Below are positions 1 through 64,000 of a DNA stretch of 64,000 nucleotides, piece by piece. The notes below the pieces were generated by a model. The model had not been told where the DNA came from, did no database searches, and saw only the letters and a program-made list of their open reading frames with translations. Origin of the DNA: SAR202 cluster bacterium (lineage in GTDB: Bacteria > Chloroflexota > Dehalococcoidia > Lucifugimonadales > UBA826); NCBI GenBank assembly GCA_008373095.1, contig RQOP01000076.1, positions 734 through 64,733 of the forward strand. The letters are read 5' to 3'. The position numbers and the translations under genes are program-made. Each line of letters begins with the position of its first letter. Position 1 is the stretch's first letter.

Positions 1-1538
1 ATTACAGCTGGTACTGCTAGTATTATCATTGGCAAAACCATGGGAAATGGTGATTCTGCAAGATGGACTGGACCATGTGCTTGGGCTTCGGGGTCCTTTT
101 CCGACCCACCTCGAAAATCGCCTTCAAATGTCATAAATAGGGCTCTAAACATATAAAAGGCTGTCATAAAGACTGCAATTATTGCTAAGAGGAATCCCAT
201 CATGCTTATGCTTATTAAGTCTCCATCCTTGAAAGCGTTCAAAAGGATTTCATCTTTACTCCAAAAACCTGCTAGTGGGAATATGCCTGCAAGGCTTAAA
301 CTTCCGATGAGGAAAGTGATATAAGTGATCGGCATTTTCTTTCGTAATCCACCCATATAGCGCATATCGAAGGTTCCTGTTGCGTGATTGACGCTGCCGG
401 AACCCAAAAATAGAAGTGCTTTAAAAAAAGCATGGGTGAATAGATGGAATATAGCCGGCCCGTACGCTCCAACTCCTAGGGCTAACATCATATAGCCCAA
501 TTGACTTACCGTGGAATAGGCTAAGACTCTTTTTATATCATTGGAAACAAGTCCCATAGTTGCCGCAAATATGGCGGTAACTCCCCCAATTATGGTGACT
601 ATCTTCATAATGTCTGCGGAATGTTCGAAAATCGGAAAAAATCTGGCTACTAAGAAAACCCCGGCCGTAACCATAGTCGCTGCATGTATTAGAGCACTTA
701 CAGGGGTAGGTCCTTCCATCGCATCAGGTAGCCAGGTATGGAGGGGAAACTGTCCTGACTTACCAATAGCACCAATGAACATACCTAAAGCGATTAAAGT
801 TAAGGCCCCTCCAGTTATTACTCCTGCTTCAACAAGTCCAGGTAAGTTCGCGTTGATTACGTGGATCTCAAGGTAATTTTCACTTTGTGTGAATGTTTTG
901 AAAAACAGATACATTAATGCTATGAGAAACCCAAAATCACCAACTCTGGTGACAATGAACGCTTTTTTAGCCGCTGCTGCTGCTGCTGGCCTATGGAACC
1001 AAAATCCAATTAGGAGGTATGAACATAATCCAACCAATTCCCAGAATACGAACATCTGAACGACATTGGCTGCCATTACAAGACCAAGCATGGATGCCGT
1101 GAATAAGGACATATATGCAAAATATCTGGCATATACAGGGTTGCCTAATTCTTCAGGACCGTGATGTTCACTATTTTCAGGTTCATGACTCGAGGGCTTC
1201 ATGTACCCCATGGAATAGATTTGGACCATTAGGCTGACCCCTGTTACTACCACAAGCATAATTGCGGTCAAAGGATCCAAAAGGATTCCAACAGTGAAAT
1301 GAAAGTCTCCTATTTCTAACCAGGAATGAGTTCCCCAGTCTTGTCCATGATTTTTATTTGATGCGACTGTAACCAATGTCATCACAGAAAGAATGAAAGA
1401 AATACCGATTGAAATAACAGCTATTGGACCTGAAAAATGGGACTTTGAGTTAAAAAATGGGCGTACAACTAGGGCCAGGATACAAAATGAGGCTAATGGG
1501 ATAAAAAATATTGCCCAGACTAATTGCTCGGTGATCAT
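1..1538 (-). CDS. nuoL: NADH-quinone oxidoreductase subunit L (partial; C-terminus lies beyond the window start)
   Basis: Absent from the ORF track because it runs off the edge. My minus-strand translation from ATG 1536-1538 gives MITEQLVWAIFFIPLASF...FVFWELVGLCSYLLIGFW...GKSGQFPLHTWLPDAMEGPTPVSALIHAATMVTAGV...FFKALLFLGSGSV, the conserved NuoL/ND5 antiporter-like core. The frame stays open to position 1. It follows nuoK in operon order. Confidence 0.9.
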   Translation of the reverse strand, partial: MITEQLVWAIFFIPLASFCILALVVRPFFNSKSHFSGPIAVISIGISFILSVMTLVTVASNKNHGQDWGTHSWLEIGDFHFTVGILLDPLTAIMLVVVTGVSLMVQIYSMGYMKPSSHEPENSEHHGPEELGNPVYARYFAYMSLFTASMLGLVMAANVVQMFVFWELVGLCSYLLIGFWFHRPAAAAAAKKAFIVTRVGDFGFLIALMYLFFKTFTQSENYLEIHVINANLPGLVEAGVITGGALTLIALGMFIGAIGKSGQFPLHTWLPDAMEGPTPVSALIHAATMVTAGVFLVARFFPIFEHSADIMKIVTIIGGVTAIFAATMGLVSNDIKRVLAYSTVSQLGYMMLALGVGAYGPAIFHLFTHAFFKALLFLGSGSVNHATGTFDMRYMGGLRKKMPITYITFLIGSLSLAGIFPLAGFWSKDEILLNAFKDGDLISISMMGFLLAIIAVFMTAFYMFRALFMTFEGDFRGGSEKDPEAQAHGPVHLAESPFPMVLPMIILAVPAV

Positions 1539-1541
1539 AAT

Positions 1542-1736
1542 TTAAAGTTTCCTAAGTATTTCATCGGCTACATGTTCCCGGCCTTTGGGCACATATATTT
1601 TGAATCCAACACTTTCTCCCCACGATGTTATATCGCCGTCTGGAAGTATTTTCGTGGGTAGACCTTCTGCTTCAAAGGTGTCTTTCCACATCTCTGCAGT
1701 CACCAAATTAGGAGCGTATTTGTATTCTATCCACAT
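1542..1736 (-). CDS. small 64-aa soluble protein, DUF2007/PII-like fold candidate, embedded between nuoK and nuoL
   Basis: The ORF sits 5 nt after the nuoK stop and ends 3 nt before the nuoL ATG. Sequence ...NLVTAEMWKDTFEAEGLPTKILPDGD...VPKGREHVADEILRKL resembles the DUF2007 pattern (helix, xEAEGIP, strand, C-terminal helix). The family assignment is by eye only. Confidence 0.5.
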   Translation of the reverse strand: MWIEYKYAPNLVTAEMWKDTFEAEGLPTKILPDGDITSWGESVGFKIYVPKGREHVADEILRKL

Positions 1737-1741
1737 AATAT

Positions 1742-2071
1742 TTATCTATTTAATTCCTTAGCATCAGTAACCAAAACTGACTGCCTGGTCCGATAAATTG
1801 CAATGATGATAGCCAATCCCAAAGCCACTTCTGCTGCGGCCACAGTGATGATAAATACTGTGAAAACATGTCCGGTTAATAAGAATTTGGACGCTGTTTC
1901 AAAGGCCTGAGGGACGGTATAACGTGACAAAGCTACTGCTGTGAGGTTCACACCGTTAAACATTATTTCTAATGACATTAAAACGGCTATGGCATGTTTT
2001 TTGGAAAGTGCTCCGTACAAACCAATCCCAAATAAAATCGCACCTAGTATTAAGAATCTTTCTAGTGTCAT
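1742..2071 (-). CDS. nuoK: NADH-quinone oxidoreductase subunit K
   Basis: 109 aa with three TM segments. The motif LSLEIMFNGVNL is typical of NuoK/ND4L, and the operon position fits. Confidence 0.9.
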   Translation of the reverse strand: MTLERFLILGAILFGIGLYGALSKKHAIAVLMSLEIMFNGVNLTAVALSRYTVPQAFETASKFLLTGHVFTVFIITVAAAEVALGLAIIIAIYRTRQSVLVTDAKELNR

Positions 2072-2632
2072 TTAGCGATTCCTTACCAAGGCTAGTGCGC
2101 CAACGGCAGCAGCAAGGAGTAAAACGGATACTAGTTCGAACGCTAATACAAAATCTGTCAACAGCAAGTTAGCTAGATTTGGAATTGAATCTGCGAAGAA
2201 TATTTTTCCAGCTTCAGTCTGTTGCTCTTGATTTAAGGTTTCACTAATCAATCGAGAATCCCAATTGGTGCCCACAGTGATAGCGTAAATGGAAAAAAGC
2301 ATAAAAAGTATTGCTACTATCGCTACAGGTATTCTGAAACTGTGTGATGGATTACCTTCTTCTAGATCCCTTGTCATCAGTATCGCGAATATTATTAGGA
2401 CAGATATGGCCCCCACGTACACCATTAGTTGAACGCCGGCTAAAAATTCTGCTCCTAGTAAGACAAATAATCCTGCTATTCCAAGGAATGTAACAATCAA
2501 GAATAGGGCGGACCTAAATAAGTCTTGAATTTGGACGACGGCAATTGCTGATATAACTGTACAAAAAGAGAGTACCCAAAAGGCTAGTTGGACGGCAAAA
2601 GATTCTGTAGTTAAACTCATCTTTTTGCCCAC
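2072..2632 (-). CDS. nuoJ: NADH-quinone oxidoreductase subunit J
   Basis: 186-aa polytopic membrane protein (GAEFLAGVQLMVYVGAISVLIIFAIMLT, ND6-like) lying between nuoI and nuoK. Confidence 0.85.
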   Translation of the reverse strand: MGKKMSLTTESFAVQLAFWVLSFCTVISAIAVVQIQDLFRSALFLIVTFLGIAGLFVLLGAEFLAGVQLMVYVGAISVLIIFAILMTRDLEEGNPSHSFRIPVAIVAILFMLFSIYAITVGTNWDSRLISETLNQEQQTEAGKIFFADSIPNLANLLLTDFVLAFELVSVLLLAAAVGALALVRNR

Positions 2633-3288
2633 CTCTCCCCTTGGTCTTCTAGGGACGGTTTTTCATGCCGGCCTACTTGATCCCAGTCTGCCGTTGAACC
2701 TTTTATTGGGTCATGTCCTCTGTCTGTTAGTTGCGGTCTGAACCATGTGCTTGGCTTTTTTTCCGCGGCCTTGAGCTGGTCTACGTTAATTACAAGATCA
2801 CTTCTGCGATATTTTCCTTCCTCAAAACCGCTGCCCATATGTAGCGCATCGTATGGACATGCTTCAACGCAAAGCCCACAAAACATACAGCGTCCTATGT
2901 CGATATCGAACACATCAATGTCATAGCTTTGGCCTTCTTGCTGATTTACACCGCTAGTTCCTGTAACAATTTTTATTATTCCCAGTGGGCAGTATTTTGC
3001 GCAGCTTGCACATCCAGTACATCTTCGGTCATACCATGCAAACTCTTCCCCTCTGAAATTGGCGTGCTGCGGCATTCGGTCCACTAATGTCTCAAGTCCT
3101 ATCAGGGATCTCAAGGTTTTAATCGGATGAGTCGCTATAAAGGAAATTGGGTTTTGGTTATCTACTTTAGCGAGATCAAATGGGCTGGCCCTTCTGTTTG
3201 GGTACTGAACTATATTAAATTGACGACTTGGGGACACCAAATTTTTCATGGTGATGCCAAGTCCCTTAAACAAACCTAATCCGTACAT
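2617..3288 (-). CDS. nuoI: NADH-quinone oxidoreductase subunit I (2x[4Fe-4S] ferredoxin-type) with a charged C-terminal extension
   Basis: Two CxxCxxCxxxCP motifs are present (CTGCASCAKYCP and CMFCGLCVEACP). The gene overlaps nuoJ by 16 nt. Confidence 0.9.
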   Translation of the reverse strand: MYGLGLFKGLGITMKNLVSPSRQFNIVQYPNRRASPFDLAKVDNQNPISFIATHPIKTLRSLIGLETLVDRMPQHANFRGEEFAWYDRRCTGCASCAKYCPLGIIKIVTGTSGVNQQEGQSYDIDVFDIDIGRCMFCGLCVEACPYDALHMGSGFEEGKYRRSDLVINVDQLKAAEKKPSTWFRPQLTDRGHDPIKGSTADWDQVGRHEKPSLEDQGERWAKR

Positions 3289-3289
3289 A

Positions 3290-4537
3290 TTAATCCCCTC
3301 CTATTCCCATATTGGCTAATGGAGATGCTGTGGGTTCTGGTCTGTGGTATTTTTTCTTCCCGACAAAATTGGCAAGGATAACGAATGCAATTATAGTCAC
3401 CATCCAGTTAACAGCTGCCATTATAAGCATGTACTCCGTAGTTAATGATCCATCATCTTTTGTGTGGCCTAATTCCACAGCTACCATAAACTCCACTGCG
3501 ACCAAAAAGATATTAAACAAACCCAGTCCAAACAAGATTTTCCAGGCAAAGCCCATTATTTGATCGATTCGTAACCTAGGCCAAGTCGATCTAACCCACA
3601 AAAGAAGGAATATTAAAACAAACATTTTAATAGCGAACCATATCCCACCAGGGAGGAAATCGAATCCTTGAGACCCTCCCAAAAACAGGGTGGTTACTAC
3701 GGCTGCAGTGACTATCGGCGCCATAAATTCTGCTAGAAACAATACTGCGAATTTGATGCCACTATATTCGGTGTTGTAACCAGAGCCTAATTCAGATTCT
3801 GCTTCTATTTGGTCGAATGGGGTACGGCTCATTTCTGCTGTGGATGCTGCCATAAAGACAAAAAATCCCATAGGCATTACCAAAATGAACCATATCGATT
3901 GGCTTTGTACTATTTGAGTCATTGCCAAAGATCCTGATAGAAGAAGAACGCTGGTGATGCCAAGGGCCATTGGTATCTCATAACTTATTAACATTGCCGC
4001 GCCTCGCATGGAACCCAAGATCGCATATTTGTTCCTCGAGCCCCAGCCAGCCATGAAAATGGCTATTGAATTGACGGAAGTAACTCCGACAATAAAAAGT
4101 ATTCCTATGTTTAGATTACTAAGGAACGCTTGGTCACTTGCGTAGGTTCCAAAAGGAATAACGATCATAATCATCAATGTAGGTGCTAATAGTGCTATAG
4201 GAGCTAACGTAAACACGGGTTTATCCGCGGCATCAGGTATCGTATCTTCCTTCATGATCAGTTTTAGTACATCAGCAAAAGGCTGAAGTATTCCGAAGGG
4301 CCCATTTCTGTTAGGACCTCGTCTAACTTGGAATCTTCCGATCATCCTTCGCTCGAACCATGTGTAGAAGGCAGTCGACATGACCATTACATTAATTATT
4401 AGAAATGAAATCGATATTCCTGCTAAAAGACCTGCCATCCACCCAAAAGATGCTCCGAAACCTAATGATTGAATTAGGTTGTCAAATAAATCTCTTAAGG
4501 TATAGAAGCTGATAAAAAAAGCAGGGGTAGGGGTCAT
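3290..4537 (-). CDS. nuoH: NADH-quinone oxidoreductase subunit H
   Basis: 415 aa, polytopic. Motifs ERRMIGRFQVRRGPNRNGPFGILQPFADVLKL and EAESELGSGYNTEYSG are hallmark NuoH/ND1 sequences. Confidence 0.92.
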   Translation of the reverse strand: MTPTPAFFISFYTLRDLFDNLIQSLGFGASFGWMAGLLAGISISFLIINVMVMSTAFYTWFERRMIGRFQVRRGPNRNGPFGILQPFADVLKLIMKEDTIPDAADKPVFTLAPIALLAPTLMIMIVIPFGTYASDQAFLSNLNIGILFIVGVTSVNSIAIFMAGWGSRNKYAILGSMRGAAMLISYEIPMALGITSVLLLSGSLAMTQIVQSQSIWFILVMPMGFFVFMAASTAEMSRTPFDQIEAESELGSGYNTEYSGIKFAVLFLAEFMAPIVTAAVVTTLFLGGSQGFDFLPGGIWFAIKMFVLIFLLLWVRSTWPRLRIDQIMGFAWKILFGLGLFNIFLVAVEFMVAVELGHTKDDGSLTTEYMLIMAAVNWMVTIIAFVILANFVGKKKYHRPEPTASPLANMGIGGD

Positions 4538-5643
4538 TATCGGTCGACCTCGCCGAGCACTATATCAATGGATCCTAGTATGATAATCAAATCCCCCATT
4601 TTCCATCCTGTTAGCATGTCTTTTAGAGGTGTCAAATTAATGAATGAGGGAGCTCTTACTTTACATCTGTAAGGAGAAATACCTCCGTCGCTCACCATGT
4701 AAAATCCGAGCTCGCCTTTTGGACCTTCAACGGATGAGTACGTCTCGCCAACTGGGGGCCGAATAAAGAAAGGTGTTTCGGTTCTAACGGGCCCCGGTTC
4801 TATTTGCTCTATGCATTGAGATATGATTTTGATGCTCTCTCTCATTTCTTGGAGACGGACGTAGTATCGGTCGTAAGTATCTCCAGAATTTCCAATTGGA
4901 ATATCGAAATTTACTCTGTCATATATCTCGTAAGGATTAGCTTTCCTTAGATCCCATTTCACGCTCGCTGCTCTGAGAACAGGACCACTAACACCTGAGT
5001 CAACTGCCTGTGTATCAGATAGTAGGCCTACACCTATGGTTCTAGCAAGGACGATTTCATTGGTTGTAATAAGGCTTTCTAATTCATCCAAATAATTCGG
5101 AAAATCTGATATCAAAACATTTAAGGAATTCCAGAAATCAGCAGGAGCGTCTTGAAATACGCCACCAGGTCTCATGTAACTCAATGTGATCCTTGCCCCA
5201 CAAAGCATTTCAAAGAGATCCAAGATTCGCTCTCTTTCACGAAAACAATATACCAAAGGGGTAGCAAGTGCCCCTAAGTCGTTTAGTAGAAATCCCGTAG
5301 CCATAAGATGACTGGCGATTCTTTGCAGTTCAACACTTATGACTCTGATGTACTGTGCTCTCTCTGGCACATCAATGTCAGCTAATTTCTCTACAGTTCT
5401 TACGTAGGCCAAATTATTAGACATGCTAGCCACATAATCCATGCGGTCCGTAAGGGTGACTATTTGTACATAATTCCTAGACTCTGCTAATTTTTCTGTT
5501 CCTCTATGCAGATAACCAAATACAGGTTCCACATCTATGATCTCTTCACCGTCAAAAGTTACGCGAAGTCTGAATACTCCGTGAGTACTAGGATGCTGTG
5601 GTCCTAAATTGATTGTTACTGGTTCAGTTCGTATGGTTGACAT
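4537..5643 (-). CDS. nuoD: NADH-quinone oxidoreductase subunit D (49-kDa subunit)
   Basis: The N-terminus INLGPQHPSTHGVFRLRVTFDGEEI..GYLHRGTEKLAE and the C-terminus IDIVLGEVDR are canonical for NuoD. Confidence 0.94.
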   Translation of the reverse strand: MSTIRTEPVTINLGPQHPSTHGVFRLRVTFDGEEIIDVEPVFGYLHRGTEKLAESRNYVQIVTLTDRMDYVASMSNNLAYVRTVEKLADIDVPERAQYIRVISVELQRIASHLMATGFLLNDLGALATPLVYCFRERERILDLFEMLCGARITLSYMRPGGVFQDAPADFWNSLNVLISDFPNYLDELESLITTNEIVLARTIGVGLLSDTQAVDSGVSGPVLRAASVKWDLRKANPYEIYDRVNFDIPIGNSGDTYDRYYVRLQEMRESIKIISQCIEQIEPGPVRTETPFFIRPPVGETYSSVEGPKGELGFYMVSDGGISPYRCKVRAPSFINLTPLKDMLTGWKMGDLIIILGSIDIVLGEVDR

Positions 5644-5647
5644 GGAG

Positions 5648-6091
5648 TTAACCTATAAAGTCCTTTCGTAAGGGGTGTCCGTCAAACCCTTCCCAAAGAA
5701 GGATCCTTTTGAGATTAGGATGATTTTTGAATTCTATTCCCATCAAATCCCAAATTTCTCTTTCTTGAAGATCTGCCGACTGCCAAATATCTGTTACCGA
5801 ATCAATGGAGGGGTTTTCTCGTCCATTGCATTTAACTTTTATGACACAGGATTGATTGTTTCTGAGGGAAGATAGATGATACACAATTTCAAAATACTCA
5901 ATGTAATCGACAGCACTAATTGCTGTTAAAAAGGAATAATCTAAGCCATCGGGATTTTTAAGTATTTCACATACCTCATGTATTTTTTCCAAAGATACCC
6001 AAGCTGCGGTTTCGTCCGAGTAGAGGACGGCGTCATTTAGCGCGTTGTTTATTGATTTTGAAATTTCGTCTCCACTGATAATTTTAGTCAA
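5648..6091 (-). CDS. nuoC: NADH-quinone oxidoreductase subunit C (30-kDa subunit)
   Basis: [43 protein letters not shown] is the NuoC signature region. Confidence 0.88.
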
Positions 6092-6093
6092 CG

Positions 6094-6732
6094 TTACCCT
6101 CTATTTTTTAAGGAGTAGCGTTTTATTTTTTCGTGGAGCTGCATAATCCCATACAACAGAGCATCGGGTCTTGGCGGGCAACCGGGTACATACACATCAA
6201 CGGGTATAATGTGGTTCACGCCTGGAACCACGCTATAAGAACCATAATAAGGGCCACCACTTGTAGCACATACTCCCATAGAGATTACCCATTTAGGATC
6301 AGCCATTTGTTCGTAGACTCTTTCGATTGCGGGGGCCATTTTCCATGTAACGGTACCGGCTATGATCATAAGGTCCGCCTGCCGTGGGGATGGCCTGAAT
6401 ACTTCCATTCCAAATCGGGATAAATCAAACCTTGACATGGCACTTGCCATCATTTCAAAAGCGCAACAAGCAAGGCCGAACGATAAAGGCCACACTGCAG
6501 ATTTGCGACCCCAATTTACTAGAGCATCAACAGAAGTCACAGCTATATTTCTGCTTATATCATCAGGAACTTCGATTAGAGGTTCAGATAACGCTTCAGT
6601 ATGGGTTGCTTTTAGCTCGTTTACGTAATTTCCCTCTTCTCGGTCCAGATCCCAAGTTTTATCATGCAAGGGAATTATCAAAGAGTTGTCTGTATTGTTT
6701 GTGTTTACCATGTTCGAATTAACTCCACTCAA
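6094..6732 (-). CDS. nuoB: NADH-quinone oxidoreductase subunit B (N2 cluster subunit), with an N-terminal extension
   Basis: [16 protein letters not shown]...[10 protein letters not shown]...VPGCPPRP supplies the four N2-cluster cysteines. About 50 extra N-terminal residues are present, so the true start may lie internally. Confidence 0.9.
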
Positions 6733-7114
6733 GAGAGCCTTTTTTCCAAGCGTAGACCCACCCCAAAACTAAAATACCAATAAATACGGACATTTCCGCT
6801 AACACAAACAAGCCGAATTGTGCCGACATTGTGCCGAAAGATGCCGCCCAAGGAAACAAGAAAACTACTTCAACATCGAATATTACGAAAAGTAAGGCAA
6901 TGCTATAGTAGCGAAAATTAAACTGACTCCATCTTTCAGTTATTGTTTCAAATCCACACTCATATATGCTGTTTTTTACGAAGGATGGTTTCTTTGGCCT
7001 AACTTTTAAAAGGGATAGAGCCCACCCTATTAATAACATGCTAGTAGGCACCACAACAGCAAGGGCTGCAAATATGGCAATAACACCGTATTGTGTGAAA
7101 TATTCATCAGCCAT
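6719..7114 (-). CDS. nuoA: NADH-quinone oxidoreductase subunit A
   Basis: 131 aa with three TM segments and the YECGFE motif. It is the first gene of the operon. Confidence 0.88.
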
Positions 7115-7389
7115 GATTTACACCATTATCTATGAGAATTGTTAATAGTTGCGATAGATTAAAATTTCCCCACTTGTTCGCTACAATTCCATGCGAAAAT
7201 ATAGCACAACGTTCTTTTTTCTAGCAAGTGAAAAAACGCACAAACAACGGCTAACCTTTGTTCATATGCTGGCGACAAATTCTGTAAACTGCAGTTGTCA
7301 AATGTGTCATTGCAGTGAAAGAGTGTATTTATACGGGAATCAGGTAAATGAATGAGGATTTGCATCGGGGTGTAATTTGAGAGCAGATT

Positions 7390-8433
7390 TTGAGTGATGG
7401 TTTTGAATCGAAACCAGAAATTCCTTTGGTTCTAAGCAGGTACCAAGACATTTTAGAACCGGCTTTAAGAAACACGGTTTCGGATAGATCATCCTTTCTT
7501 TATGACATGCTGAGGTACTGCATGGGGTGGTCAGATGTTGCAGGAGAGCCGTGCGAAATGGAGAAAGGAAAAGGTGTACGTCCTTCATTGTGTCTTTTTA
7601 CATGTGATGCCCTAGGGGGGGATGTTCAAAAAGCCCTTCCTGCTGCTGTGTCTCTTGAACTAATACATAATTTTTCGCTGATACACGATGAGATACAAGA
7701 TTTCGATGAAGTGCGCCATCATCGACCTACCCTGTGGACCGTCTGGGGTGTCCCCAAAGCATTAGTAGCGGGGAATGTTATGAGGGTTTTGGCAGAAAGA
7801 TCCATGTCATGTATGGAATTTGCAGATGCAAAATTGATTTCTCAGTCTTCCTCAATTGTTTCAGAGGCCTGCCTTCAGATGATCGAAGGCCAGTACATGG
7901 ATATATCCTTCGAGGGATCCAGTAGGATAACAGTCGATCAATACATGGAAATGATTTCTCGTAAGACTGGGGCCCTTCTAAGGTCTTCCGTTCATTTGGG
8001 AGCTCTCCTTGGGTCAGGGAGTGATGAGGTGGCAAATTTATTTAGGCGTGTTGGAATTGCTCTTGGCTTCATGTTCCAAATTAGGGACGATATATTAGGA
8101 ACATGGGGAGAAAGTAAAGCCACTGGCAAACCAGTGGGAGCTGATATAAAGAGAAGGAAGAACACCTTGCCCATTATTCATGCCAGGGAGGCTAAGTCAG
8201 GATTGTATGAGAAGGAAATTTCCAACTTATATTCATTAAAATCGTTAAATGATGACGAGGCGGAGCGAGTCTTGGAAATTTTGGATGACACAAAAGCAAT
8301 GGATTACTGCCAAGGTCTTGTAGGCCATTACGCATTGCAGGTTCATAGTTATATAGAATCTGTAGGGTTTAGTGAGAAGTCAGATAAAGACTTTAAAGAA
8401 TTAATAGATTTCTTAGTGACCCGAAAATATTAA
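7390..8433 (+). CDS. polyprenyl diphosphate synthase family protein (trans-isoprenyl diphosphate synthase fold)
   Basis: TTG start. The first Asp-rich region reads LIHDEIQDFDEVRHHRPT (DExxD rather than DDxxD). The second reads FQIRDDILGTWGESKATGKPVGADIKRRKNT, a DDxxG form seen in actinobacterial-type enzymes. Confidence 0.8.
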   Translation: MSDGFESKPEIPLVLSRYQDILEPALRNTVSDRSSFLYDMLRYCMGWSDVAGEPCEMEKGKGVRPSLCLFTCDALGGDVQKALPAAVSLELIHNFSLIHDEIQDFDEVRHHRPTLWTVWGVPKALVAGNVMRVLAERSMSCMEFADAKLISQSSSIVSEACLQMIEGQYMDISFEGSSRITVDQYMEMISRKTGALLRSSVHLGALLGSGSDEVANLFRRVGIALGFMFQIRDDILGTWGESKATGKPVGADIKRRKNTLPIIHAREAKSGLYEKEISNLYSLKSLNDDEAERVLEILDDTKAMDYCQGLVGHYALQVHSYIESVGFSEKSDKDFKELIDFLVTRKY

Positions 8434-8458
8434 TTGATACCCGGTCGCAATTGAGGTA

Positions 8459-8513
8459 GAGTTATTCGCAATCGATTATAATGTTAACTCTCGATATAAT
8501 TTGCGAATAACTC
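8459..8513. repeat. 13-bp perfect inverted repeat (GAGTTATTCGCAA / TTGCGAATAACTC) flanking a 29-nt spacer that contains two TCGAT(T)ATAAT copies
   Basis: Read directly from the sequence: left arm 8459-8471, right arm 8501-8513. It lies between the polyprenyl synthase stop (8433) and the yjbQ start (8537). Confidence 0.6.
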
Positions 8514-8536
8514 AAGCCGTTGAGGTGGATTGACAT

Positions 8537-9019
8537 ATGAGCGTTTCACGCTCGGCAATGGAAGTGTTTACATACGACTTAAAAGTACCTTCCAACTCGT
8601 CGCCGGAATTTATTGATATCACTGATGAAGTAGCCGATTTTTTGAAAGGATCGGGTATCTCAAGCGGAATTTTGGTGGTGTTTTCTAGGCATACAACGTC
8701 GGCAATTGTGATTCAGGAAAACGAACCGCTTTTACTAGAAGACTTCAAAGACATGCTGGAACGTGCTTCTTCCAAAGATGCCCCGTATAGACACAATGAC
8801 TTTGATGTTAGGACCGTACATATGCATGAGAATGAATGTCCGAATGGACATTCTCATTGCCAACATCTGGTGCTGGGTTCCAGTGAGACTATCCCAATTA
8901 TAGAAGGGAAAATGTCACTCGGTGAATGGCAGAGAATATTTATGGTTGAACTTGATGGCATGAAAGGGGAGATGGTTGGGAGTCGGGAAGTTGTCGTTCA
9001 AATAGTGGGTTTGGCGTAG
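8537..9019 (+). CDS. YjbQ/UPF0047 family protein (secondary thiamine-phosphate synthase-like)
   Basis: FIDITDEV..F...GI..GILVVFSRHTTSAIVIQENEP...D.......P....Y.H...............NGHSHCQHLVLG.SETIPI..GK..LG.WQRIF.VELDG matches the UPF0047 pattern. Confidence 0.8.
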   Translation: MSVSRSAMEVFTYDLKVPSNSSPEFIDITDEVADFLKGSGISSGILVVFSRHTTSAIVIQENEPLLLEDFKDMLERASSKDAPYRHNDFDVRTVHMHENECPNGHSHCQHLVLGSSETIPIIEGKMSLGEWQRIFMVELDGMKGEMVGSREVVVQIVGLA

Positions 9020-9229
9020 AATATAACGGTGCGTCTTGGAAATTCCGCTCAATTTTTAATGCCTGAGGAATATTTTTGACCGCCTAATTCTGCAAATGTT
9101 ATATTTGATTTTGCATTGTTGACTGATTAACTCAACAAAATTTTGAATGATTTTTAGTGAATGCTGGTTCATCTGCTGCTAGGATGAATAGCTAGTTAAA
9201 TGAGGAAATCGCTTAAGGAGAGGTCTTAA

Positions 9230-10693
9230 ATGGCTGACCAAAAGGTTATATCTAGGCAAACTGGAGTTGAGGATTCTCAATATAAATGGGGGTTTGAATT
9301 AGATATTGAGTCGGAAGTTGCCCCAAAGGGTTTGAATGAAGATATTGTTCGTTTTATATCTGCAAAAAAGAAGGAACCAGAATGGTTGTTGGAGTGGAGG
9401 TTAAAGGCTTTTCAACATTGGACTAGTCAAGGGGATGAGGCAGCACCGAAGTGGGCACAGGTTAATTTTGATGAGATAGATTTTCAGGACATCATATATT
9501 ACGCGGCTCCGAAATCGAGTGACGATGCTCCGAAGAGCTTAGATGAAGTTGATCCGGAACTGATCGAGGCATTTGATAAGTTAGGTATTCCGCTTGAAGA
9601 GCAAAAAAAATTATCCGGAGTGGCAGTTGATGCCGTACTAGATAGCGTTTCGGTTGCTACTACCTATCAGGATATGTTGAAAGAGGCGGGGGTAATATTC
9701 TGTCCGATTAGTGAAGCAGTGCAAAAGTATCCAGATCTTGTACAAAAATATCTGGGTTCTGTCGTCCCTTACAGTGATAATTTTTATGCAACGCTCAATT
9801 CTGCTGTTTTTAGTGATGGGTCTTTTTGCTATGTTCCACCAGGGGTACGTTGTCCCATAGAACTAATGACGTATTTCAGGATTAATGAGGCTGACTCAGG
9901 CCAATTTGAAAGAACTTTAATTGTTGCTGATGAAGGTAGTTATGTCAGTTATCTAGAAGGCTGTACTGCGCCCATGAGAAAAAGCCATCAATTGCATGCA
10001 GCGGTAGTTGAATTGGTAGCGTTAAAGGATGCGGAAATAAAATATTCGACTCTACAAAATTGGTATCCAGGGGATAAGAACGGCGAAGGAGGTGTATTCA
10101 ATTTTGTTACTAAGCGAGGAGCAGCCAGAGGAGAAAACTCCAAAATATCTTGGACTCAAGTTGAGACAGGGTCAGCCATTACATGGAAATACCCGAGCGT
10201 AATTCTCCAAGGGGATAATTCAGTGGGAGAGTTTTATTCGGTTGCTTTGGTCAATAATTACCAACAAGCCGATACTGGTACCAAGATGATCCATGTCGGT
10301 AAAAACACTAAAAGTACCATCATTGCCAAGGGAATATCTGCAGGAAAGGCTGAAAATACATATAGAGGGCAGGTGTCTATATTACCTGGTGCAGATAACG
10401 CTAGGAATTTTACCCAATGTGATTCCTTGTTGATTGGTGATGAATGTGGAGCTCACACAGTTCCATACATAGAGGTTCGCAATCCAACTGCACAAATGGG
10501 GCATGAAGCTACTACATCTAAGGTAAATGATGATCAACTTTTCTATCTTCAACAGAGAGGAATAGATTTGGAAGAATCGAACTACATGATAATTAACGGG
10601 TTTTGTCGTGGGATATTTAAGGAGCTTCCATTTGAATTTGCTATGGAAGCATCACAATTGCTGCGAGTAAGTTTGGAAGGTACGGTAGGTTAA
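9230..10693 (+). CDS. sufB: Fe-S cluster assembly scaffold protein SufB
   Basis: 487 aa. The motifs [23 protein letters not shown] and ...[21 protein letters not shown] are SufB hallmarks. sufC follows directly. Confidence 0.94.
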
Positions 10694-11476
10694 ATGTCAA
10701 AGATTGATAAATTAATTGAAGTTAAAGATCTTCGTGTATCTGTTGAAGACACAGAAATACTTAGAGGAATAAATTTAAGTATTGGTGAAGGAGAAGTGCA
10801 CGCAATTATGGGGCCAAATGGTTCTGGCAAGAGTACTCTCGCCAATGTTATTGCGGGCAGGCCAGGCTACAGTGTCACGGGTGGAGACATTGTTTACAAA
10901 GGCAAGAGTCTGCTGGAAGTAGATCCTGAAATAAGGGCCAGGGCAGGAATATTTCTCGCTTTTCAATATCCAGTGGAGTTACCAGGCGTTAGAACTTGGC
11001 AGTTTTTAAAAGCTGCAATTGATGCTGTCCGAAAAGAAAATGGTAAAGACGAACTTAGTGTGAGGGAATTTGACCAACTCCTTGAAGAAAAACGGGAGCT
11101 AGTTGAAATGGATCCTGATCTTGTGAAGCGATCAGTGAATGAAGGATTTTCTGGAGGGGAAAAGAAGCGCAATGAAATTCTTCAATTGGCTCTTTTAGAT
11201 CCCTCTTTAGCACTGCTAGATGAAACGGACTCTGGATTGGACATAGACGCCCTTCGAATCGTATCGCACGGGGTAAATATATTTAAGAGTCCTCAGAAAT
11301 CTGTTTTGATTGTGACCCATTATCAACGTATTCTGGATTACATTACGCCCGATTATGTACATGTGCTGGTGGATGGTCAGATAGTAAGATCAGGCGATAG
11401 CAAATTGGCATTAGAACTGGAGGAAAAAGGTTATGAATGGGTGAGGGAATCTGCTGGTGAAGAGGTCAATACTTAA
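10694..11476 (+). CDS. sufC: Fe-S cluster assembly ATPase SufC
   Basis: Walker A GPNGSGKST, ABC signature FSGGEKKRNEI and Walker B LALLDETDSGLD are present, with no transmembrane partner, as expected for SufC. Confidence 0.94.
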   Translation: MSKIDKLIEVKDLRVSVEDTEILRGINLSIGEGEVHAIMGPNGSGKSTLANVIAGRPGYSVTGGDIVYKGKSLLEVDPEIRARAGIFLAFQYPVELPGVRTWQFLKAAIDAVRKENGKDELSVREFDQLLEEKRELVEMDPDLVKRSVNEGFSGGEKKRNEILQLALLDPSLALLDETDSGLDIDALRIVSHGVNIFKSPQKSVLIVTHYQRILDYITPDYVHVLVDGQIVRSGDSKLALELEEKGYEWVRESAGEEVNT

Positions 11477-12783
11477 TGCAAGATACCATCACGATTGCGG
11501 ATCAATATGAGGAGGATTTCCAAAACCTTGGTTCTACGCTGCCTGAGTGGTCTTCCGAATTCAGAAAAGAAGCGATGCTTGCCTTCAAGCAGATTGGATT
11601 GCCAGTACATAGGAAAGGCAATGAAAAATGGAAATATACAAGCGCCAGACCAATTGCGGAACCTCAATACTCATTGGCTAAATTTGAGGAAATTGATCTG
11701 GATACCATCAAGAGGACTTCGCCATGGCATGATTCATGGCTTAACGTAGTTTTCGTTAATGGTCAATATCAAGGAACTTTTTCTGAAAATAATTCCCCAA
11801 CTATACAAGTCTCCAACATAGCGGCGAATGATTTGGCCCGGGATGTTGTTGATTCAGTTGGTGGAATTGTTGATTACTCAGATGATGGGTTTGCTGCCTG
11901 GAACAGCGCCTTTATGTCAGATGGTTCAATAATCACTGTCCCAGATGGAGACAATTCTGGAACAGTGATTAACTTAATTTTTTTTAACCAAGGTGTGCCT
12001 GAAACTGTAAATCATCCTCGCGTTTTGGTGAAGACAGGAAGAAATTCAAACGTTAGCGTGATAGAAAATTATGTAGGCGGCGGAGAACATCGTACACTCA
12101 CCAATTCGGTCTCTGAAATATATGTAGGTGAAAGTTCGACCGTCAATCACTATCGTCTAATGAGCGAGACAGATCATACATACGATGTTGGATATGGGAG
12201 AGTTAAGATAGCTACCGATGGTAGATTTAATTCAAGGGCGTTTTTCCGCGGTTGTGGGATTGGACGTTATGACTTGAATGTGTTGGTCGACGGAGAAAAT
12301 GCTTCCTGTGATTTGCAGGGGCTATATTTTACGAGCGGTAACCAGCATATGGATAACTTTATAAATATTGATCATTCCAGACCGCATTGCCAAAGTAATT
12401 TGTTCTACAAAGGTATATTGGATGGTAATTCGAGGGCTGTGTTTGGCGGTACGGTTCTCGTTAGAAAAGAGGCACAGAAGACTGATTCTATCCAGTCAGA
12501 CAAGAATTTGATTTTATCACCAAATGCTGAAGTGGATAGTAAACCGGCCCTTTTTATTTACGCGGATGATGTGAAATGCGCCCACGGTGCCACAGCCGGA
12601 AATATAGACGCAGATACAGTTTTTTATATGAGAAGTAGAGGAGTGGATCTAGAGGCCGCAAGCCGACTAATAATATACGGGTTTGCTGGTGAAGTGATTG
12701 ATAAGGTAGAAATTGAAGAACTTAGGTCTTACCTAGAAGAGGCTTTTCTTACATCTTTGCCCAGTCATAGATTCGAATTTTAG
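11476..12783 (+). CDS. sufD: Fe-S cluster assembly protein SufD
   Basis: 435 aa with a SufB/D beta-helix C-terminal region (SKPALFIYADDVKCAHGATAGNIDADTVFYMRSRGV). Its start overlaps the sufC stop. Confidence 0.88.
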   Translation: MQDTITIADQYEEDFQNLGSTLPEWSSEFRKEAMLAFKQIGLPVHRKGNEKWKYTSARPIAEPQYSLAKFEEIDLDTIKRTSPWHDSWLNVVFVNGQYQGTFSENNSPTIQVSNIAANDLARDVVDSVGGIVDYSDDGFAAWNSAFMSDGSIITVPDGDNSGTVINLIFFNQGVPETVNHPRVLVKTGRNSNVSVIENYVGGGEHRTLTNSVSEIYVGESSTVNHYRLMSETDHTYDVGYGRVKIATDGRFNSRAFFRGCGIGRYDLNVLVDGENASCDLQGLYFTSGNQHMDNFINIDHSRPHCQSNLFYKGILDGNSRAVFGGTVLVRKEAQKTDSIQSDKNLILSPNAEVDSKPALFIYADDVKCAHGATAGNIDADTVFYMRSRGVDLEAASRLIIYGFAGEVIDKVEIEELRSYLEEAFLTSLPSHRFEF

Positions 12784-12784
12784 T

Positions 12785-13237
12785 ATGTATGATCTAGAAG
12801 ATTTGTACCAAGAAATTGTGATGGATCACAATAGGAGACCTCGTAATTTTGGCGAGCTAAAGGAACCTACTACTACAGCAGATGGATTCAATCCGCTTTG
12901 CGGTGACCAGATAACTCTCCAATTATCCTTAGAGGATGGGGTGGTTGTCGATGTAGCATTCAATGGAGTGGGATGTGCAATATCTAAGTCTTCAGCATCT
13001 ATGATGACTGAGGAGCTGAAAGGTAAAACACTCGAGCACGCTGAAAATTTATTTGAAGCATTTCGAAAAATGATCACGAGGACCCCAGGGGAGTCATACG
13101 ATTCTGACCTACTGGGAGATCTTGAAATATTGCAGGGAGTTTCACAATATCCGGCCAGGATAAAATGTGCGACGCTTGCTTGGCACACTCTTCATTCTGC
13201 AATTCAAGATGGAAATGAGGTCGTATCTACGGAGTAG
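12785..13237 (+). CDS. sufU: SufU/IscU-like sulfur-transfer protein (copy 1)
   Basis: Zn/cluster-ligand pattern NPLCGD ... GVGCAISKSSASMM ... IKCATLAWHTL (Cys-Asp, Cys, Cys). Confidence 0.8.
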   Translation: MYDLEDLYQEIVMDHNRRPRNFGELKEPTTTADGFNPLCGDQITLQLSLEDGVVVDVAFNGVGCAISKSSASMMTEELKGKTLEHAENLFEAFRKMITRTPGESYDSDLLGDLEILQGVSQYPARIKCATLAWHTLHSAIQDGNEVVSTE

Positions 13238-13262
13238 TTACTTTTATCAGGTGAGGTGAACT

Positions 13263-13691
13263 ATGCATGTGCCTATTAAAGTTGATTATGGAGTAAGAGC
13301 GCTAGTAGATCTGGCGATGTATGGTTCTGATGGTAAGTCATTGAGATCGGCAGAAATTTCCGAAAGGACAGCTATTCCTAACGCATATTTAGCTCAGGTA
13401 TTGCACTGTTTAAAAAAAGCCGGACTTGTCAAAAGCACGAGAGGACCACACGGGGGACATGAATTAGCGGTAGATCCCGACACAATTCAAATAAGTTCCG
13501 TTATGGAAGTTTTGGACGGTAAGGATAATTTAATCAATTGCTTGGATGATGATGGGTTTTGTGTGCATTCTCCCTATTGTGCTCAAAAGGAAATATGGAT
13601 GACAGTTGAAGACGCAATCCATGGGGTTCTCTCGGCGATTACAGTATCCGACCTGGCTCGAAGAACCGAATTCATTAAATTGCAGATATAG
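13263..13691 (+). CDS. Rrf2-family transcriptional regulator (IscR/SufR-like, putative Fe-S sensing)
   Basis: N-terminal winged HTH (VDYGVRALVDLA...LRSAEISERTAIPNAYLAQVLHCLKKAGLVKSTRGPHGGHELA) plus a C-x6-C-x5-C cluster (CLDDDGFCVHSPYC). Confidence 0.8.
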   Translation: MHVPIKVDYGVRALVDLAMYGSDGKSLRSAEISERTAIPNAYLAQVLHCLKKAGLVKSTRGPHGGHELAVDPDTIQISSVMEVLDGKDNLINCLDDDGFCVHSPYCAQKEIWMTVEDAIHGVLSAITVSDLARRTEFIKLQI

Positions 13692-13717
13692 ATTAATGGT
13701 GATATCAATTTCTCGGA

Positions 13718-14971
13718 GTGTATGAATTAATGTTTGATGTCGAAAAAATAAGATTGGATTTCCCTATACTCGCTAAGGAAATTTTTGGCAATCCTCTGGT
13801 TTATTTAGATAATGCTGCGACTAGCCAAAAACCTCGTCAAGTTATTGATGCATTGGTCGATTATTATGAAAATTTCAACGCTAATGTGCATAGAGGGGTC
13901 CATACGCTAAGCATGGAGGCCACGGATAAATATGAGGACGCGAGAGAGAAAGTGTCGTCCTTTATTAATTCTGAATCTTCAGATTCCGTTATATGGACAA
14001 GGAATGCTTCAGAAAGTTTAAACCTTGTGGCCTATTCATGGGGGGAAAACAACATTAACGAAGGCGATGAAATTTTGCTAACCCCAATGGAGCACCATAG
14101 TAATTTGGTTCCATGGCAAGAACTGGCGCGAAGGAAAAATGCAGATATAAAGTTCATACCAATGTTGGAAAATGGAACTTTGGATATGGATAGAGTGGAT
14201 GATTTGATAACAGAAAAGACAGCTTTGGTGTCAGCAGTTCACATGTCAAATGCCCTTGGCACGATCAACCCAGTTAGAGAATTGGGGGTGAAAGCTCATA
14301 GAATGGGGGCCAAGATTTTAGTGGATGGAGCCCAAAGTGTTCCTCATATGCCCACTGATGTTCAGGAATTAAACTGTGATTTTTTGGTGTTCTCTGGTCA
14401 TAAAATGTTAGGCCCAACTGGTATAGGGGCTTTATATGTTAAGAAGGAGATTCTTGAATCAATGGAACCTTTCCTAACTGGGGGTGAGATGGTGTTGGAA
14501 GTCTCTTATGAAGAGGCCTCTTGGGCTGACTTACCAATGAAATTTGAAGCCGGTACTCCTAACATAGCTGATTCGATAGGGCTTGGTAGCGCAGTGGATT
14601 ATTTGAATGTTTTAGGTATGGAAAATGTAAGGGAACATGAGAAAGATTTGACCACTTATGCTTTAAATAGATTTAAGAATGCAGATTTGGAAGGACTCGA
14701 TTTATTTGGGCCAGACGACCCAAATATCAGGGGTGGAGTATTCTCCTTTAATACTCCGGATGTGCATCCCCATGATTTAGGTACATTTCTAGATAGGATT
14801 GGTATCGCTGTCAGGACTGGTCATCACTGTGCGATGCCATTGGTGAGGAGTTTAGGGGTTGCTGCAACTGCAAGGGCAAGCTTTTACTTGTACAACACAA
14901 AAAAAGAGGTCGATATTTTGGTAGACGGAGTAACAGAGGCATTAAGGTATTTCAGGGATGGACCGAACTAA
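13718..14971 (+). CDS. sufS: cysteine desulfurase SufS (group II, PLP-dependent)
   Basis: YLDNAATSQKP, the FSGHKMLGPTGIG PLP-lysine motif and the RTGHHCAMPL active-site Cys loop are present. The start is GTG at 13718, with ATG at 13730 as an alternative. Confidence 0.92.
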   Translation: MYELMFDVEKIRLDFPILAKEIFGNPLVYLDNAATSQKPRQVIDALVDYYENFNANVHRGVHTLSMEATDKYEDAREKVSSFINSESSDSVIWTRNASESLNLVAYSWGENNINEGDEILLTPMEHHSNLVPWQELARRKNADIKFIPMLENGTLDMDRVDDLITEKTALVSAVHMSNALGTINPVRELGVKAHRMGAKILVDGAQSVPHMPTDVQELNCDFLVFSGHKMLGPTGIGALYVKKEILESMEPFLTGGEMVLEVSYEEASWADLPMKFEAGTPNIADSIGLGSAVDYLNVLGMENVREHEKDLTTYALNRFKNADLEGLDLFGPDDPNIRGGVFSFNTPDVHPHDLGTFLDRIGIAVRTGHHCAMPLVRSLGVAATARASFYLYNTKKEVDILVDGVTEALRYFRDGPN

Positions 14972-15401
14972 AATAGACGATATATATAGAGATAGGGTTA
15001 TCCTTGATCATTGTAGAAATCCTCGAAACATTTCGCCCATTGAACATTACGATCTATTAGGGGATGCTGTAAATCCTTTTTGTGGTGATGAGGTTCATTT
15101 TCAAATAGGTTTGTCGGACGAGGTAATTGAGAACGTCAGATTCACTGGTGATGGATGTGCCATAAATATGGCCTCAGGATCCTTATTGTCCGAAGCAGTG
15201 AAGGGTTTAACTACTGAGGAAGCGTCTGAATTATCTATAAAATTTGTTGAATCAATGAGGAAATCTATTGATCAAGATGTTGACCAGCAATTTATAGGGG
15301 AGCTTTCAGCTTTGATAAGCGTCAGACATTTTCCTGTCAGAATAAAATGCGCCTTATTAGCCTGGTCCGCCCTTGAGGATGCTCTATCAACAAAGGCATA
15401 A
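14958..15401 (+). CDS. SufU/IscU-like sulfur-transfer protein (copy 2, divergent paralogue)
   Basis: NPFCGDEV ... GDGCAINMASGSLL ... IKCALLAWSAL carries the same ligand pattern as copy 1. It overlaps sufS by 14 nt. Confidence 0.78.
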   Translation: MDRTKIDDIYRDRVILDHCRNPRNISPIEHYDLLGDAVNPFCGDEVHFQIGLSDEVIENVRFTGDGCAINMASGSLLSEAVKGLTTEEASELSIKFVESMRKSIDQDVDQQFIGELSALISVRHFPVRIKCALLAWSALEDALSTKA

Positions 15402-15402
15402 T

Positions 15403-17163
15403 TTAACGATCTAACCACACCTTTTCCCAGTGCGTATATTCGAATCCAGAAAAATTCGGGTGAATATTTTTCAGATCTTCTGTCCAGGCCCACAGGTTTT
15501 TTTGAGTTGCAGGCATGAACCTGTAAGATTTTTCGAGTAATTGACTATTAATTTTGTTTATAATCTTTGAACGTTTTTCAAAAATGTATTCCTGAGATTG
15601 TTTTTCTATCATTTCATCGAGCTGTAAGTTTTGGTGGTTGGTGGTATTCCATTTGCCTTTACTGTGAAGTATAGGAATAACAAAAGCGTTAGTAGATGAA
15701 TGAGGAAAAGTTGGACCCATTAAAACCTGGAAATCACCTCCTTTCCATTGCAGTTCTGTGTATTGTCGTCGGTTGACATAATGGATTGTTGGTTGAAAGC
15801 CAGCCAGGCTTAGATGCTGGGATGTGATTTCTACACTTTTCTTGAATTTTGCACCAAAATCACTGGTGATGATGTCAATGGGAACCATTTGCTCGAAGGG
15901 TTCAGATTGTTTGTAGGGGGAGAAGTAAGGCTCCCATACAGATCTTTCTGGAATCCATGAGGAGTGCGATGCGGCAAAACCCAATGAAAAAAAGGCCTGG
16001 TTATTCCAGGCTTCTTTGATAATTTCATCAGGGTTTATATTGTTTCTTGCTGCTGATCTTATATCGAAGTCATTGAATGGATAGATCGCAGTGTTAAATG
16101 CTATTTCGAATCCTTGTCCGGGAGCCGGATCCGCAAAAGATATATCCATTTTCGCGGAATGTTGATCGATGTTGTACACATCAATTAATCCCACACTATA
16201 GGCACTTAATCTTGTTTGCTGGTCTGGGAGAATGTGAAATTCAATAGCATCCAGATATGGAGGATTAGGAATAGAATAGGAATTTTCAAGTATCGAATAC
16301 GAGTTTTCCGAAAGTTTTGATAATTTCCAAGGACCGGATCCGACGAGAGAACCTGAATCGGTATAATTTGAATTTTCTGAATGTGATTTTGAAATTAATT
16401 TAGATCTTCCGTCCGCTAAAGAGATAAAAATATCAGCATCAGGAGCATGTAGATTAATTTGGAGTTGCCCTTTGTCAGGCTTACTTTCGACGCTATGGAT
16501 CATATGAAAGCGGTCTGCATTTTTGTTATTTATATTCATTTGTCGTTCTAGGCTGAATTTTATGTCTTCAACTGACATGTTTCCCAGATCTTTTGAATCA
16601 ATGGATTGCCAAGTAACATCAGGGTCAATATTGAAAATAAAGGTTTTACCATCAAGCATTTCCCAAGATTGACAGGTATCACATTCGGTGGCTTTGGACG
16701 GTAAAACGATATTTGGACCACTACTGAATTTCAAAAGGCGTTGGTATATTACGCCGATACCCCATGTCGAATAGGATGCCGAATAATTTTGATGAGGATC
16801 TAACGAACCAAAATAATCTTTCGAAGCTAATTTTAGGCTTCCTCCTTTTTTTCCTCCTAAGGGTATATTTGCTTCGTTATTCACCTGTGTGATTAATGCA
16901 GTTGTGGACACTATATCTGCATTATTTGATGAGAGTGATGTAGTGGGTTCCTTATTTGCTAGAGTTGTAGGTGTTGGGAAAACAGTTGGTACTATTTCAG
17001 CTTTTGAGATTTGGGGTTCGTCAATATTATCTATAGTTGAGGGATTTATTAACGTCTCAGGAGTTATTTGAGATTGAGATGTTTGCCCAGAGCATGCCAG
17101 GAATATACCTATGGAGACAAATAATGATCCAAGGAAGATCTGTATGTGATAAGTATTAACCAA
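15403..17163 (-). CDS. ABC transporter substrate-binding lipoprotein, family 5 (peptide/nickel/oligosaccharide type)
   Basis: Signal peptide with lipobox (FLACSG), a Ser/Thr/Pro linker, then GGSLKLASKDYFGSLDPHQNYSASYSTWGIGVIYQRLLKF, which is typical of the SBP_bac_5 N-terminus. No permease or ATPase genes are adjacent. Confidence 0.75.
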   Translation of the reverse strand: MVNTYHIQIFLGSLFVSIGIFLACSGQTSQSQITPETLINPSTIDNIDEPQISKAEIVPTVFPTPTTLANKEPTTSLSSNNADIVSTTALITQVNNEANIPLGGKKGGSLKLASKDYFGSLDPHQNYSASYSTWGIGVIYQRLLKFSSGPNIVLPSKATECDTCQSWEMLDGKTFIFNIDPDVTWQSIDSKDLGNMSVEDIKFSLERQMNINNKNADRFHMIHSVESKPDKGQLQINLHAPDADIFISLADGRSKLISKSHSENSNYTDSGSLVGSGPWKLSKLSENSYSILENSYSIPNPPYLDAIEFHILPDQQTRLSAYSVGLIDVYNIDQHSAKMDISFADPAPGQGFEIAFNTAIYPFNDFDIRSAARNNINPDEIIKEAWNNQAFFSLGFAASHSSWIPERSVWEPYFSPYKQSEPFEQMVPIDIITSDFGAKFKKSVEITSQHLSLAGFQPTIHYVNRRQYTELQWKGGDFQVLMGPTFPHSSTNAFVIPILHSKGKWNTTNHQNLQLDEMIEKQSQEYIFEKRSKIINKINSQLLEKSYRFMPATQKNLWAWTEDLKNIHPNFSGFEYTHWEKVWLDR

Positions 17164-17180
17164 ATGCGCTACCTGAATGT

Positions 17181-17209
17181 TTAGTCATTAATCATTTAAG
17201 TAGTATAAT
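17181..17209 (+). promoter_or_regulatory. putative sigma70-type promoter for tatD-like gene (TTAGTC-N17-TATAAT)
   Basis: Hexamers read at 17181-17186 and 17204-17209, about 43 nt upstream of the ATG at 17252. This is a pattern match only. Confidence 0.35.
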
Positions 17210-17251
17210 CAACGCCGTTTCCGTATGAAATCTATTTATTAATATTTCTAT

Positions 17252-18049
17252 ATGCTAATCGATACCCACGTACATTTAGATTCTTTTTCTGATGATGAAA
17301 TTGCTGCGATCTTAGACCGAAGTCGAGAGGCAGGTGTAGGCTTTGTGATATGCGCGGGGACGACTGTTGCATCCTCAATTCGCTCTGTGGCTTTATCACG
17401 TATGTATAGTTCTTTTTTTTCTGGAGTGGGTGTTCATCCCATGGATATAACTGAACCATTGGTCGAGGTGGATTACAAAGCATTAAGTGATTTGGCGAAG
17501 GCTGAAGAAAAAGTGATAGTTATGAGTGAAATTGGATTGGACTATATGGACGGTATGCCTGATAGAGCTTGGCAATTTCCGGCGTTTAGAGAGCAAATAA
17601 ATATTGCCAGAAATCTGAACTTGCCTATCGTTTTTCACAGTAGAGAAGCTCATAAGGACTGTTTTCGAGTTTTGAGAGAAGAAAAGGGTTATGAGGTAGG
17701 GGGTGTGATGCACTATTTTCAAGGCAGCTTGGAAGAGGCCAAAGAAGTTATAGATATGGGATTTTACATATCTATAGCAAGGCCAATCTTTCGACTACCT
17801 CACCTACAAGAAGTAGTTTCCAAAATCCCAATGGAAAATATAGTTATAGAAACAGATTCAGCGCCACAACCTTTCAAGAAAAACAGAGATAATTGGACCG
17901 AGCCTCGTTACCTTAGACCTATTACCGAAAAAATTGCTGAACTGAAAGAGATGGATGTGATGAGCGTTGAAACTGCGCTGTTTCAAAACACTAAAAACCT
18001 TCTTTCTTCTCAATGGGATGTCGTTGAAAAGTATGTGCCTGAATTTTAG
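17252..18049 (+). CDS. TatD-family metal-dependent hydrolase/DNase
   Basis: N-terminal MLIDTHVHLD, then EIGLDY, PIVFHSREA, HYFQGS and IETDSAP together match the TatD motif series. Confidence 0.88.
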   Translation: MLIDTHVHLDSFSDDEIAAILDRSREAGVGFVICAGTTVASSIRSVALSRMYSSFFSGVGVHPMDITEPLVEVDYKALSDLAKAEEKVIVMSEIGLDYMDGMPDRAWQFPAFREQINIARNLNLPIVFHSREAHKDCFRVLREEKGYEVGGVMHYFQGSLEEAKEVIDMGFYISIARPIFRLPHLQEVVSKIPMENIVIETDSAPQPFKKNRDNWTEPRYLRPITEKIAELKEMDVMSVETALFQNTKNLLSSQWDVVEKYVPEF

Positions 18050-18636
18050 TCAACCATGGAATTTGTGAAATAAGGCCCTATTATCATCAACCATGGAAGT
18101 AATATCCATGACATAAACCATCCGATAACAGAAGGTATGATGGCTTTCGCAAGGCTAATGTTGTGGGTGACTTTTACACCGTTGGTAACTGTCGCTAGCA
18201 GCCATATTAAAGATGCTAATAGTATGTAGTCCCCGATTAAAGGAATTGTGGCGAAGATTAATCCAACTCCAGGTCCGTAGGCTATCCCTGTACTACGAAT
18301 TGTCTCTCTGAACTCTGCTTCGCCGCCGAGGAGGCCACATAAAGTGTTATTGATGAATGACCACATCATCATTCCTACAAAAATGGTTGAGAATGCTACT
18401 GCCATCATCTGTAACCGAGCAAAATCACTTTCAGGGTTAATCACAGTACCTTTGTAATGCAGGTATATTGCACTTGAAAAAGCAGCGATAGCTACAGTTC
18501 CCAGCGATTGGATTACAAGTTCGGGTCGGTTGCGAAATTCTGGATAAATATGCTTATTTAAAATAGCAGCCTTAATTATATTTTCTATCATGACTTTTTT
18601 ATCGCAACTACCTATATATTTTTTAGATTCCGACAA
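18046..18636 (-). CDS. integral membrane protein, Yip1-like (about 5 TM)
   Basis: Soluble N-terminus followed by five hydrophobic segments. The family call rests on topology and weak similarity only. The TTG start is uncertain; an internal ATG (MIENII...) is possible. Confidence 0.4.
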   Translation of the reverse strand: MSESKKYIGSCDKKVMIENIIKAAILNKHIYPEFRNRPELVIQSLGTVAIAAFSSAIYLHYKGTVINPESDFARLQMMAVAFSTIFVGMMMWSFINNTLCGLLGGEAEFRETIRSTGIAYGPGVGLIFATIPLIGDYILLASLIWLLATVTNGVKVTHNISLAKAIIPSVIGWFMSWILLPWLMIIGPYFTNSMVD

Positions 18637-18746
18637 ATAGGTAATAATGGTGTAGAATCTTTAAGTCCTAAAATCCTAGCATATATGGTGTAATTCTCAT
18701 CGACTCTTCGATCCTAACCCAAGGCGCTTATCTTACAGTTATCGGG

Positions 18747-18950
18747 ATGGGCACTGCAGTTTTATTACTATTAGTATTGATAGCATCAATACTACTTACG
18801 AAATACGTCTCTAACAAAATAGATCCTCCATTTATTCCTCCAACTTCTGAACAGAAGGAAGAGATTGCTAGGATGGCAAAAGCCGCCGCAGTGGCAGTCG
18901 CATATCATACCCTTAGGCGGCATGGCCAGGAAGCAGATTCTGAAACATAA
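18747..18950 (+). CDS. small single-TM protein, OadG/MmdD/GcdD-like anchor subunit candidate
   Basis: 67 aa with an N-terminal TM helix (AVLLLLVLIASILLTKYV) and an Ala-rich tail. It lies immediately upstream of the decarboxylase beta subunit gene. The assignment rests on context and architecture. Confidence 0.4.
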   Translation: MGTAVLLLLVLIASILLTKYVSNKIDPPFIPPTSEQKEEIARMAKAAAVAVAYHTLRRHGQEADSET

Positions 18951-18982
18951 ATATTTTCCAGATCAGGTTATAGTGTGCTCAG

Positions 18983-20143
18983 GTGATAGAACAGCTAATT
19001 GATTTTATAAAAACTACGGGTTTAGCCAATATGGATTGGCGAGATGTAGTTATGATATGTGTCGGTCTGTCATTTATATATCTTGCGATAAAAAAAGATT
19101 GGGAACCATATGAGCTGCTGCCAATTGGCCTCGGGATAATCGCTGCTAATTTGCCTTTGACAGGTCTAATAACACCACCTACGAGCGATTCTTTGAACCA
19201 AGAGGCTGGAATATTTGGAATCTTTTTTCATTATGGGTTGTCTTTTTGGAATATATTGCCCCCAATTATTTTCCTTGGGATCGGGGCTTTGACCGATTTT
19301 GGCCCAGTGATAGCCAATCCTAAAACATTGCTCCTAGGTGCTGCGGCCCAGATTGGTATATTTATAGCTTTTTGGGGTGCCTTAATTACCGGGTCACTTG
19401 GGATGAATTTTGGGATTGAAGAAGCGGCATCAATTGGAATTATTGGTGGCGCCGACGGCCCTACTACTATATTCTTATCGGCTCGTCTGGCACCTGACAT
19501 ATTAGGTATAACCGCCGTTATCGCATATTCCTACATGGCAGCGGTTGCCTTTATTCAGCCTCCTTTAATGAAGCTATTTACAACAGAAAAGGAGCGGCAA
19601 ATAATTATGCGACCGCTCAGAGAAGTATCGAAGCTTGAAAAACTAATTTTCCCGAACGTGGCTCTTATCGCAATCATATTGGTAGTTCCTAAATCGGCCC
19701 CTTTGATAGCAATGTTTATGATAGGGAATTTATTTAGAGAAAGTGGAGCAGTACCGCGTTTGACAAAATCAGCTTCTAACGAGATTTTGAATATTGCCAC
19801 TATTTTCCTTATGATCACTGTAGGTACCCAGCTTACTGCAGATAGAGTATTCGATTGGCAAACCATCGTTATATTACTTCTCGGGCTAGTTGCTTTCTCA
19901 TGCGGTACCATAGGAGGAATATTATTCGCAAAGATCATGAATCTGTTCTTGAAGGAAAAAATAAATCCTCTTATCGGTTCAGCTGGGGTGTCCGCAGTGC
20001 CGATGGCAGCCCGTATTTCACACCATATGGGTCAACAGGCCAACCCTAACAATTTTTTGTTACCCCATGCTATGGGCCCGAACGTCGCAGGCGTTATAGG
20101 ATCTGCAGTTATCGCGGGTGTTTTCATTTCTTTGGTGGTGTAG
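18983..20143 (+). CDS. sodium ion-translocating decarboxylase, beta subunit (OadB/MmdB/GcdB family)
   Basis: 386-aa polytopic protein. YELLPIGLGIIAANLP, GADGPTTIF and GSAGVSAVPMAARISH are typical of the OAD_beta family. Confidence 0.88.
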   Translation: MIEQLIDFIKTTGLANMDWRDVVMICVGLSFIYLAIKKDWEPYELLPIGLGIIAANLPLTGLITPPTSDSLNQEAGIFGIFFHYGLSFWNILPPIIFLGIGALTDFGPVIANPKTLLLGAAAQIGIFIAFWGALITGSLGMNFGIEEAASIGIIGGADGPTTIFLSARLAPDILGITAVIAYSYMAAVAFIQPPLMKLFTTEKERQIIMRPLREVSKLEKLIFPNVALIAIILVVPKSAPLIAMFMIGNLFRESGAVPRLTKSASNEILNIATIFLMITVGTQLTADRVFDWQTIVILLLGLVAFSCGTIGGILFAKIMNLFLKEKINPLIGSAGVSAVPMAARISHHMGQQANPNNFLLPHAMGPNVAGVIGSAVIAGVFISLVV

Positions 20144-20146
20144 CAG

Positions 20147-20542
20147 ATGAAAATTCGAGTGGAAGGTAAATGGTATTTCGTTGAGGTAGAAGACTCTTCT
20201 TCTGATCCTGCTGTGGTTTTAGTGGATGGACAAAAATTTGAGGTCAAGTTACAAGACACCGCCTCTTTAATCGAGTCTGAAAAGCCTTCTGATGAGAACA
20301 CATCTAAATCTGGAACGATGATGGGAAATGGACAAGAATTTAAAAGTCCTATGCCTGGTACGGTAATCACGATTTTGGTTAGAATCGGACAAGAAGTCAA
20401 AGTTGGCCAAGACATGATTGTTTTGGAGTCTATGAAGATGCAGCAGACTCTTAAGGCGGATACTAATGGTACGGTTGTTGATATAGCGGTGTCTGAGGGC
20501 GATCAGATATTAGATGGCGACCTTATTCTTCTAATTAAATAA
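20147..20542 (+). CDS. free-standing biotin carboxyl carrier protein (MmdC/GcdC-like)
   Basis: C-terminal biotinyl domain PMPGTVITILVRIGQEVKVGQDMIVLESMKMQQTLKA with the biotinyl-lysine in the MKM motif. Confidence 0.85.
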   Translation: MKIRVEGKWYFVEVEDSSSDPAVVLVDGQKFEVKLQDTASLIESEKPSDENTSKSGTMMGNGQEFKSPMPGTVITILVRIGQEVKVGQDMIVLESMKMQQTLKADTNGTVVDIAVSEGDQILDGDLILLIK

Positions 20543-21127
20543 CTATTGGTCCAAGTCTTTTAATGCGGATTCGGCAATTCGCAACTCTTCTGTCTCTCTC
20601 ACGGGATGAATAAGATTCACAGCCAATTGCAGCTCTCTTTGGGCTTCCTGGATATTGCCTTCGGTTTTGTATATTAATCCCAGATAAAGATGAGTGCCAC
20701 CCAAATCAATATCTAAAGTCATCGCCTTTTGTAGATCTTTTTTGGCTAACTCAAATCTTTCTAGGTGATAATAAGCTGCACCTCTAGATTTATAAGCTAT
20801 GGCGAGATCAGGCATCCTCTTGATTAGAGTAGAAAATGCGTTAACTGATTCAGTGAACTGCTCTGCTCTCAGTAAATTGAGACCTCTGTTGTAGAGAAAA
20901 AGAGCTTCAATTTCTGGGGTTGGAGTTGCTTTTGCAGGTTCTGACGGAGTTTTAGTAGGAGATTCTTCAATTTGAATTACTGTAGGTAGGGGTATTTCTG
21001 TGGCTGCAGAAAAAGTAGTGGTGTTTGAGTTATTATCACAAGATATAAACAAAGAAACTGTAACCAGCGCTATACCTAAAGTCGTACGGAAAGGCTTTAT
21101 AATTTTCAGATTGGATTTTTGTAACAT
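20543..21127 (-). CDS. TPR-repeat lipoprotein
   Basis: Signal peptide plus lipobox (LFISC), a Thr/Pro linker, then three TPR-like units (e.g. AIAYKSRGAAYYHLERFELAKKDLQKAMTLD). Confidence 0.7.
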   Translation of the reverse strand: MLQKSNLKIIKPFRTTLGIALVTVSLFISCDNNSNTTTFSAATEIPLPTVIQIEESPTKTPSEPAKATPTPEIEALFLYNRGLNLLRAEQFTESVNAFSTLIKRMPDLAIAYKSRGAAYYHLERFELAKKDLQKAMTLDIDLGGTHLYLGLIYKTEGNIQEAQRELQLAVNLIHPVRETEELRIAESALKDLDQ

Positions 21128-21192
21128 GTGATTTAGAAAATTTTGTGTCGCGAGGAGTCTATTAGAAGATTAATTCTAACAGTTTATTTAAA

Positions 21193-21717
21193 GTGGAGGA
21201 CGCATTGATAAGAACTCTTGAAGATAAAACACCAGTAATTCATCCTACTGCTTTTGTGAGTGAGGCAGCATATGTAGTGGGAGATGTAGAAATAGGTGAA
21301 GGTTCTAGTATCTGGCCTGGGACTGTTATACGTGGAGACAGTGGGAAGGTGAAAATTGGCAAATACACCAATATTCAAGATAACTCTGTAGTTCATGGGG
21401 ATGCCGATTTAGAGATTGGTGACTATGTAACTGTAGGGCATAGGGTTATGTGCCATGCTAAATTTATAGGACATCAGTCCCTCATTGGAAATGGATCCAT
21501 ACTTAATGATGGGGTGATCATTGGTGAAAACAGTGTTGTTGGTTCAGGTGCTATGTTGTTGGAAAACATGGATATACCGGAAAAATCTATTGTTGTTGGT
21601 ATGCCTGGAAGGGTTAGAGGAGAGGCTCAACAAAAACATTTTGATCTTCAGGAGGAGTTGGCAAAACTTTACTCCGATAAGGCCAAGAGATATAAGAATC
21701 AGGGGAATTTGGAATAA
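21193..21717 (+). CDS. gamma-carbonic-anhydrase-like hexapeptide-repeat protein (YrdA/PaaY/CaiE family)
   Basis: P.IHPTAFVSEAAYVVGDVEIGEGSSIWPGTVIRGDSGKVKIGKYTNIQDNSVVH shows left-handed beta-helix repeats with the His ligand pattern. GTG start. Confidence 0.82.
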   Translation: MEDALIRTLEDKTPVIHPTAFVSEAAYVVGDVEIGEGSSIWPGTVIRGDSGKVKIGKYTNIQDNSVVHGDADLEIGDYVTVGHRVMCHAKFIGHQSLIGNGSILNDGVIIGENSVVGSGAMLLENMDIPEKSIVVGMPGRVRGEAQQKHFDLQEELAKLYSDKAKRYKNQGNLE

Positions 21718-21723
21718 TATATG

Positions 21724-22497
21724 TCAGGAGATAATTAGTGGGGATCCATGTTCAGGGTGGGGGATAATGCTTACTTCTGACCCATAGATGGCTTCAATGT
21801 TATTTTTTGTTAACACTTCTTCAGGGGTTCCGTCTACAGCGACAATACCTTCAGAGAAAAGAATAACTCGATCGCTGAATTGGGCCGCTATATTTAGATC
21901 GTGGATTGCTAAAATAGTTGCACCATCATTTGACTTTTGATCATGTATTTTTTTTATCAAGCTCATTACTTTCGTCTGGTGTGATATATCTAGGTTCGAA
22001 GTTGGCTCGTCCAAGAGCATTATTGGTGAGCGTTGCGTCATGGCTAAAGCTAACATTATTCTTTGCCTTTCTCCACCTGAGACTTCACCTAACTTTCTTT
22101 GAATAAGATGATCTATTTCAGTAAGGTCTATGGATTCTTGTGCAATTTTGAAATCTGCTGCTGATTCCCATTGCAGTAATTTTAAGTGAGGGTTACGCCC
22201 CAGCATTATGAAATCAGTAATGCCCATTTCCAGCGGTAAATTTGGGTTTTGGGGTACCAATGATATTAAAAGAGCCCTTTCTTTATGACTAAGATTCTCG
22301 CTCAACTGATCGTAGATATGAATCTGTCCGGAAGCTGGTTCTAACACCCCAGAAATCAACTTGAGAAGCGTTGTTTTGCCAGCTCCGTTAGGCCCAACTA
22401 GAGAAACCAATTGGCCCGGGACAAAGTCTAAATTAATTTTTTTTATGACATCCTCATGGCCGTAGTTATAAGAAACGTCTTGTATTTTAATAGCCAT
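21724..22497 (-). CDS. btuD: ABC transporter ATP-binding protein, FecE/BtuD type
   Basis: Walker A GPNGAGKTT, signature VSGGERQR and Walker B MLLDEPTSNLD. It is the last gene of the riboswitch-controlled operon. Confidence 0.85.
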   Translation of the reverse strand: MAIKIQDVSYNYGHEDVIKKINLDFVPGQLVSLVGPNGAGKTTLLKLISGVLEPASGQIHIYDQLSENLSHKERALLISLVPQNPNLPLEMGITDFIMLGRNPHLKLLQWESAADFKIAQESIDLTEIDHLIQRKLGEVSGGERQRIMLALAMTQRSPIMLLDEPTSNLDISHQTKVMSLIKKIHDQKSNDGATILAIHDLNIAAQFSDRVILFSEGIVAVDGTPEEVLTKNNIEAIYGSEVSIIPHPEHGSPLIIS

Positions 22498-23566
22498 TTT
22501 CTATTGTCCTTTTGGACTTTAGTAACAGGTAAACAAAGAAAGGAGATCCTACTAATGCAGTTATGATACCGACCGGTAATTCGACTGGACTTATAATGGT
22601 CCGAGCTGTTAAGTCTGCAAGAACTAGAAAAGCGGCCCCAGCGATTCCTGAAAGTGGCAAAATCGTTCTGTAATCAGTACCCCATAACAGGCGAATCACA
22701 TGAGGTGCTATCAATCCCACAAATCCTATCAACCCACTAAATGAAACTGCAGCTGAAGTCATCAAAGTTGCTGAGATTATTAGAACTCGTTTGGTCTTCT
22801 CCACGTCCACCCCTAGTGATTCTGAATAATATTCTTCGAGTTGCATAGTGTTCAATATTCGGCTGTACCCTAAAATAAATATTGTTCCCACTGCCATGTA
22901 TGGAATCATTAATATTGAATGATTCCATTGAGCTCTAATAAATCCACCCATAAGCCAGCTTAGCAATGGTCTCAAGTCTGGATCACTTCTTAACATAAGA
23001 ATTCCGGTAATTGCGGTGGCAAATGCACCGATAGCTAAACCTGCTAATAGCAGAGTGGATAGTTGGGTATCTCCAGAGTTATGTGAGATGAGGTAGGCTA
23101 TATAAACAGCTGCAAGTCCGCCACAAAATGAGGCAACAGGAAGAAGGCTGAAATATCCATATGTAAAGGGCAGTCCTGTTAAAAACACCAAGGTGGCCCC
23201 AAGTGAGGCTCCAGATGCTACTCCAATGAGATAGGGGTCTGCTAAAGGATTTTTAAATAAACCTTGGTAGGTAGCCCCTGAAATTCCTAGGGATGCCCCT
23301 ACTAGTAAGGCTAGTACAACTCTTGGGAATCGTATGTCCCAGATTATTGTATGTGATGACGGGGTCAGATGATCTGACCCTTGGAAAAAAAATAATTTGG
23401 AAAACAAAATCGAGAATATGGAAAAAGCAGGTATGTACACGGAACCGATGGCCACTGCGGATAGGGCACAAGCCGCAGTTATGAATATCCCAATCAATAT
23501 TTTTTTCCAAGGATAGGTATAGGCTGATAGCAAATCCCTATCGCCTGTGCTTTCTAGCGGTTTCAT
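22487..23566 (-). CDS. btuC: FecCD-family ABC permease (cobalamin/siderophore type)
   Basis: 359 aa with about 9-10 TM segments. IWDIRFPRVVLALLVGASLGISGATYQGLFKNPLADPYLIGVASGASLGA is the FecCD signature region. Confidence 0.85.
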   Translation of the reverse strand: MKPLESTGDRDLLSAYTYPWKKILIGIFITAACALSAVAIGSVYIPAFSIFSILFSKLFFFQGSDHLTPSSHTIIWDIRFPRVVLALLVGASLGISGATYQGLFKNPLADPYLIGVASGASLGATLVFLTGLPFTYGYFSLLPVASFCGGLAAVYIAYLISHNSGDTQLSTLLLAGLAIGAFATAITGILMLRSDPDLRPLLSWLMGGFIRAQWNHSILMIPYMAVGTIFILGYSRILNTMQLEEYYSESLGVDVEKTKRVLIISATLMTSAAVSFSGLIGFVGLIAPHVIRLLWGTDYRTILPLSGIAGAAFLVLADLTARTIISPVELPVGIITALVGSPFFVYLLLKSKRTIENGY

Positions 23567-24642
23567 TTAAACAAACCTGGGTAAAACTCAAACGCAAGGT
23601 CTTCTACACCTAATATAAATCTTGGACCTGAAATACCAAGATAATCGTCATTTGCTTTGAAGACAGACTTATTTTTTACTGGTAATAAATTTTGGAAAGC
23701 TGGATTTGTATAGATCAATTCTGGGTTGGAACTAATTATGAATTGTGGATTCCTATCTATTATCACTTCTGGACTAAGTTGTCCGTAGTTGTCGACGTCA
23801 TTGGCTATATTTTGAAGTTTCAAGAGGTTGAATACATTTCCCATTAGCGTGTTGCTCCCAGGAGTCCACAAATCACCCACATCTTGAAATACAGAGGGTC
23901 CAGAGTGGTAAGAGCTTAGGACTGACTCTATTTTCCCAACTCTATTTTCAAAGTTTTTCGCTAGTGATTCAGCCTCGTTAGGAGAACCAGTAATTTGTCC
24001 CCATATTCGGAAAGTATTTGCCATTTTCATCAGATTGTCATCAACAGACTCAAGCAAAAGAACTTTGAGCCCAGCTTTTTCTAATTCTTCTTTAAATGTT
24101 GGATAGAACAGGAAAACTAAATCTGGTTCTAGGGCCACGATGCGTTCAATGTTCATATTGAACGCATCTCCTACCTTTTCGATATTTGCTACTTCTGCTG
24201 GATAAGAGACCCAGCTGTGGGTTCCTATTATTCTGTGCCCCTGTCCAATTTTAAAAATAGTTTCGACCGCTGCTGCATCATAGGCGACTATCCTCTCAGG
24301 TGGTTGAGTGAAAACGATGTCTTCACCATTTCTATCTATAACGGTGAGTGGAAATTCAGCAACTAATGTTTGGGTAGGTTCAGGGGTTGGAACAGGAAAA
24401 TATTTATTTTGCCGTTTTCCTTTTTTGTCGGCTGACCCTATTTCTTTAAGAACTGTAGTGGGTATTATCGCAGCAATAGGGGTTGCGGGAAGTAATTGGT
24501 TATAGGTTTTAGTAGGAGCTGGTAGCGGTGTTGAGGCAGGAGCGGCAGGATTTGGATTTTTAGGATCAGTACTTGAGCATGCAAAGGTAGCTAAAATAAA
24601 GGCAATGGTTAGGGAGCAAGACAATAAGATCTTTTTGAGCAA
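23563..24642 (-). CDS. btuF: periplasmic binding lipoprotein, BtuF/FhuD-type (cluster A type 2)
   Basis: The track ORF extends to 24744, but that extension runs through the riboswitch terminator hairpin. I place the start at TTG 24640-24642, preceded by AAAGGAAAA, giving MLKKILLSCSLTIAFILATFAC with a lipobox. The mature part (PERIVAYDAAAVETIF..G....I.G...) matches the Peripla_BP_2 family. Confidence 0.78.
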   Translation of the reverse strand: MLKKILLSCSLTIAFILATFACSSTDPKNPNPAAPASTPLPAPTKTYNQLLPATPIAAIIPTTVLKEIGSADKKGKRQNKYFPVPTPEPTQTLVAEFPLTVIDRNGEDIVFTQPPERIVAYDAAAVETIFKIGQGHRIIGTHSWVSYPAEVANIEKVGDAFNMNIERIVALEPDLVFLFYPTFKEELEKAGLKVLLLESVDDNLMKMANTFRIWGQITGSPNEAESLAKNFENRVGKIESVLSSYHSGPSVFQDVGDLWTPGSNTLMGNVFNLLKLQNIANDVDNYGQLSPEVIIDRNPQFIISSNPELIYTNPAFQNLLPVKNKSVFKANDDYLGISGPRFILGVEDLAFEFYPGLFK

Positions 24643-24690
24643 TTTATTTTCCTTTCTATTATAAGACTTTTTAAATTTGGTCTTTAGCAG

Positions 24691-24722
24691 GAAAATAAAT
24701 GGCCCACATGCATTTGTGGGCC
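24691..24722 (-). terminator. intrinsic terminator forming the riboswitch expression platform
   Basis: The minus strand reads GGCCCACA-AATGCA-TGTGGGCC followed by ATTTATTTT. An upstream GGCCGG can alternatively pair with the CCGGCC that overlaps the 5' arm of the terminator, giving an antiterminator. Confidence 0.6.
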
Positions 24723-24771
24723 GGCGGGAGGGTTTGTGTATCAACCCGGCCTTTCCGCGAAGACCTAGATG

Positions 24772-24881
24772 ATGGTACTTAGTGGTTGACCGGACTTGTC
24801 TTATGAAAGACCTACCGTTGCGGGACAGTGTCGGACTTTGACCGACTTCCTCTTTTAAACCCTAAAGGGCACTTGCACCAT
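24772..24881 (-). promoter_or_regulatory. cobalamin (B12) riboswitch aptamer
   Basis: The minus strand reads ATGGT-GCAAGTGCCC..AAAAGAGGAAGTCGGTCAAAGTCCGACACTGTCCCGCAACGGTAGG....GACAAGTCCGGTCAACCACT..ACCAT. This matches the conserved core GGAA-N-GGTGAAAATCC-N-GC-N-G-CCCGC-N-ACTGT, plus a B12-box-like AGTCCGG..CC, closed by a P1 helix ATGGT/ACCAT. It lies directly upstream of a BtuFCD-type operon. Confidence 0.8.
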
Positions 24882-24948
24882 GAATATATTCAATTTTTAA
24901 CCCCCCCATAAAACCATGAGGGGTGTGTTCTTGTCAATTTATCTGAAT

Positions 24949-27900
24949 TTACTCTTCTATAATTCCTTGAGGTTCTTCTAGTCCATTTATATCACTGTCT
25001 AAAATGGAAATATCTGAACCATCCTCCAAAGCTGGTGGAGGTGGGGAGTCAGGCAGTTGTGCGGTGTCAAACATTTTGTCCAGTTCAGCCACTCCCAACT
25101 TCTCCCTTCCCTCTTCTGTAATGTCATAGCGGGCTGGAATTAGTCGTCCGATTATTACATTTTCCTTCAATCCGGACAGAACATCTCTTTTTCCAGTGAC
25201 TGCTGACTCAGTTAAAACTCTGGTTGTTTCTTGGAATGAAGCAGCTGCTAAGAAACTATCCATATGTAGAGAGGCCCGAGTTATTCCCAATAATATGGGT
25301 ACAGCAGTGGCAGGGTCTCCGCCTTCAGCAATTACCTCACCGTTTTTCTCCTCAAATTCCTTTCGATCCATTGGATCTCCAGGTAGGAATTCTGTGTCTC
25401 CTGCCTCATTGACTTGCACTCGCCTTAGCATCTGTCTGATGATGGTTTCAATATGTTTGTCATGTATTGGTACTCCCTGTGATCGGTATACCTTCTGCAC
25501 TTCTTCAATCAAATAGGATTGAACGGCCTCTCTTCCCTGGATTTCCAGAATTTGCTGAGGGTTTTTAGGTCCTGAAGTAATGGCTTGCCCTGCCTCAACT
25601 TCATCACCTTCAGTTATTTCTAGGTGCGATGCTGCCGGAATTGCATACTCTCTTTGTTCTTCGTCTGTCCAGGTAATTGTTATTGTCGAACCATCGATTC
25701 CGACCGTTCCTGAATTACGAGCGTGAATTACCGAATCGTCCTCAGAGTTTTTGGCAGTTGCGATCGGGGTTCCAATTATTACTGTGCTGCCCTTTTTTAC
25801 GGTAGCTTTATAACCGTCTAGGTTATATTCATCCACCAATTCTTCCGAATTTATTATGCGGACGGTACGACCCTCAGGGGTTTCAATTATTTCAGCCTTT
25901 CCTGAAATTTCTGATAATACTGCCGCGCCGCGCGGGGATCTCGCTTCAAATAATTCTTCAACTCTGGGTAGACCACTTGTTATATCTGCTCCAGCTACGC
26001 CACCAGTGTGGAAAGTTCTCATTGTCAATTGGGTACCTGGTTCCCCAATACTTTGAGCAGCTATTATTCCGACTGCATCCCCAATCATTATCGGTTGTAA
26101 ATTAGCCAGAGATAGGCCATAGCACAGTTTACAAAGCCCCTTTTCAGCTTGGCAGGATAGTGGAGATCTTACTTCCACCATATTGACTTTCAATTCTTTT
26201 AAGGTGTCAATATCCTCTTCTTTTAAGGGTTGGTTGGCTTCTATGATTATTTCACCAGTTTCTGGGTTTGCAATTGGCACGGCTGTGTATCTATATTTAA
26301 TCCTGTCATAGAACAAGTCTTTTAATGTGTCGTCGTGATAGTCCTCTACCACAATTCCTTGGGTTGATCCACAGTCTTCTATGGTAACTATCACTTCTTG
26401 AGCAACGTCTATGAGTCTTCTGGTAAGGTATCCACTATCCGCTGTCCTTAATGCTGTGTCAGCTAGCCCTTTTCTTGCTCCATGAGTCGAAATAAAATAT
26501 TCAAGGACAGTTAATCCTTCCCGAAAGTTGGATTTTATTGGCCTATCAATTATTCGGCCTCGTGGATTAGACATAAGGCCTCTCATTCCCGCCATTTGCC
26601 TAATTTGTGCTATGTTTCCTTTAGCTCCTGAGTTGGCCATCATGTAAATTCCTCCGTAGTTCGGGAGGTCTTCGGCTATAACTTGGGTTAGTTTATCGTT
26701 TGCATCAGTCCATATTCTGACCGTAGCATTGTAACGTTCATCTTCCGTTATCAATCCGTCCATGTATTGCTCTTCAAGCTGATTCACTGCTTCCTCAGCT
26801 TCACTCACGATATCTGCCTTCTTCGTCGAAACTTTCACATCGTTAATTGCTATAGAAACACCTGATTTTGACGAGTTCCTGAATCCGAGATTTTTAATAT
26901 CGTCCAAGACTACGGCAGCTTCCTCGTTCCCCAACAGTCTGAAACAGTTACCAGTTATCTCTTTCAGTTTGTTTCTTTCGACTTCTTCGTTTACGTACGG
27001 TAAATCCTTTGGAAGGACATTATTAAATAGAATCCGCCCAACGGTAGTGTCCATTAATTCCCCGGACTCGTTACGGGCATGTATGGGAGCTCTAAGAGCT
27101 ATCGCACCCACTTCGTGGGCCAGTATCGCATCTTCAAAACTGGCAAATCGCTTTCCAATGCCATGTGCGTTTTCATCGATGGAAGTCATGTAATAACACC
27201 CAAGAACCATATCTAAGGAAGGGGTGACGATAGGTTCCCCCGAGCTTGGAGCCAGCATGTTAAAGGTACTCAGCATCAGCTTTCTTGCTTCTAGTACTGC
27301 GATCCTCGATAGAGGGACATGTACTGCCATTTGGTCCCCATCAAAGTCCGCATTGAAGGCTGTACACACCAATGGATGAACCCGTATTGCACTTCCTTCT
27401 ATAAGGACTGGTTCAAAGGCTTGTATTCCGAGCCTATGCAGAGTTGGGGCACGGTTCAGTAATACGGGACGTTCTTTGACGACTTCCCCTAGTATTTCCC
27501 AAACTTCTGATCTATTGCGCTCTGCTAGTCTTTTAGCACTTCTTATATTGTGTGCGTAGCCTTTCAAAACTAGTCGATGCATTACAAATGGTTTAAATAA
27601 TTCTAATGCCATTCGCCTAGGTAAACCACATTCGTTTAACTTCAATTCAGGTCCTGCAATAATTACGGATCTTCCACTATAGTCGACACGTTTCCCCAGC
27701 AAATTTTGTCTGAACCTTCCTTGTTTTCCTCTCAGAAGGTCTGATAAAGATTTGAGTTTATGGTTATGGCTTCCTGCTACAGCCCTGCCTCTCCTTCCAT
27801 TGTCTATCAACGCATCCACCGATTCTTGGAGCATACGCTTTTCGTTTCGTATGATAATCTCAGGTGCCTGTAATTCTATAAGGCGGCTAAGCCTATTATT

Positions 27901-29022
27901 TCGATTTATTACCCTTCTATAGAGATCATTTAGGTCGCTGGTGGCAAACCTACCACCATCCAGTTGAACCATTGGCCTCAAATCTGGCGGTAGAACTGGT
28001 AAATTGGTTAGGATCATCCATTCCGGCCTGTTCGTGCTTTTCCGGAATGATTCAACTACACGTAGTCTTTTGATAGCCTTTTTTCTTCTCTGACCAGAGG
28101 TGGATTGCATTTCCTCTTGTAGCTCATCCCGAAGTTCATCAAGGTCTATATGGTTTTGGAGTACATACAATACTGACTCAGCCCCCATGCCAGCTTGGAA
28201 TACCCCAGGGAAGTTATCTCGGTTGTCTCTGTATTGAGTTTCAGTTAGTAACCTGGTTACTTGAATTTCTTCCAAGGAAGTTATTTGATTTTCAATATTA
28301 TTCAGTATTTCTTCAAACTCATCATTAGTCTCAGATATTAGTTCCTCGATTTTCTCATCGCGTTCTTTTTCTATAGATTCGATTTTGGCGAGGGTTTCTT
28401 TTGTATCTTTCTCATCCTTGGATGCATCATCTTCGGAATCGGAATCTTGTTCTTCCTTTATAACTTGGAGAGGATCTATTTGTGATTGATATTCTTCAAT
28501 TATTGTGTTTTCTATTGATTCTATTTTTGTATCTTTTTCTACTGTTCTTTCTTCTAAAGTTGAGTGGAGTTGCTCTAGTAACTGACTTTTCAATTCCTTA
28601 TCGACATCGGTTACCAGATATTGTGCGAAATAAAGAACTCGGTCCAAGTTCCTTGGGGACAAATCCAATAGCAAGCCCAACCTGCTCGGAGTGCCTTTTG
28701 AAAACCAGATGTGAGCCACTGGGGCCGCCAGCTCTATATGACCCATTCGCTCCCTTCTTACTTTGGAGCGTGCTACCTCGACCCCACATCGATCGCACGT
28801 CACCCCTCGAAACCTTATTTTCTTATATTTTCCACAGTAGCATTCCCAGTCTTTTGTCGGACCGAATATTCTTTCGCAAAATAGGCCATCCTTTTCCGGT
28901 CTCAATGTCCTGTAATTGATCGTCTCCGGTTTTGTTACTTCACCCCAAGACCATCTCTGTACATCATTTGGAGATGCTAGTGAGATTGTTATTGCGTCGA
29001 AATCATTTCCTGGTTGGGCCAT
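24949..29022 (-). CDS. rpoC: DNA-directed RNA polymerase subunit beta'
   Basis: 1357 aa. It carries the N-terminal Zn finger [23 protein letters not shown], the catalytic [12 protein letters not shown] motif, and trigger-loop and bridge-helix regions. Confidence 0.97.
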
Positions 29023-29067
29023 TTCAAATTCTCCGTGAAAATTAAGGGATTAGAGGTAGATCCTTGA

Positions 29068-32000
29068 TTAGTCATCTCCTCCTGGTACAGGTCTGTCATC
29101 TTCGATGGATTTGGATTCTTCATTGGTTTCAGTTGCATCTATTTCTGAGGTGTTTTCCTCTGAATTATCATTTTCACTTTCTTCATTAGAGTCGCTATTT
29201 AGGGCACCCTCTAGTAAGGCCAGCGGATCTGATATTTCTGAAGACTCTGTAAACAGGCTATCTTCTCCTGAAAACCCTTGTTCTTGCATCGCTTCTATAT
29301 CGTCATTTTCTAGTTCTATGGAAAGCACTAGGCTCTGTAGTTCCTTCATGAGAACATGGAAGGATTGAGGAATTCCGGGCTGTGCGACGTCTTCACCTTT
29401 TACGATTGCCTCATAAGTTTTAACGCGCCCTATTTCATCGTCTGATTTAATGGTCAACATCTCTCTTAGATTGTGAGCTGCGCTATAGGCCTCAAGTGCC
29501 CAAACTTCCATTTCACCAAACCTTTGTCCTCCTAACTGAGCCTTACCGCCCAGAGGTTGTTGTGTTATTAAGGAGTAAGGTCCCGTTGCCCTTGCATGAA
29601 TTTTATCTTCAACAAGGTGGATTAGTTTTAGCATGTATATGTATCCGACCGTAACTGGTTGATCAAACAATTCCCCTGTTCTTCCGTCGTAGAGTGTGGA
29701 TTTCCCTAGTACAGGAGCAGCTAAGCCATAATCTCTGTTAAGGACCAAAGCTTCTTCCATTAAATCGTCAACGGTCATTCCAGAAGTGTCTTTATTTGCG
29801 ACCTCTTCCATCCATATCTTTAAGCAAGCATACCTGGCTGCATCTGGGGCGGATTCCACGAAAATATCGTCGAATTTGAAACCTCTTTTTTCAAGGAAAT
29901 CTGAAATCAGGTCTAAATTCACCATGTCAGGATCACTATCGAGTACTGATCTTGCTGGGACTGCATCTGATTGCTCAATAATCCACGCTTTGGCCAGCTC
30001 ATCCTCAATTTCTGAGTCTTGAGCTCCGTCAAAAACTGGTGTTTTTGCGTCAAATCCCAATCTTTTTGCGGCCCACCCCAGGTGAGTTTCAAGTACTTGT
30101 CCCAGGTTCATTCGTGATGGGACACCGATTGGGTTGAGTATTATATCTACAGGGGTACCGTCTGGCAGGAATGGCATGTCTTCTTCCGGTAGAATCTTTG
30201 CTATGACCCCTTTGTTTCCATGACGCCCTGCCATCTTGTCACCTTCGGTGATTTTTCTCGTGTGCGCTATCCACACTCGCACTAATTTGTTTACTCCAGG
30301 CGAAAGATCATCTCCGTTGTTTCGATCCAGAATTTTTACGTCAATTACTTTACCTCCCTGTCCGTGAGGTACATATAAGGAGGAATCTTTGACGTCACGA
30401 GCTTTTTCTCCAAATATTGCTCGTAGGAGCTTCTCTTCCGCGGAAAGTTCGGTCTCTCCTTTGGGGTTGATCTTACCTACTAATATATCTCTATTGGAGA
30501 CCTCTGCCCCTACTCTTATAATTCCTTCTTCATCCAAGTTGCGAAGGCTATCTTCTCCAATATTTGGGATATCTCTTGTAATCTCCTCTGGCCCTAATTT
30601 GGTGTCTCTGGCTTCCACTTCGTGTTTTTCAATGTGTACTGAGGTGAACTTATCTTCTTTAATAAGCCGGTTGCTTAAGATAATCGCATCCTCGAAGTTA
30701 TATCCTTCCCAAGTCATAAATGCCACCAAGACGTTCTGACCTAATGCTAATTCCCCACTGTCAGTGGATGATCCGTCTGCTAGAACGTCTCCTTTATTTA
30801 CAGGTGTTCCTTTGTCAATAATGGGTCTTTGGTTAAGGCAGGTACCTTGGTTACTTCTGTGGAATTTCACGAGGGAATGAGTAACTTCTTTACCATCGTC
30901 ATCTGTTACGATTATCTGGTTTCCAGTCACACTAGTGACAATACCGTTAGTTTTACTAACCATAACCTGACCGCTATCTCTTGCGACCCTCATTTCCATA
31001 CCAGTTCCTACAAGTGGCTTTTCCGGTTTTAGTAATGGCACTGCTTGCCTCTGCATGTTAGACCCCATTAGGGCGCGGTTAGCATCGTCATGTTCCAAAA
31101 ATGGGATTAGAGAAGTAGAAACGCTAACCAACTGGAGGGGTGATACGTCCATGAATCTAACGGAGTCTGTTTGCTCCATACCAACCTCTTCCCCACGTCT
31201 CGTCTCGATTCTGTCGTTGATAAATTCCCCAGCTTCATTAATTGCTGAATTCGCCTGGGCGATATAATAGTCTTCCTCATCATCTGCTGATAAATGTATT
31301 ATGTCGTCTAAGTCATTTGACACGTATGGTTTTACGTTAATAATTTTGTTCTTTTGAGCCGAAATTCTTCCTGAAGTTCTTACGGAAATTTGGGTGCCTT
31401 TTTTGACAATAGTTTTGCCGTCGTCAGCTTTGACATCTTCAGTAGGCGTGTGGCCTATCAACTCTTCTGGGTCACCATTTTCAACCTGGGTTAATATTTT
31501 TCTATATGGAGTTTCTATAAATCCGAATTCGTTGGTTCTAGCGTATGTTGCCAATGAAACCAAGAGGCCGATGTTAGGACCTTCCGGGGTTTCAATTGGG
31601 CAAATTCTTCCATAGTGGGAGTGATGAACATCTCTCACGTCGAAACCTGCTCGTTCTCGGGATAAACCTCCAGGCCCAAGGGCTGATAGTCTCCTCTTGT
31701 GGGTTAGTTCAGCCAGAGGGTTGGCTTGGTCCATGAATTGTGAAAGCTGTGAACCGCCGAAAAACTCCCTTATCGCCGCCACGACAGGTCGCACATTAAT
31801 TAGCGCGGCTGGAGTAGTACTCTCAGGATCTGGCTGAATGGTCATCCTTTCTTTGATGACTCTCTCCATTCGAAGAAGCCCTACCCGTACTTGATTTTGT
31901 ATCAATTCACCGACAGCTCTAACTCTTCTATTGCCCAAGTGGTCTATATCATTCGCTCTACGTTCCGAATTATTGACCTGAATGAGCCTTTTAAGAAGGT

Positions 32001-32958
32001 TTATGATGTCTTCTTTGGCAAGGATCCGATCCTCTAAGTTTCCATCTCTGTCAGCATTTTCCGCCCCTTTTAAGTTGCGATCTAATTTGTATCGTCCGAC
32101 TTTGCCTAGATCGTACCTTCTACTATCAAAAAACAGTGAATTTATTAAGGATTTGGCGTTTTCAGCATTTGGAGGCTCACCTGGCCTTAATCTTCTATAA
32201 AATTCAACAAGTGCTTCTTCTTGGTTTGTGACACCTGAATCTTTATCTATGGTCGTTTGTAGGAAGTTATGGTCGGGGTTGGTATCTACATCACTGAATA
32301 ATTCTAATATTTCCTCATCGGTCTCATATCCCAAGGATCTTAGGAACGTTGTAACAGGAGTTTTCCTTTTTCTGTCAATTTTGACATATATAACATCCCT
32401 GTTACTGGTTTCAAATTCGATCCAGGCTCCTCGGTATGGAATCATCTTTGCTGATGCAAGAGGGCGACCGGTAGCCGCGTCCCGATCTTCGGTAAAGTAT
32501 ACCCCTGGCGAACGTACTAGCTGGCTGACTACGATTCTTTCGGCGCCATTTATTATAAAAGTTCCTGCAGTGGTCATTATAGGAATGTTTCCAACATAAA
32601 GACGCTGCTCTTTTATTTCTCCCATTCCAGGGCCTGCTGCGTTGATTTGTAGGCTGACGGTTACATATAGGGCGGCTTCGAATGTTTTTTCTTGGCTCCT
32701 ACAATAATCTTCACTGAATTTTGGCTCTTCAAACTCAAAATCTACAAACCGGAGAGAGAAGCGTGGGTTTTGCCCTTGATTGTCTTCAATCGGCGAAATT
32801 TCATCAAAAAGTTCGGTTAGTCCATTTGTGGTAAACCACTTAAAGGATTCTTTCTGAACGTCAATCAGATCAGGTACATCTAGAACCGTGTCGATTTTAG
32901 AAAAAGATTTTGTTCTTGGGAAAACAATACTATTATCCTGCAATGCAGAAGAGGCCAT
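29068..32958 (-). CDS. rpoB: DNA-directed RNA polymerase subunit beta
   Basis: 1296 aa. Motifs include the rifampicin-region sequence [31 protein letters not shown], then [17 protein letters not shown] and [16 protein letters not shown]. Confidence 0.97.
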
Positions 32959-33112
32959 GAGACTTACACTCCTTCGGGGAAAGAAATATTCCTAGTTAGT
33001 ACGGGAGAAAAGCCCTTCTGAGAAAGAAGAGCGGTAATTTAAAAACGCCAAGATAGGTGGATTTGTTAATACGTTTGTGCAAACCAGCGCATGTGTAATC
33101 ATACAGTCTTCC

Positions 33113-33142
33113 ATTCTAGCTAGCCCATACCATACTTGTCAA
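33113..33142 (-). promoter_or_regulatory. putative sigma70-type promoter for rpoBC (TTGACA-N18-TAGAAT)
   Basis: The minus strand reads TTGACA (33137-33142), an 18-nt spacer and TAGAAT (33113-33118), about 150 nt upstream of the rpoB ATG. This is a pattern match only. Confidence 0.4.
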
Positions 33143-33213
33143 TACTAAGTTAAGCTTTATTCTTCAAGACTGAATTGGTCTTCATCCGGATTTAAAGTCC
33201 TAAAGGGAAAGAT

Positions 33214-34305
33214 GTGAACTCAAGTCATAACAGGGGCATATTGCATGCTGATTTTGATGCCTTTTATGCCTCAGTGGAGCAGCGAGATTTTCCTGAACTG
33301 AGTGATAGGCCAGTAGCCGTTGGCGGCAGCCCCAGTAAACGTGGGGTGGTAGCATCAGCCTCCTACGAGGCAAGAAAATATGGCATAAAGTCGGCCATGC
33401 CGATGAGTACTGCAGTTAGAAAATGCTCAGATGTAGTAGTGGTATCACCTCGGTTTTCAGTCTATCGGGAAGTCTCTCGGCAAGTAATGGAAGTGTTCCG
33501 AGATATCACCCCTCTCGTAGAACCATTATCTTTGGATGAAGCCTATTTGGATGTCACAGATGTCATTCAACAAAATGTTACTCCACCCCAAATCGCAAAA
33601 AAGTTAAAAGAAAGTATCTCCTCAGACCTAGGTCTAACCATTTCGATTGGGGTTTCTACTTCTAAGTCAGTATCAAAAATTGCCTCAGGAATTAATAAAC
33701 CTGATGGCCTCACGGTTGTGAGGCCGGGCGATGAAATTTCTTTTCTGCATCCATTACCGATTGAAGTGGTGTGGGGGATTGGACCCAAAAGCTCAGAGAA
33801 ATTGCACAATTTATCGATAAATACGGTGGGAGATCTTTCTGCACAGCCTATCAAGGTGCTTTCTGATATTTTTGGGAGCAATGCTATGTATATTAAAAAC
33901 ATCGCCAATGGAGTGGACCTCAGGCCGGTAATAACTCAACGGGAACGTAAATCAATTAGTTCTGAGACCACTCTGTTAGTCGATACCTCAGACCGAGGAG
34001 ATCTCACTGAGATAGTAATGAGATTGAGTGGCCAGGTTGCCGATTCATTAATACAAAAAGATATACGAGGTCGCACAGTAAAGTTAAAATTAAAGCGATC
34101 TAATTTCACCACCCTCACTAGGCAAAAGACACTTTTAGAGAAAGTTCAAATTTCATCTGAAATTACAGAATCGGCCCTGGAACTTTTAAATTACGAATTG
34201 AAAAATTCAGATGAAAAATATCGATTAATTGGGGTAGGGGTTTCGGGATTTTCATCAGCTGAAAGTCTTCATGATGAAATGCAATTGAGATTCGAAGGGC
34301 TTTGA
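33214..34305 (+). CDS. dinB: DNA polymerase IV (Y-family translesion polymerase)
   Basis: ILHADFDAFYASVEQRD, VAVGG......GVVASASYEARKYGI.SAMP and SLDEAYLDVT are the canonical DinB motifs. GTG start. Confidence 0.9.
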   Translation: MNSSHNRGILHADFDAFYASVEQRDFPELSDRPVAVGGSPSKRGVVASASYEARKYGIKSAMPMSTAVRKCSDVVVVSPRFSVYREVSRQVMEVFRDITPLVEPLSLDEAYLDVTDVIQQNVTPPQIAKKLKESISSDLGLTISIGVSTSKSVSKIASGINKPDGLTVVRPGDEISFLHPLPIEVVWGIGPKSSEKLHNLSINTVGDLSAQPIKVLSDIFGSNAMYIKNIANGVDLRPVITQRERKSISSETTLLVDTSDRGDLTEIVMRLSGQVADSLIQKDIRGRTVKLKLKRSNFTTLTRQKTLLEKVQISSEITESALELLNYELKNSDEKYRLIGVGVSGFSSAESLHDEMQLRFEGL

Positions 34306-34312
34306 AAATAGG

Positions 34313-36253
34313 CTACAGATTTTCGATATTAATTGGTTCTATGGGCTCAAACGGGTCGAATTCAAATATTTGGGAGTAAAAGTACAACTCTGCTGCTAAT
34401 GTTCTCTGTATGTTTTCGGATTTCCTGAAGCCGTGCTGTTCTCCTTCAAATTCGAGGTACGATACCGGGATACCTTTTGACTTCAAAGAAGAGTACATTT
34501 TCTGAGATTGATTTGGTAATACGATTTTATCTTCTAATCCTTGAAACAAAATTACAGGGCAAGATAAATTGTCGGTGTGGTTTATAGGAGATCTCTCTAT
34601 GTATTTTTGGATTTCCTCCGGATATTTCCCAACCATTGAATCTAGGTATCTTGATTCAAATTTATGTGTTTCTTCCGCCAAAGCAGTCAAGTCACTAACG
34701 CCATAATAGCTTGCTCCTGCCTTGAAGAAATCGGTGAATGCCAGGCAGGCTAAAGTTGTGAAACCTCCAGCACTCCCCCCCTTGATAGCAATTTTTCCAG
34801 GATCAGCTAAACCTTCGGACACGAGATACTTGCCACCACTAACGCAGTCATCTACATCACTTACACCCCAATTACCATTCAGTGCTTTCCTGTATTTTGT
34901 TCCATAACCAGTACTACCCCGGTAATTGACGTCTAATATTGCAAATCCTCTATTAGTCCAGTATTGAATACTTAAATTAAGGGTAGTAGAAGTAGCACCG
35001 GTAGGGCCTCCATGACTGAGTATTATGAGAGGAGGCTTCGTAGATTTGGGTGCCTCATAATTTATATTGGTGGGAGGGTAATAAAAGGCATGACATTCTT
35101 GCTCATCCGATGTCATATATTTCACCGGTTGTGGCTTTGAAAAATGTGTAGATTCTATTTTGTTTTGCGTTGATTCTTGTACCTTTATAAGTTTTTGGAT
35201 GCTATCAAGTTGATAGAGGTATAAGGTATGGGAGGTGTCTGCTGAGCCTGCTGCCAACAATCCTTTTCCTTTGTTGGCTTTTAGGCCTGATCTATTGATC
35301 TCAGTCATATCGGGGATAATATCTACGTCAGACAGTTTCAAAGTAATCGTGTCTAAGAGGCCGATTTTCCAAAATCCTAGGGTATTGTATGAACATAGTA
35401 TTTGCCCATCGTCAATAAAATCATAGAATCTAACCCCTAAGCCCCACTGCGCTTGTGTGAATTCAGCATCATATGGTGTGAGATTATGCGACATGCCATT
35501 CTCATATTTGTAAATGTTCCACCATCCTGAAATATCAGATACGTAATGCAGTACTCCCTGTGGTGACCAGAGAGGGTGACAAATTGACTCGCCTTGTCCC
35601 AAGATCTTTCTGGAATTTCGAATACCGTTTTCTTCCAAATCGGCAATATGAAGTTCAGTGGAATCCCAGGGCATATTGGGATGATTCCATTGAATCCATG
35701 CCAGGTTTTCTCCATTAGGGCTTATTACAGGAGAAGAATAAAAATCTGCCCCGCTAGCGATAGTAGTGATTTCTCCGGCGTTGGTCAGGTTGACCGAGAC
35801 TAAGCAGTTAACAGGTTCTGTTTTACCGTCGTGCTTTTCAGCAACGTAAATAATGCGGTGATTCTGTGAATCTATAACCCCATCGGCGAACCTGAAAGTA
35901 GAGTCATATGTGACTTGAGATGCCTCGGTACCGGTCAGCGTCGTCTTGTATATCTGTTGGTCTGAAAAATTAGAAAAATATACTTCACATTTATCTACTA
36001 AAAACGCTCCCCCACCATATTCATGAACACGAGTTCGGGCGTTGTATGATTTGGGTAATATTTCATGTTTCGCACCATCCTCAGATTGATGCATGATCGT
36101 ATACCGGCCACCTTCCAACGGTCTCATTTCTTGCCAGAATACGTTTCCATCAGATAGAAGAACATCCCCTAGACTAATTGATTCTGAAACAATTAATTCG
36201 GTGGTAATGTGAGATTCCCAAGCACCATAAGGGGCGACTTTTTTTAAAGTCAT
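34313..36253 (-). CDS. S9-family serine peptidase (prolyl oligopeptidase / acylaminoacyl-peptidase type)
   Basis: N-terminal beta-propeller region followed by a C-terminal alpha/beta hydrolase domain. It has the nucleophile elbow GGSAGGFT and a distal LEFEGEQHGF His region. Confidence 0.85.
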   Translation of the reverse strand: MTLKKVAPYGAWESHITTELIVSESISLGDVLLSDGNVFWQEMRPLEGGRYTIMHQSEDGAKHEILPKSYNARTRVHEYGGGAFLVDKCEVYFSNFSDQQIYKTTLTGTEASQVTYDSTFRFADGVIDSQNHRIIYVAEKHDGKTEPVNCLVSVNLTNAGEITTIASGADFYSSPVISPNGENLAWIQWNHPNMPWDSTELHIADLEENGIRNSRKILGQGESICHPLWSPQGVLHYVSDISGWWNIYKYENGMSHNLTPYDAEFTQAQWGLGVRFYDFIDDGQILCSYNTLGFWKIGLLDTITLKLSDVDIIPDMTEINRSGLKANKGKGLLAAGSADTSHTLYLYQLDSIQKLIKVQESTQNKIESTHFSKPQPVKYMTSDEQECHAFYYPPTNINYEAPKSTKPPLIILSHGGPTGATSTTLNLSIQYWTNRGFAILDVNYRGSTGYGTKYRKALNGNWGVSDVDDCVSGGKYLVSEGLADPGKIAIKGGSAGGFTTLACLAFTDFFKAGASYYGVSDLTALAEETHKFESRYLDSMVGKYPEEIQKYIERSPINHTDNLSCPVILFQGLEDKIVLPNQSQKMYSSLKSKGIPVSYLEFEGEQHGFRKSENIQRTLAAELYFYSQIFEFDPFEPIEPINIENL

Positions 36254-37383
36254 GCCGACAAGTTTCCAGAGGTTATGGCATCAAGGTATCGGAAATAATC
36301 TTTTTTTCGGTTGGTATTAATGGACCAATTTACTGGTATTAGTTGGTAACCATTTTCATAATCTCCAAATGCAGCGTTGCCACCAGCTCCAGCGCCTGGA
36401 TCAAAATAGCCCCATCCTGCATATGAATTTATTGCGCAGTTGAAATTATTTTTTTCCTTGTCGAATTCAAAATGATCATCCTCGTTGAATAATATGGGCA
36501 TATCGACCCAATCTGACAGTTCTCTAGTCTCTTTTATCATTTCGGAAATTCGGCTCGGTTCGGTGACACCGTTTCCATGCATTAATATAAAATCCGATGA
36601 CTTTGTCACATCATTTCCGGGGATTGTATTACCTCCATAACTTGTGCCAGCCAAAAGGCTTCTAGAATTTATGCTTACCGACTTGGCTAATTTGATGAGT
36701 TCGTGAACTCGATGGGGTTGCAATATTTCGTGTTCATATTTTGGAACGCTGCATTCATTGTTGATCTCAATTACAACGTTTTCATAGCCGTTAGAAAGTA
36801 CCCACTCACAGGCATTACGGACAGCAGATTTTATTGCCTTTTCATCTTGCAGTCTTTCATCTTGCCCGAAATAAAAAAGACCTAGTATAACCACCATAGA
36901 TAATTGGTTTGTTTTTTCTAATATTCTGTTGAGTCTGTGGGTATACTCAATTTTTAAGCTGCCGTCAGGGGTAAATCCTGAACTATCCCAAGGTTGAGAT
37001 TCTGGAGATGGCAAACCTTTCCATATCTCTGAGTCGCTCCCTGATATTCCCTTTTGATGCATAAATTCGCGGAATTGATTTAGGCGGTAATAACCTGAAG
37101 GAGCTCCACCTTGTAAGTTTACAGTTATGGCTGCTAATCCATGTTCTCTGTATTCAGGTAACATCGCAACAAACTCATTGGTATTCCTGTCGGCATCCCA
37201 CTCACCAGTATCAGGGTAATTCCAGATGTCGCGAGTGTAGGGGTTTTCATCGTCAAAGATTGCGTTAACCATTCTAGCGTTTAGAAGTAGACCCTCGATG
37301 CTGTTTCCCCGATATTTAATATCAGAGTAGGTTGGGATTCCATCTACTATCCATTTGTTCCCTTCAATAGACACTTTTGTCAT
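36250..37383 (-). CDS. uncharacterised protein, possible clan GH-A-like TIM-barrel hydrolase
   Basis: 377 aa with no signal peptide. VVIEINNECS (an NE acid/base-like motif) and ILFNEDDH (a possible nucleophile Glu) are spaced as in (beta/alpha)8 glycosidases. The family call is tentative. It overlaps the S9 peptidase gene by 4 nt. Confidence 0.45.
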   Translation of the reverse strand: MTKVSIEGNKWIVDGIPTYSDIKYRGNSIEGLLLNARMVNAIFDDENPYTRDIWNYPDTGEWDADRNTNEFVAMLPEYREHGLAAITVNLQGGAPSGYYRLNQFREFMHQKGISGSDSEIWKGLPSPESQPWDSSGFTPDGSLKIEYTHRLNRILEKTNQLSMVVILGLFYFGQDERLQDEKAIKSAVRNACEWVLSNGYENVVIEINNECSVPKYEHEILQPHRVHELIKLAKSVSINSRSLLAGTSYGGNTIPGNDVTKSSDFILMHGNGVTEPSRISEMIKETRELSDWVDMPILFNEDDHFEFDKEKNNFNCAINSYAGWGYFDPGAGAGGNAAFGDYENGYQLIPVNWSINTNRKKDYFRYLDAITSGNLSA

Positions 37384-37404
37384 TGTTATTAGCCTTCGTA
37401 ATTT

Positions 37405-38709
37405 TTACTTTGCCACCCTTCGGGATCCTCCCATATCTGATCCAGGTAATGGCACGGTACCAATTATTTCATTCGCTTCAAATTGGGTTATTTTGTCGGT
37501 ACCATAACCAAGCACTTCTTTTAATACGTACATGTTGTCTTGCCCTAGGCACGGTGCTGGATTGTGAATAACATGACCATTAGAACTTTCGAATTTGAAA
37601 ATTGGGCCGGTCATTGGATAAATTCCTGCGGATGGATGTTCAACTATCTGAAAAAAGTCCCTTTCATTTAAATGAGGGTCAGCGTATGAATCAGACCCAC
37701 AATCTAATACAACTCCCGATGTTATTTGGTCCGATTGGAGTCTATTCAATACATCGTATCTATCCTGACTACAAGTCCATTCATTGATGACTTTGTCTAT
37801 TTGATCATGATGTTGCTGTCTACCTGCCAGAGTATCAAAGACATCTGAATTTAAATTGTTATTTCCAACTGTTGCTTTGAACTTAGACCAATCTGCATCA
37901 GATTTAATGCTTATTGCTATCCAATTATCTTCCCCGGAGCATTTGTATACTCCTTGAGGAGCGAAATCTGGATGTCGATTACCTCTCCTTTGCCGGGAAA
38001 AAGATTGCATTTGATTCTCAAGATATATTTCTCCAAGATGTGTCATAAACGATTCTGCTTGAGACATATCAATAAATTGGCCTTCTCCGGTTTTTGTTCG
38101 ATGAACTAGAGCTGAAGCAATCGCCATCACTCCATTTGTTGCGGCCACAGCATCTGGATGGTGAACTAGTGAATTCGAAGAGTGATCCATATCTGGATAA
38201 CCTCTCAAAAAAGAATGTCCTGTTATGGCATCTATCGCCATTCCCATACTGCGATAGTCAGCATAAGGTCCGGTGTTCCCGTAACCTGGCATCAGCATGT
38301 AAATTATATCTGGTTTGATTTTCCTGACTTCGTCGTAGCTAAGTCCAAAATTCTCCATTACGGTTCGAGCATAGTTGCAAAAAACGATGTCACTTTGCGA
38401 CACCAAATCTTTAAAAGCATTCAAGCCTTGCTCTGTTTTTAAATCAAGAGTGAGGCTTTTCTTATTTCTGTTTATAGCGTTGAAATTGGACTGACGATTC
38501 CAGGGATCATTTCCAGGATCATCATCAGGATATCCACCTGCATTTGAAGGGGGATTTATTGGCCCTCTGCCTATTCGTTGAATAGATTCAACTTTGATTA
38601 TTTCAGCTCCCATGTTCCCCATCAGGCAACCACAAAATGGACCAGCCCAAATTTCAGATAATTCTAGGGCCCTAATTGTTGATAGTGGCTTACTGGCACA
38701 TAATTTCAT
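37405..38709 (-). CDS. family III CoA-transferase (CaiB/BaiF family), copy 2
   Basis: N-terminus IRALELSEIWAGPFCGCLMGNMGAEIIKVES, plus the mid-region Asp-containing GYGNTGPYADYR.MG...DA. The length (434 aa) fits the family. Confidence 0.85.
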   Translation of the reverse strand: MKLCASKPLSTIRALELSEIWAGPFCGCLMGNMGAEIIKVESIQRIGRGPINPPSNAGGYPDDDPGNDPWNRQSNFNAINRNKKSLTLDLKTEQGLNAFKDLVSQSDIVFCNYARTVMENFGLSYDEVRKIKPDIIYMLMPGYGNTGPYADYRSMGMAIDAITGHSFLRGYPDMDHSSNSLVHHPDAVAATNGVMAIASALVHRTKTGEGQFIDMSQAESFMTHLGEIYLENQMQSFSRQRRGNRHPDFAPQGVYKCSGEDNWIAISIKSDADWSKFKATVGNNNLNSDVFDTLAGRQQHHDQIDKVINEWTCSQDRYDVLNRLQSDQITSGVVLDCGSDSYADPHLNERDFFQIVEHPSAGIYPMTGPIFKFESSNGHVIHNPAPCLGQDNMYVLKEVLGYGTDKITQFEANEIIGTVPLPGSDMGGSRRVAK

Positions 38710-39926
38710 ATGATTTTTTCCGTAGTCAGGGCTTCTATTTCGTCATTGGACATGTGTAGGAGATTTTGAAGCACTTGGGTTGTATTTTGTCCTAGTGTAG
38801 GGGCAGGCTCGATCTGAGAGTTGGCGGTATTTGACAGTCGGAAGGGGTCGCCTGTCATACGCAAAGTTTGGCCATTTGGATGAGTTACATCTTGAAAAAA
38901 ATCTCTCGCAATAAATTGTTCATTTTTGTGAACTTCTTCTGGCTGTAAGATCGGTGATCCCGGAACCCCTGCAGCTTGCACTGCCTTGAAAATTTCTTCC
39001 CGAGTTTTGTCATTTAGCCAAGCTTGAAAGATAGCTTCCAATTCATCTTTATTTTCAGACCTTTTGATGGTGTCGTCATATTTTGGGTGAGTCATTAGAT
39101 CTTCTCGGTTGATCATTTTCGCGATATTAGGCCACATGCGCGGACCTAATGGTAAAAAGCTAAAGTAACCATCTTTACATCTGAAGGTTCCAACAGCATA
39201 TGGTTCTCTGGCGCCAGACGCAGAGGTTCTTGGTTGTGATCTAGGATCAGGTTCTCCGGCGTAAATATATGGAGCTCTTCTTCCTATCTGATGAGGATGC
39301 CCTGCCATACATTCTTGTATCGAGATGTCTAACCAATCTCCCTCACCTGTTAGAGTTCTTTTAAATAGAGTTGAAGCAGTAGCAGCCGCCGCAGCATTGC
39401 CTGCAAAATATTGTGCTATTTCACCTGCATATCTTAAGGGTTCCCTATCTGGAAGACCCTCTCTATTCATGGCTCCTGTCATGGCGAAGAGAGTTAATTC
39501 ATCGTATGCGAAATTTTTATAAGGTCCTGTTTGTCCGTAAGGAGTGACTGAGGTAAAAATAATTGATGGATTAATATTTTTAATTTGATTGTAGGCTAAT
39601 CCCTTTTCCTCCCAGTGGCCTGGCTTTTGGCTTTCGATTACGACATCAGATACTTTCATCAAATCAGCTAGGAGGCTTTGACCCTTTTTGCTGTGCAAAT
39701 CCATGGAGATACTTTTTTTACCGGCGTTTAAATGCAGGAATATCGGGCTATCATCAACTTGGCCGTTTTGGGTTGGACTTGTCCATTGTCTAAGTGGGTC
39801 TCCTTCTAGAGATTCGACTTTAATTACTTCACATCCATATAGTCCAAGCGTTTTTGCACAAAAGGAAGCAGCCAATCTATCGGAAAGGTCCAAAACTATG
39901 ATTTCTTCAAGGGCACCAAAAGGCAT
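38706..39926 (-). CDS. family III CoA-transferase (CaiB/BaiF family), copy 1
   Basis: IIVLDLSDRLAASFCAKTLGLYGCEVIKVESLEGDPLR and TPYGQTGPYKNFAYDELTLFAMTG. It overlaps copy 2 by 4 nt (ATGA-type coupling). Confidence 0.85.
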   Translation of the reverse strand: MPFGALEEIIVLDLSDRLAASFCAKTLGLYGCEVIKVESLEGDPLRQWTSPTQNGQVDDSPIFLHLNAGKKSISMDLHSKKGQSLLADLMKVSDVVIESQKPGHWEEKGLAYNQIKNINPSIIFTSVTPYGQTGPYKNFAYDELTLFAMTGAMNREGLPDREPLRYAGEIAQYFAGNAAAAATASTLFKRTLTGEGDWLDISIQECMAGHPHQIGRRAPYIYAGEPDPRSQPRTSASGAREPYAVGTFRCKDGYFSFLPLGPRMWPNIAKMINREDLMTHPKYDDTIKRSENKDELEAIFQAWLNDKTREEIFKAVQAAGVPGSPILQPEEVHKNEQFIARDFFQDVTHPNGQTLRMTGDPFRLSNTANSQIEPAPTLGQNTTQVLQNLLHMSNDEIEALTTEKII

Positions 39927-39962
39927 ATTTCAGTAATAAACTCTAGCTAAAAGGTAAGTGCC

Positions 39963-39991
39963 ATTGTCCATATGTCGATAAGCAGTGTCAA
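39963..39991 (-). promoter_or_regulatory. putative sigma70-type promoter for the CoA-transferase operon (TTGACA-N17-GACAAT)
   Basis: The minus strand reads TTGACA at 39986-39991 and GACAAT at 39963-39968, about 37 nt upstream of the start at 39926. This is a pattern match only. Confidence 0.35.
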
Positions 39992-40047
39992 ACATATTGA
40001 CCTAGGTAAAAATGTTGATGCTTGCCCAGACCATACTTTTCTGGTCG

Positions 40048-43000
40048 CTACATATTTTTCACTTTCATAATTACAACTCCATGCTGGTCATATATTTTCT
40101 CGAGTTTTCCATCGAGTCCGCTATATATTTTTTCCAATCCTATGGCTGGATAATAGAGTTTTTCTACCTCTCCTACGAATATGTATTTGATCCGGTATTT
40201 ATCCAGAAGGTCTCGTGCTACCTGAAATCCAGGCGTTGTGTAAATCGCGTCGACATCATTCATCCGAGCATTGATTTCATTTTGGTGTTCCCATCGCTGT
40301 TGCTGTTGGTGCCATTCCCAGCCTATGACTGTTGGCAGACCCGAATGTGTAGAGACCCGGCTGCCCCAACGATATGAGGGTGTTATTCCTTCTAGGATGA
40401 TCGGTGATCCAGGAATGTTTTCTCGGATCCAATTGATTGCTGTCATATCGGCAGATAAATCAATGTCACCATTTTCATCTTCATAAATGGAAGTTTCAGT
40501 GAAGGCATATCCATTGAGAGTAAATAGTGTTTTAGATGAACTGAACCGATCCTGTGTTCTGTCAATAGTTCCTATCGTTGTATAAATTAGACTGCCTGAG
40601 CCCAGTAGGATTATGAGTATGATCCATGGAAATAAAATAGCTGCTTTGGACCTAAATTGAGTTCTATTGAGTAGACGATATAAGAAGTAGGATGCTGCTA
40701 TTCCGAGAATAATCCAGATTTGTAAGTAAAACTTGAACACAGTGTTCATCCTGTCTATATCGCCTTCAATTCGCCAGATATCAACGCCAATGGCCACAAA
40801 GAAAGCTCCTATTGCTAGAAGACAAGGAAAAAAGGCATCCGAATAAGAGCTTTTTGATTTTTTGAATATAAAAAAGCAGGCAATACATAAAAGAAAGATT
40901 ACTAGAACTGATATTGGAATCGCTCCTCCAAATGTTCCGGATAATGTCCCCACGGCTACGTATGTGATGGTTAACAAAGCTACCAGAGTGATAAGTAAGA
41001 ATTTAGGATGAGAACTATAAGTTTTTGCTAAGAAATATTTTGGAGATACCCACATTCGTAAAAACTTAATGATGAATGGATACAGAGAATAGGCACACCA
41101 GGATAAAACGATTGTTAGAAATAGGCCGTGTATCGAGAAAAATTGCAGAAAAGTAGTTGTGTTAGTAGTTCTTTCTATCGAGTTGAAAAAAGTTACACTG
41201 CTGAGATGGTAAGGAAGGAATAACAGATAAGATACAGACATAGCGTAGGCAGATTTTCCGAATGTTCTGAAAAAGATCAATATACCTAAACCACCAGTTT
41301 GCCTAATTTCTCCTATTAGCAGAGCACCAATTACAACACTGGCATAGACAGGTACATCCCAGGTGTTAATTGCCGCCAAACAACCAACTGCCAATCCTAG
41401 GAATGATAGATTTGCTAGCTGCTTCCACAATACTTGCTTTGTATTATTCAGGGTTATTTGAAGGGAGATACCTAACACTAAAAGAGTAAAAGGAATAGAA
41501 ATTAAATGGGCATGGAGGTCCGCAAAAAGGAACGTAAAGAATGGGAACTCCGTTATCTCGTGTCCAGGAGGGTCGGGGGGCATCATTCTACTACTTCTCC
41601 AGTAATCGAAATCTGTAAGAATGTTTGAACCAAATCTGATTGAATCCCATACTTGGTAGAGACCGTCCAGATTGCCAATTAAGCATACGAAAAACATAGA
41701 AATCACCCCGGCCACAGCAGGGGGTATCATATTTGTTTTCCTGTTTCCTGTGATCAGGTTTCTTCCTATGGAATATGCTGAACAAGACGCTAGAGCAAAG
41801 AAAGTAGCAATTGCCAAGTTATAGGCCACTTCTGTAGTTATCCCAGTTAAGTGGATTAAAGAGGCCACTATAAATTGGCCCCAGTAATAATAATTTAGAT
41901 ATCCGCCTGAAAACCAAGGATCGTATGGAGGCATATAGGTTGATTTGACCACAGCGTTCAAATACGCCAGATCCATCGGTTTTTCGCCGCCTCTATACGG
42001 ATGCCATAGATCGGGATTCATCATTCGTATAAGAATAAATATCAGGAACAATCCCAGAAATAAAGTTTCGAGGCTTAATATTTTTACCCAATTGTTTTTA
42101 AAATATGTCCATATGTCCCGGTATACCCTCACGGTTATTGACATAGAAACTAAGGTGACTATTCCTATAGCAACCCATAAAGTAGATCTTCCGAAGCTTA
42201 AGAGATGTAGGCTAGATAAAAACCACGTGATGAAACATATTGCCAGTAGCCCTACGGTTTTACCCAACAAATATCCTTTGTCATCAAACCTTGAAAACAG
42301 CTGATAGCTGATCGGAAATGAGATCAAAGAAATAAGAGCCAAATATCCGATCCAATGTGGGAGCGGGTATTGGTTTGCTCTAGATTCTTTGCTTACTATT
42401 TGTGACCATGTACCCCCTTTTTGTTGGCTGATTTGTGTTTTCTCGGACATCATTAAGTCGTGAAATAGTTCTTTATTGTTCGATTGAGTTTGACCACCGG
42501 ATATAAAGGTGATTGCATTTTGCTCGATGATGGCTTTTAGTTCGTTGGCCCTCAGTTTTTTTGTGTTAGAGAAAATAATTACTTTGGGATGGTCATATAC
42601 GGAGAAACTTTCATCTGCAAACCCCCCGTTGATACTAAGGCCTTCATCGTATCGAAATGATTTATTGATTGATTTCAGATTCGTTCTAGCAAAAGAATCT
42701 TCATACATTTCGATTTTTGCAAAAGACATATGGGAATCTTCTATATGCGCTGGCTTAAATCCCAGATCACCAGAGAACAAGGCCTGGTAATACCCGGTCA
42801 TCAAGGGATATCGGTGGGGAATCCTAGTGACTGTCCCGTAAAGACGATTACTGAAAATTATCAAATAATCTGATTCTGATAGATGTGTCGTCATTTTATT
42901 TAACTTTGTTGGAGTGTCAGGGTCATAAATCGGAAGTTCCCGAACGTTATATTTTTCCAGATTTGGAAGACTTTCCTCCCAATGTTCTTTCAGGAGAATA

Positions 43001-44433
43001 GAGTTATTCGGTACGTTTTCGGTGATCCATTCAGATGCCGCCACCCCTGGATGGGCGGTGTCATATATGTTTTGGTAGGCTAATCCCAAAACAATTGTGG
43101 AAACTATTACTAGAACGGATAGTACATAGCCAACTAATTGGATAATTTTTCTGGACTTGCTTGCCATCTCCACTAATAGGAGGCTGGCCAATATTGCAAA
43201 TAATGGTATTACAGGTAGTAGATATCTTGTGAACTTAACTTCAAAACTACCAACTATCAGAGCGTAGGGAATAATCCAAGATATGATTAATAATTTTCCT
43301 AAAGCCTTTTCTCCTCTCAAAACAAAATTGAATATTAGGGCCAAAAAAGCAATGGATGAACTGATCACAATCATCAGGATCGAATTAGATACAATGAGTA
43401 CAAGGCTTAGCATAAGAAAAATAAAAACGGTGAAAATCCCTGATTTCCAGTGTTGTTTAGATACTAAGGCTGAAGATATTCCAAGCAGTCCTATAATTGT
43501 GAATGGCCATCCAATGGCCCATTTTCCTAACTGGACTATCTGATATAGGTAAGGTGTTGTGTCAATATACTGTCTTGTATACGGGTAGTCTCTAATTCTT
43601 CTTACCATTTCGGACTGCTCTTTGTTATCGGCAATAAATTGGTTCCAATCAAGGAACGCATACGGTTCAGCTAACACAAAGGCAACCAATCCTGCGATTA
43701 AGCCAATACCCATGTTTTTGCTCGCAGTGGAAATAGGGAATCGAATTTTGCCAGGTCCAAAGTAATAGCCAATGGAACCTATTAGGTGCGCGAATATAAA
43801 GACGCCTAAAATTGGGAAAATACTTATCTTTGAAGCTAATCCTAATCCGATTAATATTCCAGCTATTAAGGAGTCTTTTAAGGCGCCCTTCTTTGTAACG
43901 CGGTGTAGGAAAAATAGAGTCCAGATGGCAAAAAGAGTTACAAAGGTGTCAAAAGCAAAGAAGTTTGAAAGCTGAATATGAATTACTGAAAATGAGACTA
44001 GGACACTTGCTAGCAGGCTGACCTTATTCCCAAAGCAAGCCCTTGCCAACAGAGCTGTTCCAATTATAGTCCCCAGGTCAGCCAAAGTAGAAAGTGATCT
44101 GGCCATAATTCTGGAGTCAAATATTTCAGATCCGGTGATCAGCTCCCAAAAGGATTGGACAAATTCCAATAAATAAATTGGGAAACTACCATAGGCAAAC
44201 CAGTTTGGGTTCCAAGGGCTGTTGGATTGGTCAAAAATTAATGAGAGATTGGAATACTTGGGAAATTCTATTTCCCAACTCTTCATCAATATAGCTCTTT
44301 CGTCTGGATGAGGGGTGAAGCCGAATCCTTCGTCCCAATTTATTCCATTGAGTCGGAGAATTGAGGCAATAGCCAATATCAGTATCAAAGATACCCAATA
44401 TTTTTTTTCATGGCTGCGCATAGACCAAATCAT
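40048..44433 (-). CDS. giant polytopic membrane protein: N-terminal GT-C (PMT/ArnT, GT39/83-like) module fused to a DUF2298 / Chlor_Arch_YYY module
   Basis: 1461 aa with dozens of TM segments. The N-terminal PHPDERAIL-type loop after TM1 resembles GT-C glycosyltransferases. The diagnostic FSGGYLNYYYWGQF motif has its YYY codons at 41884-41892. The C-terminal soluble domain contains WEWHQQQQRW. Confidence 0.8.
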   Translation of the reverse strand: MIWSMRSHEKKYWVSLILILAIASILRLNGINWDEGFGFTPHPDERAILMKSWEIEFPKYSNLSLIFDQSNSPWNPNWFAYGSFPIYLLEFVQSFWELITGSEIFDSRIMARSLSTLADLGTIIGTALLARACFGNKVSLLASVLVSFSVIHIQLSNFFAFDTFVTLFAIWTLFFLHRVTKKGALKDSLIAGILIGLGLASKISIFPILGVFIFAHLIGSIGYYFGPGKIRFPISTASKNMGIGLIAGLVAFVLAEPYAFLDWNQFIADNKEQSEMVRRIRDYPYTRQYIDTTPYLYQIVQLGKWAIGWPFTIIGLLGISSALVSKQHWKSGIFTVFIFLMLSLVLIVSNSILMIVISSSIAFLALIFNFVLRGEKALGKLLIISWIIPYALIVGSFEVKFTRYLLPVIPLFAILASLLLVEMASKSRKIIQLVGYVLSVLVIVSTIVLGLAYQNIYDTAHPGVAASEWITENVPNNSILLKEHWEESLPNLEKYNVRELPIYDPDTPTKLNKMTTHLSESDYLIIFSNRLYGTVTRIPHRYPLMTGYYQALFSGDLGFKPAHIEDSHMSFAKIEMYEDSFARTNLKSINKSFRYDEGLSINGGFADESFSVYDHPKVIIFSNTKKLRANELKAIIEQNAITFISGGQTQSNNKELFHDLMMSEKTQISQQKGGTWSQIVSKESRANQYPLPHWIGYLALISLISFPISYQLFSRFDDKGYLLGKTVGLLAICFITWFLSSLHLLSFGRSTLWVAIGIVTLVSMSITVRVYRDIWTYFKNNWVKILSLETLFLGLFLIFILIRMMNPDLWHPYRGGEKPMDLAYLNAVVKSTYMPPYDPWFSGGYLNYYYWGQFIVASLIHLTGITTEVAYNLAIATFFALASCSAYSIGRNLITGNRKTNMIPPAVAGVISMFFVCLIGNLDGLYQVWDSIRFGSNILTDFDYWRSSRMMPPDPPGHEITEFPFFTFLFADLHAHLISIPFTLLVLGISLQITLNNTKQVLWKQLANLSFLGLAVGCLAAINTWDVPVYASVVIGALLIGEIRQTGGLGILIFFRTFGKSAYAMSVSYLLFLPYHLSSVTFFNSIERTTNTTTFLQFFSIHGLFLTIVLSWCAYSLYPFIIKFLRMWVSPKYFLAKTYSSHPKFLLITLVALLTITYVAVGTLSGTFGGAIPISVLVIFLLCIACFFIFKKSKSSYSDAFFPCLLAIGAFFVAIGVDIWRIEGDIDRMNTVFKFYLQIWIILGIAASYFLYRLLNRTQFRSKAAILFPWIILIILLGSGSLIYTTIGTIDRTQDRFSSSKTLFTLNGYAFTETSIYEDENGDIDLSADMTAINWIRENIPGSPIILEGITPSYRWGSRVSTHSGLPTVIGWEWHQQQQRWEHQNEINARMNDVDAIYTTPGFQVARDLLDKYRIKYIFVGEVEKLYYPAIGLEKIYSGLDGKLEKIYDQHGVVIMKVKNM

Positions 44434-44507
44434 TAGTAATTTCTTATGAACAGTTCGCGAAATTTATTAGAAGATTGGCCATAGATTATGATTCTCTATA
44501 GATAAGA

Positions 44508-44535
44508 TTGACTAGGTTATTCATTGAGGTAAAAT
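44508..44535 (+). promoter_or_regulatory. putative sigma70-type promoter for the CE7-to-ThuA cluster (TTGACT-N16-TAAAAT)
   Basis: Hexamers at 44508-44513 and 44530-44535. An AGGAG RBS lies 7 nt before the ATG at 44587. This is a pattern match only. Confidence 0.35.
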
Positions 44536-44586
44536 CCTTTGGCTTGTGAATTTTGTGCCCTTTTCTGAATTGGTAGGAGTAAAAGC

Positions 44587-45507
44587 ATGGGAGTGGACAG
44601 AGATTATAAATGCAGGGTTATTAAACCAGACGATTTTAACGAATTTTGGGGATTGGTCATAGATGAATTAGCTGGAATAGAACTTAATATCGTATGTGAG
44701 GAGGATAAACTCAGATCAGATGAGAATACCACTGTGTATCAAGTTTTCTTTGATAGTTTGGATCGCGTTAGAGTATCTGGCTGGTATTCAGTTCCAAATT
44801 CCCCGAAGGAACGGCTGCCAGCTATCCTTTTGGTCCCTGGGTATCAAAGTGACCCTCCCATTCCAAAGGACTGGTCTGCTAAAGGCTATGCGTGTTTGTC
44901 CATAAATCCAAGAGGAAAAGTCAGAAGTAGAAACCAATTTGATCCGGGGTATCCTGGATTACTTACACATAGAATAGTGGATAGAAATACTTATTCGTAT
45001 CGAGGTTTCTATGCTGATGCCTGGCGTGGTGTGGATTTTCTATTGAGTAGAAAGGAAGTGGATAGCGACAGAATCGGGGTGGCGGGGAGTAGCCAGGGGG
45101 GAGGCTTAACAATAACAACTTCGGCTATGAGGAAAGAGATCAAAGCTGCTTCTGCAGGAGCGCCGTATTTGTGTGGGTTCATGGACGCTATTGAATTAAC
45201 GGATACTTATCCCTACCAGGAAATTAATGACTATCTCCGTATAAATCCGGATAGTTCAGAGCAAGTGGAGAATACTCTGGCCTATTTTGACGGGATATCG
45301 TTCGCTGATCAAATAAGCTGTCCGATCATAATCAACATAGGGTTACAAGATAACGTTTGCCCTCCTGAAACAGGATATTCACTTTTTGAGACTATAGGTA
45401 GTAACGATAAGAAGTTATTTGAATATGATGGTCATGGCCATGAGGCAGGAAGATATGTGCATTCCGCAATAATAGATCAATTTTTTGACGAGCATTTAAA
45501 AAGGTAG
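44587..45507 (+). CDS. acetyl esterase, CE7 family (acetylxylan esterase / cephalosporin-C deacetylase-like)
   Basis: AXE1-type fold with nucleophile elbow GVAGSSQGGGLT, the Asp region IGLQDNVCPP and C-terminal DGHGHE. Confidence 0.82.
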   Translation: MGVDRDYKCRVIKPDDFNEFWGLVIDELAGIELNIVCEEDKLRSDENTTVYQVFFDSLDRVRVSGWYSVPNSPKERLPAILLVPGYQSDPPIPKDWSAKGYACLSINPRGKVRSRNQFDPGYPGLLTHRIVDRNTYSYRGFYADAWRGVDFLLSRKEVDSDRIGVAGSSQGGGLTITTSAMRKEIKAASAGAPYLCGFMDAIELTDTYPYQEINDYLRINPDSSEQVENTLAYFDGISFADQISCPIIINIGLQDNVCPPETGYSLFETIGSNDKKLFEYDGHGHEAGRYVHSAIIDQFFDEHLKR

Positions 45508-45514
45508 AGCAGAA

Positions 45515-46432
45515 ATGATCGATAACAGACCGATAGACTTCGGACAATTTTGGTATTCACTTGGGAAAGAGTTAAGTGAGATTCCTGTGGCTGCTGAGAC
45601 TGAAATACTCCAAATGCGTTCAACTGACTTCGCAGATCTCTACGGAGTTCATATGTCTAGCATAGGACCGTACAAAATTTATGGATATCTCAGCGTTCCC
45701 AAAGGGGACGGTCCATTCCCTGTCATTTATTACGTCCCCAAAAATGCTAGCGTCTTGGAAATAATCCCACAAGGAACATCTAATCAAATAAGAAGTAGAT
45801 ACATCACTTTTTCTGTTGCTTGCAGAGGAATGAGAACGTCTGACAGCCCTTATTCTGCTATGTATCCTGGTCAACTGACAGATGGGATTGAATCAATGTC
45901 TACATACGTTTACAGAGGTATAGTAGCGGACACACTCAGAGGATTAGATTTTTTGTTGACATTCCCTCACATCAATAAATCGTCGATTGTCGCTTGGGGA
46001 AATGATAATGCCTTGTTGGCGGGAGCTTTGCATGGAGCAGTCACTCATATAGTTTCGACCCCATCTTTTCTATATGACTCAATCCAACAAGCATCGCAAA
46101 CTTCCTCATACCCTTTGGAAGAATTTAACGATTATTTTAGACTGAATCCAGAAAAAAGAGACGAAGTTTCTAAAATTCTGGCCTATTACGACCTGAAATT
46201 TCACGCATCTGCCATAACAGCTGAGACTCTTATCATGGCTGACCATGAAGGGGGCCTTCATGATAGTAAAACCCTTTCTGAATTTAAAGAAAATATGAGT
46301 GGCCAAGTTACATTGCACACTTCGGAACGATCAAGTTACAGAGACGGGATGTTTGCTGAAGAATGGGTGACAGAAAAATTGTTTGGTCATGATGTAGCGC
46401 CAATTGTGCCCAATCATTGGAAATCTGAGTAA
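45515..46432 (+). CDS. CE7/AXE1-like paralogue lacking the GxSQGG serine elbow
   Basis: Same length and N-terminal architecture as the upstream CE7 gene (F...W..L..EL..I.......). By-eye alignment places IVAWGNDNALLAG opposite GVAGSSQGGGLT, so Asp sits at the nucleophile position. Confidence 0.6.
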   Translation: MIDNRPIDFGQFWYSLGKELSEIPVAAETEILQMRSTDFADLYGVHMSSIGPYKIYGYLSVPKGDGPFPVIYYVPKNASVLEIIPQGTSNQIRSRYITFSVACRGMRTSDSPYSAMYPGQLTDGIESMSTYVYRGIVADTLRGLDFLLTFPHINKSSIVAWGNDNALLAGALHGAVTHIVSTPSFLYDSIQQASQTSSYPLEEFNDYFRLNPEKRDEVSKILAYYDLKFHASAITAETLIMADHEGGLHDSKTLSEFKENMSGQVTLHTSERSSYRDGMFAEEWVTEKLFGHDVAPIVPNHWKSE

Positions 46433-46449
46433 ACTATTAGGAGTTCTCT

Positions 46450-47394
46450 GTGAATAATGGTGATAAGCACATACCAAGTGGTATTTCTGTTCCCCAATCT
46501 TTTATCGATGGACCCGTTGATATGGGGCTTATCAAAGAATTTGTTTCAGTCGCAGAAGATCTTAGATACAAAGGTCTTTGGGTACAAGAAAAAATTATTG
46601 GAGAAATCTCTTCATTAGAGCCTATTAATCTTCTCAGCTATATATCGTCATTAACATCAACTGCGGATCTTGGAGTTGCTGTGATAATAGGATCCACAAG
46701 AAATCCTATCTTACTAGCCAAAGAACTGGCTTCTTTAGATCAGATGTCTGGCGGAAGGTTAATACTGGGCTATGCATTAGGTGGCAATCCCAGAAACTAT
46801 TCTCTAATGGATGGCCCGGATTCTAAAAGAGTGCGCCATTTTATTGAATCGTTGAATGTTATAAAAAGCCTGTGGACCGAAGAATCCCCTAACATAGAAG
46901 GTGACTTCTGGAACTTTGACGGCCTGCCAATTTATCCAAAGCCATTGCAAAAACCACATCCACCAATTTGGTTTGGTGGTCGGCATCCGGATGCTTTAAA
47001 ACGAGCTGTAAAATACGGGGACGGATGGATGGGAGCTGGATCTACAACTTCTGATCAATTTGTAGAACATATGGGAATAATTAAAAAGGAATTAAGTTAT
47101 CTCAATAAATCTGAGAATGATTTTAAAATATCCAAAAGGGTTTATGTTGCAATAGATTCAGACAAGTCTAGAGCTGAAGAAAAGTTGAGGACTTGGTTTA
47201 AAGCGAATTATGGCAACCCAGATCTTGGGTCACAGGTGTCGATATGGGGAACTAGCGATGAGATCATTCCTGAACTGCAACGTTTGATTGACTCTGGTGC
47301 CGGTATGCTAATGTTCAATCCAGTTTTTGACCATATGTTCCATTTGGAAACGATAGCAGAAGAGGTGATTCCTTTTTTGACCGCTGGCAACTAG
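46450..47394 (+). CDS. LLM-class flavin/F420-dependent oxidoreductase (luciferase-like)
   Basis: GRLILGYALGG.......G.......R...ESL.VIK.LWTEE....EGDFWNF.G....PKP.QKPHPPIWFGG is the luciferase-like TIM-barrel pattern. GTG start preceded by AGGAG. Confidence 0.8.
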   Translation: MNNGDKHIPSGISVPQSFIDGPVDMGLIKEFVSVAEDLRYKGLWVQEKIIGEISSLEPINLLSYISSLTSTADLGVAVIIGSTRNPILLAKELASLDQMSGGRLILGYALGGNPRNYSLMDGPDSKRVRHFIESLNVIKSLWTEESPNIEGDFWNFDGLPIYPKPLQKPHPPIWFGGRHPDALKRAVKYGDGWMGAGSTTSDQFVEHMGIIKKELSYLNKSENDFKISKRVYVAIDSDKSRAEEKLRTWFKANYGNPDLGSQVSIWGTSDEIIPELQRLIDSGAGMLMFNPVFDHMFHLETIAEEVIPFLTAGN

Positions 47395-47438
47395 TCGTTT
47401 ATCTTATGCAACCACAGATATTATGCATAGCCTTATAG

Positions 47439-48308
47439 GTGCCAAAGAGATGGAGGGATATTTTGACCACTGAAAATTTCGTTAATTCACAAATACTTGT
47501 TGATACTGAATGGCTAAATGATCATATAGATGATCCAAGTATCAGGATAGTGGATTGTGATATGTTCGATTCATATTCACGTGCACATATAAGAGGTGCT
47601 GTTGGGATAAAGGTTCATCACTATATTAAGCATCCTCTTTACCCTGATGATTCCAAGGCATATCCATGGGTAGCAGAGCCTGAAGTTGTAAAAGAACTTT
47701 TTGAGAGTATGGGTATAGGAGATAACACAACAGTGGTGACTTATGACAGCGGTGGAAGCCTTTGGGCTAGCAGGTTTTGGTGGGTATTGAACTACTATGG
47801 TCACACCAATGCCAAAGTGCTAGACGGTGGATGGAAAAAATGGTTTGACGAGGGGAGGCCGGTATCGATAGACCCACCTGTACCAATAGAAGTGACGTTT
47901 ACTCCGTCTTCTGATGATACGTTGATATGCACTTTGGATCAGGCTGTTTCCAAAATTGACGATTCAGACGTTGTTTTCCTAGATGTGAGATCAGATGGGG
48001 AATGGGATGGGACAAATTCTAGAGGTAATTCTAGGTCCGGTCGGGTTCCTGGGTCTGTACACTTGGAATGGTTGAACTTCATAACAGATGACAAGTATCA
48101 CACTATAAAAAGTCCGAGTGAGCTAAGGAATATGTTAGAAGCCGTCGGTGTTACTCCTGAAAAGGAAGTAATAACTTATTGACAGGGTGGAATCCGTGCG
48201 GCGCACGGAGTGTTTGTACTTACCCTTTTAGGGTACGAGAATAAAAGAAATTATGACGGCTCGATGGGTGAGTGGGCTAATCGCACCGATACGCCTTTAA
48301 CAATGTAA
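47439..48308 (+). CDS. two-domain rhodanese sulfurtransferase (SseA/TST-like) with in-frame TGA (48180-48182) at the catalytic Cys position; candidate selenoprotein, alternatively a pseudogene
   Basis: The track ORF stops at 48182 after ...KEVITY. The same frame continues QGGIRAAHGVFVLTLLGYENKRNYDGSMGEWANRTDTPLTM to TAA at 48306-48308. The junction Y-[TGA]-QGGIRAA reproduces the rhodanese active-site loop Y-C-x-x-G-x-R-(S/A). The YDGSxxEW tail is also conserved. The total of 289 codons fits the family. Confidence 0.7.
48193..48209 (+). promoter_or_regulatory. SECIS-like hairpin downstream of the in-frame TGA
   Basis: TCCGTGC-GGC-GCACGGA forms a 7-bp perfect stem with a G-rich 3-nt loop. Its first base is the 11th nt after the TGA. 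Confidence 0.4.
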
Positions 48309-48354
48309 TTCTTTAGGCTTAATAGAACCTCTAGAATTCAAAAATGGAGATACC

Positions 48355-49488
48355 ATGGGTAGATCGATTCACCATCCTGTTGGACTGATACATAATTCCC
48401 CTTCCAACACTTTCAACGGGTATACCTTGTTCAACACCAATGGCGGCAACCATGCCACCATGATTGATAATCTGGGCCGGGTTGTCCACAGATGGAACTA
48501 CGATGGCGGGATAATATATTCCTACCTTCTAGAAAATGGGAATTTATTGGCTAGAACTAAACCTCCTGAAGATGTAGACATTGTCAAAGGTCTAGGAGGG
48601 TCCTCATCCTCGCTTATAGAGATGGATTGGGATTCAGAAATTGTATGGGAATACAAAGATCCTATGCTGCATCACGATTACACTAGGTTACCCAACGGGA
48701 ATACAGGAGCACTTTTATTTAAAGAACTGGATGAGGACATCTCTCGACAGGTAAAAGGAGGTCATCCCAGAGAGGATGACCCTAAAACTATATTAGGTGA
48801 TGTTATAAGGGAGATTGGCACAGGTGGAGAGACTGTAAACGAATGGGAAATATACAGTGAATTGGACTTTGATGAAGACGTAATTTGTCCTTTAGAGCAT
48901 CGCCGCGAATGGACGCATGCTAATAGCTTAAATTTAATGCCCAATGGTGATTTTTTAGTAAGCTTCAGAAACATTAGCACGGTGGGAATAATAAGTAGAG
49001 AAACTGGGGAGTTTGTCTGGAAATGGGGCCCTGGAAACGTGTTTCATCAACATCATCCCACAGTTCTTGAAAATGGAAACATATTGATTTTTGATAACGG
49101 TAGCCATTCTCAAGGTATGGATAGGTCCAGAGTCATTGAAGTAAATCCTGTAACTAATGAAATTGAATGGGAGTACACTGAAACTCCAGCACTCGCGTTC
49201 TATAGTTTTCATATTAGTAGTGCCGAAAGGTTAGACAACGGGAATACTCTTATTTGTGAAGGAGCTTTCGGTAGGATCTTTGAAGTTACGAAAAATGGGA
49301 GGGTTGTCTGGGAGTACATAAACCCTTTCTATGCTCCCGATTTGAGATCAGGTGACCCCACCAATATGGTGTTTAGGGCCCATAGATATTCTCCTGAACA
49401 TCCTTCTTTAGAAGGAAGAGATTTGAATCCGGATATTTATAAAAATATTAATAGGCTATATGGTGGGGGAGAAATTGGTGATTCTTGA
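48355..49488 (+). CDS. arylsulfotransferase (ASST)-like beta-propeller protein
   Basis: Repeated NGN-containing blades (LLENGNLLA, RLPNGNTGALL, THANSLNLMPNGDFLVSFRNISTVGIISRETGEFVWKWG, QHHPTVLENGNILIFDNGSH, RLDNGNTLI) resemble the ASST family. There is no signal peptide. Confidence 0.6.
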   Translation: MGRSIHHPVGLIHNSPSNTFNGYTLFNTNGGNHATMIDNLGRVVHRWNYDGGIIYSYLLENGNLLARTKPPEDVDIVKGLGGSSSSLIEMDWDSEIVWEYKDPMLHHDYTRLPNGNTGALLFKELDEDISRQVKGGHPREDDPKTILGDVIREIGTGGETVNEWEIYSELDFDEDVICPLEHRREWTHANSLNLMPNGDFLVSFRNISTVGIISRETGEFVWKWGPGNVFHQHHPTVLENGNILIFDNGSHSQGMDRSRVIEVNPVTNEIEWEYTETPALAFYSFHISSAERLDNGNTLICEGAFGRIFEVTKNGRVVWEYINPFYAPDLRSGDPTNMVFRAHRYSPEHPSLEGRDLNPDIYKNINRLYGGGEIGDS

Positions 49489-49542
49489 AATGGTTTAGTG
49501 ACGGCTTAGTTTAAAAAGTAAAGTAGGTGAAAGGAGGATTTC

Positions 49543-50220
49543 ATGAATTTGTTATTAATGAGTGGAGGTAGACATCCATATGAGGAATCCACCCCGGTTT
49601 TAAAAGAGTTTTTAGAGGGGGCTGGTCATACTGTTACGGTCAGGGAAGATGCAGATGCTTTAACTGATGGGACTTTAGGCAGGTCGGATGCTTTGATTTT
49701 TAACACTCTGCGAGAGGGGGATATGGCCCTAGATCCTGACCAACAGAACGCTTTAAAGGGATATATCAGCTCCGGCAATGGTTTTGTCTGTATTCACATA
49801 TCAGGTTGCGTTCCCGATACCTGGAATGACTATGGAGATATCACCGGGGGGGGATGGGTGATGGGTCAGAGTTTCCACCCTCCATACAGCAATTTTTCTG
49901 TTGATGTTTCTAACAGCGAACACCCATGTGCAACAGAGCTTGCTTCATTCAGCACTGATGATGAGCTGTATATGAATATAGATTACAGAGAAGGGAATGA
50001 TGTATTCGTCACTGCTGATTTTGAGGGAGGGGTTTACGGAAAAAATAGAGCAGGCGCTGAGGATATGGAAATGGCAGGAGGAACTTTTCCACTGGCTTGG
50101 ACTAGGTCCTACGGTACTGGCAAAGTTTTTGTAACCCTTCTGGGGCATGACGGAAAAAGTCATCAGAGCAAAGGGTTTCAGGAATTAGTATTAAACGGAG
50201 TAGACTGGGTTAATAGCTAA
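49543..50220 (+). CDS. ThuA-domain protein (class I glutamine-amidotransferase-like fold)
   Basis: GG.HPYEE....L.EFL...GH.V.......AL.......DALIFNT......L...Q..AL..YI..GNGFVCIH......W..Y..I.GG.W....SFHPPY..F.V.V....HP......F...DELY...PLAWTR.YG.GKVFVTLLGHD matches the ThuA pattern. Confidence 0.75.
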   Translation: MNLLLMSGGRHPYEESTPVLKEFLEGAGHTVTVREDADALTDGTLGRSDALIFNTLREGDMALDPDQQNALKGYISSGNGFVCIHISGCVPDTWNDYGDITGGGWVMGQSFHPPYSNFSVDVSNSEHPCATELASFSTDDELYMNIDYREGNDVFVTADFEGGVYGKNRAGAEDMEMAGGTFPLAWTRSYGTGKVFVTLLGHDGKSHQSKGFQELVLNGVDWVNS

Positions 50221-50227
50221 ACTTTTG

Positions 50228-50404
50228 TCACGGGTTGAGGTGGTCTATGGCTGCCTCAGCCCAGACTCTTAGATTGTTGTCCAAATCTTCTCCGCAATGT
50301 GGACATTCGTAGTCTCCTGTACTCCATCTCATGCCACATCCAGGACACGGCTGTATATTGTCTAGAAAATTTATCAGAAACTGGATTTTCTCTTCCTTGT
50401 TCAA
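50228..50404 (-). CDS. small zinc-ribbon protein (58 aa; below the ORF-track length cut-off)
   Basis: My translation gives (M)NKEEKIQFLINFLDNIQPCPGCGMRWSTGDYECPHCGEDLDNNLRVWAEAAIDHLNP with two CxxC pairs. The TTG start overlaps the kdgK stop and has GGAG 8 nt upstream. Confidence 0.4.
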   Translation of the reverse strand: MNKEEKIQFLINFLDNIQPCPGCGMRWSTGDYECPHCGEDLDNNLRVWAEAAIDHLNP

Positions 50405-51345
50405 CCCATTTGCTCCATGTATTTTTTGTGTAAACCGTATATGACTTCGCCTTTAGCCATACCACTTAGAGCCCCACGGCCAGTGATATTCATGCCTGCT
50501 GAGATATTTGCGAGGCACGCTGCCTCATAATGGCTCATTCCATTCATGATTCCATGAAGGAAGGCCCCATTAAAGGCGTCACCTGCACCTGTGGTATCTA
50601 CGACTTTCTCCCTTTGGTAAGGGTCGAGGTCAATTGTATTGCCATCATGGTATATAGAAGACCCTAAATGCCCCTTTTTCACAACGACAATTTTGATTCC
50701 TCTGGCAGTAGATTCACTTATTATTTTATTGGTGTTATTGGTTCCAAAGAGGGCCTCGGAGTCCGCTGGCAGACTAGGCATGAAAATGTCGACGAATGGT
50801 AGTAATTCTTCCATAGCTTCACGAGCTGTTTCAAAGCTCCATAACTGATGCCTGTAATTAGGATCATATGAAACAGTTATGTTTTTCTCATTTGCTCTTT
50901 TGGCAGCTTCTAGAACAGTTTTCCTTGAGGAATCAGAGATGGCCTGGGCTATCCCACTACAATGCAATATTTTTGCCGACGATAAATAATTTTCATCAAT
51001 ATGGTCAGGCGTTAGGTAGGTTGGGGCACTACCAGAGCGATAATAAACGAATTCTCTGTCTCCATCGTCTTTTGTTGCCACAAAATGCGCTGCGTTAAAA
51101 CCTGGAATAGTTTTGATTTGAGATATATCTATTCCTTCATCCGTAAAGGAGTTTCTCAGGTATGTCTGAAACGGGTCGTCCCCTAGTAGAGTTATGTATC
51201 CGGTTGAGGTACCTAGTCGTCCAGCTGCTACTAATATATTAAAACTATCGCCTGCCAAAGATCGCTGGAAAACTCTGGAGGATTCCATTGGTTCTTCGGA
51301 AAACAATTCAATCATGCATTCTCCGATACTAATTAAGTCAGGCAT
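50401..51345 (-). CDS. kdgK: 2-dehydro-3-deoxygluconokinase-like PfkB sugar kinase
   Basis: N-terminal ISIGECMIEL and GDSFN, plus C-terminal VVDTTGAGDAFNGAFLHG (the PfkB signature 2). Confidence 0.82.
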   Translation of the reverse strand: MPDLISIGECMIELFSEEPMESSRVFQRSLAGDSFNILVAAGRLGTSTGYITLLGDDPFQTYLRNSFTDEGIDISQIKTIPGFNAAHFVATKDDGDREFVYYRSGSAPTYLTPDHIDENYLSSAKILHCSGIAQAISDSSRKTVLEAAKRANEKNITVSYDPNYRHQLWSFETAREAMEELLPFVDIFMPSLPADSEALFGTNNTNKIISESTARGIKIVVVKKGHLGSSIYHDGNTIDLDPYQREKVVDTTGAGDAFNGAFLHGIMNGMSHYEAACLANISAGMNITGRGALSGMAKGEVIYGLHKKYMEQMG

Positions 51346-51349
51346 TCTT

Positions 51350-52414
51350 TTAGAAATTAGCCCTTACTTTCTCTGGAGAACAGGCTTTCATAACGTCCAA
51401 AGTTCCATCAACTGTTCCAGGTCTAGAAGAAACAACTCTGACAATAGTATGGTCAAGTCCTTTAGAAATCCGAGCAAATTCAGCAGCAGCATTTTCGGCA
51501 TTTCCGAAATAACCTACAGTCCTTAATAAATCTACAGGGAATGCATCAGCCACTTCATCTCTGGAGGCACCCTTCTTCCGCATTTCGTCGAGTTCTGCAA
51601 GCTCTGAGGTGAACCCCATCCTTTCGAAATGAGCCCTGTAACCAAAGGATCGTTCCTTTTCAGTTGGCACAGTCGCCCCCAATGCATATTGCATGGTCGC
51701 TTTGGCTAGTGCGATTCGAGCTCGGTCTTCGTCTTCATCTACGCATATTCTTATATATTCCGAGACTTTTATTTCAGAAGGATCTCTACCAACTTTTTCG
51801 GCGCCTTCAGCGATTCTGTCCCTGCTCCAGGCTACTTGTTCTGGAGCACACCAATTTAGTGCAGCTCCATCGGCAAGTTCACCGGCTAGTTGTAGCATTT
51901 TGGGACCCAGTGCTCCTAGATAAACTGGTGTTTTGGGAAGAGGATTGATGGACATTCTTCCACCTTTCATGATTCCTACATCGCCTTCGTAATCTGTTTT
52001 ACCTTCGTTGACCAGTTCCTTTATTATCGATATGTAGTCTCGCATTAAGGAGAGTGCAGACATTTTTGGTAGACCTATCGTCCGCCGAACATCTGGCCTG
52101 TATGCTCCTCCCGCTCCTATGCCCATAATGAATTTTCCTCCAGTCATATGGCTGACTGTTCCTCCTGTCATTGCAAATGCCATTGGCGTTCGCCACATGA
52201 CTGGGGAGACAGCTATGCCTGTTTCCAATCCTCCATCCACTATTTCATTGGATGCTGCCCATCTCATTAAGCAAACCTGGTAGGAGTCCATTTGACCTGG
52301 TACCTCTGGAGTCCAAATACTTTGATAACCAAGCCTGGCCGCTTCTCTAGACATTTCTTTTTGTTGTTCTATGTCCAATCTTAGAGTTGGATCGAGACCG
52401 ATACCGATATCCAT
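51350..52414 (-). CDS. LLM-class F420/flavin-dependent oxidoreductase
   Basis: GIGL......L......A..A..LGY.S.WT.E, GGKFIMGIGAGG and YLGALGPKMLQLAGELADGA are typical of luciferase-like F420-dependent enzymes. Confidence 0.82.
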   Translation of the reverse strand: MDIGIGLDPTLRLDIEQQKEMSREAARLGYQSIWTPEVPGQMDSYQVCLMRWAASNEIVDGGLETGIAVSPVMWRTPMAFAMTGGTVSHMTGGKFIMGIGAGGAYRPDVRRTIGLPKMSALSLMRDYISIIKELVNEGKTDYEGDVGIMKGGRMSINPLPKTPVYLGALGPKMLQLAGELADGAALNWCAPEQVAWSRDRIAEGAEKVGRDPSEIKVSEYIRICVDEDEDRARIALAKATMQYALGATVPTEKERSFGYRAHFERMGFTSELAELDEMRKKGASRDEVADAFPVDLLRTVGYFGNAENAAAEFARISKGLDHTIVRVVSSRPGTVDGTLDVMKACSPEKVRANF

Positions 52415-52451
52415 GCAATTACCTCATATTGTTTCTGGTTTGGGAATTAAT

Positions 52452-54041
52452 TTAATTTTTTTCTATCAAGGCCATTTCTGTAGAAAACCATATGGCCATT
52501 GATCCACCTCTGTCATCATAACCATATTCTGCTTTTCTATAGATGTAGTCACTTCTTTTTTGTTGGAATCCTGTTCCTGAACATACATCAATCAAATCTC
52601 CGTTGTCATTGATCCTCTTTTTTGATGCGGCCCAAACTTTTTCAAGAATGGGTAAATATGATTCACTCAGCCATCCTTTTCTTATTCCGCGAGCTAACAC
52701 ATATCCAATCATGCAGGTTACGGACAATTCTTGGTAGGTTCCAGGTAAATCTATTAGTTGAGGCCATGTTCCATTTGGTAATTGATGACTAATCATTCCA
52801 TCCAAATGTTTTATGTGGATATCCAATACTTGATTTCGAAGAGGGTATTCGATTGGCATGTAATTAAGGGCCTCAGAAAAAGCTAAGGCGGCAAATCCGT
52901 TTCCTCTTCCCCAAAAATATGGAGTAGTCCTGTTGTGCCAGAAAAGTCCATTGGTTTGTTGAACTCCAGCTTCAAGTAAAAAATCTACATATCGATCAAC
53001 ATAGGTGGAGTCGTTGGTGACCTTAAAGGCTCTGCCCATCATTGCAGCGATGAAGAACATATCCTCACAGCCAAATTCAGGATGGCATGGGTTTGGAGAA
53101 ATACCTTTTGGGACATTTTCGTAGGTGTTTGCTGCCTTTAAAAGCAGATCCTTCCATGTTTTGTCCTTTGAGGCCCTAAACAGGTCTTCGGCCCAACACA
53201 TTGCCGCAATATTCGGCCCTGAATTATTGTTATTTTCGAAATTAGAGTTTTCATTTAGGAAATTAACAAGGTTTGATATTCCCTCAACAGGGTCAGGATA
53301 ATTTGGATCTATTTCTTTTAGTCTAAGTCTGCCGCTTATAGAGACACCTTGTACGTAATTGATTGGCTCATCCAGCTTGTATCCATATACCTTCCCGAGG
53401 TGGTTACTGACTTCTAGTGCACTTCTTTCAACAAGGCTCTGCTGTTCCTTTGCGGCCTTTGATATGACAGGGTCTGATTCAATTATTTTCCTGATTAAAT
53501 TAATGAAAATTTCATTTATGTTGTCGTTGGGCGCAGTAATCCTAATTCCAGGGATTGGCCCAGGGGTTGGACCTAAACCAGAAGCTAGGGCCCCTAAAAG
53601 AGAATTTGTCTCATGGGATATTGAGTCCACAAAATCGTATTTAATTGTTCCACTTGGCCCGATTGATTCTATATAGACCTTATCTTCATTGGTTTCAGTC
53701 AACTCTATTACTAGATCTGGGGCATCCACTGTAATCCATCTCCATAGGTAGAGTTCTTCAGGGTTCTTTAACTCATGAAAGGATTTGGACTGAGGAGGAA
53801 ACTCATAAATTTGATCCGACATGTTCAGTTGGGTGTCAGATGCTATGAAACCAATTTTGTCTGATAACTCATCGATCCCTTTCATTGCGTCTGAAAAAAA
53901 TGTTTCATTAGCCCGGACACCTGATAACCCTCCAATTATTGCAAATCGGTGGATTTTCTCTGAGGAATGATACAAAGAGTTGGTAAATCCCTTGATCGGG
54001 TTTTCAGATTTATCGATACCTACGTTGTACTGGATATTCAA
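52452..54041 (-). CDS. GH105/GH88-like unsaturated uronyl hydrolase with a roughly 200-aa N-terminal domain of unknown function
   Basis: The C-terminal (alpha/alpha)6-type region contains GLFWHNRTTPYFWGRGNGFAALAFSEAL and later IDVCSGTGF, typical of the YteR/UGL families. The N-terminal third has no motif I recognise. TTG start. Confidence 0.65.
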   Translation of the reverse strand: MNIQYNVGIDKSENPIKGFTNSLYHSSEKIHRFAIIGGLSGVRANETFFSDAMKGIDELSDKIGFIASDTQLNMSDQIYEFPPQSKSFHELKNPEELYLWRWITVDAPDLVIELTETNEDKVYIESIGPSGTIKYDFVDSISHETNSLLGALASGLGPTPGPIPGIRITAPNDNINEIFINLIRKIIESDPVISKAAKEQQSLVERSALEVSNHLGKVYGYKLDEPINYVQGVSISGRLRLKEIDPNYPDPVEGISNLVNFLNENSNFENNNNSGPNIAAMCWAEDLFRASKDKTWKDLLLKAANTYENVPKGISPNPCHPEFGCEDMFFIAAMMGRAFKVTNDSTYVDRYVDFLLEAGVQQTNGLFWHNRTTPYFWGRGNGFAALAFSEALNYMPIEYPLRNQVLDIHIKHLDGMISHQLPNGTWPQLIDLPGTYQELSVTCMIGYVLARGIRKGWLSESYLPILEKVWAASKKRINDNGDLIDVCSGTGFQQKRSDYIYRKAEYGYDDRGGSMAIWFSTEMALIEKN

Positions 54042-54058
54042 ATGTTAATCCTGATCGT

Positions 54059-54817
54059 CTATTTTTTGGTGGTAGCTGGCACTATGTTCGCAGCTGAATA
54101 GCCTGCGCCGAATCCATTGTCAATGTTCACCACAGTAATTCCTGGAGCACAGCTGTTTAGCATAGCAAGCAGAGCGGCAACACCTCCTAGGCTAGCCCCA
54201 TATCCTATGCTAGTAGGAACAGCTATTATTGGGCAGTTGACTAGCCCGCCGATCACTGAAGGAAGAGCGCCTTCCATTCCTGCTACAGCCACTATTGCTT
54301 TGGAGTTTTGAATCTCTCCTAACTTATCAAATAGCCTATGTATACCTGCAACACCCACGTCGAAGATTTTATTCACTTTACATCCCATTACTTCGGCCGT
54401 TAGCACGGCTTCCATGGCGACGGGCAAATCTGAGGTGCCTGCACAAACTACAGTTAGACCGCTAACAGGATTTTCATCTGGCTCAGAAATCGCGGTAATC
54501 ACTCTAGCCATGGCGTCATATTTGGCATCAGGTACCCACTCTAGTACTGAGTCATATGCCGCAGGTTCTGCTCTTGTCACTACTACTTTTCCGGAAGTGT
54601 CTAATATAGCCTTTGTGATCTGTTTTATTTGGTCAGGGGTTTTACCCTGCCCAAAAACTACTTCCGGGAAACCCTGTCTGATAGCCCTGTGATGATCTAC
54701 ACGTGCAAATTCAAGGTTTTCGAAAGGCAAATTTCTGAAAAGCTCCACACCTTGGTCTATTGATTTGTTGCCCGATTGTATTTCAGACAGCAGGTCGCGT
54801 ATTTTTGCTTCTTCGAT
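54059..54817 (-). CDS. larB: LarB-type nickel-pincer cofactor biosynthesis protein (AIR-carboxylase-like, NaAD carboxylase/hydrolase)
   Basis: FARVDHHR..R.GFPEVVFGQGKTPDQI, VVCAGTSDLPVAMEA, AVAGMEGALPSVIGGLV.CPIIAVPTS.GYG and VNIDNGFGAG. The track start is GTG at 54748. The upstream in-frame peptide IEEAKIRDLLSEIQSGNKSIDQG looks like a genuine LarB N-terminus, so I extend the gene to ATC 54815-54817, which sits 5 nt after GGAGGA. Confidence 0.78.
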   Translation of the reverse strand: MEEAKIRDLLSEIQSGNKSIDQGVELFRNLPFENLEFARVDHHRAIRQGFPEVVFGQGKTPDQIKQITKAILDTSGKVVVTRAEPAAYDSVLEWVPDAKYDAMARVITAISEPDENPVSGLTVVCAGTSDLPVAMEAVLTAEVMGCKVNKIFDVGVAGIHRLFDKLGEIQNSKAIVAVAGMEGALPSVIGGLVNCPIIAVPTSIGYGASLGGVAALLAMLNSCAPGITVVNIDNGFGAGYSAANIVPATTKK

Positions 54818-54847
54818 GACGTTCCTCCAACTAATTATTTTCTTGTG

Positions 54848-55714
54848 TTAAATTTTCCGAAATTTAGATACTCTTTCTCCAGTACCAATTTCAGTAACAT
54901 ATATTGAACCTTCTTTATCAACTGTAATTCCGTGTCCGTCGGTTATAGAACCCTTTCCAGGATCCTCATCAATTTTCCATCTTGAAACTACTTCCCCGTC
55001 CAAGGTCCATATACTCACTCCACCATGGGGACCCTGTTCTATGCAGTATATGTGGTCTTCGTGTATCCAAACATCTCCAGGACTGGACATATCAGTCCAT
55101 TCCTCTAGGAAACTTCCCTCACTATCAAAGAGTTGAATTCGATCATTTTCACGGTCACAAATGATTATTCTTTCTCTTTCGTCGACCCAGATATTGTGTA
55201 ATAGTGCAAATTCTCCCGGACCGGTACCTTGTTTTCCCCAGGACAATAGCAGCTCGCCGTCTGAACTAAATTTGTGAACCCTATGCCCTCCGTAGCCGTC
55301 TGACACAAAGAGTTCACCTGAAGGAGAAATTGCTAATCCTGAAGGCATATTGAATGGCAGTCCCTGGAAAGATGGAGAAGGGGCCAGTTTTTCTCCTAAA
55401 GTTCGAATAGGTTCTCCTCCAGGAGTGTATTCAGTAGCTATATGGAAATCACGATCGACAAGCCAAACATTGTCATTTGGAGCTATGTAAATCCCGTGTG
55501 GATTGGCAGAAAATGTTCCTTCCCCCCAAGAAGATATGAAGTCCCCCTCCATAGTCCATATAGTGAGAGGGTGTTTGCCTCTGCTAAAGACATAAATTTC
55601 ACCTTTGGAGTTGATAGCGGCATCTGAAGCGGCTCCGAATTCCCAGTATTTGGGCATTTTTGGCCATTCGGGCACTTTTTCATATTTGAAATCCCCACTA
55701 CCTAGAATAGCCAT
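54848..55714 (-). CDS. NHL-repeat six-bladed beta-propeller protein (peptidyl-alpha-hydroxyglycine lyase-like)
   Basis: Repeated blades are present (GEIYVFSRG, NVWLVDRDFH, GELFVSDGYGGHRVHKFSSDGELLLSWG, RIIICDRENDRIQLFDSEGSFLEEW, SIYVTE). Confidence 0.75.
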   Translation of the reverse strand: MAILGSGDFKYEKVPEWPKMPKYWEFGAASDAAINSKGEIYVFSRGKHPLTIWTMEGDFISSWGEGTFSANPHGIYIAPNDNVWLVDRDFHIATEYTPGGEPIRTLGEKLAPSPSFQGLPFNMPSGLAISPSGELFVSDGYGGHRVHKFSSDGELLLSWGKQGTGPGEFALLHNIWVDERERIIICDRENDRIQLFDSEGSFLEEWTDMSSPGDVWIHEDHIYCIEQGPHGGVSIWTLDGEVVSRWKIDEDPGKGSITDGHGITVDKEGSIYVTEIGTGERVSKFRKI

Positions 55715-55872
55715 CGGTTTGCCTCTCAGTTTGCGATTTAGGGGTTTTTGATTTCTACTTTGGTTTTATTTTGCGATCGATTCTACATGTTGATCAACAT
55801 TCAATTCAAAATGAAGCCTGAGATTTTCTTTACCTGTGAAGCAATTGGATGTAACCTAAATAGGCTATTTTT

Positions 55873-55947
55873 CGGGGTGTGGCGCAGCGGTAGCGCGCCT
55901 GTTTTGGGAACAGGAGGCCCTCGGTTCGATCCCGAGCACCCCGACCA
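55873..55947 (+). tRNA. tRNA-Pro (anticodon UGG), CCA encoded
   Basis: Manual fold: acceptor CGGGGTG/CACCCCG, D arm GCGC-AGCGGTA-GCGC, anticodon arm CCTGT-TTTGGGA-ACAGG (positions 34-36 are TGG), T arm CTCGG-TTCGATC-CCGAG, discriminator A, then CCA. Confidence 0.92.
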
Positions 55948-55968
55948 CTAGGCTCAATGATTTGTTGA

Positions 55969-57954
55969 TTAAACTAAGCTAAATTGCACTGTTTGGTCCC
56001 AGAGGTCTACACCGTTCAACTTAAGTTCACATAGACTACCTGGTTTGTATTTTTGCGGCAGGAGACAACGTCCTCTAATTGGATATTCTGTCAGTTCAAT
56101 TACTGCGGTGCGCTCAGGCTGATTTTCCAATACGGTGGCGCTTAATGGCGTTGACGATTGAGCAACTAGAAACTCTTGTGACAGATATTTTAATAGCCAA
56201 TATTTTTTTCTCTTGGACTCATACCTGCGAATTTCCTTTACCCGTATTTCAGATTCGAAACCAATGTTTGATAACTCCTCATTTTCATAAGAGTGAGTAT
56301 TACTCTCAATATATTCAATCGCTTGCCGTTGCAGACATAAATCTGAGAAACGCCTAATTGGTGAGGTTGATTGGCAATATAGGTCTACTCCTAATCCAGA
56401 ATGAACGTCTGAGTCTATCGATATTTTGGCTGGCCTCATATGTTTAGAAGCTCGATACCAATTTAGCAAGTCGGATTTTTCTTTGGGAGGTAGGATCTGT
56501 GATTCTGGCTGATACCTATAGAGAGCCGGGATTCTGTTTGTAGAAAAAAATTCGGCCATTTTTACGTTGTAGACGATCATTAATTCAGATATTAGTTTTT
56601 GGGAAGGGGAGTTGGGTGACGACATTGAAACAGATATCTTGCCTTCTTCCCCAATTTTTATCATAGCGTCAGGTTTGTTGAAAATCTGAGCACCACGTAT
56701 TTCTCTGTCAGTACTGTGAGATTTGGTGAATTTTTGTAATTTGGAAAAGATTTTGTGAAGTTTGTGTTTGGTGTTGTCGAAGATTAGGTCAGCAGATTCA
56801 TATGTAAATGATTGATCAGTATTTATAAAGGTTTTTACGAAATTACTCTTTACTATGTTTGACTTTTCATCAAGGTCCAACACTAAGGATAAGCATAGCC
56901 TTTTTTTATTTGGATTAAGTGAAGCTATGTTTTCAGAAATCTCCTTGGGTAGCATGGGTATGGTGATCTCTGGTAAATATACTGACGACTTTCTGTATTT
57001 TGCTTCCAAGTCAAAGATGGAATCTTTAGCTATAACTGTGGAAGCAGCAGCGATGTGTATCCATATCCGATTGCCATTTTCATCCAAGGAAAAAGCATCG
57101 TCTTTATCAAGAGTGCTTTCATCATCGATAGTGTAAGTTGGTAGATCTGTTAGGTCTTCCCAGTCTTGGTCTGGAAATGCCATTCTTTTTGCTTCTTTAG
57201 CTATCTCCTCTGGGAATACGGTATGTATTTTGAGGGTTTCCAGCTCATAGGGAATGTCTAGGTTAAAGAGCCCCGCAGTTTCAAGTATCTTGAAACCTGT
57301 TTTTTGAAGGTCTCCTTGCGAACCGGCAGTAATATTTTTGATTAAATCAATAGCTTTGGCACTTCGAGTATAGGATTCCCCTAGAACGACAAAGTTTTTC
57401 AAATGATCCAAAAGCTGAAGTTGGTGATCTGTAAGATTAGCAGGTATGGATTTATTAGTAATTGCATCTGCTAGTTCCACTTCATCCCTGCATTCGCGTT
57501 TTGCCTTTCTCTGCTTGGCCTCTGTTGCCTCAACCGTTTCATGAGAATGTATTACCAGGTTGTTTTTGTTCAATGAAAAAAACATTGGATTTTCGTTTAT
57601 GTGGAGATATAGTGCTGCTATCAAATGCGGACTGTTCTTAAGGTCCAATAAATCGGCTATGTCACCTATATCAACATTTTGGTTCCCATTCTTTTCCAAT
57701 TCTTGGGCCATTATTTTCCAGATTTCCTCGAGATTTAACTGAGAACATATCTTTTGGGCTTCAGTAGAAAATTTCCGCATTTCTAGGAAATCATCAATAA
57801 ATACGCCTGACTGATATACCAAGTTTTTTGTAGGCAATTTGGTTTTTTTATTCCTACTAATCCTTACTTCAGTTCGAGCGCCACTTGTCGATTCAGATGT
57901 CGACTCACAAAATTTCAACTCTTTACCGACCAATGCCAGGACTATTTCACCCAT
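55969..57954 (-). CDS. RNB-domain 3'-5' exoribonuclease (RNase II/R family)
   Basis: The catalytic Asp cluster TIDDESTLDKDDAFSL and the SPIRRFSDL motif are present, with a C-terminal S1-like beta-rich tail. Confidence 0.85.
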   Translation of the reverse strand: MGEIVLALVGKELKFCESTSESTSGARTEVRISRNKKTKLPTKNLVYQSGVFIDDFLEMRKFSTEAQKICSQLNLEEIWKIMAQELEKNGNQNVDIGDIADLLDLKNSPHLIAALYLHINENPMFFSLNKNNLVIHSHETVEATEAKQRKAKRECRDEVELADAITNKSIPANLTDHQLQLLDHLKNFVVLGESYTRSAKAIDLIKNITAGSQGDLQKTGFKILETAGLFNLDIPYELETLKIHTVFPEEIAKEAKRMAFPDQDWEDLTDLPTYTIDDESTLDKDDAFSLDENGNRIWIHIAAASTVIAKDSIFDLEAKYRKSSVYLPEITIPMLPKEISENIASLNPNKKRLCLSLVLDLDEKSNIVKSNFVKTFINTDQSFTYESADLIFDNTKHKLHKIFSKLQKFTKSHSTDREIRGAQIFNKPDAMIKIGEEGKISVSMSSPNSPSQKLISELMIVYNVKMAEFFSTNRIPALYRYQPESQILPPKEKSDLLNWYRASKHMRPAKISIDSDVHSGLGVDLYCQSTSPIRRFSDLCLQRQAIEYIESNTHSYENEELSNIGFESEIRVKEIRRYESKRKKYWLLKYLSQEFLVAQSSTPLSATVLENQPERTAVIELTEYPIRGRCLLPQKYKPGSLCELKLNGVDLWDQTVQFSLV

Positions 57955-58144
57955 CTAAATCCCTTTATATTCAGTGGTATAAAACATTATGGATGATTCG
58001 AAAAAATTATTGGTTCTTTGCCAACAGTCCAAATTAGATGTCATTGCAAACATCTTTGATACTGTGCGAATCTTGTAGAAGTATATGATAGGAAAATGGC
58101 GCTCTCAAACCAATGAGATTTTGTGAGCGACTCTGGAGTCAGAT

Positions 58145-59251
58145 TTGAAAAGAATTCATACTACAGCCCTAGCAATTTTGAGAGATCTGGGCCAATGTCC
58201 CGCGACTGCTTTCCATGAGGGTTTAGTTTCCTCGAAATTACGTTCAATTTTAGAAGAAAATAATATTGAGAATTTCCAGGATGAATATGGAAACATTATA
58301 GCGAAAATTTCTGGAACTGAAGGTGAACATCGTCCGATTGCATATGTGGCTCACATGGATCATCCCGGTTACGAAATTGTTCGGATTGAAGATAGTTTTT
58401 TTGTTGGGAAATCGTTAGGTGGAGTGCCAAAGGCAGCAGCAAATAAAGGAGCAGATTGTATTTCTTTTGATCAAGAGAATAATAGGTATCCCTGCAGTAT
58501 TCAACCTTGGGATGGAGGTGAGGAAGGCGAGGTAAAGGTAGTTTCGGAAAAAAGATTGGATGTAGGGACACCCCTAACATTTGACTTACAAGATTTTAGT
58601 CTCGAGGGTGACAGGATAGAAATGCGAGCTTTGGATGATCTTGCTGGCTGTGCTTCCATTCTCGCCGCTTTAATTGAACTAACCCGTGAGCCTGTTAAGA
58701 CAGATATTTTTGGAATATTCACTAGGGCTGAAGAGGTTGGCTTGGTAGGGGCTGGATTAATTTCTGCAGAAAACACAGTCCCCGTTAACACCTTCATTGT
58801 GTCTGTCGAGACAAGTTCTGTGATTCCGGGAGTGGAGCAGGGGATGGGGCCTGTTATACGCACTGGCGATGCGTCTTACACATTTGACGCTGAAGCCGAA
58901 CAGATTTTGGCACTGGCAAAGAATACTTTGGTGTCTGAAGACCAGAATTTCAAATGCCAACGACAGTTAATGGCGGCAGGTTCTTGTGAGGCGACTGCTT
59001 TTGCAGTTCACGGTTATTCAACTACCGGAGTGGCATTCCCCTTAGGTAATTGGCACAATGCTACGACCAAAATTCCCGATCCTAATGGATCTATAGGAAT
59101 GGAAAACATATCTCTCGAAGATTTTATGCATGGTACGGACCTAATTTACACATCTGCTAGCATGGTTCATACAGAGTCAGTCTCCCCAGTTAAAGAGAGG
59201 CTTAGAGAAGTGCAAGATAAACTCAAGAATCGGCTAAATAGGCTAACTTAA
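58145..59251 (+). CDS. M42-family metallo-aminopeptidase (FrvX/YsdC-like)
   Basis: AYVAHMDHPGY, RALDDLAGCASIL and FTRAEEVGLVGA are the M42 metal-ligand motifs. TTG start. Confidence 0.8.
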   Translation: MKRIHTTALAILRDLGQCPATAFHEGLVSSKLRSILEENNIENFQDEYGNIIAKISGTEGEHRPIAYVAHMDHPGYEIVRIEDSFFVGKSLGGVPKAAANKGADCISFDQENNRYPCSIQPWDGGEEGEVKVVSEKRLDVGTPLTFDLQDFSLEGDRIEMRALDDLAGCASILAALIELTREPVKTDIFGIFTRAEEVGLVGAGLISAENTVPVNTFIVSVETSSVIPGVEQGMGPVIRTGDASYTFDAEAEQILALAKNTLVSEDQNFKCQRQLMAAGSCEATAFAVHGYSTTGVAFPLGNWHNATTKIPDPNGSIGMENISLEDFMHGTDLIYTSASMVHTESVSPVKERLREVQDKLKNRLNRLT

Positions 59252-59892
59252 GGCTCGCTTCTATCCCAATCTTCCAGGGTCCAATATCCTGCCTCTGGTA
59301 GGACAGAATTGATTCGCAAACCTTGTGCCTTTTTTAGACGTTGAATATTGTATAGGTGTGTGATCTCTTCAAAATATATGTGCCGCATCGTCGCTTCAAG
59401 CGTCATTGAACCTTTCGCAGGGGTTCCTTCTGAGGTTACTCCATGAGGATGAGCTTTAGCCATCATTTCCCACTGAGGAGTAGCGTCTCTGTCAATTTTT
59501 TTGGATGCGAGAAACTCCAGAGAATTATCTTGGAGCACCCTGATAGCTAAGTTGATAAATTGGTTTAACAAACAACTTAACTCATTAATTTCCCAATAAA
59601 TATCGTCGTCAAGACGTCTATCTGATTTTGACTGGGTGAGCTCTTCAATGTTTGCGATTCCGTGGTCTTCTAGGGGGAAAATAGTTGATCCCCATCTTAA
59701 AACCAACCATCTTGGAATTAAGGAAGCCATATGGCTGATCTGATTTCGAATACTCCAGCCTGCCCATTCCCAATTATCTGAAGTGTAGTCCAATTGTTCG
59801 TCTGTAAGATCGACAATTTCATTGGCAATTATGCTGTAAAGCGTTTCGAATTCAGGAAAGAAATTAATGGCAGCATTAATTTTATCGTTCAT
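59248..59892 (-). CDS. DinB-superfamily (four-helix bundle, putative metal-binding) protein
   Basis: LTDEQLDY......WSIRNQISHMA and C-terminal ...MRHIYFEEITHLYNIQRL suggest the DinB_2-type His pattern. The call is tentative. Confidence 0.45.
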   Translation of the reverse strand: MNDKINAAINFFPEFETLYSIIANEIVDLTDEQLDYTSDNWEWAGWSIRNQISHMASLIPRWLVLRWGSTIFPLEDHGIANIEELTQSKSDRRLDDDIYWEINELSCLLNQFINLAIRVLQDNSLEFLASKKIDRDATPQWEMMAKAHPHGVTSEGTPAKGSMTLEATMRHIYFEEITHLYNIQRLKKAQGLRINSVLPEAGYWTLEDWDRSEP

Positions 59893-59894
59893 AT

Positions 59895-60860
59895 TTAATC
59901 CTTGTATCTTTCCAAGGCACGAAGTAAATGTTCCATTGAAAGATTGCCACCACTTGCTATCAAGGCCACTTTTTTGTTTTTCAGCCTTTCCTTAATTTTG
60001 ATCGCTGCAGCTAAGCTTGCTGCTCCCGCATGTTCCATCAGATTCCTTGTGTGTTCTAAGTACATCACTACAGCGTCTTCCATTTCTTCATCAGAGACCA
60101 GGATAAAGTCATCCAGCATTTCTCTTAATATGCTTTGTGCTGGTTCATAACCTTTGTTCGTTGCCAAACCTTCAGCTATGCTGGACATTTCAGCTTGTTG
60201 CAAAGTACCAGATTTCCATGAATTGTAGGCTGCAGGAGCTCTCTCACCCTGTACACCTATAACCTCTATGTTTGGGTTAATGGATTTGGCAGTTATGCAT
60301 GTCCCACAGGCTCCACTGCCTCCCCCAACTGGGACAATAATCACGTCCACATCGGGTAAATCTTCCATTATTTCAAGTGTATATGTACCCACTCCGGCAT
60401 ATAACTGGGATTCTTCGACGGCATTTATATATTTGTAACCTTTCTCATCTGAAAGATCTCTCATGTACTGATCTGCTATTCCGAAATGCTCTCCATGGTG
60501 AATTACATCAGCGCCAAGGTTTCGCATTGATTGAACTTTGCCTGGATTAGCTATTTCCGGAACAGCTATATATGCCTTAGCGCCGAACAAAGACGCAGCA
60601 TAAGCTATCGATTGACCATGATTACCGCTTGAAGCTGTTGAGACTCCTTTTTCTAGATCGGCAGCGGACATTTGGGCCAAAAGATTAATACCGCCCCTGA
60701 TTTTAAAGGCTCCTAATTTCTGGTGGTTTTCATGTTTAACATGCACTTCTGTTCCCACTATTTTTTCCAGGGCTAGGTGGCGATGTAGTGGAGTGCGGGT
60801 GATGAAGTTTTCTATTCTATTTTTTGCAGCTATCACGTCTGTCAGGTTTGGCTTAGACAC
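59895..60860 (-). CDS. threonine/serine dehydratase (PLP-dependent, fold type II)
   Basis: TPL.....L....G.EVHVKHENHQKLGAFKIRGG contains the PLP lysine, and the SSGNHGQS and GGGSG loops follow. The track start is ATG at 60917 and has no RBS. GTG at 60858-60860 is preceded by AGGAG-N5, so I prefer it. Confidence 0.85.
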   Translation of the reverse strand: MSKPNLTDVIAAKNRIENFITRTPLHRHLALEKIVGTEVHVKHENHQKLGAFKIRGGINLLAQMSAADLEKGVSTASSGNHGQSIAYAASLFGAKAYIAVPEIANPGKVQSMRNLGADVIHHGEHFGIADQYMRDLSDEKGYKYINAVEESQLYAGVGTYTLEIMEDLPDVDVIIVPVGGGSGACGTCITAKSINPNIEVIGVQGERAPAAYNSWKSGTLQQAEMSSIAEGLATNKGYEPAQSILREMLDDFILVSDEEMEDAVVMYLEHTRNLMEHAGAASLAAAIKIKERLKNKKVALIASGGNLSMEHLLRALERYKD

Positions 60861-61014
60861 AAAAACTCCTAGTTTATTGGTTTTATGGCAGCAATGTGAC
60901 TGATATTTTACGCTCATATTTGTTGCGTGACACCATTGAAGGCTGGCGTGCTAAAATCCACCGCACCTGGACTACTTTAAGTGAAAAGATCATTAACCAA
61001 GTGAGTAAATTAAT

Positions 61015-62235
61015 ATGATCGATAGAAAATATGACGTGGTTGTAATAGGTGGAGGAATAATTGGGTTGGCAACTTCAATGAAGCTGACCCGGGATTTTCC
61101 AAATTTGAAAGTGGCAGTTTTGGAGAAAGAGAAAGAGGTGGCGCAGCACCAAACGGGCCACAACAGTGGAGTAATTCACGCCGGGATCTATTATGCTCCA
61201 GGAAGCCAGAAAGCTAATTTTTGTTCTACTGGTGGAAAACTGCTAAGAGATTTCTGCGATGAAAAAGGGATTGCCTATGACATGTGTGGAAAACTGATAG
61301 TTGCAACAGACGAATCGGAAGTTCCTCAGCTTGAAGAACTTTTTAAACGTGGAACAGAAAACGGTGCTGAGGGGTTGCGTATGGTGGACCAAGAAGAGAT
61401 AAAGGAAATTGAGCCATATTCTGCTGGGGTGAAAGCGATCTTGTCCCCGAACACAGGAATTATTGATTATTTTGAGGTTTCGCAAGCATATGCAACAAGC
61501 ATGAGAGAAAACGGTGGAGATCTCCTTACAGATGTGGAAGTTGTTTCAATCGAGAATAGGGATGGATTGGTTTATATCAATACCACAACAGGAACTATTG
61601 TGGCTAAATACGTTTTGAATTGCGCCGGACTGCATGCAGATACCGTAGCAAAGATGATGGGTGTTGATATTGGAGTGAAAATCGTTCCCTTTAGGGGAGA
61701 GTATTTTTCAATAATTCCTGAGAAAGAACATATGGTCAAAGGCCTAATTTATCCAGTCCCAGATCCCAGCATGCCTTTTCTCGGTGTTCATTTTACTCGC
61801 AGGATAAATGGAAGTGTTGAGGCAGGGCCAAATGCAGTGCTGGCCTTTGCAAGGGAGGGATATAAGAAAACTGATATCAATCTTAGAGACACCATAGGAA
61901 CATTTTCGTATGGCGGATTTTGGAAGATGTCAGCTAAATATTGGAAAGTGGGAGTAAGTGAGCAATATAGATCTCTAGTGAAAGGCGTTTTTGTTAAATC
62001 CTTGCAGAAATTGATGCCGGAAATAACAGGAGATGATTTGGGAGATCCGGGGGCTGGAGTTCGGGCTCAAGTTATAGATTCCAATGGTGGCTTGCTTCAA
62101 GATTTCGCCATTGAGGCCTCCCCCAATGCCATACACGTATTAAGTGCACCTTCACCTGGTGCGACTTCTTCGATAACTATAAGTGAATATATTGTTGACC
62201 TGGCCCAAGAATCTTTTGAATTGAGTGCAGCTTAA
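61015..62235 (+). CDS. lhgO: L-2-hydroxyglutarate oxidase/dehydrogenase (FAD-dependent)
   Basis: YDVVVIGGGIIGLATSMKL......VLEKE...AQHQTGHNSGVIHAGIYYAPGS.KA.FC is the LhgO-type N-terminus, and SAPSPGATSS is present near the C-terminus. Confidence 0.85.
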   Translation: MIDRKYDVVVIGGGIIGLATSMKLTRDFPNLKVAVLEKEKEVAQHQTGHNSGVIHAGIYYAPGSQKANFCSTGGKLLRDFCDEKGIAYDMCGKLIVATDESEVPQLEELFKRGTENGAEGLRMVDQEEIKEIEPYSAGVKAILSPNTGIIDYFEVSQAYATSMRENGGDLLTDVEVVSIENRDGLVYINTTTGTIVAKYVLNCAGLHADTVAKMMGVDIGVKIVPFRGEYFSIIPEKEHMVKGLIYPVPDPSMPFLGVHFTRRINGSVEAGPNAVLAFAREGYKKTDINLRDTIGTFSYGGFWKMSAKYWKVGVSEQYRSLVKGVFVKSLQKLMPEITGDDLGDPGAGVRAQVIDSNGGLLQDFAIEASPNAIHVLSAPSPGATSSITISEYIVDLAQESFELSAA

Positions 62236-62256
62236 TCAGCAGAGTGGAGAAGTAAG

Positions 62257-63204
62257 ATGAAAATTGCATATGCATTTAGGCGGACCACAGTATACCCATA
62301 CACGGCTGGCTTTTATGGGCCTGGGGGATGGGGATTACCTGATGAGCCAGCATTGACAACCTTTTTGAAAAAAATAAACGAGATAGGATTTGATGGCATT
62401 GAGCTCGGGTTCGAGGTTTTTGGGGGTCATGACGCTACAAAGGCATCTACAACCGAGTTGCAAAAACGACTCGAGGACGCAGGGGCTCCTTGCGTAGCTA
62501 TTAGAGCAGGCGGAGTTTTGTGTACCCCTGTTGTAGGCGAACAAAATCGGGACCGGCTTTTGAAATCGATTGATATCGCAGGGTGGTTGGGGATAGATAT
62601 AGTTAATAGTGCTTTGTCTGGACCTTCGAGGAACAAAACTTTAGGTGACAACCTACCTGGAAAGCCAATACAACAAGGTTCTAGTCAACTTGCTTCCTAT
62701 CAGGATTTTGAAAGGACGGCCGGTATTTTGCATGAAGCTGGTGTAAGGGCTGGTGACGCTGGATTAAATGTCACTGTAGAGGTCCATCAACACTCAATAG
62801 CTGACACAAGTACCTCGACATTGAAATTGCTTGAGATGACAAATAGTGACCATGTCTTTGCAAATCCTGATTTAGGCAACATATTGTGGCATTATGATGA
62901 ACCGGAACAATCCAGTGAGGAAGCAATACTAGCATTGGCTCCTCATTCCAAATACTGGCATTGCAAAACTTTGCAAAGGGTTCATGTGCCTGAACTAGAC
63001 AGGGCTTATTTTATAAGGACGGCACTGCCAGATGGAGATATAGATTATAGATTTGCTATTAGCGCAATGTTAGAGGCCGGATATGACGGTTATTTTGCCT
63101 TGGAAGGAACCAATACAGGGGACCATCTCACCAAGGATGCAAAAAGCGTTGCTTATGTTAGACAAGTAGTGGCTGAAATAGAACAGGGAAAGCCCATTTT
63201 ATAG
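62257..63204 (+). CDS. sugar phosphate isomerase/epimerase (xylose-isomerase-like TIM barrel)
   Basis: GFDGIEL, VEVHQHSIADT, a GN..WH-like region and GYDGYFALEG together match the AP_endonuc_2 metal-ligand pattern. Confidence 0.78.
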   Translation: MKIAYAFRRTTVYPYTAGFYGPGGWGLPDEPALTTFLKKINEIGFDGIELGFEVFGGHDATKASTTELQKRLEDAGAPCVAIRAGGVLCTPVVGEQNRDRLLKSIDIAGWLGIDIVNSALSGPSRNKTLGDNLPGKPIQQGSSQLASYQDFERTAGILHEAGVRAGDAGLNVTVEVHQHSIADTSTSTLKLLEMTNSDHVFANPDLGNILWHYDEPEQSSEEAILALAPHSKYWHCKTLQRVHVPELDRAYFIRTALPDGDIDYRFAISAMLEAGYDGYFALEGTNTGDHLTKDAKSVAYVRQVVAEIEQGKPIL

Positions 63205-63216
63205 TTGTTAATTTAC

Positions 63217-63245
63217 TTGACTCGTTTAGCTAGTAGGATTAACAT
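63217..63245 (+). promoter_or_regulatory. putative rRNA promoter (TTGACT-N17-TAACAT)
   Basis: Hexamers at 63217-63222 and 63240-63245, about 80 nt upstream of the 16S 5' end. This is a pattern match only. Confidence 0.3.
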
Positions 63246-63326
63246 ATACGTCTGTTGCGTTTTTGAACGTACTTTTTGGGGTAATTCCCAAGCACCTTAA
63301 CAACTGGATAGTAGAAGGAAACCGTA

Positions 63327-64000
<674 letters not shown>

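Follow-up and report, generated by a model that had tools for sequence, protein, structure and literature searches.

In the 64,000-nucleotide stretch of DNA analysed here (the window), a rhodanese gene carries an in-frame UGA (48180-48182) in place of the codon for its catalytic cysteine, and this UGA is very probably decoded as selenocysteine (Sec). The same reading had been offered in a preliminary description of the window, and it now draws support from the alignment of the UGA with the catalytic Cys column of known rhodaneses, from the presence of TGA at this codon in 74 of 80 homologous loci, from a downstream reading frame that is conserved and by all indications translated, and from a constrained hairpin that appears to be tied to the TGA state of the codon.

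The window is bacterial, has a G+C content of 41.6% and contains a 16S rRNA gene from 63327. The reading frame in question opens with GTG at 47439 and ends in ...PEKEVITY before TGA 48180-48182; past this codon the same frame encodes QGGIRAAHGVFVLTLLGYENKRNYDGSMGEWANRTDTPLTM (41 codons) and closes with TAA 48306-48308. The TGA end and the continuation to TAA are as first described, whereas the start of the open reading frame originally given as 47439-48182 has to be shifted, a TTG codon at 47463 being the likelier start as judged from the sequence. Since GGAGGG lies 5 bases ahead of this TTG, the likely product starts there and has 281 residues (239 + U + 41), which matches the length of the orthologues. 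The features of the gene are as follows:

47463..48308, forward strand: full coding region of the predicted Sec-rhodanese, 281 codons plus TAA from the likely TTG start, delimited by translation, orthologue lengths and PDB alignment
47439, forward strand: alternative in-frame GTG start
47452..47457, forward strand: putative Shine-Dalgarno-like GGAGGG, 5 bases from TTG 47463, read from the sequence
47505..47846, forward strand: N-terminal rhodanese domain, catalytically inactive; best PF00581 stretch, covering residues 23-136 in the 289-aa translation, and 1UAR alignment
47946..48287 (approximate), forward strand: C-terminal, predicted catalytic rhodanese domain spanning the UGA; second PF00581 stretch and PDB alignments through residue 287
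48180..48182, forward strand: in-frame UGA, predicted Sec codon at the catalytic position; loop U-Q-G-G-I-R-A, context UAU-UGA-C
48183..48305, forward strand: the 41 codons after the UGA, encoding the remainder of the active-site loop, a helix and the YDGSxxEW tail
48306..48308, forward strand: true stop TAA, from the in-frame translation

Trypsin would release a UGA-spanning peptide, EVITYUQGGIR, from the predicted product, as well as C-terminal peptides such as NYDGSMGEWANR.

With Cys put at the TGA, Pfam recognised two PF00581 rhodanese stretches in the translation (E = 2e-36), and residues 14-287 aligned end to end with tandem rhodaneses of the PDB (phmmer; 1UAR, 1.3e-43; 3HWI, 3.3e-36), bovine rhodanese and Azotobacter RhdA also being among the matches. 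The TGA column coincides with the catalytic Cys of 1UAR and 3HWI (query ITY[C]QGGIRAAHG, 1UAR VVYCRIAERSSH, 3HWI IAYCRIGERSSH), and the tail NYDGSMGEW pairs with NYDGSWTEW. Both assignments made in the preliminary description, the TGA as the rhodanese catalytic Cys and YDGSxxEW as the family tail, are thus upheld by the alignments. At the would-be catalytic position of the N-terminal domain the 1UAR alignment places an Asp (loop ..VVTYDSGG..). The predicted product is a tandem-domain rhodanese of the thiosulfate-sulfurtransferase type (SseA, COG2897) with the loop X-Q-G-G-I-R-A, and the form U-Q-G-G-I-R-A, a basic six-residue loop resembling the C-x-x-G-x-R of TST, is invariant in the Sec orthologues. 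None of the NCBIfam equivalogs scored above its cut-off, the best being 3-mercaptopyruvate sulfurtransferase NF008557 (112 bits versus a cut-off of 250), and NCBIfam holds no dedicated model for the Sec-type COG2897 rhodanese. With the Cys tandem rhodaneses (Thermus thermophilus 1UAR, Mycobacterium 3HWI/3AAX, bovine 1RHD and Azotobacter RhdA 1E0C) the predicted enzyme shares the fold and the domain order, the inactive N-terminal domain, a six-residue loop with Arg at +5 and the YDGSxxEW tail. It differs from them in having UGA instead of TGY, and in a loop that reads QGGIRA here and RIAERS, RIGERS or RKGVTA in the Cys enzymes.

In a protein search, 1,899 relatives passed E <= 1e-20. Among the best 120 of these, 117 were 235-247 aa long, covered about 83% of the query and ended in ..(T/P)Y, down to 59% identity, and a single one, P0118 (281 aa, ..VVTYCQAGIRAAHG..), was a full-length Cys form. 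We then considered 80 loci, namely the matches listed for a set of genomes that holds each species once. Eight of them are on "Candidatus Binatia" chromosomes and one is on a Tectomicrobia MAG; the others come from SAR202/Dehalococcoidia, as MAGs, single-cell genomes or complete long-read chromosomes. The catalytic codon was TGA in 74 of the 80 listed loci, with protein identities to the window of 45-97%, and TGC or TGT in the remaining six (L066, L072, L073 and L075-L077). The search for orthologues with a conserved TGA, which had been suggested beforehand, has in this way yielded Sec/Cys pairs.

Shortly after the UGA, the transcript is predicted to fold into a hairpin:

48193..48209, forward strand: candidate bacterial SECIS-like hairpin UCCGUGC-GGC-GCACGGA, with a 7-bp stem, a 3-nt G-containing loop and a 10-nt spacer after the UGA, from folding

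The hairpin at 48193-48209 was flagged independently by a generic hairpin scan, and its stability in the window, taken alone, is unexceptional (z = -1.5). Conservation was quantified as entropy on 67 distinct Sec-type sequences. Codons +4 to +9 (ATC CGT GCG GCG CAC GGA) had a codon entropy of 0-0.44 bits, compared with 1.5-2.4 bits for surrounding codons of four- to six-fold degeneracy, or 1.5-2.3 bits for the adjoining Gly codons and the Val and Leu codons that follow the hairpin, whose residues are equally conserved, and the third-position entropy was 0.19 within the hairpin versus 1.2-1.6 elsewhere. Synonymous sites past the TGA, which the preliminary description had singled out for inspection, are accordingly frozen over the 18 nt that form the hairpin 10 nt after the UGA. 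As many as 97% of the cells were paired in the hairpin, a value that fell to 16-71% when the 3' partners were slid by 1-3 columns. Only two pairs displayed compensatory change: L068 and L078 (CCGUU..AACGG) have U-A for G-C, with the protein changing from IRAAHG to IRSANG (A to S, H to N), and L012 has switched C-G to A-U. The covariation score was equalled by 39 of 500 shuffles; covariation support is thin because the hairpin barely varies. L069 and L074 contain another 7-bp hairpin, CAGCGCA-GUC-UGCGCUG, located six bases further downstream, and no equivalent hairpin was found in the long-established Cys forms L066, L072, L073 and L075-L077. Wherever the codon is TGA, the hairpin is near-constant in its nucleotides.

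The hairpin resembles the SECIS of the E. coli fdhF type in being an intragenic hairpin directly after the UGA, with a short spacer and a small G-containing apical loop. It differs from that type in its short 7-bp stem, its 3-nt GGC loop and the lack of a bulged U, and binding of SelB is predicted. An Rfam search of the window gave no SECIS or tRNA-Sec match, the only hits being 16S rRNA, tRNA-Pro and a cobalamin riboswitch. The scan had also flagged the hairpin as an intrinsic terminator, an assignment that we rejected, as the T-rich tail is unconserved in the orthologues and coding conservation runs beyond it.

With regard to the mechanism, we propose that SelB carrying Sec-tRNA(Sec) would bind the hairpin while the ribosome sits on the UGA, and that Sec would be inserted in the weak-termination context UGA-C to give the 281-residue enzyme. 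UGA followed by C is a weak termination context; C is the base after the UGA in all 67 distinct sequences, TAT precedes the UGA in 66 and CAG follows it in 62. By analogy with the Cys rhodaneses, the selenolate may attack a sulfane sulfur, for example that of thiosulfate, giving an Se-S intermediate on the enzyme from which the sulfur would be passed to an acceptor. Selenium would be the better nucleophile and leaving group, and it could speed both half-reactions and guard against irreversible oxidation. A role in selenium trafficking, with the protein serving as a perselenide carrier, is also possible and is less economical than sulfur transfer.

The genes for Sec synthesis and insertion were sought with aragorn and with phmmer on six-frame ORFs, using E. 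coli SelA, SelB and SelD queries. The window and the 80 loci, which together make up 0.99 Mb, or about 12 kb per genome, yielded no selA, selB, selD or tRNA-Sec, a negative of little weight at this coverage. Among relatives, COG1921 (SelA), COG3276 (SelB) and COG0709 (SelD) are recorded in all five sponge-associated SAR202 bins (bin16, 22, 87, 90 and 127) of Slaby et al. (2017, Table S4). We infer the Sec trait of the source organism, with this COG table of its sponge-associated relatives in support.

The two states of the catalytic codon also occur side by side. One protein cluster at 90% identity holds both 281-aa and 234-aa members, and in the aligned coding stretch, which begins 63 nt ahead of the codon and ends at the stop, L081-L083 and L084 have a single difference, the third base of the catalytic codon, which is TGA in the former and TGC in the latter. 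The hairpin is intact in the TGC allele, and the only other mismatch in this set lies just past the stop, in L081. Either the Sec and Cys alleles coexist as a polymorphism within one population, or one was converted into the other very recently. Moreover, the Cys form L066 resembles the Sec forms L069 and L074 in the conserved C-terminal segment, which suggests that Sec and Cys have probably been exchanged more than once.

A natural TGA/TGC polymorphism in otherwise identical DNA implies that Cys is functionally tolerated, and the amino acid inserted at a UGA is indistinguishable from sequence alone. One could thus imagine that the UGA is decoded through the SECIS as Cys or another residue, either by a Cys-charged tRNA-Sec-like tRNA or by near-cognate read-through at low selenium. 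Some bacteria are reported to have Cys-recoding tRNAs. We nevertheless consider such decoding very improbable: a dedicated hairpin maintained in three phyla is what marks SelB-dependent insertion of Sec, TGC would be the simpler way to specify Cys and is used by six Cys lineages that have lost the hairpin, and the SAR202 bins list SelA and SelD, which are needed for Sec synthesis.

Insertion of Sec at the UGA also has to be weighed against termination at this codon, which would leave a product of 239-247 aa without the catalytic loop, that is, a pseudogene or a non-catalytic rhodanese-like protein. This corresponds to the public annotation, in which GenBank and IMG list a 239-aa "hypothetical protein" or a truncated sulfurtransferase, and TGA does serve as an ordinary stop codon in the genome. 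It is, however, hard to reconcile with the codons that follow. The frame after the catalytic codon is open and conserved for 40-46 codons in all 80 loci, including each of the 74 with TGA, where it supplies precisely the active-site loop and tail that the short product lacks. In the 67 sequences, mean entropy at codon positions 1/2/3 was 0.42/0.31/1.43 over codons +10 to +38 and 0.84/0.50/1.63 over the 25 codons before the TGA. The concentration of variation at third positions argues that the post-TGA region is translated and under purifying selection, and the lower values after the TGA indicate that it is the more constrained of the two. The absence of decay in the 41 downstream codons, noted from the window by itself in the preliminary description, is therefore a general property of these loci, with variation confined to third positions, and a decaying pseudogene would not be expected to keep it across 45-97% protein identity. 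Taken together, these data make a genuine stop at this position very improbable.

The long ORFs of the window, 49 in number, end in TAA (27), TAG (13) or TGA (9). Eight of the TGA stops belong to genes other than the rhodanese, among them the ASST-like gene and the PfkB/kdgK gene, so that the code is standard and the earlier statement that TGA is a real stop elsewhere in the window proves correct. TGA and TGC differ by one base, and both alleles occur in one population, yet it is extremely unlikely that the TGA is an error for TGC/TGT or a reassigned Trp or Gly codon: it recurs in 74 genomes that were assembled independently, some of them from single cells and others as complete long-read chromosomes (e.g. 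OZ252229.1, OY729417.1, OZ241888.1 and OY764155.1, and OX638375.1 of Binatia), which excludes sequencing error for practical purposes, a second, genuine TGA terminates the rhodanese itself in many orthologues, and the aligned residue of the homologues is Cys, not Trp or Gly. A screen of the window for further selenoprotein genes gave 60 in-frame TGA codons with open flanks, of which only that of the rhodanese was gene-like, the rest being antisense or short noise.

Sec-containing rhodaneses of this type have been predicted before, and the caution about novelty voiced when the gene was first described was well founded. The "rhodanese-related sulfurtransferase" (COG2897) was one of 15 families first predicted in the Sargasso Sea, where it was represented by three sequences, and a SECIS was drawn for one Sargasso Sea Sec-rhodanese, AACY01016424 (Zhang, Fomenko & Gladyshev 2005, PMC1088965). 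The GOS survey added eight Sec sulfurtransferase sequences of cd01449 and one of COG2897, as against thousands of Cys homologues (Zhang & Gladyshev 2008, PMC2398784). Reviews from 2022 and 2026 retain the SseA-type Sec-rhodanese as a predicted family, the latter as 'rhodanese-like form 4, UxxG' (PMC13188914). The protein described here is like the published COG2897/cd01449 family in its two-domain SseA/TST architecture, in having the predicted Sec at the catalytic Cys position within UxxG (here U-Q-G-G), in a SECIS-like hairpin whose small apical loop holds a G, in its marine metagenomic origin and in its many Cys homologues. This likeness to the published family (AACY01016424, MQG53192.1 and MCY3690685.1) is one of domain class, motif and habitat, by description, and on these grounds we assign the Sec-rhodanese to a known, uncharacterised predicted family. 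Other Sec rhodaneses, namely the single-domain COG0607 form, NF041203 ('rhodanese_LYCAU', CxU) and TsoB, share the rhodanese domain and have Sec in or beside the active site, but their architecture and motif differ from those of the window protein, which scores 35 bits against NF041203 (cut-off 115) and is not a member of it.

The published entries are few metagenome fragments (three from the Sargasso Sea, eight plus one from GOS) without a lineage, whereas a lineage can be assigned here. Neither SAR202 nor Chloroflexi is mentioned in the Sargasso Sea, GOS and review accounts of Sec-rhodanese, and searching the literature for links of SAR202 to selenoproteins, to rhodanese or to sulfotransferases gave only the COG table of Slaby et al. 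We regard the Sec-rhodanese as a real recoding event but not as a new kind of biology. What is added is its lineage, its breadth (74 of 80 loci, three phyla), evidence for the SECIS at the nucleotide level, the TGA/TGC polymorphism, an ASST-like partner and the recognition of a mis-annotation. A family formerly made up of anonymous metagenome fragments is hereby given to SAR202/Dehalococcoidia, Binatia and Tectomicrobia, and under the current annotation the databases lack the catalytic half of this widespread marine enzyme.

Few bacterial lineages of the dark ocean are as abundant as SAR202, and the predicted enzyme would imply a selenium requirement in this dominant deep-ocean group. Its near-invariant hairpin, the residue changes apparently forced by RNA pairing and the TGA/TGC polymorphism make up a system for probing the preference for Sec over Cys in sulfur transfer.

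The Sec-rhodanese gene lies in a same-strand run with short gaps, which consists of two AXE1-type esterases, an LLM oxidoreductase, the Sec-rhodanese, an ASST-like (arylsulfotransferase-like) gene and a ThuA-like gene; PfkB, a second LLM and GH88 genes follow downstream on the opposite strand. Two features belong to this neighbourhood:

44508-44535: promoter-like site
48355..49488, forward strand: ASST-like gene, 46 nt downstream of the rhodanese; Pfam PF05935/PF14269

In a scan, the interval between the rhodanese and ASST-like genes showed no terminator-like site. Across genomes, the ASST-like gene is the only one that stays with the rhodanese. It was located downstream on the same strand in 50 of the 74 Sec loci, its frame opening within about 300 nt of the UGA in 47 of them, and the pairing is kept in sponge-type Dehalococcoidia loci that lack the window's other neighbours nearby. 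Neither the Sec loci of Binatia and Tectomicrobia nor any of the Cys loci has the ASST-like gene. The idea that it always accompanies a rhodanese was discarded, as no rhodanese lies within 2.5 kb of its homologues in other phyla or of its Dehalococcoidia paralogues (56-59% identity). For SAR202 the pairing is real, but it is not an obligate module. One may speculate that in SAR202 the Sec-rhodanese works together with the ASST-like protein in some organosulfur transaction. It appears rather unlikely, as a joint reading, that the two genes constitute a selenium-dependent sulfur/organosulfur module of SAR202 in an undescribed pathway, that the gene and its SECIS have moved among Chloroflexota, Binatota and Tectomicrobia, and that single-base Sec/Cys switching goes with selenium supply.

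The ASST-like protein gave no NCBIfam match and has ten invariant His and two invariant Cys residues; its only relative in the PDB is a distant one, 9KF4, entitled "Sulfotransferase" (1.4e-8).

Four metagenome contigs were compared over the aligned coding stretch that runs from 63 nt 5' of the Sec codon to the stop. Three of them (L081-L083) differed from the fourth (L084) at one position only, namely the third base of the Sec codon, which reads TGA in L081-L083 (3703-3705) and TGC in L084 (983-985). The Cys allele of L084 retains the SECIS hairpin. Either Sec and Cys alleles coexist here as a natural polymorphism, or one was converted to the other very recently.

With regard to the hairpin itself, the common form was absent from two soil-type Dehalococcoidia Sec forms (L069 and L074), which have another 7-bp hairpin, CAGCGCA-GUC-UGCGCUG, about 19-35 nt past the TGA, displaced 6 nt downstream. 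The Cys form L066, similar to L069 and L074 in its conserved C-terminal segment, has no hairpin. In loci L068 and L078, a compensatory change from G-C to U-A in the hairpin (codons +6 and +8 from the TGA) turns the active-site sequence IRAAHG into IRSANG, a substitution at two residues. At these two loci, the protein sequence appears to be shaped by the RNA structure.

Within the window, the Sec-rhodanese gene lies in a same-strand run (44587-50220, plus strand) of two AXE1 esterases, an LLM gene, the Sec-rhodanese, an ASST-like gene and ThuA, separated by gaps of 7-68 nt. This run is adjoined on the opposite strand (50401-54041, minus) by PfkB (KDG-kinase-like), another LLM gene and GH88. Together, these genes look like a locus for the use of acetylated or sulfated uronic-acid glycans. 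Two genes of this region are conserved beside the rhodanese at other loci:

48355-49488, plus strand, ASST-like (arylsulfotransferase-like) gene, PF05935/PF14269
40048-44433, minus strand, very large ORF (1461 aa), DUF2298/PMT_2 membrane glycosyltransferase-like

The former is found on the same strand just 3' of the Sec-rhodanese in 50 of the 74 Sec loci (L001-L046 and others), and synteny between the latter and the rhodanese cluster is seen at many loci of pelagic SAR202. Ten His and two Cys residues are invariant in the ASST-like protein, which gave no match in NCBIfam and, in the PDB, only a distant relative (9KF4). Elsewhere, ASST-like homologues were not adjoined by a rhodanese.

In GenBank and IMG, the Sec-rhodanese genes are entered as a 239-243-aa 'hypothetical protein' or as a truncated thiosulfate/3-mercaptopyruvate sulfurtransferase (for example MBS57959.1, MBH27520.1, GIT16496.1, MCH2307916.1 and MBR97913.1), and the databases are without the catalytic C-terminal part of these proteins.

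A few loci showed peculiarities of their own. One MAG isolate (c259e03a...) carries the Sec-rhodanese and ASST-like pair on each of two contigs (L030 and L067), identical in C-terminal protein sequence but with a few synonymous differences near the UGA, which represents either a true duplication or assembly redundancy. The Tectomicrobia locus L065 requires a frame change about 25 codons 5' of the TGA, probably an assembly indel. In locus L064 there are Ns, and the C-terminal segment is interrupted by an odd insertion.

The window also contains the following features:

24763-24891, minus strand, cobalamin riboswitch (Rfam RF00174, 37 bits)
24949-29022, minus strand, very large ORF (1357 aa)
29068-32958, minus strand, very large ORF (1296 aa)
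55873-55947, plus strand, tRNA-Pro(TGG)
63327-64000, plus strand, bacterial 16S rRNA gene (5' 690 positions), continuing past the window end

The 16S fragment could position the organism inside SAR202. The riboswitch lies directly upstream of a minus-strand ORF run starting at 24744.
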